From Phycisphaerales bacterium (GTDB lineage: Bacteria; Planctomycetota; Phycisphaerae; Phycisphaerales; UBA1924), in assembly GCA_046153875.1 (NCBI GenBank), contig JBJXFE010000046.1:1-61994 (forward strand): a stretch of 61,994 bases of DNA. The letters run 5' to 3'. How positions within the stretch are numbered: the first letter of the stretch is position 1; each line of letters begins with the position of its first letter. Of the stretch, positions 1 through 61,994 are shown one piece after another. A model generated the notes under the pieces. It saw only the letters and a program-made list of their open reading frames with translations. It had not been told where the DNA came from and searched no databases. The position numbers were made by a program, and so were the translations under genes.

Positions 1-243
1 GTGTCGCTGATGGACAACTCCTGCAGCGTGCGGGTCAGCGGCGACTGCAACCGCGGATGGCAGCCCAACTCGCCGACGAGCGCCGCCGCGTCCAACTGCG
101 TCTACACGCCGGACGCGTGGGAGCCCCCGACACCGACTGGGATTCCGGAGAACATCCCCTACGGGTACTACCGCTGGACGCGCGGATTCAACGTCGGCGT
201 GGACTACCGGGGCACCGAGATCAACACCGGGCAGCTGCCGTAA
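1..243 (+). CDS. 3-prime end of a hypothetical protein whose gene starts upstream of the window (Cys/Trp/Tyr-rich, probably secreted)
   Basis: Open frame from position 1 to TAA at 241-243. Third-codon position is almost exclusively G/C (ctg, gac, tcc, agc, gtg ...), as in the genuine genes of this window. No homology recognised from memory. Confidence 0.5.
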   Translation: MSLMDNSCSVRVSGDCNRGWQPNSPTSAAASNCVYTPDAWEPPTPTGIPENIPYGYYRWTRGFNVGVDYRGTEINTGQLP

Positions 244-375
244 CACCCGTTTACGATCGGATGCATCCCCTACACGCCCCGGCCCGTCGCCGGGGCGTTT
301 TTCATGCGCCGCCGCGCGCGCGGTCGCGGCATACGATCCCGCGCCGTGGTCGGGCGACCCCTCGGGAGACGCCGC

Positions 376-1425
376 GTGAAGGTGCTCATCGCGGACAAGT
401 TTGAGAAGGCGGGCATCGACGGGCTCAAGGCCCTTGGGTGCGCCGTGCTGAACGAGCCAGGCGCCGGGGCCGACGGTCTTGGGGCCGCGCTGGCGGCGCA
501 CACTCCCGACGCCCTCGTGGTGCGATCGTCGAAGGTGCCCGCGGCGGCGATCGCGGGCGCGCGGGGCCTGAAGCTGATCGTGCGTGCCGGCTCGGGTGTG
601 GACAACGTCGACGTGCCCGCAGCGACGGCCGCGGGCATCGCGGTCTGCAACTGCCCGGGGATGAACGCGGTGGCCGTAGCCGAGTTGACCATCGGGCTGC
701 TGCTGTGCTGCGACCGGAGGATCCCGGACCAGACGATCGACGCCCGCGCGGGCCGCTGGAACAAGAAGGAGTACGCGAAGGCCCGGGGGCTCAAGGGGCT
801 CACCCTCGGCGTCATCGGCGTGGGCGCGATCGGACGCGCGGTCATCAAGCGGGCCGTCGCGTTCGAGATGCGGGTGTTGGCGTGGTCGCGCGGGATCACC
901 CGCGAGCACGCCCACGACCTCGGGGCCGAGTGGGGCGGGACGGACACGCCGGCGCTCCACGCCCTGGCCGCGAAGTGCGACGCGATCACCGTCCACCTGC
1001 CCGCGACGGACAGCACGAAGAAGCTCATCGGGCGCGAGTTCCTCGCGGCCATGAAGCCCGGGGCGTACCTGGTCAACACGTCGCGCGGCAGCCTGGTGGA
1101 CGAGGCCGCGCTCCGCGAAGCGATCACCGCCAAGGGCATCCGCGCGGCGCTGGACGTCTACGAGGCGCAGCCCGCCGCCACCGAGGGCCCGTGGGACTGC
1201 CCCACCGCGAAGCTGCCCTGGACCGTCTGCACGCACCACGCGGGCGCGAGCACGGACCAGGCTCAAGCGGCGGTCGCGGACGAGGTGGTGCGGATCGTGC
1301 GGGTCTTCCGCGACACGGGGCGGGCCGAAAACTGCGTGAACGAGGCGGACCTGGGCGGCGCCAAGGGCACGTCCGGCGGGGTCAGCGTGGTGCGGGGAGT
1401 TCCCGCGGGAGCGAGGGCGACATGA
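376..1425 (+). CDS. serA: D-isomer-specific 2-hydroxyacid dehydrogenase, probably short-form D-3-phosphoglycerate dehydrogenase
   Basis: Rossmann motif GVIGVGAIGRAV; catalytic region LVNTSRGSLVDEAAL and HHAGAST. GTG start at 376 lies 8 nt downstream of a GGGAGAC RBS. Stop overlaps the serC start (ATGA at 1422-1425). ACT domain absent. Confidence 0.8.
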   Translation: MKVLIADKFEKAGIDGLKALGCAVLNEPGAGADGLGAALAAHTPDALVVRSSKVPAAAIAGARGLKLIVRAGSGVDNVDVPAATAAGIAVCNCPGMNAVAVAELTIGLLLCCDRRIPDQTIDARAGRWNKKEYAKARGLKGLTLGVIGVGAIGRAVIKRAVAFEMRVLAWSRGITREHAHDLGAEWGGTDTPALHALAAKCDAITVHLPATDSTKKLIGREFLAAMKPGAYLVNTSRGSLVDEAALREAITAKGIRAALDVYEAQPAATEGPWDCPTAKLPWTVCTHHAGASTDQAQAAVADEVVRIVRVFRDTGRAENCVNEADLGGAKGTSGGVSVVRGVPAGARAT

Positions 1426-2570
1426 CGACGATGCAGAGCAAGCCGGCCGGCGCGAAGCCCGCCGCGACGGCCTCGGACCGGGTGTTCAACTTCTCGGCCG
1501 GGCCGGGCGTGCTGCCCGACGAGGTGATCCGCCAGTCGCAGGCCGACCTGTGGAACTGCGGCTCCAGCGGCATCGGGATCATGGAGCTTTCCCACCGGGG
1601 CAAGGTGGTGGACCGGATCTTCGAGGAGGCCGAGGCCGACTGCCGCAAGGTCGGGAGCATCCCGGCCAACTACAAGGTCCTGTTCATGACCGGCGGGTCG
1701 AGCGCGCAGAACTTCGTCGTGCCGATGAACCTGCTGCCGAAGGACCGCACGGCGGACTACGTCGTAACCGGATACTGGGCGCAGAAAACGTTCGAGGCCG
1801 CGGCCCGGTCGGGCGGTGCATGGGGCAAGGTCCACCTGGCCGGGACGAGCAAGGACACGAACCACTCGTATATCCCCACCCAGGCGCAGCTCAAGTTCTC
1901 CGACAACCCGGCCTATCTGTACTACTGCGCGAACAACACGATCTACGGCACGGAGTGGCACTACGTGCCCCAGTCGCCGAACGGCGCCCCGCTGATCGTG
2001 GACATGTGCAGCAACATCTTCAGCAAGCCGATCGACGTGACCCGCTACGGCCTCATCCACGCGTCGGCGCAGAAGAACCTCGGGCCCGCGGGGGTGACGC
2101 TCGTGATCGTCCGCGACGACCTCGTCGAGAAGGGGAACAAGGACATCCCCGACCTGCTCCAATACCGGACCTATCCGGGCGAGATCTCGCGACCCAACAC
2201 GCCGCCGGTGTTCGCGGTGTACGTGATGGGCCTGATGTTCAAGTGGATCCTCAAGCAGGGCGGGCTGGAGGCGATCGGCCGACGCAACCAGGCGAAGGCG
2301 AAGATTCTCTACGACGTGCTCGACGCGTCGCGGTTCTACAAGGCCCACGCCCGCCCCGACAGCCGTTCGCAGATGAACGTTGTCTTCCGCTGCCCGACCG
2401 AATCCCTCGACGACCAGTTCTGCAAGGACGCGCAGAAGGCCGGGCTCGATACGCTCAAGGGGCACCGGGCGACGGGTGGCGTGCGGGCGAGCATCTACAA
2501 CGCGATGCCCGACGCGGGATGCCGGGCGCTGGCGGACTTCATGCGGGAGTTCGAGCGGACGCGCGGGTGA
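1422..2570 (+). CDS. serC: phosphoserine aminotransferase
   Basis: MTTMQSK...FNFSAGPGVLPDEV...GGSSAQN...NNTIYGTEW... are typical SerC class-V aminotransferase motifs. Start codon overlaps the serA stop. The 710-aa ORF given in the track is a spurious 5-prime extension across serA in another frame. Confidence 0.9.
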   Translation: MTTMQSKPAGAKPAATASDRVFNFSAGPGVLPDEVIRQSQADLWNCGSSGIGIMELSHRGKVVDRIFEEAEADCRKVGSIPANYKVLFMTGGSSAQNFVVPMNLLPKDRTADYVVTGYWAQKTFEAAARSGGAWGKVHLAGTSKDTNHSYIPTQAQLKFSDNPAYLYYCANNTIYGTEWHYVPQSPNGAPLIVDMCSNIFSKPIDVTRYGLIHASAQKNLGPAGVTLVIVRDDLVEKGNKDIPDLLQYRTYPGEISRPNTPPVFAVYVMGLMFKWILKQGGLEAIGRRNQAKAKILYDVLDASRFYKAHARPDSRSQMNVVFRCPTESLDDQFCKDAQKAGLDTLKGHRATGGVRASIYNAMPDAGCRALADFMREFERTRG

Positions 2571-2585
2571 CCGGCGATCGCACGG

Positions 2586-4361
2586 TCATCCGCCGGCGTC
2601 TCCCGTGAACACTGTCTCGCCGCCGATCACGGTCATCAGCACGCGCGTGCCCGGGATGTCCTTTTCGTCGCAGGTCATCACGTCGCGGTCGATGACGACA
2701 AAGTCGGCGTACTTGCCCGGTGCGAGCGAGCCCTTCCTGTCCTCCTCGAACGCGGCGTAGGCCGCGTCGAGCGTGAAGGCCCGCAGCGCCTCGTCGCGCG
2801 TTATTCGCTCCTGCGGCATCCACCCACCCACGGGCTCGCCGTCGGTGTTCTGGCGGGTGACGGCCGCGTAGAACCCCAGGAACGGATTGTGGCTCTCGAC
2901 CGGGAAGTCGCTGCCCGCGGCGATGCGGACCCCCGCCCGCAGCAAGCTTGCCCACGCGTAGGCACCCTTCGCCCGCACCCCGCCCACGCGGGCTTCTACC
3001 CATCGCATGTCGCTGGTGCAGTGCGTGGGCTGCATGGAAGCGATGACGTTCAGCGGCGCGAACCGCGTGATGTCCCGTGGTGAAAGGAGCTGCGCGTGCT
3101 CGATGCGGAACCGGGGCAGACCGTTCAGGATTCGCCTGCGTCCTTCCTCGTCGACGAACTGACCCTGCGCGCGACGCGCTTCGATCTCACGATGCGCCTC
3201 CAAGAATGACAGGTCCGGCAAGCGGGCGCGATTCGCTCGCTCGTACGCGTTCAACACTGTACGACTCCCACGATCTCCGATCGCGTGAGTGCAGACCTGG
3301 TAACCACGTTTCAGCGCGTGCTTCACTACGGCATCGATGAACGCCGTCTCGGCAACTGCCAGCCCCCTGTACGGCAGCCCGTCCGGGCCGGTCGGCCTGT
3401 CAGCGTAGGGCTCGAGCAGCCACGCCCCGCGCGAGCCCATCGCACCGTCGATGTACAGCTTGGCCGCGCGGCACGTGAACCGCTCGCCGATGATCGGCTC
3501 GTGTGCCTCGAACCACTTCATCGCGTGCGGCCCCGAGACCATCGCGTACACGCGCAGCTTGAGTCGCCCGGACTCGGCGAGGCGCTCGTAGAGTTCGACC
3601 ACCGCCGGGTGAATGCCCGCATCGTGGACGCCCGTCAGCCCGGCCGCGAGGCAGAGTTCCTGAGCCTTGAGGATCATGTCCTGGGTGTTCCCGCGTGCCG
3701 ACGCCGGAACAGCGTTGTCGATCAGGTCCTCGGCCACGTCCACGAAGACGCCGGTCGGCTCGCCCGCGCCGTCGCGCATGACCTCGCCCCCGGCAGGGTC
3801 GGGCGTGTCCTTCGTCACCCCGGCAGCCTCCATCGCCTTGCGGTTGCCCACGGCCGCGTGACCGTCCACGCGACGAAGCCAGACCGGGTTGTCCGGCGCC
3901 GCGCGTGAAAGGTCGTGGTGCGTGGGCAACTCGCGGCTGGGCCACGACTCGTGGTCCCACCCGCGCCCGAGGATCCACTCGCCGGGCTTTGCGGCCTTGA
4001 CGCGCGCGACGACGGCCGCGACGACCTCGTCGTAGCTCTTGGTGAGCGTCAGGTCGAGCATTCCCATCCGCAGCGCGCCGAGGTTGGCCATGTGCCCGTG
4101 GGCGTCGATCAGGCCCGGCAGGACGGTGCGGCCCTTGAGGTCTATCACCGTGACACCGGGGTCGGCCATCGCTCGGATGTCCGCGTCCAATCCCACGGCG
4201 ATGATGTGGTCACCGACGACGGCCATCGCCGCGGCACGGGGGCGGTTCGGGTCCATCGTGTAGATGTTGGCGTTGACGTAGACCGTGGCAGCGGGCTGGG
4301 CGACGGCGGGTGCAACCGCAAGTGCGAAAACAAACGAAGCGAGACACTGCGCGAGGAACAT
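2586..4361 (-). CDS. secreted metal-dependent amidohydrolase (Amidohydro_3-like)
   Basis: N-terminal signal peptide MFLAQCLASFVFALAVAPAVAQP. Metal-binding GLIDAHGHM near the N-terminus and AAGSDFPVE near the C-terminus. Converges on serC with a 16-bp spacer. Confidence 0.8.
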   Translation of the reverse strand: MFLAQCLASFVFALAVAPAVAQPAATVYVNANIYTMDPNRPRAAAMAVVGDHIIAVGLDADIRAMADPGVTVIDLKGRTVLPGLIDAHGHMANLGALRMGMLDLTLTKSYDEVVAAVVARVKAAKPGEWILGRGWDHESWPSRELPTHHDLSRAAPDNPVWLRRVDGHAAVGNRKAMEAAGVTKDTPDPAGGEVMRDGAGEPTGVFVDVAEDLIDNAVPASARGNTQDMILKAQELCLAAGLTGVHDAGIHPAVVELYERLAESGRLKLRVYAMVSGPHAMKWFEAHEPIIGERFTCRAAKLYIDGAMGSRGAWLLEPYADRPTGPDGLPYRGLAVAETAFIDAVVKHALKRGYQVCTHAIGDRGSRTVLNAYERANRARLPDLSFLEAHREIEARRAQGQFVDEEGRRRILNGLPRFRIEHAQLLSPRDITRFAPLNVIASMQPTHCTSDMRWVEARVGGVRAKGAYAWASLLRAGVRIAAGSDFPVESHNPFLGFYAAVTRQNTDGEPVGGWMPQERITRDEALRAFTLDAAYAAFEEDRKGSLAPGKYADFVVIDRDVMTCDEKDIPGTRVLMTVIGGETVFTGDAGG

Positions 4362-4408
4362 CGGGCACCTCCCCGGTCCAGCGTACCACAGCGCCGCGAG
4401 AGTCGGGC

Positions 4409-7426
<3,018 letters not shown>

Positions 7427-7461
7427 GAGATTGAGTGGAGTGAAGGAAAACCGAACTCGTG

Positions 7462-8700
7462 CTATCGAGCCGGCGCGGACGCGGCGCGATGAAGCTCTCG
7501 AATGCGATCGGAGTACGCCGCGGAGGCTTCCGTCTGCCGCCGCCCCATCATCGCCCGGGCCGTCTCCATGAACCGGTCGAGCCGCCAAACCGAGTCGCCC
7601 CCGTCCGTCCGCCACGCGAAGGGCGCGACGCACCCGCTCGTGAACCCGGTGGTCGCGAGCATCGCCCCGGTGTGGATGACCGCGCCGGTCATGATCCGCG
7701 TGCCGATCGCGGCTTTGGCGTGATCACCGATGATCGCGCCCAGGAACGTTTCGCCGGTGGGTACCTCCGGCCCGCCGGGGGTTGCGCGGGCCTTCACCTC
7801 CCCATAGGTGTTGAGCAGGTTCGAGTTGTTCGTACCCGCGCCGAGGTTTACCCACTCGCCGACCCACGAGTCGCCGAGGTACCCGTCGTGGGACTTGTTC
7901 GAGAAGCCCTGGAAGATCGTGCCCGCGACCTCGCCGCCGACCTTGCACCACGGTCCGACGGCGGTGTTGGGGCGCATCACCGCCCGGTCGGCGATCGTCG
8001 AGTGCTCACCGATGAAGCACGGACCGACCAGCACCGCGCCGGGCCGGATCACCGCATGAGCCGCGACCACGATCGGCCCTTTCTCGAGATCGAGCGTCGC
8101 GCACGGGCAGACGCGGGCGGCGGGATCGATCCGCAGCGGGTGCGCACCGAAGACCACGACGCCGGGCGGGTGCGCCGAGGGCGGACCGGCCGCGAGCCGG
8201 GCGAGGTCGTGCGCCAGAGCGCGATCGCGGAATGTCCGCCAGTGCCACGGGCGTGAGAGCAAGTGCCCGCCGTCGAGGGTCCCGGTCACCACGTCCCGGA
8301 TGACCCCTGATGCACCGCGCGCCAGCGAAGAAGCGTGCGACCCGGGGATGTTGCCCGCGATCAGGTGCCCCGTTCCCGCTTCGAGGATCGCGGCCCGCGC
8401 CACGAGGCTCGGCGCCAGCGTGATCCCCAGCGGCGCACGCCCGTTCAGCGCGAGCACCGCCGGGTGGCCCGAGAGGTCGGGATTCACGGGCATCGTATGG
8501 CGCTCACGGGTGGTCGCGGCGAGCGGTTGCGGCACCACCAGCGCCCCGTCCGTTCCCAACTCGGCGACAATGCGCTCCAACGTCGTGCAGGCGCCCGTGC
8601 GCACGTCGAAGCTCGCCCGCAGGTCCGTGAGCGGCGCGAGCGAGCCGAGACCATCGTCAAAGACAAGGTATCGCGGCATCGGCGAAGTGTAGTGGAGCAC
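7462..8700 (-). CDS. hexapeptide-repeat (left-handed beta-helix) protein, GlmU-like acyl/nucleotidyl-transferase homolog
   Basis: C-terminal half is imperfect hexapeptide repeats (IRPGAVLVGPCFIGEHSTIADRAVMRPNTAVGPWCKVGGEVAGTIF...VNLGAGTNNSNL). Lies between mreD and polA on the same strand. Alternative start at M8 (8679). Confidence 0.6.
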   Translation of the reverse strand: MLHYTSPMPRYLVFDDGLGSLAPLTDLRASFDVRTGACTTLERIVAELGTDGALVVPQPLAATTRERHTMPVNPDLSGHPAVLALNGRAPLGITLAPSLVARAAILEAGTGHLIAGNIPGSHASSLARGASGVIRDVVTGTLDGGHLLSRPWHWRTFRDRALAHDLARLAAGPPSAHPPGVVVFGAHPLRIDPAARVCPCATLDLEKGPIVVAAHAVIRPGAVLVGPCFIGEHSTIADRAVMRPNTAVGPWCKVGGEVAGTIFQGFSNKSHDGYLGDSWVGEWVNLGAGTNNSNLLNTYGEVKARATPGGPEVPTGETFLGAIIGDHAKAAIGTRIMTGAVIHTGAMLATTGFTSGCVAPFAWRTDGGDSVWRLDRFMETARAMMGRRQTEASAAYSDRIRELHRAASAPAR

Positions 8701-8730
8701 CGACCGATCCGGGCCGCCGCGGGCGCCAGC

Positions 8731-9315
8731 CTATCGGCGCTCGTACGCCCGCCGCGGCATCCCACGCGGCCCCAGCGTGAACCCGAACACCGGAGCCAGC
8801 CTCAGCAGCACGAACCCCATGACCAGCGCGACGACGCCGGTGTAGATCGACGCGCCCATCCGCCCGAGCAGCTCCGTCCACGTGCTCCAGACGACGATGT
8901 CGCCCAGCGCATCGCGGATCGCAAAGACCGCGACGATCGTGACGCCGGAGATGAGCGAGGCCGCGACGGCCAGTGCGGCCAGGGCCAACGGGTTACGGCG
9001 GATCATCATCGATCGCATCGCCAGCACAAACTGCCCCGCGACCAGGTACCCGAGAGCGTGGGGGCCCAGAACCGTGAGGGTATCGCTCAGGGTCGACGCC
9101 GGCCAGCGCCACGTGAGGTCCAGCAGCAGCCCGAGCACCAGACACGCCCACACGGCGTGATTGGCGGCCGCGCCCATCGCCACAAACACCGCGAGCGGCA
9201 GCAGAAAGCTGGGCTGGATCGTCACCGTGCGGACGTGCCAGGCGAGCTGCGGCGCCAGCCCGAGCTCCAGGCCCAGGGCAAGCCACGCGCCCACGGCGAA
9301 GGGCAGCCACCTCAC
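8731..9315 (-). CDS. mreD: rod shape-determining protein MreD (polytopic membrane protein)
   Basis: ~190-aa protein with 5 predicted TM helices immediately after mreC. Start overlaps the mreC stop (ATGA). Synteny mreB-mreC-mreD. Confidence 0.6.
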   Translation of the reverse strand: MRWLPFAVGAWLALGLELGLAPQLAWHVRTVTIQPSFLLPLAVFVAMGAAANHAVWACLVLGLLLDLTWRWPASTLSDTLTVLGPHALGYLVAGQFVLAMRSMMIRRNPLALAALAVAASLISGVTIVAVFAIRDALGDIVVWSTWTELLGRMGASIYTGVVALVMGFVLLRLAPVFGFTLGPRGMPRRAYERR

Positions 9316-10226
9316 GGCACGCCTCCGGGGCCGGGGGCCGGGGCTTCCTCGACCGGGATGCGCAGCACGACCTCGGTGAGGCGATCGAGCGAGTGGATCG
9401 TGGGCTCAACGACGACGATCGGGCGGAGCGGGGCCGAGCCGAGCGTCTGGATTTCCCGGACACGCCCGAGCACGAGCATCCGTGAGGTGGAGGGCCAGGT
9501 CTTGTCGGCCAGGTACACGACCTGCCCCACGGCGAGGGGTTTCGCGGCCGCCGCGCCCTCGCCGGACTTGTACTGCACCTGCCCGCGGAGCGTGCCGTCC
9601 CCCTTCGCGAAGAGCTGGCACAGGACGGAACGGTTCTCTCCCGCTTCGGGTGAGTCGTCGAGGATGATCGATCCGTCAATGGGGATCGGGGGTTTGCCGC
9701 GCTGCGTGATGAGCACGAGAACGCAGGAGCGGGCCGAGACCTGCTCGACACGGCCCACGACCTGCACGTTGTCCACGACGGCCACGGTGCCCTTCGTGAC
9801 GCCGTCGTTCGATCCGGCGTTCAGACGCAGCAGGTGCGACCCCGGGGGCCCCGCGGACCCGATAACGGCGGCCCGGGGCAGGCGGACGCCGGGCTCGGGG
9901 GTGAGCGCGCCGGCTTCGTAGATCACGAGACGGCGCTGCATCTCCGCGTAGCGCTCGTTCATCCGCTCGAACAACGATCGCCACAGGTCGCGGTCGGCTT
10001 CGAGCGTGCGGCGCTCGGCGTCGTTCATCGCGCGCGCGGGCCCGAGCGCCGCCGCCCCGAACCAGTGCGTCGCCCGCTGAACGGGCGAGACGACCATGCG
10101 CGGCAGGGCGCCCAGCGGCGCGACCAGCCCGCCGAGCCGGGCCGGCAGGAACGCGAGGATCACCAGCGCGATCACGCTCGCGGTCAAGAGGCGTTCGTGC
10201 GTGAGGAGGGAGCGTGAGCGGGACAT
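9312..10226 (-). CDS. mreC: rod shape-determining protein MreC
   Basis: N-terminal TM helix, coiled-coil segment (LEADRDLWRSLFERMNERYAEMQRR), then beta-rich C-terminal domains. Position directly downstream of mreB. Confidence 0.75.
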   Translation of the reverse strand: MSRSRSLLTHERLLTASVIALVILAFLPARLGGLVAPLGALPRMVVSPVQRATHWFGAAALGPARAMNDAERRTLEADRDLWRSLFERMNERYAEMQRRLVIYEAGALTPEPGVRLPRAAVIGSAGPPGSHLLRLNAGSNDGVTKGTVAVVDNVQVVGRVEQVSARSCVLVLITQRGKPPIPIDGSIILDDSPEAGENRSVLCQLFAKGDGTLRGQVQYKSGEGAAAAKPLAVGQVVYLADKTWPSTSRMLVLGRVREIQTLGSAPLRPIVVVEPTIHSLDRLTEVVLRIPVEEAPAPGPGGVP

Positions 10227-10411
10227 GGGCGTGGTGGAGGACGAGGCCGCGAACAGGGTGTCTGGTCTCGATTCTCAACGCGCGAATCGCAGAACTCAAG
10301 TCGGAACACAACCACGGCGGAGCACGGACGACGCGCGCCGCGTTGCCCCTGCGCACTCCGCTCCATCGTTCACGGTGCGCACGCCGGCCGAGCGTCGCGC
10401 GGGCCGACCGG

Positions 10412-11464
10412 TCAGGCTTCCTGGTCGTTCTCGAGCGTGGACTTCCAGTCCTCGATGTGCTCAAGGTAAATAGCGGTCCCCCGGGCGACGCACGTGAGCG
10501 GGTCGTCGGCGACGCGGACCTCGAGCCCCGTCGCCTTGGCCATGACCTGCGGCAGCCCGCGCAGGAGCGCCCCGCCGCCGGCGAGGGTGATGCCGTTCTC
10601 GACCAGGTCGGCCGCGAGCTCCGGCTCGGCACGCTCGAGCGTTCGGGTGACGGCCTCGATGATCGCGTTGACCGGCTCGGCGAGCGCCTCGCGGACCTCG
10701 CCGCTGCTCACCACGGTCTTGCGGGGGAGGCCCGAGATCATGTCGCGCCCGCGGACCTCGATCGCGTGGTCCTCCTCGACGGGGGCGGCCGACCCGGTCT
10801 CGATCTTGATCCGCTCGGCCGTCTGCTCGCCGACCATGAGGTTGTAGGTGCGGCGCATGTGGGCGATGATCGCCTCGTCCATGTCGTCGCCGGCGACGCG
10901 CACGCTTTCGCAGCTCGCGATGTCCGCCAGGGACATGATGGCCACCTCGGTCGTCCCGCCCCCGATGTCCACGATCATGCTCGCGGTGGCCTCGGCGAAC
11001 GGGAGCCCCGCGCCGATGGCCGCGGCGATCGGCTCCTCGAGCAGGTACGTGCGTCGCGCTCCCGCGCGCTCCGCGGAATCGAAGACCGCGCGCTTCTCGA
11101 CGGCCGTGATGCCCGAGGGGATCGACACGACGACGCGCGGCCCGACGATCGTGCGCCGGCCCGTCACCTTGCGGATGAAGTACCCGAGCATCGCCTCGGT
11201 GATCTCGAAATCGCTGATCACGCCGTCCTTGAGCGGGCGGATCGCGGTGATGGACCCCGGCGTCTTGCCGAGCATCTCCTTGGCGACCCACCCGACGGCC
11301 ATCCCGTTGTTGAGAACCTGGTTGGTCCCCTTGCGCACAGCGACGACGCTGGGCTCGTTCAGGACGATGCCCTGCCCGCGCACGGCCACCAGGGTGTTGC
11401 AGGTCCCCAGGTCGATGCCCATGTCGACGCTGAAGAGCCCGAGGAAACGGTCGAGCACCGCCAC
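10412..11464 (-). CDS. mreB: rod shape-determining protein MreB (actin homolog)
   Basis: FSVDMGIDLGTCNTLVAV, NEPSVVA and DIGGGTTEVA actin-fold phosphate motifs. GTG start at 11464 with a GGAAGGA RBS 7 nt upstream. The track ORF is extended 55 codons. Confidence 0.9.
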   Translation of the reverse strand: MAVLDRFLGLFSVDMGIDLGTCNTLVAVRGQGIVLNEPSVVAVRKGTNQVLNNGMAVGWVAKEMLGKTPGSITAIRPLKDGVISDFEITEAMLGYFIRKVTGRRTIVGPRVVVSIPSGITAVEKRAVFDSAERAGARRTYLLEEPIAAAIGAGLPFAEATASMIVDIGGGTTEVAIMSLADIASCESVRVAGDDMDEAIIAHMRRTYNLMVGEQTAERIKIETGSAAPVEEDHAIEVRGRDMISGLPRKTVVSSGEVREALAEPVNAIIEAVTRTLERAEPELAADLVENGITLAGGGALLRGLPQVMAKATGLEVRVADDPLTCVARGTAIYLEHIEDWKSTLENDQEA

Positions 11465-11800
11465 GTCAGTTCCTTCCCCGATCCATCGGGGGTCAAGGCG
11501 CCACAACCCACGATCCCGTGTGCAGACAGTATCGGATCGACGGAGTGTTTGCCAGTTGTCGGCAAGCGACAGGCGACGGAACGGGGCACGAAGCGGGCGG
11601 CGCGCCGGCGCCCGCTTCCGGTTCGCCAACGAAACCCGCCGGGTCCCTCGCGGGATGCCCGGCGGTTGCGGAGAGCGTCGGTTGAACGTGAGGGCCCGGG
11701 CTCTCGCCCGGGCCCGTCGAACCGTTCAGGGGAGGGGTGAGTGCGCCGGAGTTACCGCCCCGCACGCACCCGCTGCCCCACGGGTCTGGTTGTCGGAGCT

Positions 11801-12760
11801 TCAGCGTCCGCCGCGGCTGGCGATCGGGCCCGCCTCGGAGCCCGGTTCGGCCTGGACGTCCTCCGGGCCGATCTCGATCACCGTGCCCGTCTGAAGGGTC
11901 GGCTTGAAGACCTTCGGAGCGAAGAGGCCGGGGCTCCGCTCGGAGTCGATCTGGTCCTTGGCCTGGGATTCGTAGTCCGCCATGTCCGAGTTCTGGCCGA
12001 ACACGTCGAGCTGGGACTCCTGCCGGGCCCGGATGTCGGCCAGGCGGGCGGTGATCTGGTCGAGGCTGGCGGCCTGGTAGCGGCTGTGCTCGTCGATGGT
12101 CTGCTGGCGGTCCTTGAGCATGTCGATGAGCCGGTCGTTGCGGGCGATGGCGTCCACCTGCCGGTCGAGGTTCCAGAGTTGGGCCTGGAACTCGGCCCGC
12201 TCCTTCTGGAGCTTGTCGAGCAGCTTGGCCAGGCGGTCGCGCTGCTGGTTCAGGTAGCCCAGGTCACGCTCGATATCCGTCGCTTTGGAGTTGTAGGCCG
12301 AACAGACCTGAGCGATACGGTTGGCCTTGGCGTACGCCTGGTCGACGGCCAGGGAGTCGTCGCCGAAGCGGACCTTCACGACGGCGTAGGAGCCGCTCAG
12401 GCGGGTCTCCTCGGCCTTGGCGATCACGCTCTTGAGCTGCTGGACGTGCCCGTCGGTCATCATGACCACGCGCCGGCTCGTCTCGAGGTCGCGGTTGAGC
12501 TGTGTGATCTGCTCGCTGACCTCGGCCAGGTCGCCCTCGACCGCCGCGATGCGCTTGGGATACTGCCCCTCGAGGTCGCGGAGTTGCGACCGCAGCGCCA
12601 CAGGGTCCTTGATGTTCGAGTCGATGCACGTGTGGATCTTCGAGCGGGTCTGGTGGATGAACGCCCAGGTGCGGTGAGGGCCCGCCACAACCACGGCGGC
12701 CCCGCCCACCAGAGCGGTGATCACCCCGATGCGAACGACGTTCCTGCAAATCCCGGCCAT
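11801..12760 (-). CDS. membrane-anchored coiled-coil protein of unknown function, first gene of the mreBCD strand cluster
   Basis: ATG at 12760 preceded by GAGGAG. One N-terminal TM helix (ICRNVVRIGVITALVGGAAVVVAG), then ~250 aa of heptad-rich sequence (LRDLEGQYPKRIAAVEGDLAEVSEQITQLNRDLE...). High GC3. Confidence 0.5.
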   Translation of the reverse strand: MAGICRNVVRIGVITALVGGAAVVVAGPHRTWAFIHQTRSKIHTCIDSNIKDPVALRSQLRDLEGQYPKRIAAVEGDLAEVSEQITQLNRDLETSRRVVMMTDGHVQQLKSVIAKAEETRLSGSYAVVKVRFGDDSLAVDQAYAKANRIAQVCSAYNSKATDIERDLGYLNQQRDRLAKLLDKLQKERAEFQAQLWNLDRQVDAIARNDRLIDMLKDRQQTIDEHSRYQAASLDQITARLADIRARQESQLDVFGQNSDMADYESQAKDQIDSERSPGLFAPKVFKPTLQTGTVIEIGPEDVQAEPGSEAGPIASRGGR

Positions 12761-13044
12761 GGTGTGTACTCCTCGGGGCACCCGCGTTTCGTCGCGGCGT
12801 CCCGGGGGAAGTGGTTGGGGATCGAACGCGGCGGATTTCACTCCGATGAGGGCGAGAATCGCCCATCCTCGTTCCATTCGGCGCGGCCGCCGCGGCGCGT
12901 GGATCGGGAGTCCGTGTAACGTCCGGGAAGCAATGCCCGTATCCCCATGCGGGCGCGATAGGGCTGCGCAGGGGCGGGTCGTGGGGGTTTTCTTCGGGTG
13001 CGGGGTCGGTTGTCCGCTTTGGTCGTGGTATCCTCAAGGGCACG

Positions 13045-13794
13045 ATGCTGAACTCGATGACCACGAGCTTCGTCGCCCGGCTCAAGGCCAACGACGAGGC
13101 CGCATGGTTCGAGCTTTGGGAGACGTTCGGGCCCGTGATCCGGGCCCAGCTTTCCAAGTGGGGGAAGGGCCGCATCGGCGTCGAGACGGTGCGGGATTTG
13201 TCGCAGGAGACGCTGGCGGCCCTCTCGGACTCGATCGATCGCTACGACCCCGCCCGAGGGGCCCGATTCTCGACGTGGCTCCTGGCGATCGCCAAGCACG
13301 TCCTGGGCGATGAGATCGATCGACGGAATGCTCAGAAGCGCGGCTCGGGCAAGAAGTCCGGGTCGTTCGACGAGGCGTGGATGGCCTCCTCGAACGATTC
13401 GCCGGTGGATACGGCCTACGAGGCCGCGGTCTTCCGGGCAAAGGTCGAGGCGGCGATCCGCGTGGTCGAGAAGGAGTCGGATTTCACCGACTTCTCGATC
13501 TATCGGATGCGGGTGCTGGACGGGAAGAGTGGCAAGGACGTGGCCGCGGCCCTTGGGATGAGCGAGCCGACGGTCAGCCGCCGGCTGGCCAAGGTCCGGG
13601 AGCTGCTCCGCCGGCGGCTGGTCGAGACGATCCACACGTACAGCTTCACGCCCGACGAGCTCGCCGAGCCTGAGCGAAACGGGATCAACCTGAATCCCAC
13701 CAATGCCGACGACGCGCTGTTCGACGAGAGCATCGCGGAGATCTACCACCGGCAACTGGAGCTCCGGCTCCGGGAGCGGGCGACGGCGGGGTAA
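13045..13794 (+). CDS. ECF-family RNA polymerase sigma factor with ~50-aa C-terminal extension
   Basis: Region 2 (DLSQETLAALSDSIDRYDPARGARFSTWLLAIAKH) and region 4 HTH (SGKDVAAALGMSEPTVSRRLAKVRELLRR). A Ser/Thr kinase gene follows 58 bp downstream. Confidence 0.85.
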   Translation: MLNSMTTSFVARLKANDEAAWFELWETFGPVIRAQLSKWGKGRIGVETVRDLSQETLAALSDSIDRYDPARGARFSTWLLAIAKHVLGDEIDRRNAQKRGSGKKSGSFDEAWMASSNDSPVDTAYEAAVFRAKVEAAIRVVEKESDFTDFSIYRMRVLDGKSGKDVAAALGMSEPTVSRRLAKVRELLRRRLVETIHTYSFTPDELAEPERNGINLNPTNADDALFDESIAEIYHRQLELRLRERATAG

Positions 13795-13852
13795 GTCACG
13801 ACCCCGCCGACGGGCTCCGGCGTAGGAGCGACGGCGCGGGAGGGTTCGACCC

Positions 13853-16429
13853 ATGGCTGGAACGATGATCGCGGTGCTGGCGTCGGTGCTGGCGGTCGCG
13901 CTGGCGGTGCTCATCGTGATGTTCGTGCTCGTCCCGATCTTCAAGGGGGTCGGGTGGGGCGTGCGTCACGTGTTCGCGTTTATCACCGGAGAGATCGGCG
14001 ACGTGCTGCGCATCGTCGGGGCGGTCATCACCAACGTGGTGCTGATCCCGCTGACGGTGGCCAGCGTGGTCATCGGGCGGTGGTCCGCGTCGGCCCATTA
14101 CGGGCGGGCGATCCAGTCCGAGTTCAAGACCATCGGGATGTGCATCTACCGGATCGCGCTGGGGCACCCGGCACGGTTTCTGTGCCTCTCGGCGCTCACG
14201 GAGGGGATCGAACGGCGGCTGCCCGAGGTCGTCGCGGTCGCGCCCGGCGCGGACAAGCCCGCCAAGGCGCGGGCCGGTCAGTTCGACGGGTACACGATCG
14301 TCGGGTCGCTGCCGGGCGGGGGCTCGGGCGGTCGCCTGTATGTCGCGGAGCCCGACGAGCTGAAGAAAGCCGGATTCGCCCGCAACGGACAGCCCGACGT
14401 TGAGCAGGTGGTCATCAAGGCCTTCTCGCTGCGCGACGGGTCGAGCCTGCCGCAGATCGTGCGGGAGAGCCGGGCGCTGGACGCGGCGAAGAAGCTCGGG
14501 CTGGTTCTCGAGCATGAGCTGAACGACGAGCGGTTCTTCTACATCACGAAGTTCATCCCCGGCGAGTCGCTGGGGCTCGTCACGCAGCGGCTCCACGCCC
14601 AGAGCCCGAGCGACGGGCTCGACACGAACCACCTCCGCGTGGCGCTCGGGTACGGGGCGGACCTGCTCCGCACGCTCGACGCCTACCACCGAGGCGGGCT
14701 GTGGCACAAGGACGTCAAGCCCGACAACATCATCGTGGATGGTCGCGCGGCCCACCTCGTGGACTTCGGGCTCATCACGCCGATGCGCTCGGCGATGACG
14801 CTGACCACGCACGGCACCGAGTATTTCCGCGACCCGGAGATGGTGCGGTTGGCGCTCAAGGGCGTGAAGGTCCACCAGGTGGACGGCGCGAAGTTCGACC
14901 TCTACGCGGCCGGTGCGGTGCTCTTCTCGGTCATCGAGAACTCGTTCCCCGCGCACGGCGGGCTCTCGCAGGTCACGCGCAAGTGCCCCGACGCCCTGCG
15001 CTGGATCGTCCGCCGCGCCATGACCGACTATGACCGGCGCTACCCCTCCGTCGCGATGATGCTCGCCGACGTCGAGACGGTGCGCCTGGCCGCGGACCCG
15101 TTCACGGTGCGCCCGGCGGACCTGCCCAGCGTGCGCGAAGGCGACCCGATGATCGTCGAGACGCTCGCCCAGGACCCGCTCGCGGCCGTAGGTGTTTCGC
15201 CCGCGGCGGCGGCGGTCGGCATGGCGGGCGCGGGCATGGCCGGGATGGGTGCTCCGGGCGTCGCGGCGGCGGCGGCGGGGGCCGCGGCGATGGGCGCGAT
15301 GGGCGCCGCACCGGCTCCCGGCGCGGCGGCGCCTCCTCCCGGGCGCTCGCGTCCGCGCATCCGCGTGGCACACTGGTGGTCGGGGCGGTACCAGGCGGAT
15401 GCACCGCCGGGTCAGCCCGCAAACCCTCAGCCCGAAGCCGGATCGAAGGGTTTCGTCTTCACCGCCGGTATGCGCGGCGGCAAGCCGTTCTTCAACATCG
15501 ATCGCGGGCAGGACGGGGGCGCGTCCCAGGTGAATGTCGCGGGGTCGCCCCAGCCGCCGCGCGCGGCGCGCGTGCGTCATGCCGTGCATCGTTCGGCGGG
15601 CGACCAGCTTAAGAGCGCGCACGCCCGTGTCCAGGCGGCGCGTGAGCGCGCACGCCTGAAGATGGAATCGCGGCGCGCCCGCCGCCAGGAGGTGCACGGC
15701 GCGGGGTTCCAGAACGGGTTCAATCCCGGTGTGGCCGCGGCGCTCTTCGTGTTCCTTGGCGCGTGCGTCGCGATGGTCGGCGGCGTGATGTTCATGGCGC
15801 GTCAGGGGAATACCCGCGTCATGCACGAGATCACCACGGGCCCGGACGGCGGCGAGCTGATCGGCGCGGCCCACATGGACCTGCCCGCGCCGGCGCCCGT
15901 CGCCGCCGCAGAGCCCCCGCGGGCGCCCCACGCCCCCGCGCCCGACCCGGAGCGCTCGCGCCCGCGGGTCGAGCTTGTTTCCCCCGCGGCGACCATCACC
16001 GCGCCGGCGGACGCACGGGTGATGTTCCTGACCGAGCTCCTGCCGCCGCAGCCGGAGACCACCGCGCGAACGATCGAGTCGGTCCGTGACCGTCTGGCCG
16101 CGGCCGGATTCACGCTGATCGGCAACTTCTGGGGCAACCCCGCGGCGGGTGAGGAGCTCGAAGAGCAGAACACGCTGGAAACGTCGCTCCGCACCGAGCG
16201 CGGCGTGGCGCCGCTGGAATCCGACGAGACGCGCCGCCTGGTCGGACGCTGGCTCGCGGCCGAGAACGCCGCGGACCTGCTGGTCTGGCTCGAGGCGAGC
16301 AAGCAGAGCCCGTCGGGCGTGCGGGCGCACCTGTTCGTGCCGGCGCTGGACCCGGAGTCGGACGGCCCGGGCGTCGCGCGGGCGGAGCGGATGCGATCGC
16401 TGGTGCAGCGGTCGCTGGGGACGAAGTGA
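13853..16429 (+). CDS. membrane-bound Ser/Thr protein kinase (two N-terminal TM helices, Hanks kinase domain, Ala/Gly/Pro-rich linker, third TM, ~220-aa C-terminal domain)
   Basis: GRLYVAE...VVIKAF (ATP-binding Lys), HKDVKPDNIIVDG catalytic loop, DFG, TxxGTEYFRDPE activation segment. TM helices at residues ~5-30, ~45-70 and ~620-645. Confidence 0.85.
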   Translation: MAGTMIAVLASVLAVALAVLIVMFVLVPIFKGVGWGVRHVFAFITGEIGDVLRIVGAVITNVVLIPLTVASVVIGRWSASAHYGRAIQSEFKTIGMCIYRIALGHPARFLCLSALTEGIERRLPEVVAVAPGADKPAKARAGQFDGYTIVGSLPGGGSGGRLYVAEPDELKKAGFARNGQPDVEQVVIKAFSLRDGSSLPQIVRESRALDAAKKLGLVLEHELNDERFFYITKFIPGESLGLVTQRLHAQSPSDGLDTNHLRVALGYGADLLRTLDAYHRGGLWHKDVKPDNIIVDGRAAHLVDFGLITPMRSAMTLTTHGTEYFRDPEMVRLALKGVKVHQVDGAKFDLYAAGAVLFSVIENSFPAHGGLSQVTRKCPDALRWIVRRAMTDYDRRYPSVAMMLADVETVRLAADPFTVRPADLPSVREGDPMIVETLAQDPLAAVGVSPAAAAVGMAGAGMAGMGAPGVAAAAAGAAAMGAMGAAPAPGAAAPPPGRSRPRIRVAHWWSGRYQADAPPGQPANPQPEAGSKGFVFTAGMRGGKPFFNIDRGQDGGASQVNVAGSPQPPRAARVRHAVHRSAGDQLKSAHARVQAARERARLKMESRRARRQEVHGAGFQNGFNPGVAAALFVFLGACVAMVGGVMFMARQGNTRVMHEITTGPDGGELIGAAHMDLPAPAPVAAAEPPRAPHAPAPDPERSRPRVELVSPAATITAPADARVMFLTELLPPQPETTARTIESVRDRLAAAGFTLIGNFWGNPAAGEELEEQNTLETSLRTERGVAPLESDETRRLVGRWLAAENAADLLVWLEASKQSPSGVRAHLFVPALDPESDGPGVARAERMRSLVQRSLGTK

Positions 16430-16517
16430 CGCCCGGCGCGGATTCACGGTGTGCCGCGTACCGTCGCCCCCACACCCCACCACCACCGAGCATCGTTGCC
16501 TCCGCGAACGCCCTGAA

Positions 16518-17543
16518 TCAAGCTTCGTTCGAGAGTTTCGCCAGCGCATCGAGCGTGCGAGCCGCGGCACCGGAGTCGATCGCGGTCGCGGCGAGCGGCA
16601 GGCCTCTTCTGATGTCAGCGGCTGCCCCCGCGACGGTCAGCGCCGCGGCGGCATTGAGCAGCACGATGTCACGGGGCGGGCCGCACTCGCCCTCGAACAC
16701 ACGGCGAATCAGAGCCGCGGACTCGGCGGCGCTCGGCACGGCCAACTCTGCGAGAGAGGCCCGCGGCATGCCGAGCGACGCGGGATCAAACTCCGCGATG
16801 GTGATGCGTTCGCCTTCGACGCTGCCGATGACCGATGGGCCGGAGAGTGTCAGCTCGTCGATGCCGTCCGACCCGTGGACGACCATGGCCCGCTCGGCGC
16901 CGAGGTCCGCCAGCGTCCGCGCGATGAGCGGGACGAGCCGCGCGTCGTACACGCCCATGAGCTGGCGGCGGGCGCCGGCCGGATTTGTCAGCGGCCCGAG
17001 CAGATTGAAGATCGTGGGGAACCCGAGCGACTTGCGCGGGCCCGCGGCGTGCTTCATCGCGGGGTGGTGGTGGACGGCGAAGCAGAAGCACACGCCGACC
17101 TCGCGCAGGCACCTGGACTGCAGTTCCGGCGGCGCATCCACGCGCACACCCAGCGTCTGGAGCACGTCCGCAGAACCGCGACCGGTGCGAGACCGCCCCC
17201 CGTGCTTGGCGACGTGGACCCGCCCCGGCGCTGCGGCGGCCGCGGTGATCGCCACGGCGGTAGAGATGTTGAACGTCTTGGCGGCTCCGCCGGTGCCGCA
17301 AGTGTCGATCAGGCCCGGCACGCCGTCGGCCTGTACCTTCGTCGAATGCCGGCGCATCACGCGGGCTGCCCCGAGCAGCTCCTCCGCGGTCACCCCGCGG
17401 GACTGGATCAGCGACAGCATCGCGCCGATCTGGGCTTCATCCAGGGTGCCCGCGAGCAGATCCTCGAATACCGCCTCGGCCTCGACGGGGGCGAGGGTCC
17501 GGCCGGAAAGCAGCGACTTGAGCACGTCCTGGATCGGGGGCAC
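16518..17543 (-). CDS. trpD: anthranilate phosphoribosyltransferase
   Basis: IDTCGTGGAAKTFNISTAVAI, HGGRSRTGRGSADVL and MVVHGSDGIDELTL signatures. Stand-alone; no other trp genes are adjacent. Confidence 0.9.
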   Translation of the reverse strand: MPPIQDVLKSLLSGRTLAPVEAEAVFEDLLAGTLDEAQIGAMLSLIQSRGVTAEELLGAARVMRRHSTKVQADGVPGLIDTCGTGGAAKTFNISTAVAITAAAAAPGRVHVAKHGGRSRTGRGSADVLQTLGVRVDAPPELQSRCLREVGVCFCFAVHHHPAMKHAAGPRKSLGFPTIFNLLGPLTNPAGARRQLMGVYDARLVPLIARTLADLGAERAMVVHGSDGIDELTLSGPSVIGSVEGERITIAEFDPASLGMPRASLAELAVPSAAESAALIRRVFEGECGPPRDIVLLNAAAALTVAGAAADIRRGLPLAATAIDSGAAARTLDALAKLSNEA

Positions 17544-17593
17544 GATCGTAGGATATCGGGAGGATCACGCGCGGAACTGAGCGGCACGGAAGC

Positions 17594-20500
17594 ATGACAA
17601 CCGCGGCCCGACAGGTTCATGTGGTGGCGCGGCGCGCGGCCCGGCGGGCGCTGGGACGCGACATCGTCGCGGTCGGCGGGCCCGTGCTGCTCGCGGGGGC
17701 GGGCATTGCGGCAGCGCTCGTCGCTGCGGATCGGCTGACGGGCGGCTTGGCCGCGTGGCCGGTGCTGGTCGGCGCGCCGATCGCGGCGGCGCTGGTCGGC
17801 ACGATCGCGTGGTGCTGGATGCGCCGGGTCGAGCCGGTGGCGGCGGCGACGGAAGTTGATCAGGCCCTGGGTCTGAAGGACGCGCTCTCCTCGGCGCTGG
17901 AGCTGGGCGACACGCGGCGCGAAGACCCGGCGTTCACAGCGTGGGCCGTGCGCGACGGCGGGGCTGTCGCGGCGACGGTGCGGCTGCGCCAGGCGATCCC
18001 GATCCGCGCGGGATGGACGTGGTGGGCGTGGCCGCTCACCGCGGCGGCGAGCGTGGCTGGGGCGCTGTTCCTTCCCGCACTCGCGTGGTCCACCGACGCG
18101 CCGGCCGTCGCCGGGGTTGAGGCCCGCGACCGCGCGACGGCGATCGTCGAGCAAGCCGTGCAGGCCGCCCGCGAGGTGAACGAAGCGGAGACGCGCGACA
18201 TCGCCACGCCCGAGCAGCTGCGCGTGCTCGAGGAACTCCAGTCGCAGTTGAGCAGGGGCGACACCGACCCGGACGCCGCGATCGTGCGCGCCGCCTCAGA
18301 ACTCGACGAGCTCGCGCGCCGTCTCGACCAGGACAGTGAGCAGCAGCGCCTGGAGCGCGACGCCCTGGCCCGGCGACTCGCGTCCGCCGCGGGGGGGCGC
18401 GGCGAAGCCGGAGACAGCGCCGACGGCGGCGCCGAAGGCGAGGATGCCGAGGCCTCGGCGACCGAGTCGCTCGCCGAGGCCCTGGAGCGGGGCGACCTCG
18501 TCGCGGCCCAGGAAGCCGTGGAGAAACTCGCGCAAGAGGCCCCCTCGTGGACGCCCGAGCAGCGCGAGCGCTTCGCACGCGACCTGGAGCGCCTCGCCGA
18601 GCGGATGAACCCGACGCGTGACGCGCCTCCCGCCGGCGAACCCGGGGACCCGGGAATCCACCCTCCCGCGGGCCAGCCCCCGAGCGAAGCGCCCGACGCC
18701 GGATCGGGCGAACAGCCGCCCGGCGATCCCGCTCAGGCCCCGCCCCGCACGCCCACGGACCCCGCGCGTCCGCAGGATGCGCCACCACCCGCGGTGGACC
18801 CCGCCGCCGGCGGTCCCACGAAGCCGCGGGAGCCGCAACCGCCCAACGCGACTAATCCTGAGCAATCACCCGAGAAACCATCGGCTCAACCGCAGCGCGA
18901 GCCGTTCAGCGAGCGCACACGCGAGGACCTTGAGAGACAGGGCCTGACCCCCGAGCAGCAGCGCGAACTCCAGACGCCCGGGTCATCCGAGGACGTGCAA
19001 CGCGAACTGGAGCGGCGCGGCATGAGCCCTGATGCGGCGCGCCGACTCGCCGAACGTGTGACGCGGGAGAACCGCGAACGCCAGGCGCAGGAGTCCGCTC
19101 GCGAGCGCATGGGCGAGATACAGCGGTCGCTGAAAGACGCCGCCAAGGACGTCAGTGAGGGGCAGGATCGTCCGCAGCAGAACCCCAAGGGCGGGAAACC
19201 CCAGAACCCTGGCCAGAAGCCTCAGGGGGATCAGACGCGGCCGGGTGGTGAACAGCCTCAGAAGCCCGATCCACGCGGCCAGGACTCCGACCAGCCGGGC
19301 CCGAGGCCCGGCGATCGACCCGAGCCCAGCCCCGGCGAGCGACCGGGCGACCAACCGGGCGAACAGGCCACCGAAAAACCCGGCGACAAGCCAACTGGCA
19401 AACCGGGTGACAAGCCGGGCGAAGAGCCGGGTCAGAAGCCCGGTGAGCAGCCCGGTGAGCAGCCCGGTACTCAACCCCAGCCGAAGCCTGGCGATCAGCC
19501 CGGCGGCGAGCCGCAATCGAAGCCCGGTGGCCAACCCGGTGCCCAGCCCGGCACCCGGCCCCAGCCCAAGCCCGGTGAGCAGCCCGGCAGCCAACCCGGC
19601 AGCCAGCCCGGAAACGAACCGGGAGGCAAGCCAACTCCGCGCCCCGGTGACCAGCCGCAGCCGGGCGAATCACCCGGACAGCAACCCGGTTCGCAACCGC
19701 AGCCCGGAACTCAGCCTCAGGCGGGTGATCAGCCCGGTTCAAAGCCCGGCGATCAGCCGTCACCCCAGCCGGGCCAGCAACCGAGCCAGCAGCCTGGCAA
19801 CCAACCGGGTGATCGACCGACTCCTCGACCGGATGGGGCGCCGGGAAGCGAGCCCCGCCCTCAACCCGGGGATGACCAGCGCCCCGGAAGCCGCCCCGGC
19901 GAGCAACCCGGCAACCAGCCGGGCAGCGAGCCAGGCGCCCAGCCCGGCGAGGCACCGACTCCGACGCCGCGCGAAGGGCAAGGGCAAAGACCCGGCGGCG
20001 CCAATCCCGATGACCCGAACTCTCCCGGCGAGGAACCGCCCCGCGGCCTCGAGGGCCTGCGCGAAACGATCAAACGCGGGGCCGACCGCCAGCGCGGAGC
20101 GGAGCGAAATCTCGAGCAGTCCGAGCGACTGCGCCGGCAAGCCGAGGAGATGCTCCGACAGGCATCGCCGGAGGAACGCGAACGGCACGAACGCTGGGCG
20201 CGCTACCTCGCGGATGAACGCGGCGACGACGGCGAAAGACCGGCGCCGGGTTCGGGCCCGCGCCTCCCCGATCGGCCGCCGACGCCGCCCTCGGGCTCGC
20301 GATTCCGCGATGAGCCCGTGGACGCCCGCCGACCCGCCCGGGGCGAACAGCCCCGCGAGAGCGTCGTCGCCCAGTGGTTCAGCGAGGAGGCACCCGATCG
20401 CGCCGCCGCCCCGGGGCGCGCGACGATGGACGACCACATCCGCGGCGCGGCCGCGGCCGCGGAGAGGGCCATCGAGCAGCAGGTCGTGCCCGGACGGCAC

Positions 20501-20605
20501 AGCGATTTCGTCCGGCGGGTGTTCCGGCGCTACGCCGATCGGACGGCGGGCGGGGCCGGCGGCGCGAGGCCCTCCCCCACCACCCTGCCGCCGAGCAAAC
20601 CGTGA
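17594..20605 (+). CDS. membrane protein with two N-terminal TM helices, a coiled-coil region and a ~260-aa PGxQPG-type Pro/Gln/Gly tandem-repeat tract; precedes a BatA-like VWA gene
   Basis: TM helices in the first 80 aa. Long low-complexity tract (PGDKPGEEPGQKPGEQPGEQPGTQPQPKPGDQPGG...). High GC3 throughout. Gene ends 33 bp before the VWA gene. Confidence 0.6.
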   Translation: MTTAARQVHVVARRAARRALGRDIVAVGGPVLLAGAGIAAALVAADRLTGGLAAWPVLVGAPIAAALVGTIAWCWMRRVEPVAAATEVDQALGLKDALSSALELGDTRREDPAFTAWAVRDGGAVAATVRLRQAIPIRAGWTWWAWPLTAAASVAGALFLPALAWSTDAPAVAGVEARDRATAIVEQAVQAAREVNEAETRDIATPEQLRVLEELQSQLSRGDTDPDAAIVRAASELDELARRLDQDSEQQRLERDALARRLASAAGGRGEAGDSADGGAEGEDAEASATESLAEALERGDLVAAQEAVEKLAQEAPSWTPEQRERFARDLERLAERMNPTRDAPPAGEPGDPGIHPPAGQPPSEAPDAGSGEQPPGDPAQAPPRTPTDPARPQDAPPPAVDPAAGGPTKPREPQPPNATNPEQSPEKPSAQPQREPFSERTREDLERQGLTPEQQRELQTPGSSEDVQRELERRGMSPDAARRLAERVTRENRERQAQESARERMGEIQRSLKDAAKDVSEGQDRPQQNPKGGKPQNPGQKPQGDQTRPGGEQPQKPDPRGQDSDQPGPRPGDRPEPSPGERPGDQPGEQATEKPGDKPTGKPGDKPGEEPGQKPGEQPGEQPGTQPQPKPGDQPGGEPQSKPGGQPGAQPGTRPQPKPGEQPGSQPGSQPGNEPGGKPTPRPGDQPQPGESPGQQPGSQPQPGTQPQAGDQPGSKPGDQPSPQPGQQPSQQPGNQPGDRPTPRPDGAPGSEPRPQPGDDQRPGSRPGEQPGNQPGSEPGAQPGEAPTPTPREGQGQRPGGANPDDPNSPGEEPPRGLEGLRETIKRGADRQRGAERNLEQSERLRRQAEEMLRQASPEERERHERWARYLADERGDDGERPAPGSGPRLPDRPPTPPSGSRFRDEPVDARRPARGEQPRESVVAQWFSEEAPDRAAAPGRATMDDHIRGAAAAAERAIEQQVVPGRHSDFVRRVFRRYADRTAGGAGGARPSPTTLPPSKP
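19180..19975 (+). repeat. intragenic imperfect tandem repeats (15-18-nt units encoding P-G-x-Q-P-G) inside CDS 17594-20605
   Basis: Dozens of iterations of cccggc/ccgggc-ga(g/c)-cagccc units are visible in the sequence. Translation is Pro/Gly/Gln/Glu-rich. Confidence 0.6.
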
Positions 20606-20637
20606 CGCCGGTCTTGAACCGGGTGTGAGTGGAGCCA

Positions 20638-23600
20638 TGAGCCTGGCGCTGAACCTGGGGTTCGATCAACCGGCGTGGTTGTGGCTCGCCGCGGCGGCGC
20701 TGCCGATCGCGTGGCTCGGGGCGCGCTGGTTCGCGTCCATGAGCACGGTACGGCGCGGGTCGGCGGTCGCCTTGCGCGTGCTGCTCGTCGCCCTCATCGC
20801 GGGGATGCTCGCGGGGGCGAGCGCGGTGCGGCGAACGGATCGCATCGCCGTCATCGGCGTCGTGGACGTATCGGGCTCGGTGCGGCGGTTCGCTAGCGCC
20901 CCCGGCGGGGCCGATGCCCGCACGGCCGACCCGATCGAGGCCGCACGCCATTTCTTTGCGGCGAGCATCAAGGCGCGCGGGCCGGACGACCTGCTCGGGC
21001 TCGTGGTCTTCGACGGGCGCTCGGTTGCCGTGGCGACGCCGACGCGCGGCGACCCCACGGACCGTCCGCTGGACGCGGCGATGACCGAGGGCACGGACAT
21101 CGAGGGGGCGCTGCGGTTCGCGGCAGCGCTGATCCCACCGGACGCGGCCGGACGGATCGTGCTCATCAGCGACGGCAACGAGACGAGCGGCGACGCCGAG
21201 GGCGCGGCGAAGGAACTCGCCGGGCGGGCCTCGGGGCGCGCCGCAGCCCCGGTGGACGTCATCCCGCTCGCGTACTCGGTCGAGCGCGAAACGGTGGTTG
21301 AAGCCGTGGACGCCCCGCCCCGCGCGGCCAGCGAGTCCTCTATCACGGTGCGCGTGACGATCTTCTCCACGCAGGGGACGCGCGGAACGCTCTTTCTCTC
21401 GCGCGAGGGCGAGCCGCTCGACATCAACGGTGCCGCCCCGGGCGCGGGCCGACGGCTTGAACTCGGGCCGGGGCGGCACGTCGAGCTCATCACGGTCGAG
21501 CTCGATGCGTCGAAGCGCCACCGCTTCCGGGCCGTCTTCGAACCGGATCGGGAGGAGACCGCGGAATCGGGCGAGGCCGGTCAACCCGGCCCGCGAGAGT
21601 CGGTCGCGGTCGCCGTCGGCGACACCCGCCCCGAGAACAACGCCGGCGAGGCGTTCACGCTGACGCCCGGTCGCGGCTCGGTGCTGATCCTGGACGGCGT
21701 CGGGAACGGCTCGCCGACGGGCGCGGGGGCGACGCTCGCCGCGGTGCTGCGCGAGAGCGGGCTGGACGTGGAGTTGCTGCCGCCCGAGGCCGCGCCGTCC
21801 CACCTGCTGGAACTTCTGCAGCACGACCTGGTGGTGCTCCAGAACGTGCCGGTCGAGAGCGTGCCTCTCGAGTTCCAGGAACTGCTCTCGAAGTACGTGC
21901 GTGAGTTCGGCGGCGGGCTGGTCATGGTCGGCGGACCGGACTCGTTCGGGGCGGGCGGGTGGCACGGGTCGAAGGTCGAGCCGCTGCTGCCGGTCGCGCT
22001 GGACCTGCCCGAACGGCTCGTGCAGCCCGACGCGGCCGTGATCTTCGTGCTGGATGTCTCGGGCTCGATGCGTCGGCCCGTGATGGGAACCACGCTCTCG
22101 CAGCAGGAAGTGGCGAACGAGGCCGCGGCGCTGGCCGTGAAGAGCCTGGACAAGAAGGACCTCGTCGGCGTGATCGTGTTCAGCGACGTCGAGAGCGTCC
22201 TCGTCCCGCTCGGCCCGAACAGCGACCCGGATCGGACGGCCCAGCGGATCCTCTCGCTCTCGCCCGGCGGCGGAACGAACATGGGCCCCGGCCTGCGCGA
22301 GGCGGCCCTGCAACTCCGCGACGCCAAGGCGGCTGTCAAGCACGTGATCCTGGTCTCGGACGGGCGCTCGCTCGGCCATGAGACCCTGCCCGACCTGGCC
22401 GCCGAGGTCCATGAGAGCGACGGCGTCATCATCTCCACGATCTCGATCGGGGACGAATCCGACGAGCAGACGATGGACCAGATGGCATCGCGCGGGGGGG
22501 GAACGTTCTACCCCGTCTACAACCCCACGCTGCTGCCGAAGTTCTTCCTCAAGGCCGTGCGGATCGTGCGGAGCCCGCTGGTGCGCGAGGCCGCGTTCCA
22601 GCCCGTGCTGCTCCCGACGCCCTCGCCGCTGACGGCGGGGCTCGACGGGCCGCCGCCGTTGCTGGGCTTCAACCTGACGCGCCGGCGGCCCGAGTTGACG
22701 ATCACCCACGCGATGGAGGCGCCGACCGGCGAGCCGCTGCTGGCCCACTGGACGGTCGAGCTGGGCCGCGTGGCCGCGTTTACCTCCGACGCGCACCGCT
22801 GGGCCGAGCCGTGGCTGGATTGGCCCGGGTACCGGCGGATGTGGACGCAGATCGCCAGGATCATCGCGCGGCCGCCCGGGACCGGCGGCCTGGAGCTCGG
22901 CACGGAGGTCCGCGGCGACACGATCACGTTGCGGCTCGACGCGGCGGGCGAAAGCGGGCGGCCGCTGGACCTGCTCACGGTGCCCGCGACGGTGTACGCG
23001 CCGTCGGGAGCAGAGACGAACATCACGCTGACGCAGACCGCGCCGGGGCTGTACGTCGGCGAGACCCCGGCGCGCGAGAGCGGCAGCTACATCGTGGCTG
23101 TGAAGCCGCGGCTGGGAGCGCAGCTGCTGCCGCCCGTCGTCGGCGGCGTCTCGGTGTCCTCGGGCGTCGAATACCGGCGGCTTTCGTCGAACGTCGGGCT
23201 GCTGCGGCGTGTCGCGGAAGCAACCGGCGGCCGGGTTCTCGCGCTCGACGACCCGGCGGGAGCGAAGCTCTTCGACCGGTCGGGGCTCGAGCCGAGCGAG
23301 GCGCGGACGCCGCTGTGGCGGACGCTGCTCGTGTGGACACTGCTCGTGCTGATGCTGGACGTGGCGACGCGACGGATCGCGTGGGATCGCCTGGTCAGCC
23401 GCGAGTTCGGCGCGGATGTACGCCGCGCCGTCGCGGATTCCGTGCGGGATCGAGGCGACCAAGCTGCACGAACGGTGTCCCGCCTGCGCGGCGGCACGAA
23501 GACCGGGCGGCCGGCCGTGGCGAGCGTTGTGCTGTCGGACGCCGACGCGCGGCGCGTCGCGGAGGAAGCGACCGAGCGCCGCACCACCGCTCGCCGTGAC

Positions 23601-23792
23601 GCCATGCGGGCGCGACGCGCGCCCGGAGGCGCCGCACTCTCATCAAACGAGCCCCCCGCGGTCGCCGGCGACGCCGGCTCGCCCGGGCCCGCAGCGCCCG
23701 AGTCGGTTGTGCCGGAAGACGGGCTGCTCGCGGCCAAGCGCCGGGCGCGCGAGCGCTTCCGATCCGACGACGATCCACCACCCGGGGCGTGA
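20638..23792 (+). CDS. BatA-like aerotolerance-type membrane protein with N-terminal TM segments and von Willebrand factor A domains
   Basis: ATG at 20638 after a GAGTGGAG RBS. N-terminal LWLAAAALPIAWL...LLVALIAGMLAG TM pair. VWA MIDAS-like VGVVDVSGSVRR and VIFVLDVSGSMRRP. Long Ala/Arg-rich C-terminal tail. Confidence 0.75.
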
Positions 23793-24586
23793 CGGCTCTC
23801 ACCCGCACCATGCCGCTCTCCGACCTCAACCCCACGGGCCGCTTCTCCGACCGGGCCGCGGACTATGTGAAGCACCGCCCGAGTTACCCGCGGGAGGCGA
23901 TCGATGCGATCCTCGACGGGCTCGGCGAACCGCCGTGGTTGCTCGCGGTGGACGTCGGCGCGGGAACGGGCATCTCGGCAAGGCTGCTAGCGGAGCGCGG
24001 CGTCCGCGTGATCGCCGTCGAGCCCAACGCGGCGATGCGTGAGGCCGGGCGAGCGGATCGTCGGCTCGGAGAGCCGAAGTACCCCGTCGATTGGCGCGAC
24101 GGAACGGCCGAGGCGACGGGGCTGGCCGCCGGGTCGGTGGATCTGGTGCTGTGCGCGCAGGCGTTCCATTGGTTCCGTCCCGACGAGTCGCTGCGCGAGT
24201 TCCATCGGATTCTTAGGCCCACCGGACGGCTCGCCCTCATGTGGAACCAGCGCAGCCGCACCGACCCGTTCACAGCGGGGTACCGGCAAGCGCTCCTGGA
24301 CGTGGGCGCGGAGCCGACCGCGGAACGCATGGAGTTCGACCCGGCGGTCGTCGCACGGGCGGGGCTCTTCGGGCCACCGAGGCTGGTGGAGCTTCCCACC
24401 AGCCAGCGGCTCGACCTCGACGGGCTGATCGGGCGGGCGATGAGCGCTTCGTACGTCCCGAGAACGGGCCCGCAGGCCGATCGCCTCGTGGCGATGCTGC
24501 GTGAGCTTCACGCCCGGCACGCGGACGCCGACGGGTTCGTCATGCTTGTGATGGCGACACAGATCTACTTGACCGAGTGCGTCTGA
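23789..24586 (+). CDS. class I SAM-dependent methyltransferase
   Basis: SAM-binding motif LAVDVGAGTGISARLLAERGVRVIAVEPNAAM. GTG start overlaps the stop of the VWA gene (GTGA). Confidence 0.8.
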   Translation: MTALTRTMPLSDLNPTGRFSDRAADYVKHRPSYPREAIDAILDGLGEPPWLLAVDVGAGTGISARLLAERGVRVIAVEPNAAMREAGRADRRLGEPKYPVDWRDGTAEATGLAAGSVDLVLCAQAFHWFRPDESLREFHRILRPTGRLALMWNQRSRTDPFTAGYRQALLDVGAEPTAERMEFDPAVVARAGLFGPPRLVELPTSQRLDLDGLIGRAMSASYVPRTGPQADRLVAMLRELHARHADADGFVMLVMATQIYLTECV

Positions 24587-24637
24587 GACGGGCCGGCGCC
24601 AGGCGCTTCGGGCACGACGCGGGCTCCGGCCGCGTGC

Positions 24638-26413
24638 CTACGCGCGCGGTTCGTCGTGCAGGAGTGCCCCGTGCATGCTCATCCGATCCGCCTCGGTGAT
24701 CCGCACCCGCACAATCCGGCCGATCAGATCGTCCGCCCGCTCACGCGGCGCCTCGAAGAGCACGATCAGGTCCCCGTCCGTGCGGCTCGTGAGCTGCACC
24801 GCATCATCCGCGGCGCCCGACCCCTCGCCGGTCGCGACCGCGACAGCTTCGGGCGGCGACGCATCCCGCCCCCCCACCGTCAGCGTCACGGCGCTCGCCC
24901 GGCGGATCTGGCCCTTGGTCAACCCCGCGCGCTTGAGCGTGCGCCGGCTGAGACCCTCCACCATCGCGTCCGCGGTCAGGCCGACCTGCTCGCCCCCGAT
25001 CTCACCGCTGATCCGCGACTGGATCGCGAGCAGCTCGTTGTTCCGCCGGCGCTTCACGTCCTCGGGCACGTCGTCGGTCAGCCGATCGAACGCGGTGGTG
25101 CCGGGGCGCGGCGAGTATTTGAAAATGAACGCGTTCTTGTACCGCGCCCGCTCGATCATCGAGACGGTGGCCGCGAAGTCCTCGTCCGTTTCCGTCGGGA
25201 AGCCGACGATGAAATCGCCGCTGACCATGAGCGGACGGCCACGCTCGGGCTGGTGCAGGTGGGCGCGGGCGCGATCGAGGAACTCCAGGTACTCCTCCAC
25301 CTCGTACCCGCGGTTCATCAGCTTGAGAATCCGGTTGGATCCGGACTGCGCCGGCACGTGCAGGTAGCGGCAGACCCGCGGATGATCACGGATGACCTCG
25401 AGCACATCGTCACCGAAGTCGCGCGGGTAGCTGGTCACGAAGCGCAGCCGCTGGATCGCGGGCACCTCGTCGTGGATCCGCGCCAGCAGATCAGCGAACG
25501 TCGTCGTCCGGTCGCCCGCGAACGGGTCGCGCCGGTGCCCGCCGCCATAGCTCCGCCCTTTCTGCGGCTGCGTGATGCCGTTGAGCGTCACGGCCGCGCT
25601 GTGCTCGAAGCGGTAGTGGTTGACCGTCTGCCCGAGCAGTGTGACCTCGATCACGCCCGCGTCGGCGAGCTTGCGGCACTCCTCCACGATGTGGCCCGGC
25701 GGGCGGTGGACCTCCGCGCCGCGCGTGAACGGCACCACGCAGTACGTGCAGAACTTGTTGCACCCGCGGGTGATGCGCACGTACGCCGATCGCCGCGCGT
25801 TCCCGTCGATCGGTGAGACGGCGCGGGAGAGGTCGAGCAGCTCCAGCGAGTCCTCGGCCGCGGCCAGCGTGCCGCTGCGGCGCGACGTGTTGCCCTGGAG
25901 CGCGACTTGGTTGGCGGATCGAACCCGGTCAGACCCTCGGTCTCTACGTCTCTCCGTCTCTGCGTCTCTTCCCACCCCGGTCCGCACCGCGTTGTCGATC
26001 AGCGCCGGCACCTTGTCGAGCTCGCCGGGCCCGCACAGGATGTCCACGACCGGCATCCGGCGGATCAGGTCCGTGCCATCGCGCTCGGCCATGCACCCGA
26101 GCACGCCGACGACGAGCCCCGGCTCGCGGCGTTTGCGTTGCTCCAGTTCGCCCAGGCGCGACCACACCTTCTGTTCCGCGTGCTCGCGGACGGAGCAGGT
26201 GTTGAACAGCACCACGTCCGCGGCTTCGGGGTCCGCCGTGAACGAGTACCCCAGCGCGCGGAGCGACCCCGCGACCAGCTCCGAGTCCAGCTCGTTCATC
26301 TGGCAGCCGAACGTCTCGAGGTGGATGGTTCTGCCGCTCAAGCCGCGAATCCTAGTGCCGCGCCCCCGCCGCCGGGGAACTAGACTCCTCCCGCATGTGG
26401 CGCGGGATTTCAC
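24638..26413 (-). CDS. miaB: MiaB-family radical-SAM methylthiotransferase (MTTase N-domain, CxxxCxxC radical SAM core, TRAM domain)
   Basis: HLETFGCQMNELDSE MTTase N-terminus; TRGCNKFCTYCVVPFTRG radical-SAM cysteines; C-terminal TRAM (GRIVRVRITEA). The true start is probably the TTG at 26341, 8 codons before HLETFGC; the track ORF starts at the GTG at 26413. Carries an in-frame octamer-repeat insert (repeat 25939-25970). Confidence 0.8.
   Translation of the reverse strand: MKSRATCGRSLVPRRRGRGTRIRGLSGRTIHLETFGCQMNELDSELVAGSLRALGYSFTADPEAADVVLFNTCSVREHAEQKVWSRLGELEQRKRREPGLVVGVLGCMAERDGTDLIRRMPVVDILCGPGELDKVPALIDNAVRTGVGRDAETERRRDRGSDRVRSANQVALQGNTSRRSGTLAAAEDSLELLDLSRAVSPIDGNARRSAYVRITRGCNKFCTYCVVPFTRGAEVHRPPGHIVEECRKLADAGVIEVTLLGQTVNHYRFEHSAAVTLNGITQPQKGRSYGGGHRRDPFAGDRTTTFADLLARIHDEVPAIQRLRFVTSYPRDFGDDVLEVIRDHPRVCRYLHVPAQSGSNRILKLMNRGYEVEEYLEFLDRARAHLHQPERGRPLMVSGDFIVGFPTETDEDFAATVSMIERARYKNAFIFKYSPRPGTTAFDRLTDDVPEDVKRRRNNELLAIQSRISGEIGGEQVGLTADAMVEGLSRRTLKRAGLTKGQIRRASAVTLTVGGRDASPPEAVAVATGEGSGAADDAVQLTSRTDGDLIVLFEAPRERADDLIGRIVRVRITEADRMSMHGALLHDEPRA
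25939..25970 (-). repeat. 4 tandem 8-nt units (plus strand ggtctcta cgtctctc cgtctctg cgtctctt; GAGAC core on the coding strand) inside the MiaB-family gene
   Basis: Read from the sequence. Translates in-frame to RTGVGRDAETERRRDRGSDRV in a segment between the MTTase domain and the radical-SAM core. Confidence 0.8.
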
Positions 26414-28056
26414 TGGCCAACAAGTGCCTTCTGCTGTTCAGCGGGGCGCTGGTGCTGATCGTGGCCGGCGCGCTCACCGTCGCCTGGTTCCGGATGGACG
26501 GCCTCGTGGATGACGGGCAGCTGCGCGTCTCGCGCCAACAGGTCGAGGTGTGGGAGGGCCTGCACGCCCAGGCCGGGCCGGGCGTCTTTCAGGACCCGGG
26601 CGAAGCGGGGATCGAGCACGCGGGCATCCGGGCCAAGCGGCTGCGCGTCGAAGAGGCGCAGAAGCTCGCCGAGGACGACCGGTTTATCGCCCGCGCCATC
26701 CGGCGCCTGAAAGCCGACCCGACGCTCACCGACGTGCTCTCCGCCGAGGGCGCGGGGGGCGTGCGCGAATACCGGTACGTCAAGGCCATCCGCGATCCCA
26801 CCGACCCGATCGGGCTCAAGGGGATCGTGCTGCTCGAGCGCCGCCCGGTCGAAGCCGTGGACCTGCTCGCGGTGAACGCCGCGTACCTCATCAGCGCCGG
26901 GCTCGTCGTCTCCGGCGTCGCCGTGCTGTTGTTCTACTTCATCCTGCACAAGGTCATCCTGCGCCCGGTGCGGTCGCTGAAGGAGACGGCCGAGCGCGTC
27001 CGGTCGGGCGACCTCTCGACGCGCTCGGCGATCTCGACGGGCGACGAGTTCGAGGAGATGGCCGGGACTTTTAACGCGATGCTCGAAGAGGTCCAGCGGT
27101 CGCACGACCAGATGCGGGCCGTGAACCGTGCGCTGGACGTGAAGCTCAACGAGCTGGCCGAGGCGAACACCGCCCTGTTCGAGTCGGCGAAACTCAAGGG
27201 GGAGTTTCTCGCCAGCGTCAGCCACGAGCTGCGCACGCCGCTGAACTCGGTGATCGGGTTCGCCGAGCTGATGCGCGAGCAGGCCCAGGCGGAGCTGGAC
27301 GCGGGGGACGACTCGACACGCCTCGGCAAGCGGGTGCGGTACCTGGAGAACATCGTCCAGGCGAGCCGGGGCCTGCTGGACCTGATCAACGGCCTGCTGG
27401 AGATGGCCCGGATCGAGGCCGGGCGGGCCGAGGTGAACGTCACGCCGGTGGCGATGAAGGACGCGTGCGAGGGCTTGATCGGGCTGTCGTACCCGCTGGC
27501 CCAGCGCAAGGGTCTGGAGCTGAAGCTCGAGGCGCCCGACGACCTGCCCGTGGTCGAGACGGACCTCAAGAAGTTCCAGCAGATCATCTTCAACTTCCTG
27601 AGCAACGCCGTGAAATTCACGCCGGGCACCGGCACGGACGGAAAGCCCGGGCGGGTCACGCTGCGGGCCGAGACGCTCGCGGCGCGCGGCATCGAGGGGG
27701 CCGCGACCGAGAACCGGGTGCGCGTCAGCGTGATCGACACGGGCCCGGGGATCGCGCCCGAGGACCAGCCGCGGCTCTTCCAGAAGTTCCAGCAGCTCGA
27801 CGCCTCCCACACCCGCGAGCACACGGGGACGGGGCTGGGGCTGGCGATCTCCAAGGAGCTGGCGAACCTCCTGCAGTCCGAGATTCAGCTGGTGAGCGAC
27901 CCCGGCCGAGGATCGATGTTCAGCCTGATCCTGCCGCTGAGGTTCGATCCGTCGCGCGTGCCGGAGCAGGCGATGGAGTCGCGGTTCCGCGCGTCGCTGG
28001 CGAACACGAAGGCGTGGGCGGGCGCGCCGGGTACGGCGGGCTCCGCGCGCGACTAG
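26395..28056 (+). CDS. sensor histidine kinase (N-terminal TM, periplasmic segment, second TM, HAMP, HisKA, HATPase_c)
   Basis: H-box [18 protein letters not shown]; N/G1/G2 boxes [10 protein letters not shown]...DTGPGI...[12 protein letters not shown]. No cognate response regulator is adjacent. Confidence 0.85.
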
Positions 28057-31000
28057 CGCGGAGAGGGCGCGGGCCTGGCCCGCACCGCGATCGGCGCCGC
28101 GTCGGTGCCGCGATCCGGGCCAGCGGCCCGCGCCGCGGCCGCGGGGCCCGCGAAGTCCTGCAGCGCCGCCACGTCCCAATCCCCGGCCCGGAGCGCCTCG
28201 ATCGCCCGGACCGACGCGACCGCGGCGGCCGCGGTCGTGATCATGGGGATGCCCAGCCGCACCGCCGTGGAGCGGATCCGGCCCTCGTCGGTGCGCCAGC
28301 CGGTGCGCGTCGGCGTGTTCACCACGAGCTGGATCTTTCCGTTCGTCATCAGGTCGAGCACGTTGGGGCGGGCGCCCGCGGCGATCTTCTGCAGCACCGT
28401 GGGCTTCATCCCGAAGCCGCGCAGGAACTCGCCGGTACCCTCCGTCGCGTAGACGGTGAATCCCATCGCCAGCAGCGACCGAGCGGGATCGACAATCACC
28501 GGGCGGTCCGCCTCACGCACGGAGAGAAACACACCCCCCTCGCGCGGCAGGGCGCACCCGGCGGCGATCTGGGCCTTCGCGAACGCCACGGGGAAGGACC
28601 GGTCCAGCCCCATGACCTCGCCGGTCGAGCGCATCTCCGGGCCGAGCACCACGTCCACGCCCGGGAACTTGCTGAACGGGAAGACCGATTCCTTGACGGC
28701 GAAGGAGCCGGTCTCGCGCACTTCCGTCACGCCAATCTCGTCGAGCGTTCGCCCCATCATCGCCTGGGCCGCGATCGCCGGCCAGGAGACGTGCGTCGCC
28801 TTCGACACAAACGGGGCGGTACGGCTGGCCCGGGGGTTGACCTCCAGGATGTACACCTCGCCGTCCTTCACGGCCAGCTGCACGTTCATCAGCCCGCAGA
28901 CCCGCAGCTCCTCGGCGAGCGTGCGGCTGATCTCGCGGATGCGCTGCTCCACGCGCTTCGGCAGCGCGTGCGCGGGGATGGTGCACGACGAGTCGCCGCT
29001 GTGCACCCCCGCGTGCTCGATGTGTTCCATGACGCCGCACACAATCGCCCGGCGGCCGGGACCGACGGCTCCTGTCGCGTTGAAGTCGGCGACGACGTCC
29101 ACATCGACTTCGGTTGCGGCGTCGAGGAAGCGATCGACGAGGACCGGTGCGTCGTCGATGCCCGAGAGGTTGAGCGCGTTGGCCACGTAGTGGCGCAACG
29201 CCTTCTCGTCCGGGCAGACCTCCATGCCGCGCCCGCCGAGGACGTAGCTGGGGCGGACGAGCACGGGGTAGCCGATGCGTCCGGCGATCGCGACGGCCTC
29301 ATCCAGCGAGCGGGCGATGCCGCTCTCGGGGCGCTTGATGTCGAGCCGCTCGAGTAGGGCGTCGAACCGTTTGCGGTCCTCGGCCAGATCGATCGAGTCC
29401 ACGCTGGTGCCGATGATCGGCACGCCGGCCTTGACCAGCCCATGCGCGAGGTTGAGCGGCGTCTGGCCCCCGAACTGGACGATGACGCCGCGGACGAGCG
29501 ACCGCCCGGCTGCGCGATCGGACCCGCCCAGCCGCTCGACGATGTTCGTCACATCCTCCAGCGTCAGCGGCTCGAAGAAGAGCAGGTCCGATGTGTCGTA
29601 GTCGGTGCTCACCGTCTCCGGATTCGAGTTGATCATCACGCTCTCGAACCCGAGCTCGCGGGCCGCGAACGCCGCGTGGCAGCAGCAATAGTCGAACTCG
29701 ATCCCCTGCCCGATCCGGTTGGGGCCCCCGCCCAGGATGACCACCTTCGACCTGTCCGTGACGCGGATCTCGTCTTCCGCTCGCGTGCCCGCACCCCCTG
29801 TCTCGCTGTCTCGCTGTTTCGCTGTCTCGCTCCTGGCACCGGTCTCATACGTCGAGTAGTAATACGGCGTCGCCGCCTCGAACTCCGCCGCGCACGTGTC
29901 GACAAGTTTGTAGACCGGCTCGATCCCCAGGGTCTTGCGGTGGTCACGCACCCTCAGGATCGTGTCACTGCTGATCGTGCCCAGGTACAGGTTCGCCAGC
30001 TGCGCGTCCGAGTACCCGAGCTGCTTGGCCTTGAACAGCACCGCCCGCGGCACGGCCTCCAGCGACCGGAACGCGCATAGTTCGTCCTCGAACTCCACGA
30101 GCTGCCTGATCTGGTCGAGGAAGAACCGGTCGATCTTCGAGACCTCGTGGACCTTGTCGATGGACCAGCCCATCTTGAACGCGTAGCGGATGTAGTACGG
30201 CCGCCCCTGGCTGGGCACCGCGATCTTGCGGGTGAGCTTGTCGAGCGCGATCGGCCACTCGATCGGCTGGTTGTCCGCCGTGCGCAGCCCCGTGGGCGAC
30301 GAGCCCGTCCCGGGCTTGGCCCCCGGCGACACATCCAGCACCAGGTCGCCCCGCTCCACCGCCCGCATCGCGGCGAGCCACTTGTCGTTGCGGTCCAGGC
30401 CCAGCCCGAACCGCTTCACGTCCATCGAGCGGATGACCTTCTGGAAACTCTCCTTGAACGTCCGCCCGATCGCCATCGCCTCGCCGACCGATTTCATCTG
30501 GGTTGTCAGCGTCTCGTCGGCTTCGGGGAACTTCTCGAACGTCCATCGCGGCATCTTCGTGACGACGTAGTCGATCGTCGGCTCGAAGCACGCCGACGTG
30601 GTCCCCGTGATGTCGTTGCGCAGCTCGTCCAGTGTGTAGCCAACGGCCAGCTTCGCGGCGATCTTGGCGATCGGGAACCCCGTCGCCTTGCTGGCCAGGG
30701 CCGAGCTGCGCGAGACGCGCGGGTTCATCTCCACCACCACCATCTGGAACTCGGGCCGCCCGTCGGCCCCGCGCGGCGGGTCCGGGTTGATCGCGAACTG
30801 CACGTTGCTCCCGCCGGTCTCCACCCCCACCGCCCGCATGATGGCGATCGCGGCGTCCCGCATCGCCTGGTATTCCTTGTCCGTCAGCGTCAGGATCGGC
30901 GCGACCGTGATGGAGTCGCCGGTGTGCACCCCCATCGGATCGATGTTCTCGATCCCGCAGACGATGATGCAGTTGTCCTTGCGGTCGCGGACGACCTCGA

Positions 31001-31667
31001 GCTCGAACTCCTTCCACCCGATCACGCTCTGGTCGATCTGGACCTGCTTGATCATCGAGGCATTCAGGCCCCGCGCGAGCAGCTCGCGGAACTCGTCGGT
31101 GTTGTACGCGATCCCGCCGCCCGTACCGCCGAGCGTGAACGCGGGCCGCAGGATCGCCGGCAGCCCGATCGCATCCAGCGCCGCAAGCCCGTCCTCGACG
31201 CTCGACACCACGGACGCGCGGGGCATCTTCAGGCCGATGTCCTCGCAGATGGTCTTGAAGGCCTGGCGGTCCTCGGCCCGGTGGATCACCTGCCGATTGG
31301 CCCCGATCATCTCGATGTCGAACTCGGCGAGCGTGCCGTCGTCGTAGAGCTTGCAGGCGCAGTTCAGCGCCGTCTGCCCGCCGAGCGTGGGCAGGATGGC
31401 GTCGATCCGCGGCCCCTGGCGGGCCTCCCGGGCGATGATCTTCTTGACCGCCTCGGGCGTGATGGGCTCGATGTACGTGCGATCGGAGAACTGCGGGTCC
31501 GTCATGATCGTCGCGGGGTTCGAGTTCACCAGGACAATCCGGTAGCCCTCGGCCTTCAGGGCCTTGCACGCCTGCGTGCCGGAATAGTCGAACTCACACC
31601 CCTGCCCGATGACGATCGGCCCGGACCCGAGGACCAGGATCGTGTGGATGTCCGTGCGCCTCGGCAT
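28053..31667 (-). CDS. carB: carbamoyl-phosphate synthase large subunit
   Basis: Duplicated ATP-grasp halves ([24 protein letters not shown] and [25 protein letters not shown]) and a C-terminal MGS-like domain. ATG at 31667 preceded by AAGGAGAGG. The track ORF is extended 168 codons. About 130 aa longer than E. coli CarB because of an octamer-repeat insert plus a C-terminal extension. No carA adjacent. Confidence 0.9.
29797..29828 (-). repeat. 4 tandem 8-nt units (plus strand tgtctcgc tgtctcgc tgtttcgc tgtctcgc; GCGAGACA on the coding strand) inside carB
   Basis: Read from the sequence. Translates in-frame to [17 protein letters not shown], between the oligomerisation domain (...YYYSTYETG) and the second ATP-grasp half ([15 protein letters not shown]). 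Confidence 0.8.
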
Positions 31668-31887
31668 GCCTCTCCTTCGCGTGGACCGGTCGCGCGACGC
31701 GCTCGCGCGCAAACGCCCGGAGGGTAGTCGAACGCGGTGCCCGCGGCAATGCGCTCGGGCCGCGGCAAGGAACCGGGAACGGTCGCAAACGGCCCTGTTG
31801 CCCGCCGGGCGTTGCAACCCGCCCGGCCCGAGCGCGGTACCCTGTAGGTCAATCGCTCCCCTCGCGGCGGGAGCCACGGGTACCACC

Positions 31888-33141
31888 ATGCACACCACAC
31901 GTCGGGCGTTCCTCGCCGCGGGAGCCGGGATCGGGCTCACCGCCGTCGCCGGTTCCATCACCGCCGCGGGCACGAGAACTCGGGCGCAACCGTCTGCCGG
32001 AGGGGACAAACCCGTCGGCAAAAAGCTCGGCATCCTCGTCCTCGGCGGCACTGGGTTCCTCGGGCCGCACACCGTCCGGGCCGCGCTGGCCCGAGGGCAC
32101 ACGGTCACCATGTTCAACCGGGGGCGCACCGAGGCCCGCCGCAAGGAGATCGGGCGCGAGCTGGAGTTCATGGACGACGTCGAGACGCTCTACGGCAACC
32201 GCGACCCGCTCAAGGCGGCCGACGACTACAAGCCCGCCGAGCAGCGCGACCCGAAGAGCCCGATGGGCATGACGCAGCTCGAGGGCCGTACGTGGGACGC
32301 GGTGATCGATAACAGCGGGTACTACCCCCGCATGGTGAAGGCGTCCACGGAACTGCTGGCGAAGCAGAGCGCGAAGCAGTACGTCTTCATCTCCAGCATT
32401 TCGGTGTATAAGAGCGACGGCATCGTCGGCGCCGACGAGACCGATCCGTGCGGCACGATCAGCGACCCCACGGTCGAGACCATGGGGGCGCAGTTCGAGA
32501 ACTACGGGCCCCTCAAGGCCCTGTGCGAGCAGGCCGCCGAGAGCGCGTTCCCCGGCAAGGCCACCAACATCCGCCCCGGCCTCATCGTCGGGCCCGGGGA
32601 CAACACGGACCGCTTCACCTATTGGCCCGTTCGCGTGGCCCGCGGCGGCGAGGTGCTCGCGCCGGGCTCGCACGCCGACCCGATCCAGTTCATCGACGTG
32701 CGCGACCTGGCCGAGTGGATCGTCACGGCCGTCGAGAATCGCAGCGTCGGCTTCTTCAACGCTGTCGGCCCGCGCCCGTGCCCGGAGAAGTCCTACGGCA
32801 TCGGCGAGCTGCTCGACGCCTGCAAGCAGGTGAGCGGCAGCGACGCGAAGTTCACCTGGTGCGACGCCGCGTTCCTGCGCGAGAAGGAAGTCTCGCCATG
32901 GGGCGACATGCCGATCTGGATCCCCGCCGAGGGGGACAGCCTCGGCTCCGGGATGCGCAGCAACCGGGCCGCCGTGGCCGCGGGGATGACGTTCCGGTCG
33001 GTCGAGGACACGGTGAAGGCGACGCTGGAGTTCTGGAAGTCGCTGCCCGCGGACCGACAGTCCAAGCTCGCCGCCGGCATTACCGGGGACCGCGAGCAGC
33101 TCGTGCTGGCCGAATGGCACAAGCGCAAGGGCGGGGGCTGA
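31888..33141 (+). CDS. Tat-exported NAD(P)-dependent epimerase/dehydratase-family (atypical SDR) protein
   Basis: Twin-arginine signal [19 protein letters not shown], then a GxxGxxG Rossmann motif [15 protein letters not shown] at 31888. The 5-prime part of the track ORF is antisense noise. Confidence 0.7.
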
Positions 33142-33143
33142 AG

Positions 33144-34457
33144 CTACTTCGGCGCGGCTTCGACGCCGGGCCTGCACCAGCTCTCCGCGCGATCGGCGTA
33201 CGCCGCCAGCGCGGGGAGCTTGTCCATCACGGCCGGGAACCGTCCGACGGTCTTCGCGTTCACCGACGCGCGCGCAGCCGCGACAAGTCCGTCCCAGTCC
33301 TCCCACGGGGTACCGGGGCCGATCGGTTCGCTGCCCAGCAGCGCCGACCACGACCCGGGCTCCAGGTGCATGAACGGCTCGGCGACGTAGCCCGAAATGC
33401 CGCTGCCGCGCCTCCGCACCTCCTCCTCGTCGCGGGCCTCGAAGGCAACAGTCAAGACCGGCTTGCCTTCGGACCAGAAGGTGTACTCCCCGTCATCGTC
33501 GTTGTTGTGCCACGGCCACGCGTACGCCCAGTCGAGGCTCTCCATTTCGATCGGCATGTCGTAGAGGCGCACCAGCGAGAGCGCCCCCTCCTCCTGGATC
33601 AGCGGCAGGTTGCCCGTGCCGCTCGTCGCGTCCATCCGCACCCAACCGTGACCGTTCACCCAGAATCGAACAATCCCGTGGACGTAGCTCGGGGGCGGGC
33701 AGTACGTGACCTGCGCGGGGATGCCGCAGCGGCGCAGCACCGCCGCGGCCGCGACAGCGCTGGCGCAGCACGACCCGCCCCGCTGCAGCACCGTCGCCGC
33801 GAGCGACTTCGGCTCCGGCCCTCCAGCCCCCGACGGCAGGTAGGTGCGCGCCCTCGCCAGCGCGGCGATTTCGGTCGCAACCCGGTACGCGTCGGTCGTC
33901 TTCGCGAGAATCTTCTCCGCGGCCGCGACCACCACCGGGTCGTCGCGGGCCACCATCGTTGTCGCGTCGAGGTACTTGAGCACATCCGGCAGGTAGGCGT
34001 CCGGCTTCGGGATCGGGTTCGGGCCTGTCGGCTCGGGACATTCCCGGCGCGCCACGAGCGTCGTGACCGTGACCGTCACGAACTGCTTCGCGGGCAGCGG
34101 ACTCAACCGGTAACGCTGGATGACGTTCCCCGCTTCATCCCCGCGCACGCCGACCACCGAGATCGGCAGCGGCGTGCCACCGTCCGTCGCCGCGTCCACC
34201 CACCGACCGACCACGAACTGCTCGGGGTCGCTCGGGGCCAGGTATCGGTCGAACTCGATGGACTTGACCGTCCCGCCCTTGTTGCGGATGGGCATGAAGT
34301 CCTTGACGAGCACGAGCTGGGCCCGCTCCCCGCGCAAAGCCTCGGCCAGCTTCACCTCGCTGACGCGCGGCGGAGCCTGCTCGGGCTGCGCAACCGCTCC
34401 GGCGGAGGCCGCGCCGACGAGGAGCATCCCGATCGACGCGAGGGAACGGAGCCGCAT
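33144..34457 (-). CDS. secreted transglutaminase-like cysteine-protease-fold protein
   Basis: Signal peptide MRLRSLASIGMLLVGAASAGAVAQ. Putative Cys-His-Asp core (GGSCCASAVAAAAVLRRCGIPAQ ... NGHGWVRMDATSG). Confidence 0.55.
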   Translation of the reverse strand: MRLRSLASIGMLLVGAASAGAVAQPEQAPPRVSEVKLAEALRGERAQLVLVKDFMPIRNKGGTVKSIEFDRYLAPSDPEQFVVGRWVDAATDGGTPLPISVVGVRGDEAGNVIQRYRLSPLPAKQFVTVTVTTLVARRECPEPTGPNPIPKPDAYLPDVLKYLDATTMVARDDPVVVAAAEKILAKTTDAYRVATEIAALARARTYLPSGAGGPEPKSLAATVLQRGGSCCASAVAAAAVLRRCGIPAQVTYCPPPSYVHGIVRFWVNGHGWVRMDATSGTGNLPLIQEEGALSLVRLYDMPIEMESLDWAYAWPWHNNDDDGEYTFWSEGKPVLTVAFEARDEEEVRRRGSGISGYVAEPFMHLEPGSWSALLGSEPIGPGTPWEDWDGLVAAARASVNAKTVGRFPAVMDKLPALAAYADRAESWCRPGVEAAPK

Positions 34458-34558
34458 GCCGGTTGCCTCCATGATGGCCGGAGACTTGATCCCACCCACC
34501 GTTATACCCGCCCACCGCCGGCACGGATGCGGCCCGGCCTGTCCACCCCGCGCGTAGG

Positions 34559-35950
34559 ATGCCCGCCATGGACTCGTTCGCCTATCGCGGGGGCGTGCTT
34601 CACGCGGAAGAGGTTGCCGCGCGAGACCTGGCCGACCGCTTCGGCACGCCGCTCTTTGTCTACTCGCGCGCGACGCTGGAAGGGCACTACGACCGCCTCG
34701 CCGCCGCGTTCGCCGAGCTCCGCCCGCTGATCTGCTACAGCATCAAGTCCTGCCCCAACATCCACGTCTGCCGCGTGCTCGTCGAGCGCGGCTCGGGCAT
34801 GGATGTCGTCAGCGGCGGGGAGCTCGAACGGGCGTGGCTGGCCGGGTGCCCCATGGAGCGCGTCGTCTACGCGGGCGTGGGCAAGACCGAGCCCGAGATC
34901 CGCGCGGCCATGGACGGTCGGTGGAGCCTGTTGAAGGCCGGAAGAGACGGAGAGACGGAGAGACGGAGATACGCAGGACACGAACCCGCCGCGACCCGCG
35001 GCCCCATCGCCCTGTTCAACATCGAGAGCGAGCCGGAGTTTGAGGTCGTTGCCCGGATCGCGAAGGAGCTCGGCGTCGTCGCCCACGGTGCGCTGCGCAT
35101 CAACCCCGACGTGGACCCGCACACGCACGCCTACACGAGCACGGGCAAGAAAGAGACCAAGTTCGGCGTGGACCTGGCCCGGGCGGTGAAGTTCTTCGAG
35201 CGGAACGGGCGCGATGAATGGCTCAGGCTCGACGCCCTCCACCTTCACATCGGCTCGCCGGTTTACGAGACCGGGCCGTACGTCGAGGCCATCGGCAAGA
35301 CACTCGCCCTCATCGACGACCTGGAGCGGCGGGGCTTCCCGATCCGCACGCTCGACGTCGGCGGCGGGTTCGCCGCGGACTACGAGACGGAGCGCAGCCC
35401 GCGGGCGACGGACTACGCGGCGGCGATCGTGCCCCTGCTGCGCGATCGGGTGGCGCGCGGGCTGAAGATCATCCTCGAACCCGGCCGGCAGATCAGCGCC
35501 AACGCGGGCGTGCTGCTCGCGCGCGTGCAATACGTGAAGGAGGGCGGTGACGGAAAGCGGTTCATCATCACCGACGCGGGGATGCACACGCTGATCCGCC
35601 CTGCCCTGTACGGCTCGTTCCACTTCATCTGGCCCGCCGAGGTGGCACCCGGGCTCGTCCCGGCGCGCCGCGTGGAGACGCCCGACCTGCCCGGGCTCGT
35701 GCCGTGCGACGTGGTCGGACCGATCTGCGAGTCCGCCGACTTCCTGGCCAAGGGCCGCATGCTCCCGCCGGTGTCACGCGGCCACGTGCTCGCGGTCTTC
35801 GGCGCCGGCGCCTACGGAATGTCGATGGCCAGCCGCTATAACAGCCACCCGCTGCCGGCGGAGGTGCTGGTCTCCGGGCGCGACGCGCGAGTGGTCCGCC
35901 GGCGCGAGAGCGTCGCCGACCTGCTCTGGCACGAAACCGCCGAGGGCTGA
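34559..35950 (+). CDS. lysA: diaminopimelate decarboxylase
   Basis: PLP-fold motifs CYSIKSCPN, LDVGGGF, EPGRQISANAG and CESADF. Carries an in-frame octamer-repeat insert (repeat 34944-34975). Confidence 0.9.
   Translation: MPAMDSFAYRGGVLHAEEVAARDLADRFGTPLFVYSRATLEGHYDRLAAAFAELRPLICYSIKSCPNIHVCRVLVERGSGMDVVSGGELERAWLAGCPMERVVYAGVGKTEPEIRAAMDGRWSLLKAGRDGETERRRYAGHEPAATRGPIALFNIESEPEFEVVARIAKELGVVAHGALRINPDVDPHTHAYTSTGKKETKFGVDLARAVKFFERNGRDEWLRLDALHLHIGSPVYETGPYVEAIGKTLALIDDLERRGFPIRTLDVGGGFAADYETERSPRATDYAAAIVPLLRDRVARGLKIILEPGRQISANAGVLLARVQYVKEGGDGKRFIITDAGMHTLIRPALYGSFHFIWPAEVAPGLVPARRVETPDLPGLVPCDVVGPICESADFLAKGRMLPPVSRGHVLAVFGAGAYGMSMASRYNSHPLPAEVLVSGRDARVVRRRESVADLLWHETAEG
34944..34975 (+). 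repeat. 4 tandem 8-nt units (agagacgg agagacgg agagacgg agatacgc) inside lysA
   Basis: Read from the sequence. Translates in-frame to KAGRDGETERRRYAGHE within a ~30-aa insertion (RWSLLKAGRDGETERRRYAGHEPAATRGPIAL) in the N-terminal barrel region. Confidence 0.85.
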
Positions 35951-36046
35951 TCCCCAACGATGCGGGCGCGGAGGGGCGCGACGCCGGCGCGGTCGATGCG
36001 CCGGTACACTGCACGCGGTCGTCCGCCTACTGGAAGGGGGTCGCGC

Positions 36047-37711
36047 GTGTTCTCACTCCTCGTCGTGTTCGCCGGTGTCGCGGTCGCGATCCTGATTGTC
36101 GTCGGCGCGGCCAAGCTCCCGGACAAGAGCATGCGCACCGCCGGCGGCGTGCTGGCGCTGGCCGTGCTCGTCATGTTCACGGTCGCCAGCTCAATCCGGC
36201 TCATCGGGCCGGACGAGGTCGGCATCGTCGTGAAGAACATCGGGACGGCCCGCCTCCAGGGCGGCGCCTACATCGCCGTCAAGGGCGAGCAGGGCATCCA
36301 GGCCGAGGTTCTCGAGCCGGGGTGGCACTTCTGGTACTGGCCGTTCATCTACGACGTGCGCGAGATGCAGCTCACCGAGGTGCCGCAGGGACAGGTGGGG
36401 ATCATCGACGCGAAGGACGGCCTGCCGCTCCCCTCCGGCCAGGTCATCGCCGACGAGTGGGCCCCGGGCACGCAGCAGCAGATGTACGACGCGCGGTTCT
36501 ACCTCACTACGGGCAAGGGCCAGAAGGGCACGCAGGCGAATGTGCTCACGCCGGGCAAGTACCGGCTGAACACCGAGCTGTTCAAGATCACCATCGTGCC
36601 GCAGACGGAGGTGCCGCACGGCGAGGTCGCGGTGCTCAAGGCGAACTTCGGCCGGCCGCCGACACTGCGGATCCAGGGGCCAGCGGCCGAGGGCGCCGAG
36701 GAGCTGCGCCTGGCGGACGAGGGGGAGATGGGCGTGCGTGCGAAGGCGCTCCCGCCCGGCAAGTACGCGATCAACACGCAGGCGTACACGGTGCTCGAGA
36801 TCTGGACCACACAGATGATCGCGCACTACACCGCGGAGTCGGTCGGGGCGTCCGCTGGCGCGCCGCGGGCGGCCGGTGTGGCACACGACCCCGCGATGGA
36901 CGAGCGCGCGATCACGGTTCGCACCAACGACGGGTTCACGTTCCCCGTCGACGTCCGCATCGAGTACGAGGTCAAGCCCGAGGACGCGCCCGTGGTCGTC
37001 GCGAAGCTGGGCGGCGACGACGAAAAGGACGCCCGGTTCCCCAACGCGCTCAACTCGGCGGTTCGGGCCATTTTCCGCAACAACGCCGAGACGGTCCGCG
37101 CGCTCGATTACGTCCAGCAGCGTTCCAACCAGGAGCAGCAATCCCTCCAGATGCTCGCGGAGGAGATGGCCCGCTTCGGCGTGACGATCACCGCCGTGCG
37201 CATCGGCAACGTCGGCGACGAGAAGACCCTGGGCACGCTGCTCAAGACCCAGACCGACCGCGAGATCGCCAAGCAGGAGCAGATGACGTTCCAGGAGCAG
37301 CAGAAGGCCGCGGAGCAGAAGAAGCTCCTGAGCCGCGCCACCCAGGAATCCGAGGAGGAGAAGCGCCTGGCCACCGCGGCGTACGCCGCCAAGATCGCCG
37401 ACGAGGACAAAAAGAAGAAGCTGATCGAGGCCGCGGCGGAGGCCGAGTCGATCACCATCAAGGCCAAGGCCCAGGCCGACGCCTACGCGCTGATCGCCAT
37501 GCAGATCGGCAAGTCCAACGCGGCCCTGATCGAAGTCCTCAAGATCGTCGGCGAACACGGCATCCAGATCACGCCCCGAGTCATGATCGGCGGCGGGAAC
37601 GGCGGTGGCGGGAACGGTGCGGCCAATGCGCTGTTCGGGACCATGCTCGACACCATGGTCAGCCGCGACGAGGAAACGCCGGCGCTAACCGCCCCGGCGC
37701 GCAAGCCGTAA
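36047..37711 (+). CDS. SPFH/band-7 domain protein, flotillin-like, with large insertion and C-terminal coiled-coil/Gly-rich tail
   Basis: GTG at 36047 preceded by GGAAGGGGG. N-terminal TM helix, SPFH core (IRLIGPDEVGIVVKNIG...), flotillin-type EA/KQ-rich coiled coil (EQQKAAEQKKLLSRATQESEEEKRLATAAYAAKIADEDKKKKLIEAAAEAE). Confidence 0.8.
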   Translation: MFSLLVVFAGVAVAILIVVGAAKLPDKSMRTAGGVLALAVLVMFTVASSIRLIGPDEVGIVVKNIGTARLQGGAYIAVKGEQGIQAEVLEPGWHFWYWPFIYDVREMQLTEVPQGQVGIIDAKDGLPLPSGQVIADEWAPGTQQQMYDARFYLTTGKGQKGTQANVLTPGKYRLNTELFKITIVPQTEVPHGEVAVLKANFGRPPTLRIQGPAAEGAEELRLADEGEMGVRAKALPPGKYAINTQAYTVLEIWTTQMIAHYTAESVGASAGAPRAAGVAHDPAMDERAITVRTNDGFTFPVDVRIEYEVKPEDAPVVVAKLGGDDEKDARFPNALNSAVRAIFRNNAETVRALDYVQQRSNQEQQSLQMLAEEMARFGVTITAVRIGNVGDEKTLGTLLKTQTDREIAKQEQMTFQEQQKAAEQKKLLSRATQESEEEKRLATAAYAAKIADEDKKKKLIEAAAEAESITIKAKAQADAYALIAMQIGKSNAALIEVLKIVGEHGIQITPRVMIGGGNGGGGNGAANALFGTMLDTMVSRDEETPALTAPARKP

Positions 37712-37816
37712 GCGGCCCGCGCCACGCTTGCCCGCGCCAAGGGCGCGCGGTTCGACGCTCTCCATCTCGCGGTCACCCGCCGGGGCAGGTCTCTTCGTCT
37801 GTTCCGACCCGTCGCT

Positions 37817-37832
37817 CGCGCTGCGGGTCCTG
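37817..37832 (-). repeat. 2-unit remnant of the GAGAC octamer repeat (plus strand ggtctctt cgtctgtt) immediately 3-prime of the metalloprotease gene stop
   Basis: Read from the sequence. Same orientation as the gene-internal arrays (GAGAC on the sense strand). Only two units, so this could be chance. Confidence 0.35.
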
Positions 37833-37833
37833 T

Positions 37834-40800
37834 TTATGGACATCCCAGAACATACTTGCCCTGGAAGCACCCGAAGTCTGCGACAGTGAGCGTGCCGCTC
37901 GTGTTGCAGTCCGCGTAGAGATCACCCAGCACGTACTTGCCCTGGAAGCACCCGAAGTCCGCGACCGTGAGCGTGCCGCTGCCGTTGCAGTCCGGGTAGC
38001 ACAGTTCCTCGCACTCATCGGGCACGCCGTTGCTGTTCATATCCGGCGAGAAGCCCCCGGCGATGTCGCAGTTGTCCGCGCGCTGGTTGTTGTTGCAGTC
38101 GGTCCCCGCGTCGGGCACAAAGTCGAACCCGGTCGGGTGGTCGAGCCCCGAGTTCACGCCCTGGATGTAGGCGCGCATCAGGAAACCGTTGTCGGACCGG
38201 AACTCATAGATGCGGGCGTTGGTGAGGTGCAGCGGGCCCGTCCCCCCGCCCCCGGTGGACTCATGGTCGTGCGTGCGGCTCACGTACACGTTGCCTTCCG
38301 GCCCGATGCGCAGGCACGTGGGCTGGTCGAGCGTCATCACCGTCGCCGTGCCGTTGATGTTGAACTGCTTGATGAAGGCCCCGGTCGCGCCGTTGTATTC
38401 CAGCACGCGGTCGCTGCCGTAGCTCGCGGCAAGGAAGCGCCCGGTGGACGGCACGAAGAGCAACCCTCGCGGGTTGGTCAGCCCGCCGTTACCGGCGAGC
38501 GTGACGAACTCGCCGGCGAATGCACCGGTCTGGTCGCTATAGCGCAGCACGCGCCCGTCGTCGCTGGAGACGAACAGGTCGCCCGTCGGCCCGAACGTGA
38601 GGCCGTACGGAGCGACCAGCCCGCCCGAGCCCGACGCGACAAAGACGCCCACGAACGCCCCCGTGGCGAGGTTGTACTCCAGCACGCTGTTGGTCCCGGC
38701 GCTGGCGACGAGGAGCGTTCCGCCCGGTTTGATCGCCATGCCGGCGGGGTTCGCGAGGCCACCCGAGCCCGGCGCGACGAGATCCCCCACGAGAGCGCCG
38801 CTCATCGCGAACTCCACCACCCGGTTCCCCAGCCCGCTGGTGACGAGGATGCGGCGGTCCGGCGTGATGATCAGGTCCGCGGCCCCGGTCACGCCGGCGT
38901 CGGTCGACACACGCGTCAACGTGCCCCACAGGGCCAAGTACTCGCGGGCCCGGGTGTGGTCCAGACTCGCGATCCAGACGTTGTGCGCCTGGCCCAGCTC
39001 AACGAGGTCGGGCGTCGTGTCGTTGTCGCAGTCCTCGAAGGCGTCGAGCAGCGCGTTTCGGTTCAGGTCCAGGCCCATGTCTGCCTGGATCTGCGCGTAG
39101 TCCAGGGCGCCGTTGTTGTCGTCGTCCGGCTCGCAGTCGTCGGGGATGTTGTTGAAGTTCAGGTCCGTGCTCACCGGAGGCACGTAGGTGCCCACCACCA
39201 CCGCGTCGATCGCGCTCTCGACGATGCTCTGCGGGTTGGCGTCGTTGGCGGTGAAGCGGAACCGCATGCTGGCGGTCTGGGCCAGCCCCGCGGCCGCGAA
39301 CTGCGCGGGCGTGAGCACGTGACGCGTCCATTCGGTGCCGTTGTTGGCGGTATGGGTGGCGAGAACGACCCATGTGCCCGCGCCGCCGGCGTTGTTGCCC
39401 TCGACGAGCAGCCGGTCCACGCCGCCGGTGGTGTTGGTCAGATTCAGGTAGTAGTCGTAGGAGAGGCTCAGCCCGCCCGCGGCCATGCCGATGGTCGGCG
39501 AGGTGAGCCGAACCGCGCCGGCGTCCACGTCGCTGTTGCCCGGGACGTTGCCGGTCAGGTAGCACTGCCCGCTGCCGTCAGAGTCCGACTGCGGGTCATA
39601 CTGATACCCGGGGTCGTTCACGGGCACGCCGCGCTCCCACGCCCCGGCGGTGGCCGCGAGAACCTCGGTCGTCCAGCCCAGGTTGGTCTCGAAGTTATCG
39701 GCGAAGACGGGGTTGACGATGCGCGCAACGAAGTCCAGATCATCGGGCACGTTGTTGCCGTTGCAGTCCGGCTCGCACTCGTCGGGCGTGCCGTTGCCGT
39801 TCGTATCGGGGCTCGTGCCCAACGCGATGTCCTGCGGGTCGAGCACCCCGTTGGCGTTGCAGTCCTCGCACTCGTCGGGCGTCCCGTTGGCGTTCACGTC
39901 GGGGCTGAAGCCGCTGGCGATGTCGAGCGGGTCGTGGATCGCGTTGCCGTTGCAGTCGTCGGCGACGCACGCCCGCGTGGTGATGTACGCCTCCATGATC
40001 AGCTCGACGACGGAGTGCATCCGCAGGTCCTGGTTGGCCGCGCCCCCCGTGAACGTCTGCCCGCAGTAGGACATGATCGTGCCGCGCTGCGGGGGCGACG
40101 TCTCCTGGTCGCAGGTGTCCAGGCCCAGGTCGTGGGTGTGCGGCGTGTTGCAGTTGTGCCCGAGCTCGTGGGCCGCGACCATGATGTCGTGGTTGTGCAC
40201 GTGCGGAATTGTCGGGTCCGCGAAGAAACCGGCCACGTACCCGATCCACGAGTAGGAGTTGTTGTTGCACAGCCCGGCGAGGTACGCCACGCCGCCGGCG
40301 GAGAGCGTCCGCCGCCCCGAGCAGTACTGGGCCACGTCCCGGGCGACCGAGCCCATGTTCGTGTTCCAGTGGTCGCGGAACGCGGCCAGCGGGTCCGCCG
40401 TGGGGTAGAGGCCGCTGGGCGCGTCCCACAGGCGGACGTACACCAGGTCCACGCGCGTGTTCACGTCGCGGATGTAGATGTCGCTGACCTGGGCGTAGAG
40501 CTGCGTGACGTAGGCGCCGGCTTCCTGCAGGTTGCCGTACAGGCTGTAGAACTCGAAGTCCGTCTCCACCGCCATCTCGATCTGCTGCAGGCCCTTGATC
40601 GGTGCGCCGTCGGTCACGCCCGTGACGCTCAGCACGGGCGAGATCGGGCGCATCCGCTTCGCGGCCGCCATCTGCGGCTCCGCACGCGAGGTGTCCGTGC
40701 CGCACGTCAGCGGCGGGCCGAATGACCCCGCGCCCGCGGGCCCGGAGGCCGGAACTTCGTACACCGCCAGCTCGCCTTCGCCCAGGTCCACGCCCCCACC

Positions 40801-41295
40801 GCTGCGCGACGTCACGGCGATCGGCCGCTCACCGGCCCCGGTGGTGATCGTGCCCGAGCTGCCCCACGGCGAGAACGACAGGAAGACGTGCGAGCCGGGC
40901 ATCCCCCGCACGCTCCCGCGCAGCATGACGATCCGGTTGGGGTCGAAGTTGAGCGGGCGATCCGGGCCGCCGGGCGTGCCCACCACGAACCGAGTGTTCG
41001 GCGTCGTCACGGTGAACCGTTCGAGCTCCAGGTCCGCGGTGCGCCCGCGCGGAAGCGGAAACCGCTCGATCACCGTCGTTGCGTTGGGGGCCAGTCCGCC
41101 CATCGCGTCGATCGCGGCCCCGTCCGAGAACACCACCGTCGCGGCCCCCGCGGTCCGGATCGGCGTGAAGCTCGGCGGTGACCCCGCGGTGGCACGCTGC
41201 GCGCTCGCGGGCGAGGCCGCCGCGAACAGCACGCCGCACGCGGCGATCAGGGAGGAGAGGAGTGCGGGCGCGAACGAACGGCGCGAGTTGCTCAT
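37834..41295 (-). CDS. giant secreted multidomain protein: M12B/reprolysin-like zinc metalloprotease, thrombospondin-type-3-like Ca-binding Asp-rich repeats, NHL (six-bladed beta-propeller) repeats, and a duplicated C-terminal 24-aa Cys-containing motif
   Basis: Signal peptide MSNSRRSFAPALLSSLIAACGVLFAAASPASAQ (ATG at 41295, RBS GGAGAAA). HELGHNCNTPH zinc motif. D-x-D-x-N-G-x-P-D-x-C-E repeats. GDLFVSS/GRVLRYS-type NHL repeats. ...CNGSGTLTVADFGCFQGKYVLG DLYADCNTSGTLTVADFGCFQGKYVLGCP at the C-terminus. The track ORF is extended through the tRNA gene. Confidence 0.75.
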   Translation of the reverse strand: MSNSRRSFAPALLSSLIAACGVLFAAASPASAQRATAGSPPSFTPIRTAGAATVVFSDGAAIDAMGGLAPNATTVIERFPLPRGRTADLELERFTVTTPNTRFVVGTPGGPDRPLNFDPNRIVMLRGSVRGMPGSHVFLSFSPWGSSGTITTGAGERPIAVTSRSGGGVDLGEGELAVYEVPASGPAGAGSFGPPLTCGTDTSRAEPQMAAAKRMRPISPVLSVTGVTDGAPIKGLQQIEMAVETDFEFYSLYGNLQEAGAYVTQLYAQVSDIYIRDVNTRVDLVYVRLWDAPSGLYPTADPLAAFRDHWNTNMGSVARDVAQYCSGRRTLSAGGVAYLAGLCNNNSYSWIGYVAGFFADPTIPHVHNHDIMVAAHELGHNCNTPHTHDLGLDTCDQETSPPQRGTIMSYCGQTFTGGAANQDLRMHSVVELIMEAYITTRACVADDCNGNAIHDPLDIASGFSPDVNANGTPDECEDCNANGVLDPQDIALGTSPDTNGNGTPDECEPDCNGNNVPDDLDFVARIVNPVFADNFETNLGWTTEVLAATAGAWERGVPVNDPGYQYDPQSDSDGSGQCYLTGNVPGNSDVDAGAVRLTSPTIGMAAGGLSLSYDYYLNLTNTTGGVDRLLVEGNNAGGAGTWVVLATHTANNGTEWTRHVLTPAQFAAAGLAQTASMRFRFTANDANPQSIVESAIDAVVVGTYVPPVSTDLNFNNIPDDCEPDDDNNGALDYAQIQADMGLDLNRNALLDAFEDCDNDTTPDLVELGQAHNVWIASLDHTRAREYLALWGTLTRVSTDAGVTGAADLIITPDRRILVTSGLGNRVVEFAMSGALVGDLVAPGSGGLANPAGMAIKPGGTLLVASAGTNSVLEYNLATGAFVGVFVASGSGGLVAPYGLTFGPTGDLFVSSDDGRVLRYSDQTGAFAGEFVTLAGNGGLTNPRGLLFVPSTGRFLAASYGSDRVLEYNGATGAFIKQFNINGTATVMTLDQPTCLRIGPEGNVYVSRTHDHESTGGGGTGPLHLTNARIYEFRSDNGFLMRAYIQGVNSGLDHPTGFDFVPDAGTDCNNNQRADNCDIAGGFSPDMNSNGVPDECEELCYPDCNGSGTLTVADFGCFQGKYVLGDLYADCNTSGTLTVADFGCFQGKYVLGCP

Positions 41296-41439
41296 CGGTT
41301 TCTCCGCCCCGGCGGCGAGGGCGCCACGCGGGAACCTCTCAGAATACCGCCCGAGCGGAAAACCGCCAGTCCCAAAGCCCGATCCCGGTCGGAAACCCGA
41401 CCCGCCCGGAGCGATCCGGGCTATCATCGGGCCGCATTC

Positions 41440-41513
41440 CGGGGTGTAGCGCAGCTTGGTAGCGCGTCTCGTTCGGGTCGAGAAGGTCGCAGGTTCGAAT
41501 CCTGTCACCCCGA
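41440..41513 (+). tRNA. tRNA-Pro (anticodon CGG)
   Basis: Cloverleaf folded by hand: acceptor CGGGGTG/CACCCCG, D-arm GCGC-AGCTTGGTA-GCGC, anticodon stem TCTCG/CGAGA with loop TTCGGGT (anticodon CGG), variable loop AGGTC, T-arm GCAGG-TTCGAAT-CCTGT, discriminator A. CCA not encoded. Confidence 0.9.
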
Positions 41514-41524
41514 TTCACACCAGG

Positions 41525-41546
41525 CCCCCGCCCGTGCGGGGGTTTT
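41525..41546 (+). terminator. putative intrinsic terminator downstream of tRNA-Pro
   Basis: Hairpin CCCCCGC-ccgt-GCGGGGG followed by TTTTGTGTTT. Confidence 0.55.
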
Positions 41547-41607
41547 GTGTTTCCTGGGCTTGCCGGCCTTCGCGGCGTGACCGCACCCTGACCAAGGAGC
41601 ACGCACG

Positions 41608-42039
41608 ATGCCGGACACGATCGTGCAGCCGTACCTGTTCTTCGGTGGTCGATGCGAGGAAGCCCTGGCGTTCTACGGCTCCGCGCTCGGGGCCCGGGTA
41701 GAAATGCTCCTGCGTTTCAGCGAAAGCCCGGAACCCGCGCCGCCCGGCGTGCTCCAGCCCGGTTTTGAGAACAAGGTCATGCACTCCTCCTTTCGCATCG
41801 GCGACACCACCGTCAAGGCGTCCGATGGTTGCCACGAGACTTCGAGCTTCAGCGGGTTCTCGCTCTCACTCGCCGTGCCGACGGCCGCCGAAGCCGATCG
41901 GGCGTTCGCCGCGCTGGCCGAGGGCGGCCGGGTGACGATGCCGCTGGCCAAGACATTCTGGTCCCCGCGCTTCGGCATGGTCACCGACCGCTTCGGCGTC
42001 GGGTGGATGGTGAGTGTCGCGGCCGGACAGCCGAAGTGA
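41608..42039 (+). CDS. VOC/glyoxalase-family protein (PhnB-like)
   Basis: Length of 143 aa and the motifs PYLFFGGRCEEALAFY...HSSFRIGDTTVKASD...RFGVGWMV are typical of the PhnB/3-demethylubiquinone methyltransferase-like VOC fold. Confidence 0.7.
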   Translation: MPDTIVQPYLFFGGRCEEALAFYGSALGARVEMLLRFSESPEPAPPGVLQPGFENKVMHSSFRIGDTTVKASDGCHETSSFSGFSLSLAVPTAAEADRAFAALAEGGRVTMPLAKTFWSPRFGMVTDRFGVGWMVSVAAGQPK

Positions 42040-42160
42040 CCCCTTGAACACCGGGTCGGCCCGCCCGTCGAACAGGAGCACGCGGAGCCTCGCGCCGCGG
42101 TTCGCTGTGGGCGCGGCGGTTGCCGCGGCCTGACGGCGGGAGTAACATGCAACCTGGAGG

Positions 42161-42631
42161 TTGCACATGAAGCCGTCGAGCACCGACCGCATCGAGAAGA
42201 GCATCGAGATCAAGGCGTCTCCCGCCCGCGTCTGGCGGGCCCTGACCGACCACCGCGAGTTCGGCGCGTGGTTCAGGGTCAACCTGGAGGGGCCGTTCCT
42301 GCCGGGGAAGACCGCCCGGGGGAGGATCACCTATCCCGGCTACGAGCATCTCGTCATGGAGGTCACGGTCGAGACGCTCGAGCCCGAACGCCTCTTCTCG
42401 TTCCGCTGGCACCCCTACGCCGTGGAGCCGGGCGTGGACTACTCGAAGGAGCCGCCCACGCTCGTCGAGTTCCGCCTGCGCAAGACGCCGGGCGGCACAC
42501 ACCTGAGCGTCACCGAGTCGGGCTTCGACGCGATCCCCGCGGGCCGGCGCGCCGAGGCGTTCCGCATGAACAGCAGCGGGTGGGCGGAGCAGGTGAAGAA
42601 CATCCTCAACCATGTCACCGCGAATCCATGA
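42161..42631 (+). CDS. SRPBCC-superfamily protein, AHSA1 (activator of Hsp90 ATPase homolog 1-like) domain
   Basis: IEIKASPARVWRALTDHREFGAWF...LEFRLRKTPGGTHLSVTESGF is the AHSA1/polyketide_cyc2 pattern. Commonly paired with ArsR regulators. Confidence 0.7.
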   Translation: MHMKPSSTDRIEKSIEIKASPARVWRALTDHREFGAWFRVNLEGPFLPGKTARGRITYPGYEHLVMEVTVETLEPERLFSFRWHPYAVEPGVDYSKEPPTLVEFRLRKTPGGTHLSVTESGFDAIPAGRRAEAFRMNSSGWAEQVKNILNHVTANP

Positions 42632-42959
42632 GCCGGCCGTTCGCGCGCTCCGCCGCCAGGCGCCGCTCTTCGCGGCCCTGGCCGACCCGACGCGCCTGGC
42701 GCTGCTGACGAAGCTCTCCGGCGGCGCGTCGCTCTCCATCGCGAGCCTCGCGGAGGGCACGCGGCTCACGCGCCAGGCGATCACCAAGCATCTGCGTGTG
42801 CTGAGAAACGCGCGGCTCGTCCGGGGCGTGCGCCGCGGGCGCGAGAGGCTCTTCCGGCTCGAGCCGGAGCCGCTCGCCGAGGCGCGACGCGCCCTCGACG
42901 GCATCGCCCGGCAGTGGGGTCTCGCGCTCGCGCGCCTGAAGGCGTTCGTCGAGGCGTAA
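42612..42959 (+). CDS. ArsR/SmtB-family winged-helix transcriptional regulator
   Basis: FAALADPTRLALLTKLSGGASLSIASLAEGTRLTRQAITKHLRVLRNARLV is the ArsR HTH signature. Overlaps the AHSA1 gene by 20 bp. Confidence 0.7.
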   Translation: MSPRIHEPAVRALRRQAPLFAALADPTRLALLTKLSGGASLSIASLAEGTRLTRQAITKHLRVLRNARLVRGVRRGRERLFRLEPEPLAEARRALDGIARQWGLALARLKAFVEA

Positions 42960-42990
42960 CGCGGGAGCGGGGAACGCCGCGCCGCACGGC

Positions 42991-43806
42991 TTAGTTCGTC
43001 TGGAGCTCCGGCTTCGTCACGTAGACGTTGTCCTCCGTGGTCGCCGGGTTGCCGTCCGCGCCCGCCGAGTAGAAGTACGGCCGCCCGGCGCGGCAGATGC
43101 CGCCGTCGGAGTCGTTCTCGGCCGTCGTGTTGTTGCGGCGCAGTTCGGCGACCAGGTACGCCGAGCCGAACGCCGGCGCGCCCAGCACGTCCAACGTCTG
43201 CACCGGACCGCCGCCCGTCGCCCGCAGAAGGCCGTCGAGCTGCGGATGGACATACCGCATGGGGCGATCCCACGCGTCGAACATCGTCCGGAGCACGGGG
43301 AACGGGTCGCCCGGGTTGGTCCCGTTGTTGTCCTGATCGACCTCCCTGAGGAACCGCGTGTCCATGCTCTTGAACACGGCCGCCACGTCCGGGTAGGCCC
43401 GGCACTGGACCTCGTAGAGCCCGACGCTGTTGATGATCCCGCCCGTACCACCGCTCGGCGTGTAGGCGTCGGCCGCGGGCAGGAGCGGCATCGGATCGAC
43501 CGACCCCGGCGCACGCGGGTCGCGCAACGCCGGCGGCGGGATGCCGTTGGTCGCGGCGATGTAGGCATCGAGGGACTGGTCGAGCGCCTTGATCGTGTAC
43601 CGCGTCTTGTCCTCGCGCCCCGAGCCCGCCACGCGGGCGCCCACCGCCAGCGCCAGCCCGACGAGGATCGCGATCACCGCGATCACGATCAGCAGCTCCA
43701 TAAGCGTGAACGCGCGTCGCCGGGCAGCGCTCCGCGCCGCGGACTCGTCCGCGGAATCAGGTACATGAACGGAGCGGTACGAGAGCACGATCGATGAACG
43801 TCGCAT
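42991..43806 (-). CDS. prepilin-type N-terminal cleavage/methylation-domain protein (pseudopilin-like; planctomycete DUF1559-type architecture)
   Basis: RAFTLMELLIVIAVIAILVGLALAV matches the class III signal / N-methylation consensus (xFTLIELLVVIAII). ATG at 43806 after a GGAGG RBS. The ~30-aa leader is unusually long and Ala replaces the usual Gly at -1. Confidence 0.7.
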   Translation of the reverse strand: MRRSSIVLSYRSVHVPDSADESAARSAARRRAFTLMELLIVIAVIAILVGLALAVGARVAGSGREDKTRYTIKALDQSLDAYIAATNGIPPPALRDPRAPGSVDPMPLLPAADAYTPSGGTGGIINSVGLYEVQCRAYPDVAAVFKSMDTRFLREVDQDNNGTNPGDPFPVLRTMFDAWDRPMRYVHPQLDGLLRATGGGPVQTLDVLGAPAFGSAYLVAELRRNNTTAENDSDGGICRAGRPYFYSAGADGNPATTEDNVYVTKPELQTN

Positions 43807-44058
43807 GGAACCTCCGCGGGTTGGGCAACACCCGCGCGGAGAACGGGCATCGCGTCCACAGTTTATACGGTGTCCGCCCGCCGGGTGATGCAGAATGCGA
43901 GGCGGCCGCCGCGACGCTAACGGACCCCGGGGCACCGCGATCGGGTGCCACCGCTCGGCGGGTCTCCGGCGCAGCGGTGATGAGTCGGCAACTGCACGGC
44001 TGCGCGGCCCAGCGCCGCGAGCCGTGGCACCCAACGCTCAGCCGCAACACCCGGATCG

Positions 44059-47000
44059 TCAGCGCTTCCGCTTCCCCGCCCGGTCCGCCTCGCGCGCGGC
44101 ACGGGCCGCCTCGATCTGGGCCTTGGCCGCGGCGGACTTGTCCGTGGGGTCCGTGCCCGCCCGCTGCGCCGCCTCCAGGTCCTTCTGGTGGCGGTCGCTC
44201 ACGGGCGCGGGCGGGAGCGGCATGGCCGGCGTTCCGGGCGCGGCCGCGGCCGGCGCGCTCACCGGAGGCACGGCTCGCGACGGACGCGCCGACGGCGCAT
44301 CGAGTCCGGGCCCGGCGATCCCGCCCGCGCCGGCTCCCGACGGCGGCTCGTAATACGGGCTGGCCCCCCCGGCGGGACGCGGCGCGGGGCGCGGCCGCGG
44401 CGCGGCGGTCTGCGGCGCGCCCATCCCCGCCGGCGACAGCCGCACCTTGAACACGTAGTCCGTGATCCGGTCGCGCACCCCGTCCATCGCCTCCTTGAAC
44501 AACCGCGAACCCTCGCGCTTGAACTCGATCCGCGGGTCCTGCTGCGAGTACGCACGGAACCCGATCGTGTCGCGCATCTGGTCCATCCCGTAGAGGTGGT
44601 CCTTCCACGACGTGTCGAGAGTCTCCAGCAGGATCGTCTGCTCGAAGTGCAACTGCTCGGCCCTCAGGATGCTCTCGACCCGTCCGCGGATCGCGTCCGG
44701 GCGATCCTTGTCGTCCAGCCACCGCATCCACTCCGGCAGGCCGGGCCCGAACTTGTCCTTCAGGTGTTTCTCGAGCGACTCGTCGTCCCCGCACGCCAGG
44801 GCGGCCTCGAGTTCCTGCTCCAGCTTGCCCGACTCCACGAACGCCTTCGACGCGGCGATCAGCTCCTCGCGCACCTTCGCGGGCGGCATCGTGCGGAGCT
44901 TCTCCTCCGACAGCGCCAGGCCGAAGCGCCGATTGGCCCACCCCGCGAGCTGCCCGAGCGCCGCCTGCGGGTTCTGCCGGGCCAGCATCATCGTCATGTC
45001 CATCGCGAACTCAACCGGGTACTCGATCTCGCGCTTGTGGTAGAGGTCCTCGGCCTTCTTCACGATCACGTCCTCGGTCGGGTGCTCCTCGTCGGCCGCG
45101 GCCTTCTGGATCTCCTCGACCGTCATCGTGATGACGAACTTGTTTTTCGCCCATTCGACGAGCCGGCGCGCGCCGTAGTCCGGAGCCAGGTACACGTCCA
45201 GCCCGGCGAGCTCGGCCTCGTCGATGCGGCGCTCCGCGGCCTCGGTGAGCACGCGCTGCACCCGGCGGCGGTCCAGGCCCGCCCCGAGGTCGCGCTCGGT
45301 CAGCTCCACGCCGAAGCGGTTCTTCGCCCAGCGGATGAGCCCCTCCTTGTCCAGGTCCACCGTCGCGTCCGTGCCGTCCGCCGGGATGTACTCGCCGAGC
45401 GTGAGCTCCACCATGGTGCGGGCGTCGGCCTTGGCGGCCTCGCGGATCGCCTTCTCCAGCTCGGCCGGCTCCAGCCCGCGCAGACGGGCCACGTCGATGG
45501 AGCAATCGAGCTTCTCCTTGGCGAACTCGGCGACGCATGTGGCCGGGTAGTCGCGGTCGAGGTACTCGACGCACGCGTCGCGGCAGGCGTCGCGGATGTA
45601 GTCGAGGATCAGCCCCTTGACGCCGCGACCCTCCAGGACGCGCTGGCGAAGCCCGTAGAAGAACTGCCGCTGGTGCTCCATCACCTCGTCGTACTCGAGG
45701 ATGTTCTTGCGGATCTGGAAGTTGCGCTCCTCGACCTTGCGCTGGGCCCGCTCGACGCTCTTGGTCAGCCACGGGTGCTCGATCGAGTCCCCCTCCTTCA
45801 TGCCCAGGCGCGAGAGAATTTTCATCTGGGTCTCGCCCGCGAACATCTTCATCAGGTCGTCCTCGAGCGAGACGTAGAAGCGCGACGACCCGCGGTCGCC
45901 CTGGCGGCCCGACCGTCCCCGCAGCTGGTTGTCGATGCGCCGCGACTCGTGCCGCTCGGTCCCGATGACGTGCAGGCCGCCCATTTCCTCGATGGTCCCG
46001 AACCAGCGGATGCGGTGCAGGATGAAGCGCCCGGACTGGTCCAGGGCGGCGCGCAGCTCCTCCGCGTCCGCCCGGTCGATCTGCTTGGGCGACAGAAGCG
46101 TGTGGGCCAGGGCCCAGTGGCGCAGCAGCGCCAGCTCCAGCTCGCCGAAAGGCATCGTCTCGACCTCACGCTTGTGCTCACCGAGCTCGGCCGGAGCGAC
46201 CTTGCGGTAGACCGCCTCGCGCAGCTGCTCCTCGCTCGAAGCGACCGTCACGGTCCGCGGCGCGATCCCGCGCCGCAGCCAGTGCTCCAGCAGCGTCTCG
46301 CGGGTGATCGGCCCCAGCTTGATGTCCGTGCCGCGCCCGGCCATGTTCGTGGCGATCATGACCGCGCCGAGCTGCCCGGCGTTCTCGATCATGTGGGCCT
46401 CGCGCTCGTGCTGCTTGGCGTTGAGCACCTCGTGCTTCACGCCGTGCCGACCCGTCAGCATCGTGCTGAGCGTCTCGCTCTTCTCGACGCTCGTCGTCCC
46501 CACCAGCACCGGCCGCCCCGCGTCGTGGAACTGCTTGATCTCGTCGACGATCGCGCCCCATTTGTCCTTGGCCCGCAGGAACATCAGGTCGTTGTAGTCC
46601 CGCCGGATCATCGGTTTGTTCGTGGGGATCGAGACCACGTCGAGCTTGTAGATATCGTGGAACTCCTGCGCCTCGGTGTCGGCCGTGCCCGTCATGCCCG
46701 CCAACCGCTTGTACATCTTGAAGAAGTTCTGGATCGTCACCGTCGCGACCGTCTGCGTCTCCTGCTTGATCGGCACCTTCTCCTTGCACTCCACCGCCTG
46801 GTGCAGCCCGTCGGACCACTGCCGCCCGATCATGGGGCGCCCCGTGAACACGTCCACGATCACCACGCTCGGCTCGGTCCGCCCGGACATCTGGTCCGGC
46901 ACCGTCATCACGACGTAGTCGCGGTCGCGGTGATAGACCACGTGGGCCCGTAACGCCTGCTCGAGCAGGTGGGGCACGTCCATGTTCTCGTCGACGTAGA

Positions 47001-48276
47001 ACGACCCGATCCCTGCGACGCGCTGCGCCTCGGCCACGCCCTGGTGCGCCACGTGGACCGCCTTGCGTTCCAGGTGCGTCTCGTAGTACTGCACGTGCTT
47101 GGCCCGTTCACGCTCCAGCCCGGGCAGGGCGGCCTTCGCCTCGTCGAGCTTGCGCTTCAGGTCCGGGATCGCGCTCTTTTCACGCGCCTGCCGGATGTCC
47201 CCCTCGAACCCCTTGATCCGCTGGAGGCACTGCTGCATCGTGTCGTCGCCCTCCTGCCACGGGCGCTGCTTCTCCACCAGGTGCTTGGCGAGCTTGTCGG
47301 CCAGCTCGTACCGCGGCTGGTCGTCGTGCGCGGGGCCCGAGATGATCAGCGGCGTGCGGGCCTCGTCGATCAGGATGCTGTCCACCTCGTCCACGATCGC
47401 GAACTCGCGGCGCCGCTGCACCTGCGCGTCCACCGACCGCTTCATGTTGTCGCGCAGGTAGTCGAACCCGAACTCGGCGGTCGTGCCGTAGACCACGTCG
47501 CAGCGGTACATCTTCCGCTTCACGTCCTCGTTCTGCATGTGCATCGGGTGGATCGCCCCCACCGTCAGCCCCAGCGCGTGGAAGAACGGGAACGTCCAGT
47601 CGCGGTCGCGCTGCACGAGGTAGTCGTTGACCGTGACGACGTGCACCTTGCGCCGCTCGACGCACGCGAGGTAGCACGCCAGCGGGCCGACGATCGTCTT
47701 GCCCTCGCCCGTGCGCATCTCGGCGATCTTGCCCTGCGCCAGCACCATCCCGCCGATGAGCTGCACGTCGAACGGGCGGGCGCGGAATGGCGGCTTGCTC
47801 TCCGCGTAGACCTGCCGCACGGCCTCGTACACCTCGTTGGGGATGTCCCCCTGCGACCACCCGGGCATCGGGCCGCTGCTGCCGAGGAACTCCCCGTCGG
47901 GCTCGGCGGGGGCGGCCGCGTCCATCCGGGCCTTGGTCTCGATGAACAGCGAGCGGGCGGGCTCGGGCAGCCGAGCCCCGTCGAACGCGTGCTTCGGGTC
48001 GAAGATGTTGCGGATGCCCACCGCCCGGTCCATCGCCTCGCGGGCGACGGCGAAGACCTCCACGAGCAGGTCGTCGATCTTGGCGCCCTTCTGGACGCGC
48101 TCGCGGAACTCGACGAGCATGCCGCGGACCTGCGCGTCGGTCATCTGCCGCACCCGCGGCTCCAGCGCGTTGATCGCGTTGACCCGCGCCATGTACCGTT
48201 TGACGAACCGCTCGTTGCGCGTGCCGATCAGCCAGTTCAGGAACGGGCCGACGACGGGAATGCCTTTCTCTGCCAT
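44059..48276 (-). CDS. secA: preprotein translocase ATPase SecA (1405 aa, with long disordered Pro/Ala-rich C-terminal tail)
   Basis: N-terminus MAEKGIPVVGPFLNWLIGTRNERFVKRY; Walker A MRTGEGKT; DEVDSILIDEARTPLIISG; GTDIKLG; TERHESRRIDNQLRGRSGRQGD. ~190 C-terminal residues are low complexity (PRPRPAPRPAGG...AAAKAQIEAARAAREADRAGKRKR). Confidence 0.9.
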   Translation of the reverse strand: MAEKGIPVVGPFLNWLIGTRNERFVKRYMARVNAINALEPRVRQMTDAQVRGMLVEFRERVQKGAKIDDLLVEVFAVAREAMDRAVGIRNIFDPKHAFDGARLPEPARSLFIETKARMDAAAPAEPDGEFLGSSGPMPGWSQGDIPNEVYEAVRQVYAESKPPFRARPFDVQLIGGMVLAQGKIAEMRTGEGKTIVGPLACYLACVERRKVHVVTVNDYLVQRDRDWTFPFFHALGLTVGAIHPMHMQNEDVKRKMYRCDVVYGTTAEFGFDYLRDNMKRSVDAQVQRRREFAIVDEVDSILIDEARTPLIISGPAHDDQPRYELADKLAKHLVEKQRPWQEGDDTMQQCLQRIKGFEGDIRQAREKSAIPDLKRKLDEAKAALPGLERERAKHVQYYETHLERKAVHVAHQGVAEAQRVAGIGSFYVDENMDVPHLLEQALRAHVVYHRDRDYVVMTVPDQMSGRTEPSVVIVDVFTGRPMIGRQWSDGLHQAVECKEKVPIKQETQTVATVTIQNFFKMYKRLAGMTGTADTEAQEFHDIYKLDVVSIPTNKPMIRRDYNDLMFLRAKDKWGAIVDEIKQFHDAGRPVLVGTTSVEKSETLSTMLTGRHGVKHEVLNAKQHEREAHMIENAGQLGAVMIATNMAGRGTDIKLGPITRETLLEHWLRRGIAPRTVTVASSEEQLREAVYRKVAPAELGEHKREVETMPFGELELALLRHWALAHTLLSPKQIDRADAEELRAALDQSGRFILHRIRWFGTIEEMGGLHVIGTERHESRRIDNQLRGRSGRQGDRGSSRFYVSLEDDLMKMFAGETQMKILSRLGMKEGDSIEHPWLTKSVERAQRKVEERNFQIRKNILEYDEVMEHQRQFFYGLRQRVLEGRGVKGLILDYIRDACRDACVEYLDRDYPATCVAEFAKEKLDCSIDVARLRGLEPAELEKAIREAAKADARTMVELTLGEYIPADGTDATVDLDKEGLIRWAKNRFGVELTERDLGAGLDRRRVQRVLTEAAERRIDEAELAGLDVYLAPDYGARRLVEWAKNKFVITMTVEEIQKAAADEEHPTEDVIVKKAEDLYHKREIEYPVEFAMDMTMMLARQNPQAALGQLAGWANRRFGLALSEEKLRTMPPAKVREELIAASKAFVESGKLEQELEAALACGDDESLEKHLKDKFGPGLPEWMRWLDDKDRPDAIRGRVESILRAEQLHFEQTILLETLDTSWKDHLYGMDQMRDTIGFRAYSQQDPRIEFKREGSRLFKEAMDGVRDRITDYVFKVRLSPAGMGAPQTAAPRPRPAPRPAGGASPYYEPPSGAGAGGIAGPGLDAPSARPSRAVPPVSAPAAAAPGTPAMPLPPAPVSDRHQKDLEAAQRAGTDPTDKSAAAKAQIEAARAAREADRAGKRKR

Positions 48277-48473
48277 GGGATCGGTCCTTGCACCAACAGA
48301 CCCGGACGCCGGGGTTGAGGAGCCCTCGACGAAACCTCGGGACCATCGAGCCCTCGCGCCAGTTTGTGCCGGGGCGTCGGGCGCTTGATAACGGCTGGTT
48401 CAATTCAGAAAAACACGCCGCGGACGCTCACATGACGACGGCCCAGCCCCGACCCGATCGGTCGGGCGCTCGA

Positions 48474-48851
48474 TCAGCCGATCACCGGCGGCGGCATGGC
48501 GATCAGTTCGAGGCGACGCAGGTGCCTCGGCGGCGGGAGCGAACCCACGCCGACCACACGGTTGGTGAACACCTCGACGAGCCGGCTCTCCAACGACGGA
48601 GCGGCGAACAGCGCGTGCGCCACGGGCTTGTGCGCGCCCGAGGCCACCAGCCCGCGCACCGCCTTGGCCAGAGCCGCCGACAGCTCGCGCACGGCCGCGC
48701 GCTCCGGCAGGGTCTCGCGGTGCAGCTCGCGCGCCCAGGGGCGGAGCGGCTCCACCGAGGCCGCCACCAGCAGGCCCAGGACGAACACCACCGACGCGCC
48801 CGCCAAGGCGGATCGCGGGGCGGACGTCGATCTGGAAGGGCCTGCGGCCAT
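48474..48851 (-). CDS. possible small membrane-anchored hypothetical protein in the secA/TSCPD divergent spacer
   Basis: 125-codon frame with one hydrophobic helix (GASVVFVLGLLVAASV) and protein-like composition. The opposite-strand frames are Ser/Arg/Pro-rich noise. No homology recognised. Start codon uncertain. Confidence 0.3.
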   Translation of the reverse strand: MAAGPSRSTSAPRSALAGASVVFVLGLLVAASVEPLRPWARELHRETLPERAAVRELSAALAKAVRGLVASGAHKPVAHALFAAPSLESRLVEVFTNRVVGVGSLPPPRHLRRLELIAMPPPVIG

Positions 48852-49043
48852 CGGTGTCAGGGGAAGTATCGGCGTCCCGCCCCCCCCGAGCAAGAGCCCC
48901 CGACCGATTGCGCCGCGGGTCGCGCCGGGCCTTCCCATATTGTGGACCCGCCCCGCGACCGGGGCCGATATCGGACGGCGTCCGCACCGGGAGCGCCCGC
49001 CGCGCCGGCTGCGCGTCGGGCAGGTCGTGCTACCCTCCCGGCG

Positions 49044-49433
49044 ATGCCGCAGCCGTCCCAGGAAACGCCGATGGTCGCCATCCGTCAGACGCTGCCCGCG
49101 ACCCGCGAGTCCGTGACGCACAAGTTCAGCGTGGGCCGCCACGAGGGGTACCTCACGGTCGGCCTCTACCCCGACGGCCGCGCGGGCGAGATCTTCCTGA
49201 AGATGGCCAAGGAAGGCTCGACGCTCTCCGGCATGTGCCAGGCGTTCTGCCTCGCGTTCAGCCTGGCGATGCAGTACGGGCTGACGGTCGAGGAGGCGTG
49301 CAAACGCTTCAAGGGGATGCGCTTCGAGCCCATGGGCCCGACCAGCAACCCCGACATCCCCGAGGCGAGCAGTATCATCGACTACATTGCGCGGTACTTG
49401 GAACTCACCTACGGGTCGCCGGGACGACGCTGA
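49044..49433 (+). CDS. stand-alone TSCPD-domain protein (domain otherwise found at the C-terminus of class II ribonucleotide reductases)
   Basis: GYLTVGLYPDGRAGEIFLKMAKEGSTLSGMCQAFCLAFSLAMQYGLTVEEACKRFKGMRFEPMGPTSNPDI contains the T-S-x-P-D signature and the conserved Cys pair. ATG at 49044. The first 250 codons of the track ORF are antisense noise. Confidence 0.65.
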   Translation: MPQPSQETPMVAIRQTLPATRESVTHKFSVGRHEGYLTVGLYPDGRAGEIFLKMAKEGSTLSGMCQAFCLAFSLAMQYGLTVEEACKRFKGMRFEPMGPTSNPDIPEASSIIDYIARYLELTYGSPGRR

Positions 49434-49482
49434 ACTCGCAGCGTCGCGAAACGCCCTCGAGCCGTAACACGGGGCCCTGATC

Positions 49483-49947
49483 GTGTCACTCTTCGCCTCC
49501 CGCCGCGCAAGGCTTGCCGGGCTCGCATTGGTGGCATGCGTTGTCGGAGTCGCAGCATTGGCCTGGAGATGGCCGTTCTCAACACGGAAGCCGGGGATAG
49601 CTCCGGGCCAACGCTGGACCTACCAGACGCGGCCGCAGGAGGTGGACTCCACGCTCGTAGTTACAGTGGTGGAGGATGACCGCGATCGTGGCCGCATCGT
49701 TCACGTTCGGTTTGATGGTGTCCTGATCGACGGTCCCAACGGAGCGGTGACGACGATCGGACACGCGCCAATCGCGGAGTTATCCGTGCTTCCTCACCTC
49801 ATCAAACTCCTTGAGATCGACGTGCCAGTCAGCGACAGGTCCGGCTACAACAACTGGCGCGAGGCCCGGGGCGGGGTCTTCGAGATGCCCCCGGCCGAAG
49901 TCGTTCGCACGATTGAAGAGGCGTTCAAGAACGCTCGTCCGCGATAG
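49483..49947 (+). CDS. hypothetical exported/membrane-anchored protein with atypical (low-GC3) codon usage
   Basis: N-terminal hydrophobic segment LAGLALVACVVGVAALAW. Many A/T-ending codons (tca, ctt, gca, ttg, gtt, tta, aaa), unlike all neighbouring genes. Confidence 0.5.
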   Translation: MSLFASRRARLAGLALVACVVGVAALAWRWPFSTRKPGIAPGQRWTYQTRPQEVDSTLVVTVVEDDRDRGRIVHVRFDGVLIDGPNGAVTTIGHAPIAELSVLPHLIKLLEIDVPVSDRSGYNNWREARGGVFEMPPAEVVRTIEEAFKNARPR

Positions 49948-49954
49948 CGATCCA

Positions 49955-50941
49955 TCACACCACCCGGTTCGGCGGCTCTCGACCCTCCAGCACCGCCCGC
50001 GCGTTGTCGCACGCCATCTGCGTCATCATCTCGCGATACTTCAGCGCCCCGCTCCCGATGTGCGGCGTCAGCACGCAGTTGGTCAGCCCGATCAGCCCGG
50101 GATGGACCCGCGGCTCCTCCTCGAACACGTCCAGCCCCGCCCCGTAGATCCGCCGCTCCTTCAGCGCCGCGACCAGCGCCGCCTCGTCCACGATCGGACC
50201 CCGCGCCGTGTTCACGAGGATCGCCGAGGGCTTCATCACCGCCAGCGCCCGCGCGTCGATGAGCCGGCGCGTCTGCGGCGTCAGCGGCGTATGGATGCTC
50301 ACCACGTCCGCCTCGCGCAAACCCTCGTGCAGGTCCACGCGCCGCGCCGCCAGCGGCGCCAACTCAAACTCCCAATGCTGCGAGCGCGCCGCGTACAGCA
50401 CCTGCATGCCCCACCCGATCGACCGCATCGCCGTGGCGAAACCGATCCGCCCCGCCCCCACGATCAGCAGTGTCTTGCCGGTCAGGTCCAGCCCGACGAG
50501 TTCCGTCGGGCCCAGCGGCCCCCGCGCCGCGTACTCCGGCGATCGCGCGAACCGGTCCGCCTCGACCACCCGGCGCGCCACCGCCAGGATCAGCGCCCAC
50601 GCCATGTCCGCGGTCCCCTCGGTGACAGCATTCGGCGTGTTGGTCACGATCACACCGCGGGCTTTGCAAGCGGGCAGGTCGATGTTGTCCGTTCCCACCG
50701 CGAAGTTGCAGATGGCCTTGAGTTGAGGCCCGGCCGCCGCGAGCAACTCGGCGTCCACGCGCTCCGAGACCCACGTGATGGCCACCGTCGCGCCCCGCAC
50801 GAACCGCAGCAGCTCCTCGCGCGACATCCGGTCCGGCGGGCCGAACCGGACCTCGGACCCCGGAAACCGCACGTCGCCCGGCAGAGGGCGCGAGACGGCG
50901 ACCACGGGGGGGGGGCGTACATCGGCCTGCGTCATGCGCAT
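49955..50941 (-). CDS. D-isomer-specific 2-hydroxyacid dehydrogenase (glyoxylate/hydroxypyruvate reductase GhrB-like)
   Basis: LSREELL-type N-terminus, GxGxxG LLIVGAGRIGFATA, catalytic LVNTARGPIVDEAAL and PHIGSGA. ATG at 50941. A G10 run (50906-50915) lies in codons 9-12 (RPPP). Confidence 0.85.
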   Translation of the reverse strand: MRMTQADVRPPPVVAVSRPLPGDVRFPGSEVRFGPPDRMSREELLRFVRGATVAITWVSERVDAELLAAAGPQLKAICNFAVGTDNIDLPACKARGVIVTNTPNAVTEGTADMAWALILAVARRVVEADRFARSPEYAARGPLGPTELVGLDLTGKTLLIVGAGRIGFATAMRSIGWGMQVLYAARSQHWEFELAPLAARRVDLHEGLREADVVSIHTPLTPQTRRLIDARALAVMKPSAILVNTARGPIVDEAALVAALKERRIYGAGLDVFEEEPRVHPGLIGLTNCVLTPHIGSGALKYREMMTQMACDNARAVLEGREPPNRVV

Positions 50942-50956
50942 ACGGTAGGAACCCCG

Positions 50957-51664
50957 ATGAAACTGCTCGCCTGGAACATCCGGCACGGCGGCGGCTCGAA
51001 GCGCATGCCCCACATCGCGCTGACGCTCCTGGAGCACGCCGCGGATGTCGTCGTGCTCACCGAGTACCGCCGCACCACCGGCGGTCAGATCGCGGGCGTG
51101 CTCGCCGACCACGGCCTGGAGCACCAGGTGTGCAGCGACCCGCCTCGGGGGAAGAACGGGCTGCTCGTGGCCTCCCGCGCGCCGATCCAGGTCCAGCCGG
51201 GCCTGACGCACCGCTGGGCCGAAATTGTGCTCCCAGGCACAGGGCTCAGAATTCTGGCCGTCCACGCGCCGCACGACACGCCGGGCCAAGCCTCGGCGTC
51301 CACCGCCCGAACCCGGTTCTTCCAGGCCTTGGTGGACACGGGTCGCGCGCGTGTGACCGAGCCGTTCATCATGCTCGGCGACTTCAACGCCGGGCGTCAC
51401 TATCTCGATGAAGAGGGCGCGACGCTGACCTGCACGTATCAGCTCGGCGTGCTCGCAAGTCTCGGGTACGTCGATGCTTGGAGACGATTCAACCCCGCCG
51501 GGCGCGAGTTCACCTGGTACAGCCCGCAAGGGGGCGGCTTCCGCATCGACCACGTCTTTGTCTCACCGCCGCTGCGGGACAGCGTCGAGTTCTGCCGGTA
51601 TTCTCACGCCGAGCGGGAGAGCGGCCTATCCGACCACTCGGCGGTCGTGATGGGCCTGCGTTGA
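50957..51664 (+). CDS. endonuclease/exonuclease/phosphatase (EEP) family protein
   Basis: MKLLAWNIRHGGG, VVVLTEYR, IMLGDFNAG and DHVFVS are the EEP/Exo III fold motifs. ATG at 50957 lies only 16 bp from the divergent GhrB-like start. Confidence 0.8.
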   Translation: MKLLAWNIRHGGGSKRMPHIALTLLEHAADVVVLTEYRRTTGGQIAGVLADHGLEHQVCSDPPRGKNGLLVASRAPIQVQPGLTHRWAEIVLPGTGLRILAVHAPHDTPGQASASTARTRFFQALVDTGRARVTEPFIMLGDFNAGRHYLDEEGATLTCTYQLGVLASLGYVDAWRRFNPAGREFTWYSPQGGGFRIDHVFVSPPLRDSVEFCRYSHAERESGLSDHSAVVMGLR

Positions 51665-51805
51665 TCGCGCCCCATGGGCCCGCCGGCTTTGGGCGGAATT
51701 CCGCGAGATTCCGCGCGGGCGACTTGCCCCGGGCCTCCGGATTCGCTACAAGACTGCCCGTTCTCGTGGGACGCATCGAACTTTTTCAGGACTGGAGAAA
51801 GACCC

Positions 51806-52195
51806 ATGGCCAAGAGCAAGAAGAAGCCCGCCGCCGCGAAGAAGCCCGCCGCCAAGGCCGCCGCCCCCAAGCCCGTCAAGATCTCCCCCTCGTCCAAGAC
51901 CCGCACCAAGGGCGAGCTCTACCGCCTCATGGCCGACGCCTCCGGCATCAGCCGTAAGCAGGCGGTCGCCGCCGTAGACACGCTGACGGCCGCGATGGCC
52001 GCCGACCTCGCCAAGGGTGGCGGGATGTTCAACCTCTTCGGCCTCGCCAAGATGGTCGTCATCAAGAAGCCCGCCCAGCCCGAGCGCCAGGGCATCAACC
52101 CCTTCACCAAGGAGCCGACGATCTTCAAGGCGAAGCCCGCCCGCAAGGTCGTCAAGATCCGCCCGATGAAGGCCCTCAAGTCCCTCGTCATGTAA
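51806..52195 (+). CDS. HU/IHF-family nucleoid DNA-binding protein with Lys/Ala-rich (histone H1-like) N-terminal extension
   Basis: MAKSKKKPAAAKKPAAKAAAPKPVK tail, then an HU fold (KGELYRLMADASGISRKQAVAAVDTLTAAMAADLAKGGGMFNLFGLAKMVVIKKPA...GINPFTKEPTIFKAKPARKVVKIRPMKALK). RBS GGAGAAAG. Confidence 0.8.
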   Translation: MAKSKKKPAAAKKPAAKAAAPKPVKISPSSKTRTKGELYRLMADASGISRKQAVAAVDTLTAAMAADLAKGGGMFNLFGLAKMVVIKKPAQPERQGINPFTKEPTIFKAKPARKVVKIRPMKALKSLVM

Positions 52196-52231
52196 CCGAC
52201 GGGACGCGCAGGACAACGGAACGAACTCGAA

Positions 52232-52259
52232 GCCCCGGGGCGAACCCCCGGGGCTTTTT
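52232..52259 (+). terminator. rho-independent terminator after the HU-like gene
   Basis: GCCCCGGGG-cgaac-CCCCGGGGC perfect 9-bp stem followed by TTTTT. Confidence 0.75.
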
Positions 52260-52287
52260 CGTTGGCTCGGACGGGGGGGGGGCGCGA

Positions 52288-54465
52288 TCAGGGTTTCTCA
52301 TCGAGCACGTGCTCGATCGCGTCCAGCATGCCGTCGAGCCGCCGGAACACTTCCAGCACGCGCTCCTCCGCCTCGGCCACGGCCCGTGGGCTCTTGCTCT
52401 CGATCGCACGGCGCAGCAGCGGGAGCGCCTCGGAGGCGTACCCCGAGTCCGCGTCCGGCGCGACGTACGTGTTGCGGAACCACGGGCGATCGGGCAGCCC
52501 CTCCACCGCGAACCACGCCCGATCCGTCGTCATCAACATCGCGTTGACGGCGTCCAGGCGATCCTTCGCGAGTGCACCGCCCGCGACGGCTTCCAGGAGG
52601 CGGCCGTGGACTCGGCGAGCCCGGTGGTCATACGCCTGAACCACGCCGTCGAGCCGCGCCAGGTCGAGCGTCACGTCGCGCTCGGATTTTTCAAACACTC
52701 CCAGCTCCGCGCCGCGCGTGGTCAGGTCGATCAGGTGCCGGCGCGTGTCCAGCCCGTAGCGCACCGGATCGATCGGCAGCAGCGGCGCGCCCGCGAGCCG
52801 CGACGCCACCGACGTCGTCATCCGCGCGACCATCAGCGCCGGCTCGTAGTCCGACCCCACGGCCTTCCAGTACCACGGCAGCGTGTCGTACGTCGAGTGG
52901 TACGCCGAGCCCTTGGCCCCGCCCCCGCTCAGCGACGTGGACGGCACGGCGACGTGGCACCAGAACCCGACGTGATCCGACCCGCCGCCCAGCTCCCCGA
53001 ACCGCGGCAGCCCGGGGAACAGCGCATCCTCACCGCGGGCGAGCCACGCCTGGAACACCGTCTTCGTCGCGTCGCGCGGCTGCGGGACGGCCCGGGCGGC
53101 CTCGCTGACGAGCCGGCGCAGCGATGGGGCCGTGCCCACGCCGAAGTCCGGGCCCATTGAGGCCGCATCGAGGTTGATGTACGCCACGCCGCGCTCGAAG
53201 AGGTCGTCGCGCATTTTCTCCACCCACTCGGTGGACCCGATGATGCCGAACTCTTCCGCCCCCCATGCGCAGAACACCACCGACCGCGCCGGGCGCTTCC
53301 CCTGTTTCGCGGCGTCGGTCAGCGCCCGCGCCGTCTCGAGCAGCGCGATCATCCCGCACGTCGCGTCCGACGCCCCGCAGCTCCACGCGTCATGGTGGCA
53401 CCCGATCAGCACCATCCGCTCCGGCTCGGTCTCGCCCCTGAGGGTGGCGATCACGTTGAACGTCGGGATGATCTCGCGAGTCTGCTCGACTTTGAGCCGC
53501 ACCTTGAGCTCATCGCCACCCGTCACGCGGTACGTCATCGGCAGCCCGCCCTGCCACCCCTGCGGCACGGCGTCGCCTTTCATCCGCTTCATGATCTCCT
53601 GCGCCGTCCCCCACCCCACCGGCTGGACGGGGATCTTCGGCAGCCCGATCGACTCCGGGTCGAGCCGCACCGCGTCCTGCGTCGCCTCGACGAACGGCGT
53701 GAGCGGGTCGCCCGGCTGCGGCAGCGTCAGGATCGACCCCCGCTCGATGCACGTGTCGTTCGCGTACCCACCCTCGGGGTACACGATCCCCTTCACGTAC
53801 CCGGAGTCCGCCGGATCGGTGTAGATGATCACGCCCGCGGCCCCGGCGTCCTGGGCGAACTTCGCCTTGAAACCGCGGTAGTTGCCCCCATACCGCGCCA
53901 CCACGATCTTCCCTTCGACGGCGACGCCCAACTCCTTGAGCTTCTCAAAGTCCGCTTTCGCGCCGTAGTTCGCGTAGACCACGCCCGCGATCACGTCCCC
54001 CGAGCCACTGAAGGCGTTCCACCCGACCATCTGATCCGGGTGCGTGCTGAACCGGTCCTCGACGAGGTCCTGCTCCTTGACCACGAGCGAGACCCGCTCG
54101 GGCGACACGACCTCGACCGCGCACGACACGGGCCGGGCGAGCAGCGGCCAGATCGGGTGCCTCTCGACCTCCAGCCCCATCTCCGTGAACGCCGCGACCA
54201 GCCGGTCGATCTCGCGAGCGTCCCCCGGCGTCCCCGCCACGTGCGGCTCGGACGCCAGCAGCTCGTGCCACGCCAGAAGCTTCTCCGCGTTCGGCACGGC
54301 CAGCAGCGCCTTCTCGTGCGCCGCCCACGCCTCCCGCTGGTCCGCGGGCCACCAAGGAAGGACGAACTCGACCGGCTGCCCTTGCGCGACGGCCGCCATG
54401 CCGGTCACCAGCGCCGCGGTGCGCCGGAGCGCGGTAGCCGGTCCCCATTCACTATTCCACGTCAT
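52288..54465 (-). CDS. M28-family zinc peptidase with PA and transferrin-receptor-like dimerisation domains (glutamate carboxypeptidase II / PSMA-like)
   Basis: MTWNSEWGP start (ATG at 54465) overlaps the cstA stop (ATGA). Zn-ligand regions LIGCHHDAW, GAEEFGIIGSTEW and HSTYDT. PA-domain segment GKIVVARYGG. The first 290 codons of the 1015-aa track ORF are antisense to cstA. Confidence 0.8.
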   Translation of the reverse strand: MTWNSEWGPATALRRTAALVTGMAAVAQGQPVEFVLPWWPADQREAWAAHEKALLAVPNAEKLLAWHELLASEPHVAGTPGDAREIDRLVAAFTEMGLEVERHPIWPLLARPVSCAVEVVSPERVSLVVKEQDLVEDRFSTHPDQMVGWNAFSGSGDVIAGVVYANYGAKADFEKLKELGVAVEGKIVVARYGGNYRGFKAKFAQDAGAAGVIIYTDPADSGYVKGIVYPEGGYANDTCIERGSILTLPQPGDPLTPFVEATQDAVRLDPESIGLPKIPVQPVGWGTAQEIMKRMKGDAVPQGWQGGLPMTYRVTGGDELKVRLKVEQTREIIPTFNVIATLRGETEPERMVLIGCHHDAWSCGASDATCGMIALLETARALTDAAKQGKRPARSVVFCAWGAEEFGIIGSTEWVEKMRDDLFERGVAYINLDAASMGPDFGVGTAPSLRRLVSEAARAVPQPRDATKTVFQAWLARGEDALFPGLPRFGELGGGSDHVGFWCHVAVPSTSLSGGGAKGSAYHSTYDTLPWYWKAVGSDYEPALMVARMTTSVASRLAGAPLLPIDPVRYGLDTRRHLIDLTTRGAELGVFEKSERDVTLDLARLDGVVQAYDHRARRVHGRLLEAVAGGALAKDRLDAVNAMLMTTDRAWFAVEGLPDRPWFRNTYVAPDADSGYASEALPLLRRAIESKSPRAVAEAEERVLEVFRRLDGMLDAIEHVLDEKP

Positions 54466-56204
54466 GGCGCTATCCCTCCGTCTGCCTTCGCTCCGTGCGC
54501 CCGGCGCACCGCCCGCACCGACTCCACGACAAACACGCCCGCCAGCGCCAGCAGCGCGACCGCCACGCCCGCGTTGATGACCGCGGGGTCGGCCCACTTC
54601 CCGGTGTTCACGGCCACGCGCGCACCCTGGACGACCTGCAGCGCCAGCGCCGTCACCGTGATCGTCATCACGAAGAGCATGGGCCAGAACGTGTACCAGC
54701 ACCGCCGCCCCTGCCGCACGAGCCACACGGTCACCGCCAGCAGCGTCAGCGCCGCGAGCAACTGGTTCGATGAGCCGAAGAGCGTCCAGTACGGCACGTA
54801 GGCGTTCGGCTCCGAGAGCAGCAGGAACGCGAGCGGGATCGACACCGTGACGCCCGCGGCCGCCAGCCCCGCGAGCCGCCCGCTGGTCCGGAACAGCTCG
54901 CACAGGAGGTACCGCCCCAGCCGCGTTGAGACGTCGAGTGTGTCGAAGACGAACGTCGAGAACGCCATCGCCCCGAACGTCGCGCAGAACGTGAACGCGT
55001 CCTTGCCCAGCAGCAGCGTGAGGAAGCTCGCCAGCCCGTCGCCGTAGATCCGCGCCGCGGGCACGCCCTTCGTCTGCTCGGGCGCGAGGATCATCGCCGT
55101 CGAGAGCGCGATGACCGCCACGAGCCCCTCGAGCAGCATCGACCCGAACGCGACCGGCTTGCAGTGGCTCTCCCGCGCGATCTGCCGGCTGGTCGTCCCG
55201 CCGCAGATCAGCCCGTGGAACCCGCTGCACGCGCCGCAGGCGATCGTGACGAACAGGAAGGGAACGAGCAGCGTCGTGATCGGGGGCGCACCCGCGCCTC
55301 CCCGCAGCGCCGGCCAGGGATCGAGCATCCGCCACGAGGTCTCGCTGATCGCGGGCTGCCTGATCTCATACCCGCCGAACAGGATGCCAACGACACCGAC
55401 CCCGATGGCCATGTACAGGACGAACCCCCCGAGGAAGCCGCGCGGCTGCTGGAGCAGCCACATCGGGAGCATGCTCGCAATCAGGCAGTACGCGAGAATC
55501 AGACTGACCCAGGTCGAGAGCCCGAAGTTCAGGACCGAGTCCAGCCGCGTGCCCGCCCAGACGCACACCAGCGTCGCGGGCACGAAGACCGCGATGACCA
55601 GCCACATCGGTGGGCGGAAGAAGCGGTGAACCAGCCCGAGCGAGAGGGCCAGCAGCAGGTACAGCGTGCTCGACATCGCCACCGCACCGCCCTTGTTGAA
55701 CGTCGTGGCAAGGCCCTGCAGCTCCTCGGCCTTGCCGACGAACGTCCCGGCGGTGATCTGCGTGAACGCGAGGATGACGTACAGGAGCGCCAGCCAGATG
55801 AACCAGAGCAGCGCGAGCCCGGCTCTCTTCCCGAGGTTCTCCTTGGCGACTTCCGCGATCGAACACGCTCCGTGCCGCACCGATGCCACCAACGCCGAGA
55901 AATCGTGAACGGCGCCGATCAACACCACCCCGATCGCGATCCACAGCGCGCACGGCAGCCAGCCGAAGACGCCGCACGCGATAATCGGCCCGGCGATCGG
56001 CCCCGCCGCCGCGATCGCCGAGAAGTGCTGGCCCATCAGGTAGAACGGCCGCTCGGGCACGAAATCCGCCCCGTCGTTCTTCTCGACCGCCGGCGTCACG
56101 CGCGCGTCGTCCAGTCGGTACTGGCGCGCGATGTACGAGCCGTACAGCACGTACCCCGCCACCAGCACGCCGATCACCACAAGCGCCAGCATCAACAGCG
56201 ACAT
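54462..56204 (-). CDS. cstA: carbon starvation protein A (peptide/pyruvate transporter family)
   Basis: Polytopic membrane protein with the CstA N-terminal signature (YLMGQHFSAIAAAGPIAGPIIA...). ~580 aa, ~16 TM helices. Confidence 0.9.
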   Translation of the reverse strand: MSLLMLALVVIGVLVAGYVLYGSYIARQYRLDDARVTPAVEKNDGADFVPERPFYLMGQHFSAIAAAGPIAGPIIACGVFGWLPCALWIAIGVVLIGAVHDFSALVASVRHGACSIAEVAKENLGKRAGLALLWFIWLALLYVILAFTQITAGTFVGKAEELQGLATTFNKGGAVAMSSTLYLLLALSLGLVHRFFRPPMWLVIAVFVPATLVCVWAGTRLDSVLNFGLSTWVSLILAYCLIASMLPMWLLQQPRGFLGGFVLYMAIGVGVVGILFGGYEIRQPAISETSWRMLDPWPALRGGAGAPPITTLLVPFLFVTIACGACSGFHGLICGGTTSRQIARESHCKPVAFGSMLLEGLVAVIALSTAMILAPEQTKGVPAARIYGDGLASFLTLLLGKDAFTFCATFGAMAFSTFVFDTLDVSTRLGRYLLCELFRTSGRLAGLAAAGVTVSIPLAFLLLSEPNAYVPYWTLFGSSNQLLAALTLLAVTVWLVRQGRRCWYTFWPMLFVMTITVTALALQVVQGARVAVNTGKWADPAVINAGVAVALLALAGVFVVESVRAVRRAHGAKADGGIAP

Positions 56205-56302
56205 GCCCGCTCCGCACACCGGACCCGATACCGGGGGGCCGAGTGTAACGAACGCCCTCCGGCGCGAGCTACCCTCTCCCGGACGGTTTCCACGGAGGCG
56301 CC

Positions 56303-57178
56303 ATGGAACTCCTCAACCGAGCCCGTCCCGGCGACGTGGGCCTGGAGACCGCCCTGCCCGTGCACGGTGTCCCGCGCGAACGCGCGACCGACATCTGCGC
56401 CGCCCTCGCCGCCGCCGTGGAATCCGCCGGCTCGCACGCCGCCTTCATCGGCGTTCTCGCCGGGAGGCCGGTCGTCGGCCTCACGCAGGCCGAGCTGCGC
56501 TCCCTGCTCGACGCCCCGGTCGTCGCCAAGACCAACACGGCGAACTTCGGTGTGCTCATGCACCGCGCCGTCCACGCCGCCACCACCGTCAGCACCACCA
56601 TGGAGCTCGCCACCGCCGCCGGCCTTCGCGTCGTCGCGACCGGCGGCCTCGGCGGCGTCCACCGCGGCTACGCCGATCGGCTCGACATCAGCGCCGACCT
56701 GGCGGCGTTCACCCGCTTCCCCGTCGCCGTCGTCACGAGCGGCGTGAAATCCCTGCTGGATGTCGAGTCCACCCGCGAGGCCTTCGAGGCCTTGGGCGTA
56801 CCCATCGTCGGCTACCGCACCGACGCTTTCCCCGCGTTCTACCTGCGTACGAGCGACGCCCGCGTGGACGCCCGCTTTGACGACCCCGCCGACCTGGCCG
56901 ACTTCGTGCGGGCCGAGCTCGCCCGCACCGGGCGCGGCATCGTCGTGGCCAACCCCGTGCCGCACGACGCCGCGCTGGATCACCAGGACTGGGACCGCTG
57001 GCTCGCCCTGGCGACCGCCTCCGCCTCGCGCGCCTCGGGGCGGGATATCACCCCGGCCATCCTCGCCAAGGTCCACGAACTCTCGGGCGGGCGCACCCTC
57101 GAAGCCAACATCGCGCTCGCCGTGAACAACGCCCGCCTCGCCGGCGAAATCTCACACGCGATGGCCACGCGGGCGTGA
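56303..57178 (+). CDS. psuG: pseudouridine-5-prime-phosphate glycosidase family protein
   Basis: ATGGLGGVHRG, FDISADL, VAVVTSGVKSLLD, EANIALAVNNARLA match PsuG/IndA as recalled. The N-terminal ESTIISHGMP region is divergent (HGVPRERATD). No pseudouridine kinase adjacent. Confidence 0.75.
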   Translation: MELLNRARPGDVGLETALPVHGVPRERATDICAALAAAVESAGSHAAFIGVLAGRPVVGLTQAELRSLLDAPVVAKTNTANFGVLMHRAVHAATTVSTTMELATAAGLRVVATGGLGGVHRGYADRLDISADLAAFTRFPVAVVTSGVKSLLDVESTREAFEALGVPIVGYRTDAFPAFYLRTSDARVDARFDDPADLADFVRAELARTGRGIVVANPVPHDAALDHQDWDRWLALATASASRASGRDITPAILAKVHELSGGRTLEANIALAVNNARLAGEISHAMATRA

Positions 57179-57183
57179 CCCGC

Positions 57184-57678
57184 TCACGAGTTCCCGCTCG
57201 CGAGCCGCCGCACCTCTTCGAGCGTGCGGTCGAGTTGCCGCTTGAGCTGGCGCACGCGGAGCAGCGACCGCACCCGTGTCACCAGCTCCAGCTTCGCCAC
57301 CGGCTTGGTCAGGAAGTCATCCGCCCCGGACTCCACCGCCCGCTCGACGTCGCCCACTTCGTTCAACGCCGTGACCATGACCACGGGAATATCCCGCGTC
57401 TTCGGGTTCGCCTTGATCCGCGCGCACGCCTGGAACCCGCTCATCCGGGGCATCATCACGTCCAGCAGGATCAGGTCCGGCTCGCGGGCGTCGATCGACG
57501 CCAGAGCCTCCACGCCATCCCGGGCCGACCGGATCTCGCACCCGATGTCCTCGAGGTAAGCCTGGAGCAACTCCAGGTTCTGCTCATTGTCGTCCACGAC
57601 CAGAACGCACTGATCGCTGACATCAACGGTTAGGATATCGGAAGGGCTCGGCGAACTTGATCGGGAAATGTTCGACAC
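57184..57678 (-). CDS. single-domain response regulator (CheY-like receiver)
   Basis: VLVVDDNEQNLELL (Asp pair), LILLDVMMPRMSGF (phospho-acceptor Asp), VVMVTAL (Thr) and KP (Lys) receiver motifs. No output domain. Confidence 0.85.
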   Translation of the reverse strand: MSNISRSSSPSPSDILTVDVSDQCVLVVDDNEQNLELLQAYLEDIGCEIRSARDGVEALASIDAREPDLILLDVMMPRMSGFQACARIKANPKTRDIPVVMVTALNEVGDVERAVESGADDFLTKPVAKLELVTRVRSLLRVRQLKRQLDRTLEEVRRLASGNS

Positions 57679-57872
57679 TGCCGGAGCCTCCTGCGATCCC
57701 CGTCACGCCAGCCGCCGATTCCATGCCGCCCGCAAAGAATCCCACAGTCTAGCGGACCCGGCGGCGGTGGATCGGGGCCCAGACAGGGAGAATAATCCCC
57801 CATCGTCGGGGCCTGCGCCGAACGGCGCTATCTTTCGGGCGGGCAGGCTCTTAGGCACTCGCGTGTCAGGCC

Positions 57873-58334
57873 ATGAACCGCCGCAGCGTCAAACCACGCT
57901 CGTGCTGGGAAGACCGCTTCCGTGCGCCGTCGGTCTCGGAACTCCGCGGCCTGCTCTCCAAGCAGCACGTCCAGCTCTTTGACGCGGCCCGTGAAGCCCT
58001 GCTCGCGCTCGGCGGCGTCAGCGAGTCGATCGAGTGGCGCGGCGTGCCGTGGCGGTGGACCCTCGCGTTCCAAGTCGAGCCCGCACGCCCGCTCGCCTAC
58101 CTGGTCCCTCAGCCCGCCAGACCGCGCCTGGCCGTGCCCGTCACCGACGACGTGGTCGCGTCGCTCGCGGCCCGCAGGGTGTCGCGCTCGATCCGTGATG
58201 CGATCGTCTTCGCGCCGCGCGTCGGCGAGGTCCTGTGGCCGTCGTGGGAGCTGCTCGGGCGCACGCAGATCGACGAGCTGCTGGAACTCGTCCGCGCCAA
58301 GCACGACGGTGTCTGTGACGCCGTCTCGTCGTGA
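57873..58334 (+). CDS. hypothetical protein upstream of dacB
   Basis: 153-codon frame with genome-typical GC3. No recognised domain. Confidence 0.4.
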   Translation: MNRRSVKPRSCWEDRFRAPSVSELRGLLSKQHVQLFDAAREALLALGGVSESIEWRGVPWRWTLAFQVEPARPLAYLVPQPARPRLAVPVTDDVVASLAARRVSRSIRDAIVFAPRVGEVLWPSWELLGRTQIDELLELVRAKHDGVCDAVSS

Positions 58335-58480
58335 ACGGCCCGCGATTCCTGCCGACATCTTGCCCCGAGCCGCGACGCGGACCCGTTCGCCCGCCGCACG
58401 CGAGCTATCCTGCCGCGCCGCGAGTGGAGCCGCGAACGGCGGAATGCCGAAAACGTGGGATCAACCGTGGGAGGGACCTG

Positions 58481-60055
58481 ATGCCGATCCGTGTGGGTGG
58501 TGCCGTGCGCGGCGGGGTGTATCCGTGCCTGACGGCCGCGGCGATGGTCGCGGCCTGCGTTCCCCACGCCGGCGCCCAGCCCCTGAACCGCGCGATCGAT
58601 GGCCTGATCGCCACCCACAAGCTCGCCGGCGCCCGCGTCGCCGTGAGCGTTGTCGATCTGCACACCGGGGCTACACTCGCGTCCACGCGCCCGGATGAGG
58701 CAATGATCCCCGCGTCCAACATGAAGCTGCTCACCTCCGGGGCCGCCCTGGAAGTGCTCGGCGGTTCGTTCGCGTTCCGCACGGAACTGCTGCTCAGCGG
58801 CGACACGGTCGTCATCCGCGGCTCGGGAGACCCGTCGCTCGGCGACCCGGCCGCGCTGGAGCGAACCGAGCCGCGACTCGGCGTGGCCGACCTGCTGGCG
58901 CGCCTGGCGCGTGCGGTCCGCGAAGCGGGCGTCACGCGCGTGTCGCGTGTCGTCGTGGACGACCGCGTCTTCGACCGCGAACGTGTCCACCCGACCTGGG
59001 ACCGGGCCGACCTGGTGAAGTCCTACGCGGCCGAGGTCTCCGGCGTGTCGTTCCACGGGAACTTTGTCTCCGTGTTCCCCGCGCCCGCGCCCTCCGGACC
59101 GGGCAGCCCGCCGGTTGTCGCGTTCGAGCCCGAGGCTCCGTGGATCGAGTTCGAGAACAAGGCGCGGACCGGCGACAAGAGCGGAACCTCGGCGTGGGTC
59201 CTCCGGTCCGAGCACGGCGACGTGTTCACGCTCTTCGGCGAGGTCAGCGCCCGCGTCACCATCGACGTCTCGATCCACGACGCCCCGATCCACGCCGGAC
59301 GGCTGATCGCCGCGGCGCTGCTGGACGCCGGCGTGAGTGTCGGCGACGCGCCCGCGGCCACCGGCGGGCGCCGCCCGTCGACCGACCAGCTCCGGCTCGC
59401 GTTCCCTGCCGTGGAGCTCGCGGGCGACGGGGAGCGCTTCGACAAGACCCGGACGCTCGCCGTCGTCGCGGCCCCGCTCGACGACGTCATGCTCCGGTGC
59501 AACACGGACTCACGGAACCTCTACGCCGAGTGCCTGCTCAAGCGGGTCGGGCACGAGGTCACACGCGAACCGGGATCGTGGGCCAACGGCGCATCGGTCG
59601 TCCGCATGAAGCTCGCGGAGCGGCTCGGCCCCGAGTTCGCCGCGGGGGCTGTCGTCGCCGACGGGTCGGGTCTGAGCCGCGACAACAGGGTCTCCGCCCG
59701 TACCTTCACGCGATGGCTGGCGGCCATGGCCGAGTCCGACCACGCCCGCGCGTACCTCGCGTCGCTCGCCACGCCCGGGCAGGGGACGCTCCGCCGGCGC
59801 TTCCGCGGGATGTCGATGCAGAACGACCTCTACGCCAAGAGCGGATCGATCGAGGGGGTGCGCTGCCTCTCCGGCTACGTCGTGAACCCCAAGACCGATC
59901 GACGCATCGCGTTCAGCATCCTCGTCAACGACCTGCCCTCGGGGCAGAACGGCGCGGCGCTCAAGCTGCACGAGCAGGTGATCGGCGAGATCGACCAGTG
60001 GCTGTCCGCGGCCGCGGGGGTCACGGCCGGCGCGCCCGAGGACCACGGGCGGTAA
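58481..60055 (+). CDS. dacB: D-alanyl-D-alanine carboxypeptidase/endopeptidase, PBP4 (peptidase S13)
   Basis: Signal peptide, active-site SxxK (PASNMKLLT), SxN and KTG-like (KSGSIEG) motifs. ATG at 58481 after GGGAGGGACC. Confidence 0.85.
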   Translation: MPIRVGGAVRGGVYPCLTAAAMVAACVPHAGAQPLNRAIDGLIATHKLAGARVAVSVVDLHTGATLASTRPDEAMIPASNMKLLTSGAALEVLGGSFAFRTELLLSGDTVVIRGSGDPSLGDPAALERTEPRLGVADLLARLARAVREAGVTRVSRVVVDDRVFDRERVHPTWDRADLVKSYAAEVSGVSFHGNFVSVFPAPAPSGPGSPPVVAFEPEAPWIEFENKARTGDKSGTSAWVLRSEHGDVFTLFGEVSARVTIDVSIHDAPIHAGRLIAAALLDAGVSVGDAPAATGGRRPSTDQLRLAFPAVELAGDGERFDKTRTLAVVAAPLDDVMLRCNTDSRNLYAECLLKRVGHEVTREPGSWANGASVVRMKLAERLGPEFAAGAVVADGSGLSRDNRVSARTFTRWLAAMAESDHARAYLASLATPGQGTLRRRFRGMSMQNDLYAKSGSIEGVRCLSGYVVNPKTDRRIAFSILVNDLPSGQNGAALKLHEQVIGEIDQWLSAAAGVTAGAPEDHGR

Positions 60056-60070
60056 CCCAACGGACGCCGG

Positions 60071-60258
60071 TTACAGCCCCAGCTCCCTCCACCGCGCGCG
60101 GCCCGGTCCTGCATCTCGCGCGACATGCGGATGATCGGCGGCCAGTCGCGCACGGGCTGGCCGTGGCGCTCGTCGCCCCGGAGCTTGGGGGTGGCGTCGA
60201 ACGCGATGCGCCGCCCGCAGACGCTCACCGAGCGGTCACGGTCCGGGGATGAGTTGGC
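60071..60258 (-). pseudogene. decayed duplicate of the 3-prime end of the UbiD-family gene (last ~60 codons), 1-bp frameshift relative to the intact copy
   Basis: ~80% nucleotide identity to 60902-61090 (e.g. identical 29-mer gacatgcggatgatcggcggccagtcgcg). Translation ...SSPDRDRSVSVCGRRIAFDATPKLRGDERHGQPVRDWPPIIRMSREMQD, then frameshifted versus intact ...SSPDRDRHLSKCGRRVAFDATPKLPGDERHGHPVRDWPPIIRMSKDMQDHVARRWGELGL*. Confidence 0.6.
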
Positions 60259-60366
60259 ATGGGCCAGGTCCGCGGTACATGCTGCTGATTCCGGCAACAG
60301 AGTCAGGAGCCGCCGTGCCCGCGCGAAGTCCCAAGCCGGGGAACGAAAGGGGAGAATGCGGCGTGC

Positions 60367-60843
60367 TCAGCGGCCGCGTGGGGGCTGGCGTTTCTCGGCG
60401 GGTCTCCTGGGCCTCTTCTTGCCCGACACCGCCCTGATCTGCATGACGCCGCGCTTGGTCTTGGTGTCGAAAGGCGTCGGCGAGGCGGCGGCGGCGCGGA
60501 TGAGGCGTTTGACGACCGGCTTGTCCAAGTCGGCGGCCGCGGCGAGGCGGAGCCAGCGGACCTGGTTTCCGCCGCCCTGCAGCAGCCCGTCCGGGTCCGC
60601 CAGGTCCACGCCCCAGATGAAGCAGAGCGTGACGTGGTCCGTGTAGATCGCGATCGAGACCACAGCCTGCGAGGCGCGGTCCGTCGCGCCGAAGCCGATC
60701 ACCAGCGCGTAGGCGTTGTCGTAGACCATCTGCACGGCGCCGGGGAGGAGGCGGCGCACGCGGGCGAGGGCGCCGCGCGCGACCCGGGCGACCGGGGGCG
60801 AATACTCGCCGATGAACTCCTCGAGTTGCTGACGCGGGGTCAC
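60367..60843 (-). CDS. DUF1801-family (YdhG-like) small protein located between the two ubiD 3-prime-end copies
   Basis: Matches E. coli YdhG topology as recalled (LEEFIGEYSPPVARVARGALARVRRLLPGAVQMVYDNAYAL...TDHVTLCFIWG). Probable GTG start at 60843. The track ORF is extended 69 codons. Confidence 0.5.
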   Translation of the reverse strand: MTPRQQLEEFIGEYSPPVARVARGALARVRRLLPGAVQMVYDNAYALVIGFGATDRASQAVVSIAIYTDHVTLCFIWGVDLADPDGLLQGGGNQVRWLRLAAAADLDKPVVKRLIRAAAASPTPFDTKTKRGVMQIRAVSGKKRPRRPAEKRQPPRGR

Positions 60844-60901
60844 GAGGGCAGAGTCTAACAGAGCAGAAGAACGGCACACCGGCGTGTCGTGCCATCCGCC
60901 G

Positions 60902-61994
60902 CTACAGACCCAGTTCCCCCCATCGGCGAGCGACATGGTCCTGCATGTCCTTCGACATGCGGATGATCGGCGGCCAGTCGCGGACGGGGTGGCCGTGGCG
61001 CTCGTCGCCCGGGAGCTTGGGGGTAGCGTCGAAGGCGACGCGACGCCCACACTTGCTCAGGTGGCGGTCGCGGTCGGGGGAGGAGTTGGCGGCCCAGTGG
61101 AAGAAAGTGCCGTCGACGTCGGACAGGTCGGCGTCGGGGCCGAGGATGATGGTCCAGCGCGGCAGGAGGGGCTGAGCGCTCTCGTCGGGCAGGCCGCCGA
61201 GGGCTTTGATGATGCGGGCGCCGTCGCCGGGCTTCTCCTTGGAGGCGCGGATCAGAAGCCACCAGCCGCCGAGAGCATCGGGGATGGCAGCGTCGAGCAC
61301 GCCGGGGATCCCCCCCCCCCGCACCCGGGTTTCGGCGGCGCGGGCGGCATCGCCGAGCACGGGGGGGATGGGGCCGGCGGCGCAGAGCTCGGCGGCCAGC
61401 GGTTCGAGGACGCGGTGCTGTTCCGCATCACCACGCTTGTGCGTTGCGTCCAGGCCCATCTTCGAGCCCGCGCCGAGAAAAGGAGCGGCATGGTCGAGGA
61501 TGTCCAGCGGGCCGCGGACGAGCTCGGTGTCGCGCGCCGGGACGCAGTGCTCACCCACGACCCGAAGCACGCCCGGCGTGTCATGCACGTCCACGTCCTC
61601 ATCCACGACGACGATGGTCTTGGTCCAGGCCATCTGCCCGGCACCCCAGATCGCGTGCATGACGCGCCGGGCCTGAAACGGGTACTCCTTGCGGACTTTC
61701 ACGAAGGCGCAGTTGTGGAATGCGCCGAACATCGGGAGGTCATAGTCGACGATGTCCGGGATGATCGTGCGGAACAGCGGCAGGAAGAGCCGCTCCGTCG
61801 CCTTGCCCATGAAGTAGTCCTCCTGCGGCGGGAGGCCGACGATCGTCGTCGGGTAGATCGGGTTGCGCCGGTGCGTGATCGCGGTGACGGTGAGGATGGG
61901 GTAGCGATCGGGCAGGGAGTAGAAACCGGTGTGGTCGCCGAAAGGCCCCTCGACGACGGCCCCGGGGCCAAGGGCAGGTCCGAGGGTAGGTCGG
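60902..61994 (-). CDS. UbiD-family (prFMN-dependent) decarboxylase, 5-prime-truncated by the window edge
   Basis: The frame is open from the window end through GPFGDHTGFYS...YPILTVTAITHRRNPIYPTTIVGLPP...MGKATERLF... to TAG at 60902 (364 codons in the window). The ORF in the track starting at 61810 is an internal Met. Contains a C11 run (61310-61320) encoding GGG. Confidence 0.8.
   Translation of the reverse strand, partial: RPTLGPALGPGAVVEGPFGDHTGFYSLPDRYPILTVTAITHRRNPIYPTTIVGLPPQEDYFMGKATERLFLPLFRTIIPDIVDYDLPMFGAFHNCAFVKVRKEYPFQARRVMHAIWGAGQMAWTKTIVVVDEDVDVHDTPGVLRVVGEHCVPARDTELVRGPLDILDHAAPFLGAGSKMGLDATHKRGDAEQHRVLEPLAAELCAAGPIPPVLGDAARAAETRVRGGGIPGVLDAAIPDALGGWWLLIRASKEKPGDGARIIKALGGLPDESAQPLLPRWTIILGPDADLSDVDGTFFHWAANSSPDRDRHLSKCGRRVAFDATPKLPGDERHGHPVRDWPPIIRMSKDMQDHVARRWGELGL

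What the first reader, a model, noticed from the sequence alone, without database searches (positions are those of the whole stretch)
60071..61090. 188-bp decayed direct duplication of the ubiD 3-prime end brackets a 643-bp insert carrying a DUF1801 gene
Positions 60071-60258 repeat 60902-61090 (the last ~60 codons plus stop of the UbiD-family gene) at ~80% identity. The copy starts 16 bp after the dacB stop and carries a 1-bp deletion that destroys the frame. Between the copies lie 643 bp (60259-60901) containing a DUF1801 gene. The arrangement is [displaced decayed old 3-prime end]-[cargo]-[functional 3-prime end], as left by elements that integrate into the 3-prime end of a protein-coding gene and supply a replacement end. 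No integrase is present in the window, so this may be a remnant. A plain tandem duplication would not give this order.
Basis: seen in the sequence. Interest (0 to 1): 0.55.

Follow-up and report, generated by a model that had tools for sequence, protein, structure and literature searches.

The report
Displaced ubiD gene-end recombination scar
A small gene of unknown function was spliced in behind a menaquinone-pathway decarboxylase gene together with a foreign copy of that gene's last 62 codons, pushing the original gene end aside as a dead fragment; this is an ordinary scar of horizontal gene transfer, not a new kind of element.

Summary
Window 60071-60258 (copy A) repeats 60902-61090 (copy B): 157/188 identical (83.5%), one 1-bp gap, far beyond chance. 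Both are the last 62 codons plus stop of a UbiD-family (SCO4490-type menaquinone) decarboxylase on the minus strand. A 158-aa DUF1801 gene lies between them.

In seven related Phycisphaerae loci ubiD and dacB converge directly. Copy A, 15 nt from the dacB stop, therefore sits in the ancestral position, and DUF1801 plus copy B is the inserted DNA. "Decayed" is largely wrong. The differences fall 6/6/19 by codon position (dN/dS about 0.31), and derived amino-acid changes are split evenly between the copies. Simulations disfavour neutral decay of A since a duplication in place. A and B are two diverged functional alleles; A shows one frameshift and perhaps one damaging substitution.

No integrase, transposase, terminal repeat or attC-like structure is present. 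No second case appeared in 77 related loci, and no phage or plasmid carries a matching ubiD end.

Best reading: a recombination scar from DNA of a diverged relative, with one homologous crossover in ubiD and one illegitimate joint. An e14/icd-like integrase element reduced to a remnant is possible but unsupported. This is a new instance of a known kind, of low interest.

The parts
60071..60258 (-). Copy A: displaced, non-functional 3' end of the UbiD-family gene. It has 62 codons plus a TAA stop and a 1-bp deletion in codon 55 (after 60091). It lacks everything upstream of codon -62.
   Evidence: It sits 15 nt from the dacB stop, the position of the ubiD end in relatives.
60259..60366 (-). 108-nt unique spacer between the DUF1801 stop and copy A. 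Its 60258/60259 edge is the novel joint.
   Evidence: No similarity to ubiD upstream of codon -62. No significant fold. No other copy in the window.
60367..60843 (-). DUF1801-domain gene (158 aa, GTG start), the cargo of the insertion.
   Evidence: Pfam PF08818 E = 4e-8. Identical to NCBI protein P0001. Best other homologues are 65-68% identical and lie in unrelated chromosomal contexts. GC3 is 0.94, like the host.
60844..60901 (-). 58-nt intergenic stretch between the ubiD stop and the DUF1801 start. It has a hairpin followed by a U-rich run.
   Evidence: MFE -19.8 kcal/mol, z = -0.69, not significant.
60902..61090 (-). Copy B: the 3' end now in use by the UbiD-family gene (62 codons plus TAG stop), joined seamlessly and in frame to the rest of the gene.
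   Evidence: Colinear with relatives across the boundary (FFHW-AN-S/T-PDRDR).
60902..61994 (-). UbiD-family decarboxylase gene (SCO4490/menaquinone type). Only the C-terminal 363 codons are present because it runs off the contig end.
   Evidence: Pfam UbiD and UbiD_C; TIGR03701 1e-72 (below its full-length cutoff because the gene is partial). PDB UbiD 2idb 9e-43.
58481..60055 (+). dacB (PBP4, peptidase S13), the convergent neighbour that marks the ancestral position of the ubiD end.
   Evidence: Pfam PF02113 5.8e-73 and TIGR00666. The synteny ubiD-> <-dacB-hyp153-response regulator is conserved in Phycisphaerae.

Best explanation
This is a recombination scar left when a foreign DNA segment, carrying the 3' part of a diverged relative's ubiD together with its downstream DUF1801 gene, entered the resident chromosome. 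One crossover was homologous and lay inside ubiD, so the gene stays intact and in frame and now ends in the imported copy B. The other end joined illegitimately at codon -62 of the resident gene. This is either homology-facilitated illegitimate recombination of a linear fragment or, giving the same topology, a single crossover of a small circle. The resident last 62 codons (copy A) were left stranded next to dacB, without a start or promoter. Since then they have picked up one frameshift and perhaps one damaging substitution. No dedicated recombinase is needed. Shown: the repeat, its sharp ends, the ancestral position of copy A, the absence of DUF1801 at this junction in relatives, and the selective signature of the A/B differences. 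Inferred: the polarity (B imported, A resident; the mirror case, with A plus dacB imported into a ubiD-DUF1801 genome, gives the same structure), the identity of the donor, and the enzymology.
For: 1. ubiD and dacB converge directly (tblastn hits less than about 110 bp apart) in L008, L010, L016, L020, L022, L090 and L091. Copy A is 15 nt from the dacB stop. 2. No DUF1801 was found at this junction in 102 related loci. 3. A/B differences fall 6/6/19 by codon position, with dN/dS 0.31. 4. With relatives as outgroups, derived amino-acid changes are balanced. On A they are L11V, V18I, P27R, V53A and possibly D48E. On B they are H10, K13, H34 and H52. A keeps every invariant motif except P27. 5. 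At the nucleotide level A is as close or closer to relatives than B in 12 of 14 comparisons. 6. In simulations of an in-place duplication with A neutral, pN/pS reaches the observed value or lower in only 0.1-5% of runs, and the third-position share reaches the observed value in at most 1.5%. Models with A under selection for at least 75% of its branch fit. 7. The insert has host-like composition, with DUF1801 GC3 of 0.94, as expected for a related donor. 8. There is no integrase, transposase or phage gene in the 62-kb contig, no inverted terminal repeats and no other copy of the insert. 9. The same junction holds unrelated ordinary genes in L001, L005 and L103, so it is a generally permissive convergent intergenic site. 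10. There is precedent for one-sided homologous anchoring with displaced 3' ends (PMC5361080, PMC3240628).
Against: No donor-type arrangement (ubiD directly followed by DUF1801) was found in any related locus. No sister genome closer than about 75% amino-acid identity is available, so the empty site and the crossover point cannot be shown directly. Microhomology at the 60258/60259 joint cannot be assessed without the donor. Homology-facilitated illegitimate recombination is rare where it has been measured (PMC5361080). Identity is uneven along the repeat (78/95/74% by thirds). That could point to a recombination core in the centre or to later gene conversion, although the test on four-fold sites was only marginal. 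The contig is a metagenome assembly and the junctions were not checked against reads.
Confidence: 0.5

Rival explanations
1. Remnant of an integrase-driven integrative element (like e14 or phage 21 at icd) that targets the ubiD 3' end and carries a replacement end. After integration, the integrase and nearly all cargo were deleted, leaving only DUF1801.
For: The anatomy is exactly that of icd-e14-icdC: an intact gene ending in an element-supplied 3' end, then cargo, then the displaced native end (PMC13626634, citing Hill et al. 1989). The A/B differences are largely synonymous or conservative, as expected for an element-borne end kept functional. Copy B carries residues unusual for the clade (K13, H52), consistent with a separate history. 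The homology has sharp ends, and a 30-nt identical block (60121-60150 / 60953-60982) could serve as a core.
Against: The 643 bp between the copies hold one DUF1801 gene plus 58- and 108-nt spacers, leaving no room for a recombinase or its remains. No integrase, transposase or phage gene occurs anywhere in the contig. No second displaced ubiD end was found in 77 related loci. No ubiD-end mimic or DUF1801 relative was found in IMG/VR, INPHARED phages or PLSDB plasmids. Other insertions at this junction in relatives are ordinary genes. The model also needs an extra, very tidy deletion.
Confidence: 0.25
2. An in-place duplication of the ubiD end (tandem duplication of ubiD-3'+DUF1801 followed by deletion, or a similar rearrangement), after which copy A diverged by decay.
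For: The two copies are each other's closest relatives: 81% amino-acid and 83.5% nucleotide identity, against at most 76% amino-acid and 75% nucleotide identity to any sampled relative. Copy A does carry a frameshift and a P27R change at an invariant proline.
Against: The third-position excess (6/6/19) and dN/dS of 0.31 are reached in at most 5%, and mostly under 1.5%, of simulations with A neutral since the split. Derived amino-acid changes are as frequent on the functional copy B as on A. There is only one indel in 188 nt at dS of about 0.4. The model needs at least two rearrangements. Relatives lack DUF1801 at this junction.
Confidence: 0.07
3. Assembly artefact: a chimeric join of two co-occurring related populations in the metagenome.
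For: The contig is from a MAG, and it ends inside ubiD about 900 bp upstream of copy B, which could reflect strain heterogeneity at this locus.
Against: A chimeric join at a shared k-mer would produce one hybrid gene end, not two ends separated by unique DNA. The sequences flanking 60258/60259 share only about 8 nt with the copy B boundary, and the longest identical run between the copies is 30 nt, in the middle of the repeat and not at a joint. There are no Ns.
Confidence: 0.05

Closest known systems
icd-e14-icdC (and phage 21) in Escherichia coli K-12
   Same: An essential metabolic gene stays intact because the incoming DNA supplies a homologous replacement 3' end. The native 3' end is left as a short pseudogene on the far side of the insert. 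The two ends differ mostly by synonymous or conservative changes (PMC13626634).
   Different: e14 is a 15-kb prophage with its own integrase and excises site-specifically. Here the insert is 643 bp with one DUF1801 gene, no recombinase and no recurrence in other genomes. The repeat is also more diverged (83.5%) and carries a frameshift.
Homology-facilitated illegitimate recombination (Acinetobacter, S. pneumoniae, P. stutzeri, E. coli conjugation)
   Same: One homologous anchor, here inside ubiD, plus one illegitimate joint brings in foreign DNA next to the anchor. No mobile-element functions are needed (PMC3240628; PMC5361080 and references there).
   Different: That mechanism is defined experimentally with known donors. 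Here the donor, the crossover point and the junction microhomology are unknown, so the assignment is an inference from the product.
C-terminal displacement arrays at Rhs/CDI/T6SS effector loci
   Same: The incoming module recombines through the conserved upstream part of a gene and shifts the old 3' end downstream as an orphan (PMC5361080, citing Jackson et al. 2009).
   Different: Those loci swap unrelated toxin tips with immunity genes under diversifying selection, often repeatedly. Here a housekeeping decarboxylase receives a homologous end of the same function, once, and the cargo is a DUF1801 gene.
Genomic islands at the 3' ends of protein genes (for example SGI1 at trmE, from my own knowledge)
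   Same: The insertion lies at the 3' end of a conserved gene and is flanked by direct repeats derived from that gene.
   Different: Those repeats are short (about 18 bp) and near identical, and an integrase lies next to the site. Neither is the case here.

Membership tests
Integrase-mediated integrative element targeting a gene 3' end (e14/phage 21 type) | Tyrosine or serine recombinase gene within the element, next to an att site | tested here: not met
   The only ORF with support between the repeats is DUF1801. No integrase, transposase or phage family was found in about 36 proteins covering the contig.
Integrase-mediated integrative element targeting a gene 3' end (e14/phage 21 type) | Direct repeats made of the target gene's 3' end flank the insert, and the gene remains intact | tested here: met
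   188/189-nt repeat at 83.5% identity. Copy B is in frame and colinear with relatives.
Integrase-mediated integrative element targeting a gene 3' end (e14/phage 21 type) | The same element or attP mimic recurs in other genomes, phages or plasmids | tested here: not met
   No second ubiD end in 77 related loci. No hits in IMG/VR, INPHARED or PLSDB. DUF1801 homologues lie in unrelated contexts.
Integrase-mediated integrative element targeting a gene 3' end (e14/phage 21 type) | Empty site in related genomes | tested here: met
   ubiD-> <-dacB are directly adjacent in L008, L010, L016, L020, L022, L090 and L091. These relatives are only 50-75% identical in UbiD, so this is the ancestral state, not a strain-level empty site.
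Homology-facilitated illegitimate recombination / one-sided homologous replacement | The imported segment is a diverged homologue continuous with the resident gene (homologous anchor) | tested here: inconclusive
   The A/B divergence has the signature of two functional alleles, and copy B is seamless with upstream ubiD. The crossover point upstream cannot be located without a close relative.
Homology-facilitated illegitimate recombination / one-sided homologous replacement | Illegitimate joint with short microhomology at the other end | not testable with these tools
   The joint at 60258/60259 is sharp. Only GCCAAC(TC) and a loose CTGGnCC are shared with the copy B boundary. The donor sequence is needed.
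Tandem duplication | Copies identical at birth, the non-functional copy then evolving neutrally | tested here: not met
   Codon-position bias 6/6/19, dN/dS 0.31, balanced derived changes, and simulations.
Integron gene cassette | attC-like imperfect inverted repeat at the cassette end and a nearby IntI | tested here: not met
   No inverted repeat at the insert ends. The spacer folds worse than its shuffles. No integrase.
Rhs/CDI-type C-terminal displacement | Polymorphic toxin tip plus immunity gene | tested here: not met
   The gene is a UbiD-family decarboxylase. The displaced and replacing ends are homologous. The cargo is DUF1801.

The most novel reading that the evidence does not exclude
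The 832-bp unit (ubiD replacement end plus DUF1801) is a minimal, recombinase-less gene cassette. On this reading it spreads among Phycisphaerales by carrying a functional mimic of the 3' end of an essential gene, integrating by host recombination or an integrase acting in trans. The frameshift in the displaced end lies downstream of the 30-nt identical block, so any repeat-mediated deletion would inherit it and damage ubiD, locking the cassette in.
Probability: 0.05. Interest if true: 0.6.

Novelty: new member of a known kind. Interest (0 to 1): 0.2.

Why it matters
It is a clean, datable example of how a single accessory gene can enter a bacterial chromosome without any mobile-element machinery while keeping an essential neighbouring gene intact. 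It also shows that a "decayed duplicate" can in fact be the resident allele displaced by a foreign one. For annotation, 60071-60258 should be flagged as a ubiD pseudogene fragment, and the ubiD end now in use should be treated as probably xenologous. Beyond that it is an ordinary scar of genome evolution in an uncultured Phycisphaerales lineage.

Tried and rejected
- **Closer relatives.** I looked for a sister genome showing the empty site or the donor arrangement. The GTDB species representatives, JGI metagenome contigs and the 5.8-billion protein set gave nothing above about 75% amino-acid identity, so no strain-level comparison is possible.
- **DUF1801 next to ubiD elsewhere.** None was found. 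The homologues at 57-68% identity lie beside thioredoxin, glycosyltransferase and DinB/YaeQ/ThuA-type genes.
- **Phage or plasmid carriers of a ubiD-end mimic or of DUF1801.** None was found.
- **Repeats of the insert or its spacers elsewhere in the contig, terminal inverted repeats, structured RNA, Rfam families, nearby tRNA.** Nothing relevant turned up. The one sigma-70-type promoter/terminator scan gave no promoter and only weak terminator-like hits.
- **GC3 as a marker of foreign origin.** Copy B is 0.87, copy A 0.95 and DUF1801 0.94, all within the genome's spread, so it is uninformative.
- **Residual homology beyond either repeat boundary.** None.
- **Mosaic identity along the repeat (78/95/74%).** It is real. 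It is largely explained by amino-acid conservation plus strong codon bias, and my hand count at four-fold sites (2/14 central vs 8/16 flanking differences) is only marginal. I do not build on it.
- **Copy A as a live small gene (ORF 59875-60297).** Rejected as implausible. It has a TTG start, and because of the frameshift it reads about 65 codons antisense through dacB.

Full report
**The observation**

The window is the complete 61,994-bp contig of an NCBI MAG labelled Phycisphaerales bacterium (P0001). On the minus strand, a UbiD-family decarboxylase gene enters from the contig end and stops at 60902. It matches Pfam UbiD and UbiD_C and TIGR03701 'menaquinone biosynthesis decarboxylase' (1e-72, partial), and its best solved relative is UbiD 2idb.

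Its last 62 codons plus stop (60902-61090, copy B) recur at 60071-60258 (copy A). Identity is 157/188 (83.5%), with a single 1-bp gap: copy A lacks a base after 60091, in codon 55. The alignment scores 93, against at most 13 for 3000 random pieces of the same contig, and blastn gives E = 6e-52. Similarity ends abruptly at both edges, at the stop codon and at codon -62.

Copy A's stop is 15 nt from the stop of the convergent dacB gene (PBP4, 58481-60055). The 643 bp between the copies carry one supported gene, a 158-aa DUF1801 protein (60367-60843, minus strand). It is flanked by 58-nt and 108-nt spacers with no significant structure, repeats or Rfam match.

**Which copy sits in the original place**

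UbiD relatives were fetched from GTDB species representatives (80 loci) and JGI metagenomes (22 loci). The order ubiD-> <-dacB, a conserved 153-aa hypothetical gene, then a response regulator is shared across Phycisphaerae. In L008, L010, L016, L020, L022, L090 and L091 the ubiD and dacB ends abut, with tblastn hits less than about 110 bp apart.

Copy A therefore sits exactly where the ubiD end ancestrally sits, and DUF1801 plus copy B is the extra DNA. None of the 102 loci has a DUF1801 gene at this junction. None of the 77 loci containing the ubiD end has a second ubiD-end copy. Three relatives carry other, unrelated ordinary genes between ubiD and dacB: an M16-type peptidase in L001, an ATP-grasp enzyme plus an unknown protein in L005, and a TPR/protease-like protein in L103. 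This convergent intergenic spot is thus generally permissive to gene gain.

**Is copy A a decayed duplicate?**

Mostly it is not. The 31 substitutions fall 6/6/19 on codon positions 1/2/3. Nei-Gojobori estimates give dS of about 0.41, dN of about 0.13 and dN/dS of about 0.31.

Using 19 relatives as outgroups, derived amino-acid changes are balanced:
- On copy A: L11V, V18I, V53A and perhaps D48E, all conservative and at variable positions, plus P27R at an invariant proline.
- On copy B: H10, K13, H34 and H52, where relatives have S/Y/F, V, Q and R respectively.

Copy A retains the invariant CGRR-AFDATPK, GDE and PVRDWPP motifs and its stop codon. At the nucleotide level it is as close or closer to relatives than copy B in 12 of 14 comparisons.

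Simulations tested a duplication in place, with A neutral ever since. They reach the observed pN/pS or lower in 0.1-5% of runs, and the observed third-position share in at most 1.5%. Models in which A was under purifying selection for at least 75% of its branch fit comfortably.

The two copies are therefore two alleles that diverged while both were working gene ends, meaning in different genomes or on different replicons. Copy A became a pseudogene only recently relative to that divergence. The frameshift and perhaps P27R are the only signs of decay. The copies are still each other's nearest relatives (81% amino-acid identity against at most 76% to any sampled sequence), so the source of the foreign end was a fairly close Phycisphaerales lineage. 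The insert's host-like composition agrees with this (DUF1801 GC3 of 0.94).

**Mechanism**

The product is an intact gene ending in a foreign homologous end, then cargo, then the stranded native end. Three routes can produce it:
- (a) A linear fragment from a relative recombines by one homologous crossover inside ubiD and one illegitimate joint at resident codon -62. This is homology-facilitated illegitimate recombination.
- (b) A small circle integrates by a single crossover in the shared segment. The 30-nt identical block at 60121-60150 / 60953-60982 would be sufficient.
- (c) An integrase-driven element carrying a replacement end integrates, as e14 and phage 21 do at icd, leaving icdC (PMC13626634).

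I favour (a) or (b), for four reasons:
- The 643-bp insert has no room for a recombinase, and about 36 proteins covering the contig are all housekeeping or ordinary accessory genes (PolA, MreB/C, CarB, SecA, CstA, kinases, peptidases), with no integrase, transposase or phage family among them.
- There are no terminal inverted repeats or attC-like structures.
- Nothing similar recurs in relatives, IMG/VR, INPHARED phages or PLSDB plasmids.
- DUF1801 homologues (at most 68% identity) lie among small chromosomal accessory genes in unrelated neighbourhoods.

Route (c) also needs a very tidy secondary deletion. It cannot be excluded, because its diagnostic features (crossover at the homology boundary, element-borne end kept functional) are indistinguishable here without a close relative.

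The mirror polarity, with copy A plus dacB imported into a genome that already had ubiD-DUF1801, yields the same structure and is likewise untestable at present. The ancestral adjacency makes 'A resident' the simpler reading.

One-sided homologous anchoring with displaced 3' ends has precedent in Vibrio T6SS and Rhs loci and in transformation and conjugation experiments (PMC5361080, PMC3240628).

**Consequences**

The repeats could recombine and delete DUF1801. The frameshift in copy A lies 3' (in the gene's sense) of all long identical blocks, so such a deletion would give ubiD a frameshifted tail. By inference, this makes loss of the insert costly.

**Caveats**

- No genome closer than about 75% UbiD identity exists in the collections searched. 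The empty site at strain level, the donor and the crossover point are therefore all inferred.
- The contig is a metagenome assembly and ends inside ubiD. An assembly chimera is unlikely, because a k-mer join would give one hybrid end rather than two ends separated by unique DNA, but reads were not available.
- Identity is uneven along the repeat (78/95/74% by thirds). This is mostly explained by protein conservation plus strong codon bias, and I draw nothing from it.

**Verdict**

The 'displaced old end, cargo, replacement end' reading is right in outline. 'Decayed' is largely a misreading of allelic divergence. The integrative-element remnant is possible but unsupported, and recombination with DNA from a diverged relative is the better explanation. 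This is a new instance of a known kind of event and of low general interest.

Noticed in passing
window 61310-61320: An 11-nt C homopolymer (G11 on the coding strand) lies inside the UbiD-family gene. It encodes Gly-Gly-Gly where the closest relatives (L001, L005) have a single Gln. It is in frame here, but a run this long could be slippage-prone or an assembly or sequencing weak spot.
   Followed up: partly
window 60902-61440 (minus strand): The UbiD-family protein continues about 170 residues beyond the end of the UbiD_C domain, of TIGR03701 and of the solved UbiD structures. The middle of this tail is specific to the Phycisphaerae clade. The last 48 or so residues (the duplicated part) also match the C-terminus of shorter homologues in other phyla.
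   Followed up: partly
L001 7075-10040; L005 7069-9267; L103 5363-6866: The convergent ubiD/dacB junction holds different, unrelated genes in different Phycisphaerae: an M16-like peptidase of 939 aa, an ATP-grasp enzyme plus a 339-aa protein, and a 499-aa TPR/protease-like protein. It is empty in at least seven others. It is a recurrent gene-gain spot without mobile-element genes.
   Followed up: partly
window 57873-58334 (+): A 153-aa ORF with no Pfam or NCBIfam match is conserved in position between dacB and the response regulator in many Phycisphaerae loci (33-53% identity). It is a clade-specific conserved hypothetical gene.
   Followed up: partly
window 41440-42956: tRNA-Pro(CGG) at 41440-41513 is followed directly by three small accessory-type genes: a glyoxalase/PhnB-like gene, an AHSA1/SRPBCC gene and an ArsR-type HTH gene. 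This could be a small tRNA-adjacent islet. It was not examined.
   Followed up: no
window 61994 (contig end): The contig stops inside the single-copy ubiD gene about 900 bp upstream of copy B. An assembly break there could reflect co-occurring alleles of this locus in the sample.
   Followed up: no
window 59875-60297 (minus strand): Because of the frameshift, copy A is part of a 140-codon ORF (TTG start) that reads past the old stop and runs antisense through the dacB 3' end. It is probably spurious, but automatic annotation could call it as a gene.
   Followed up: no
window 61760-61811 (minus strand): A sub-threshold Rfam match to the sul1 RNA motif (23.7 bits against a gathering score of 36.2, E = 0.2) lies inside the ubiD coding sequence. 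It is most likely chance.
   Followed up: no
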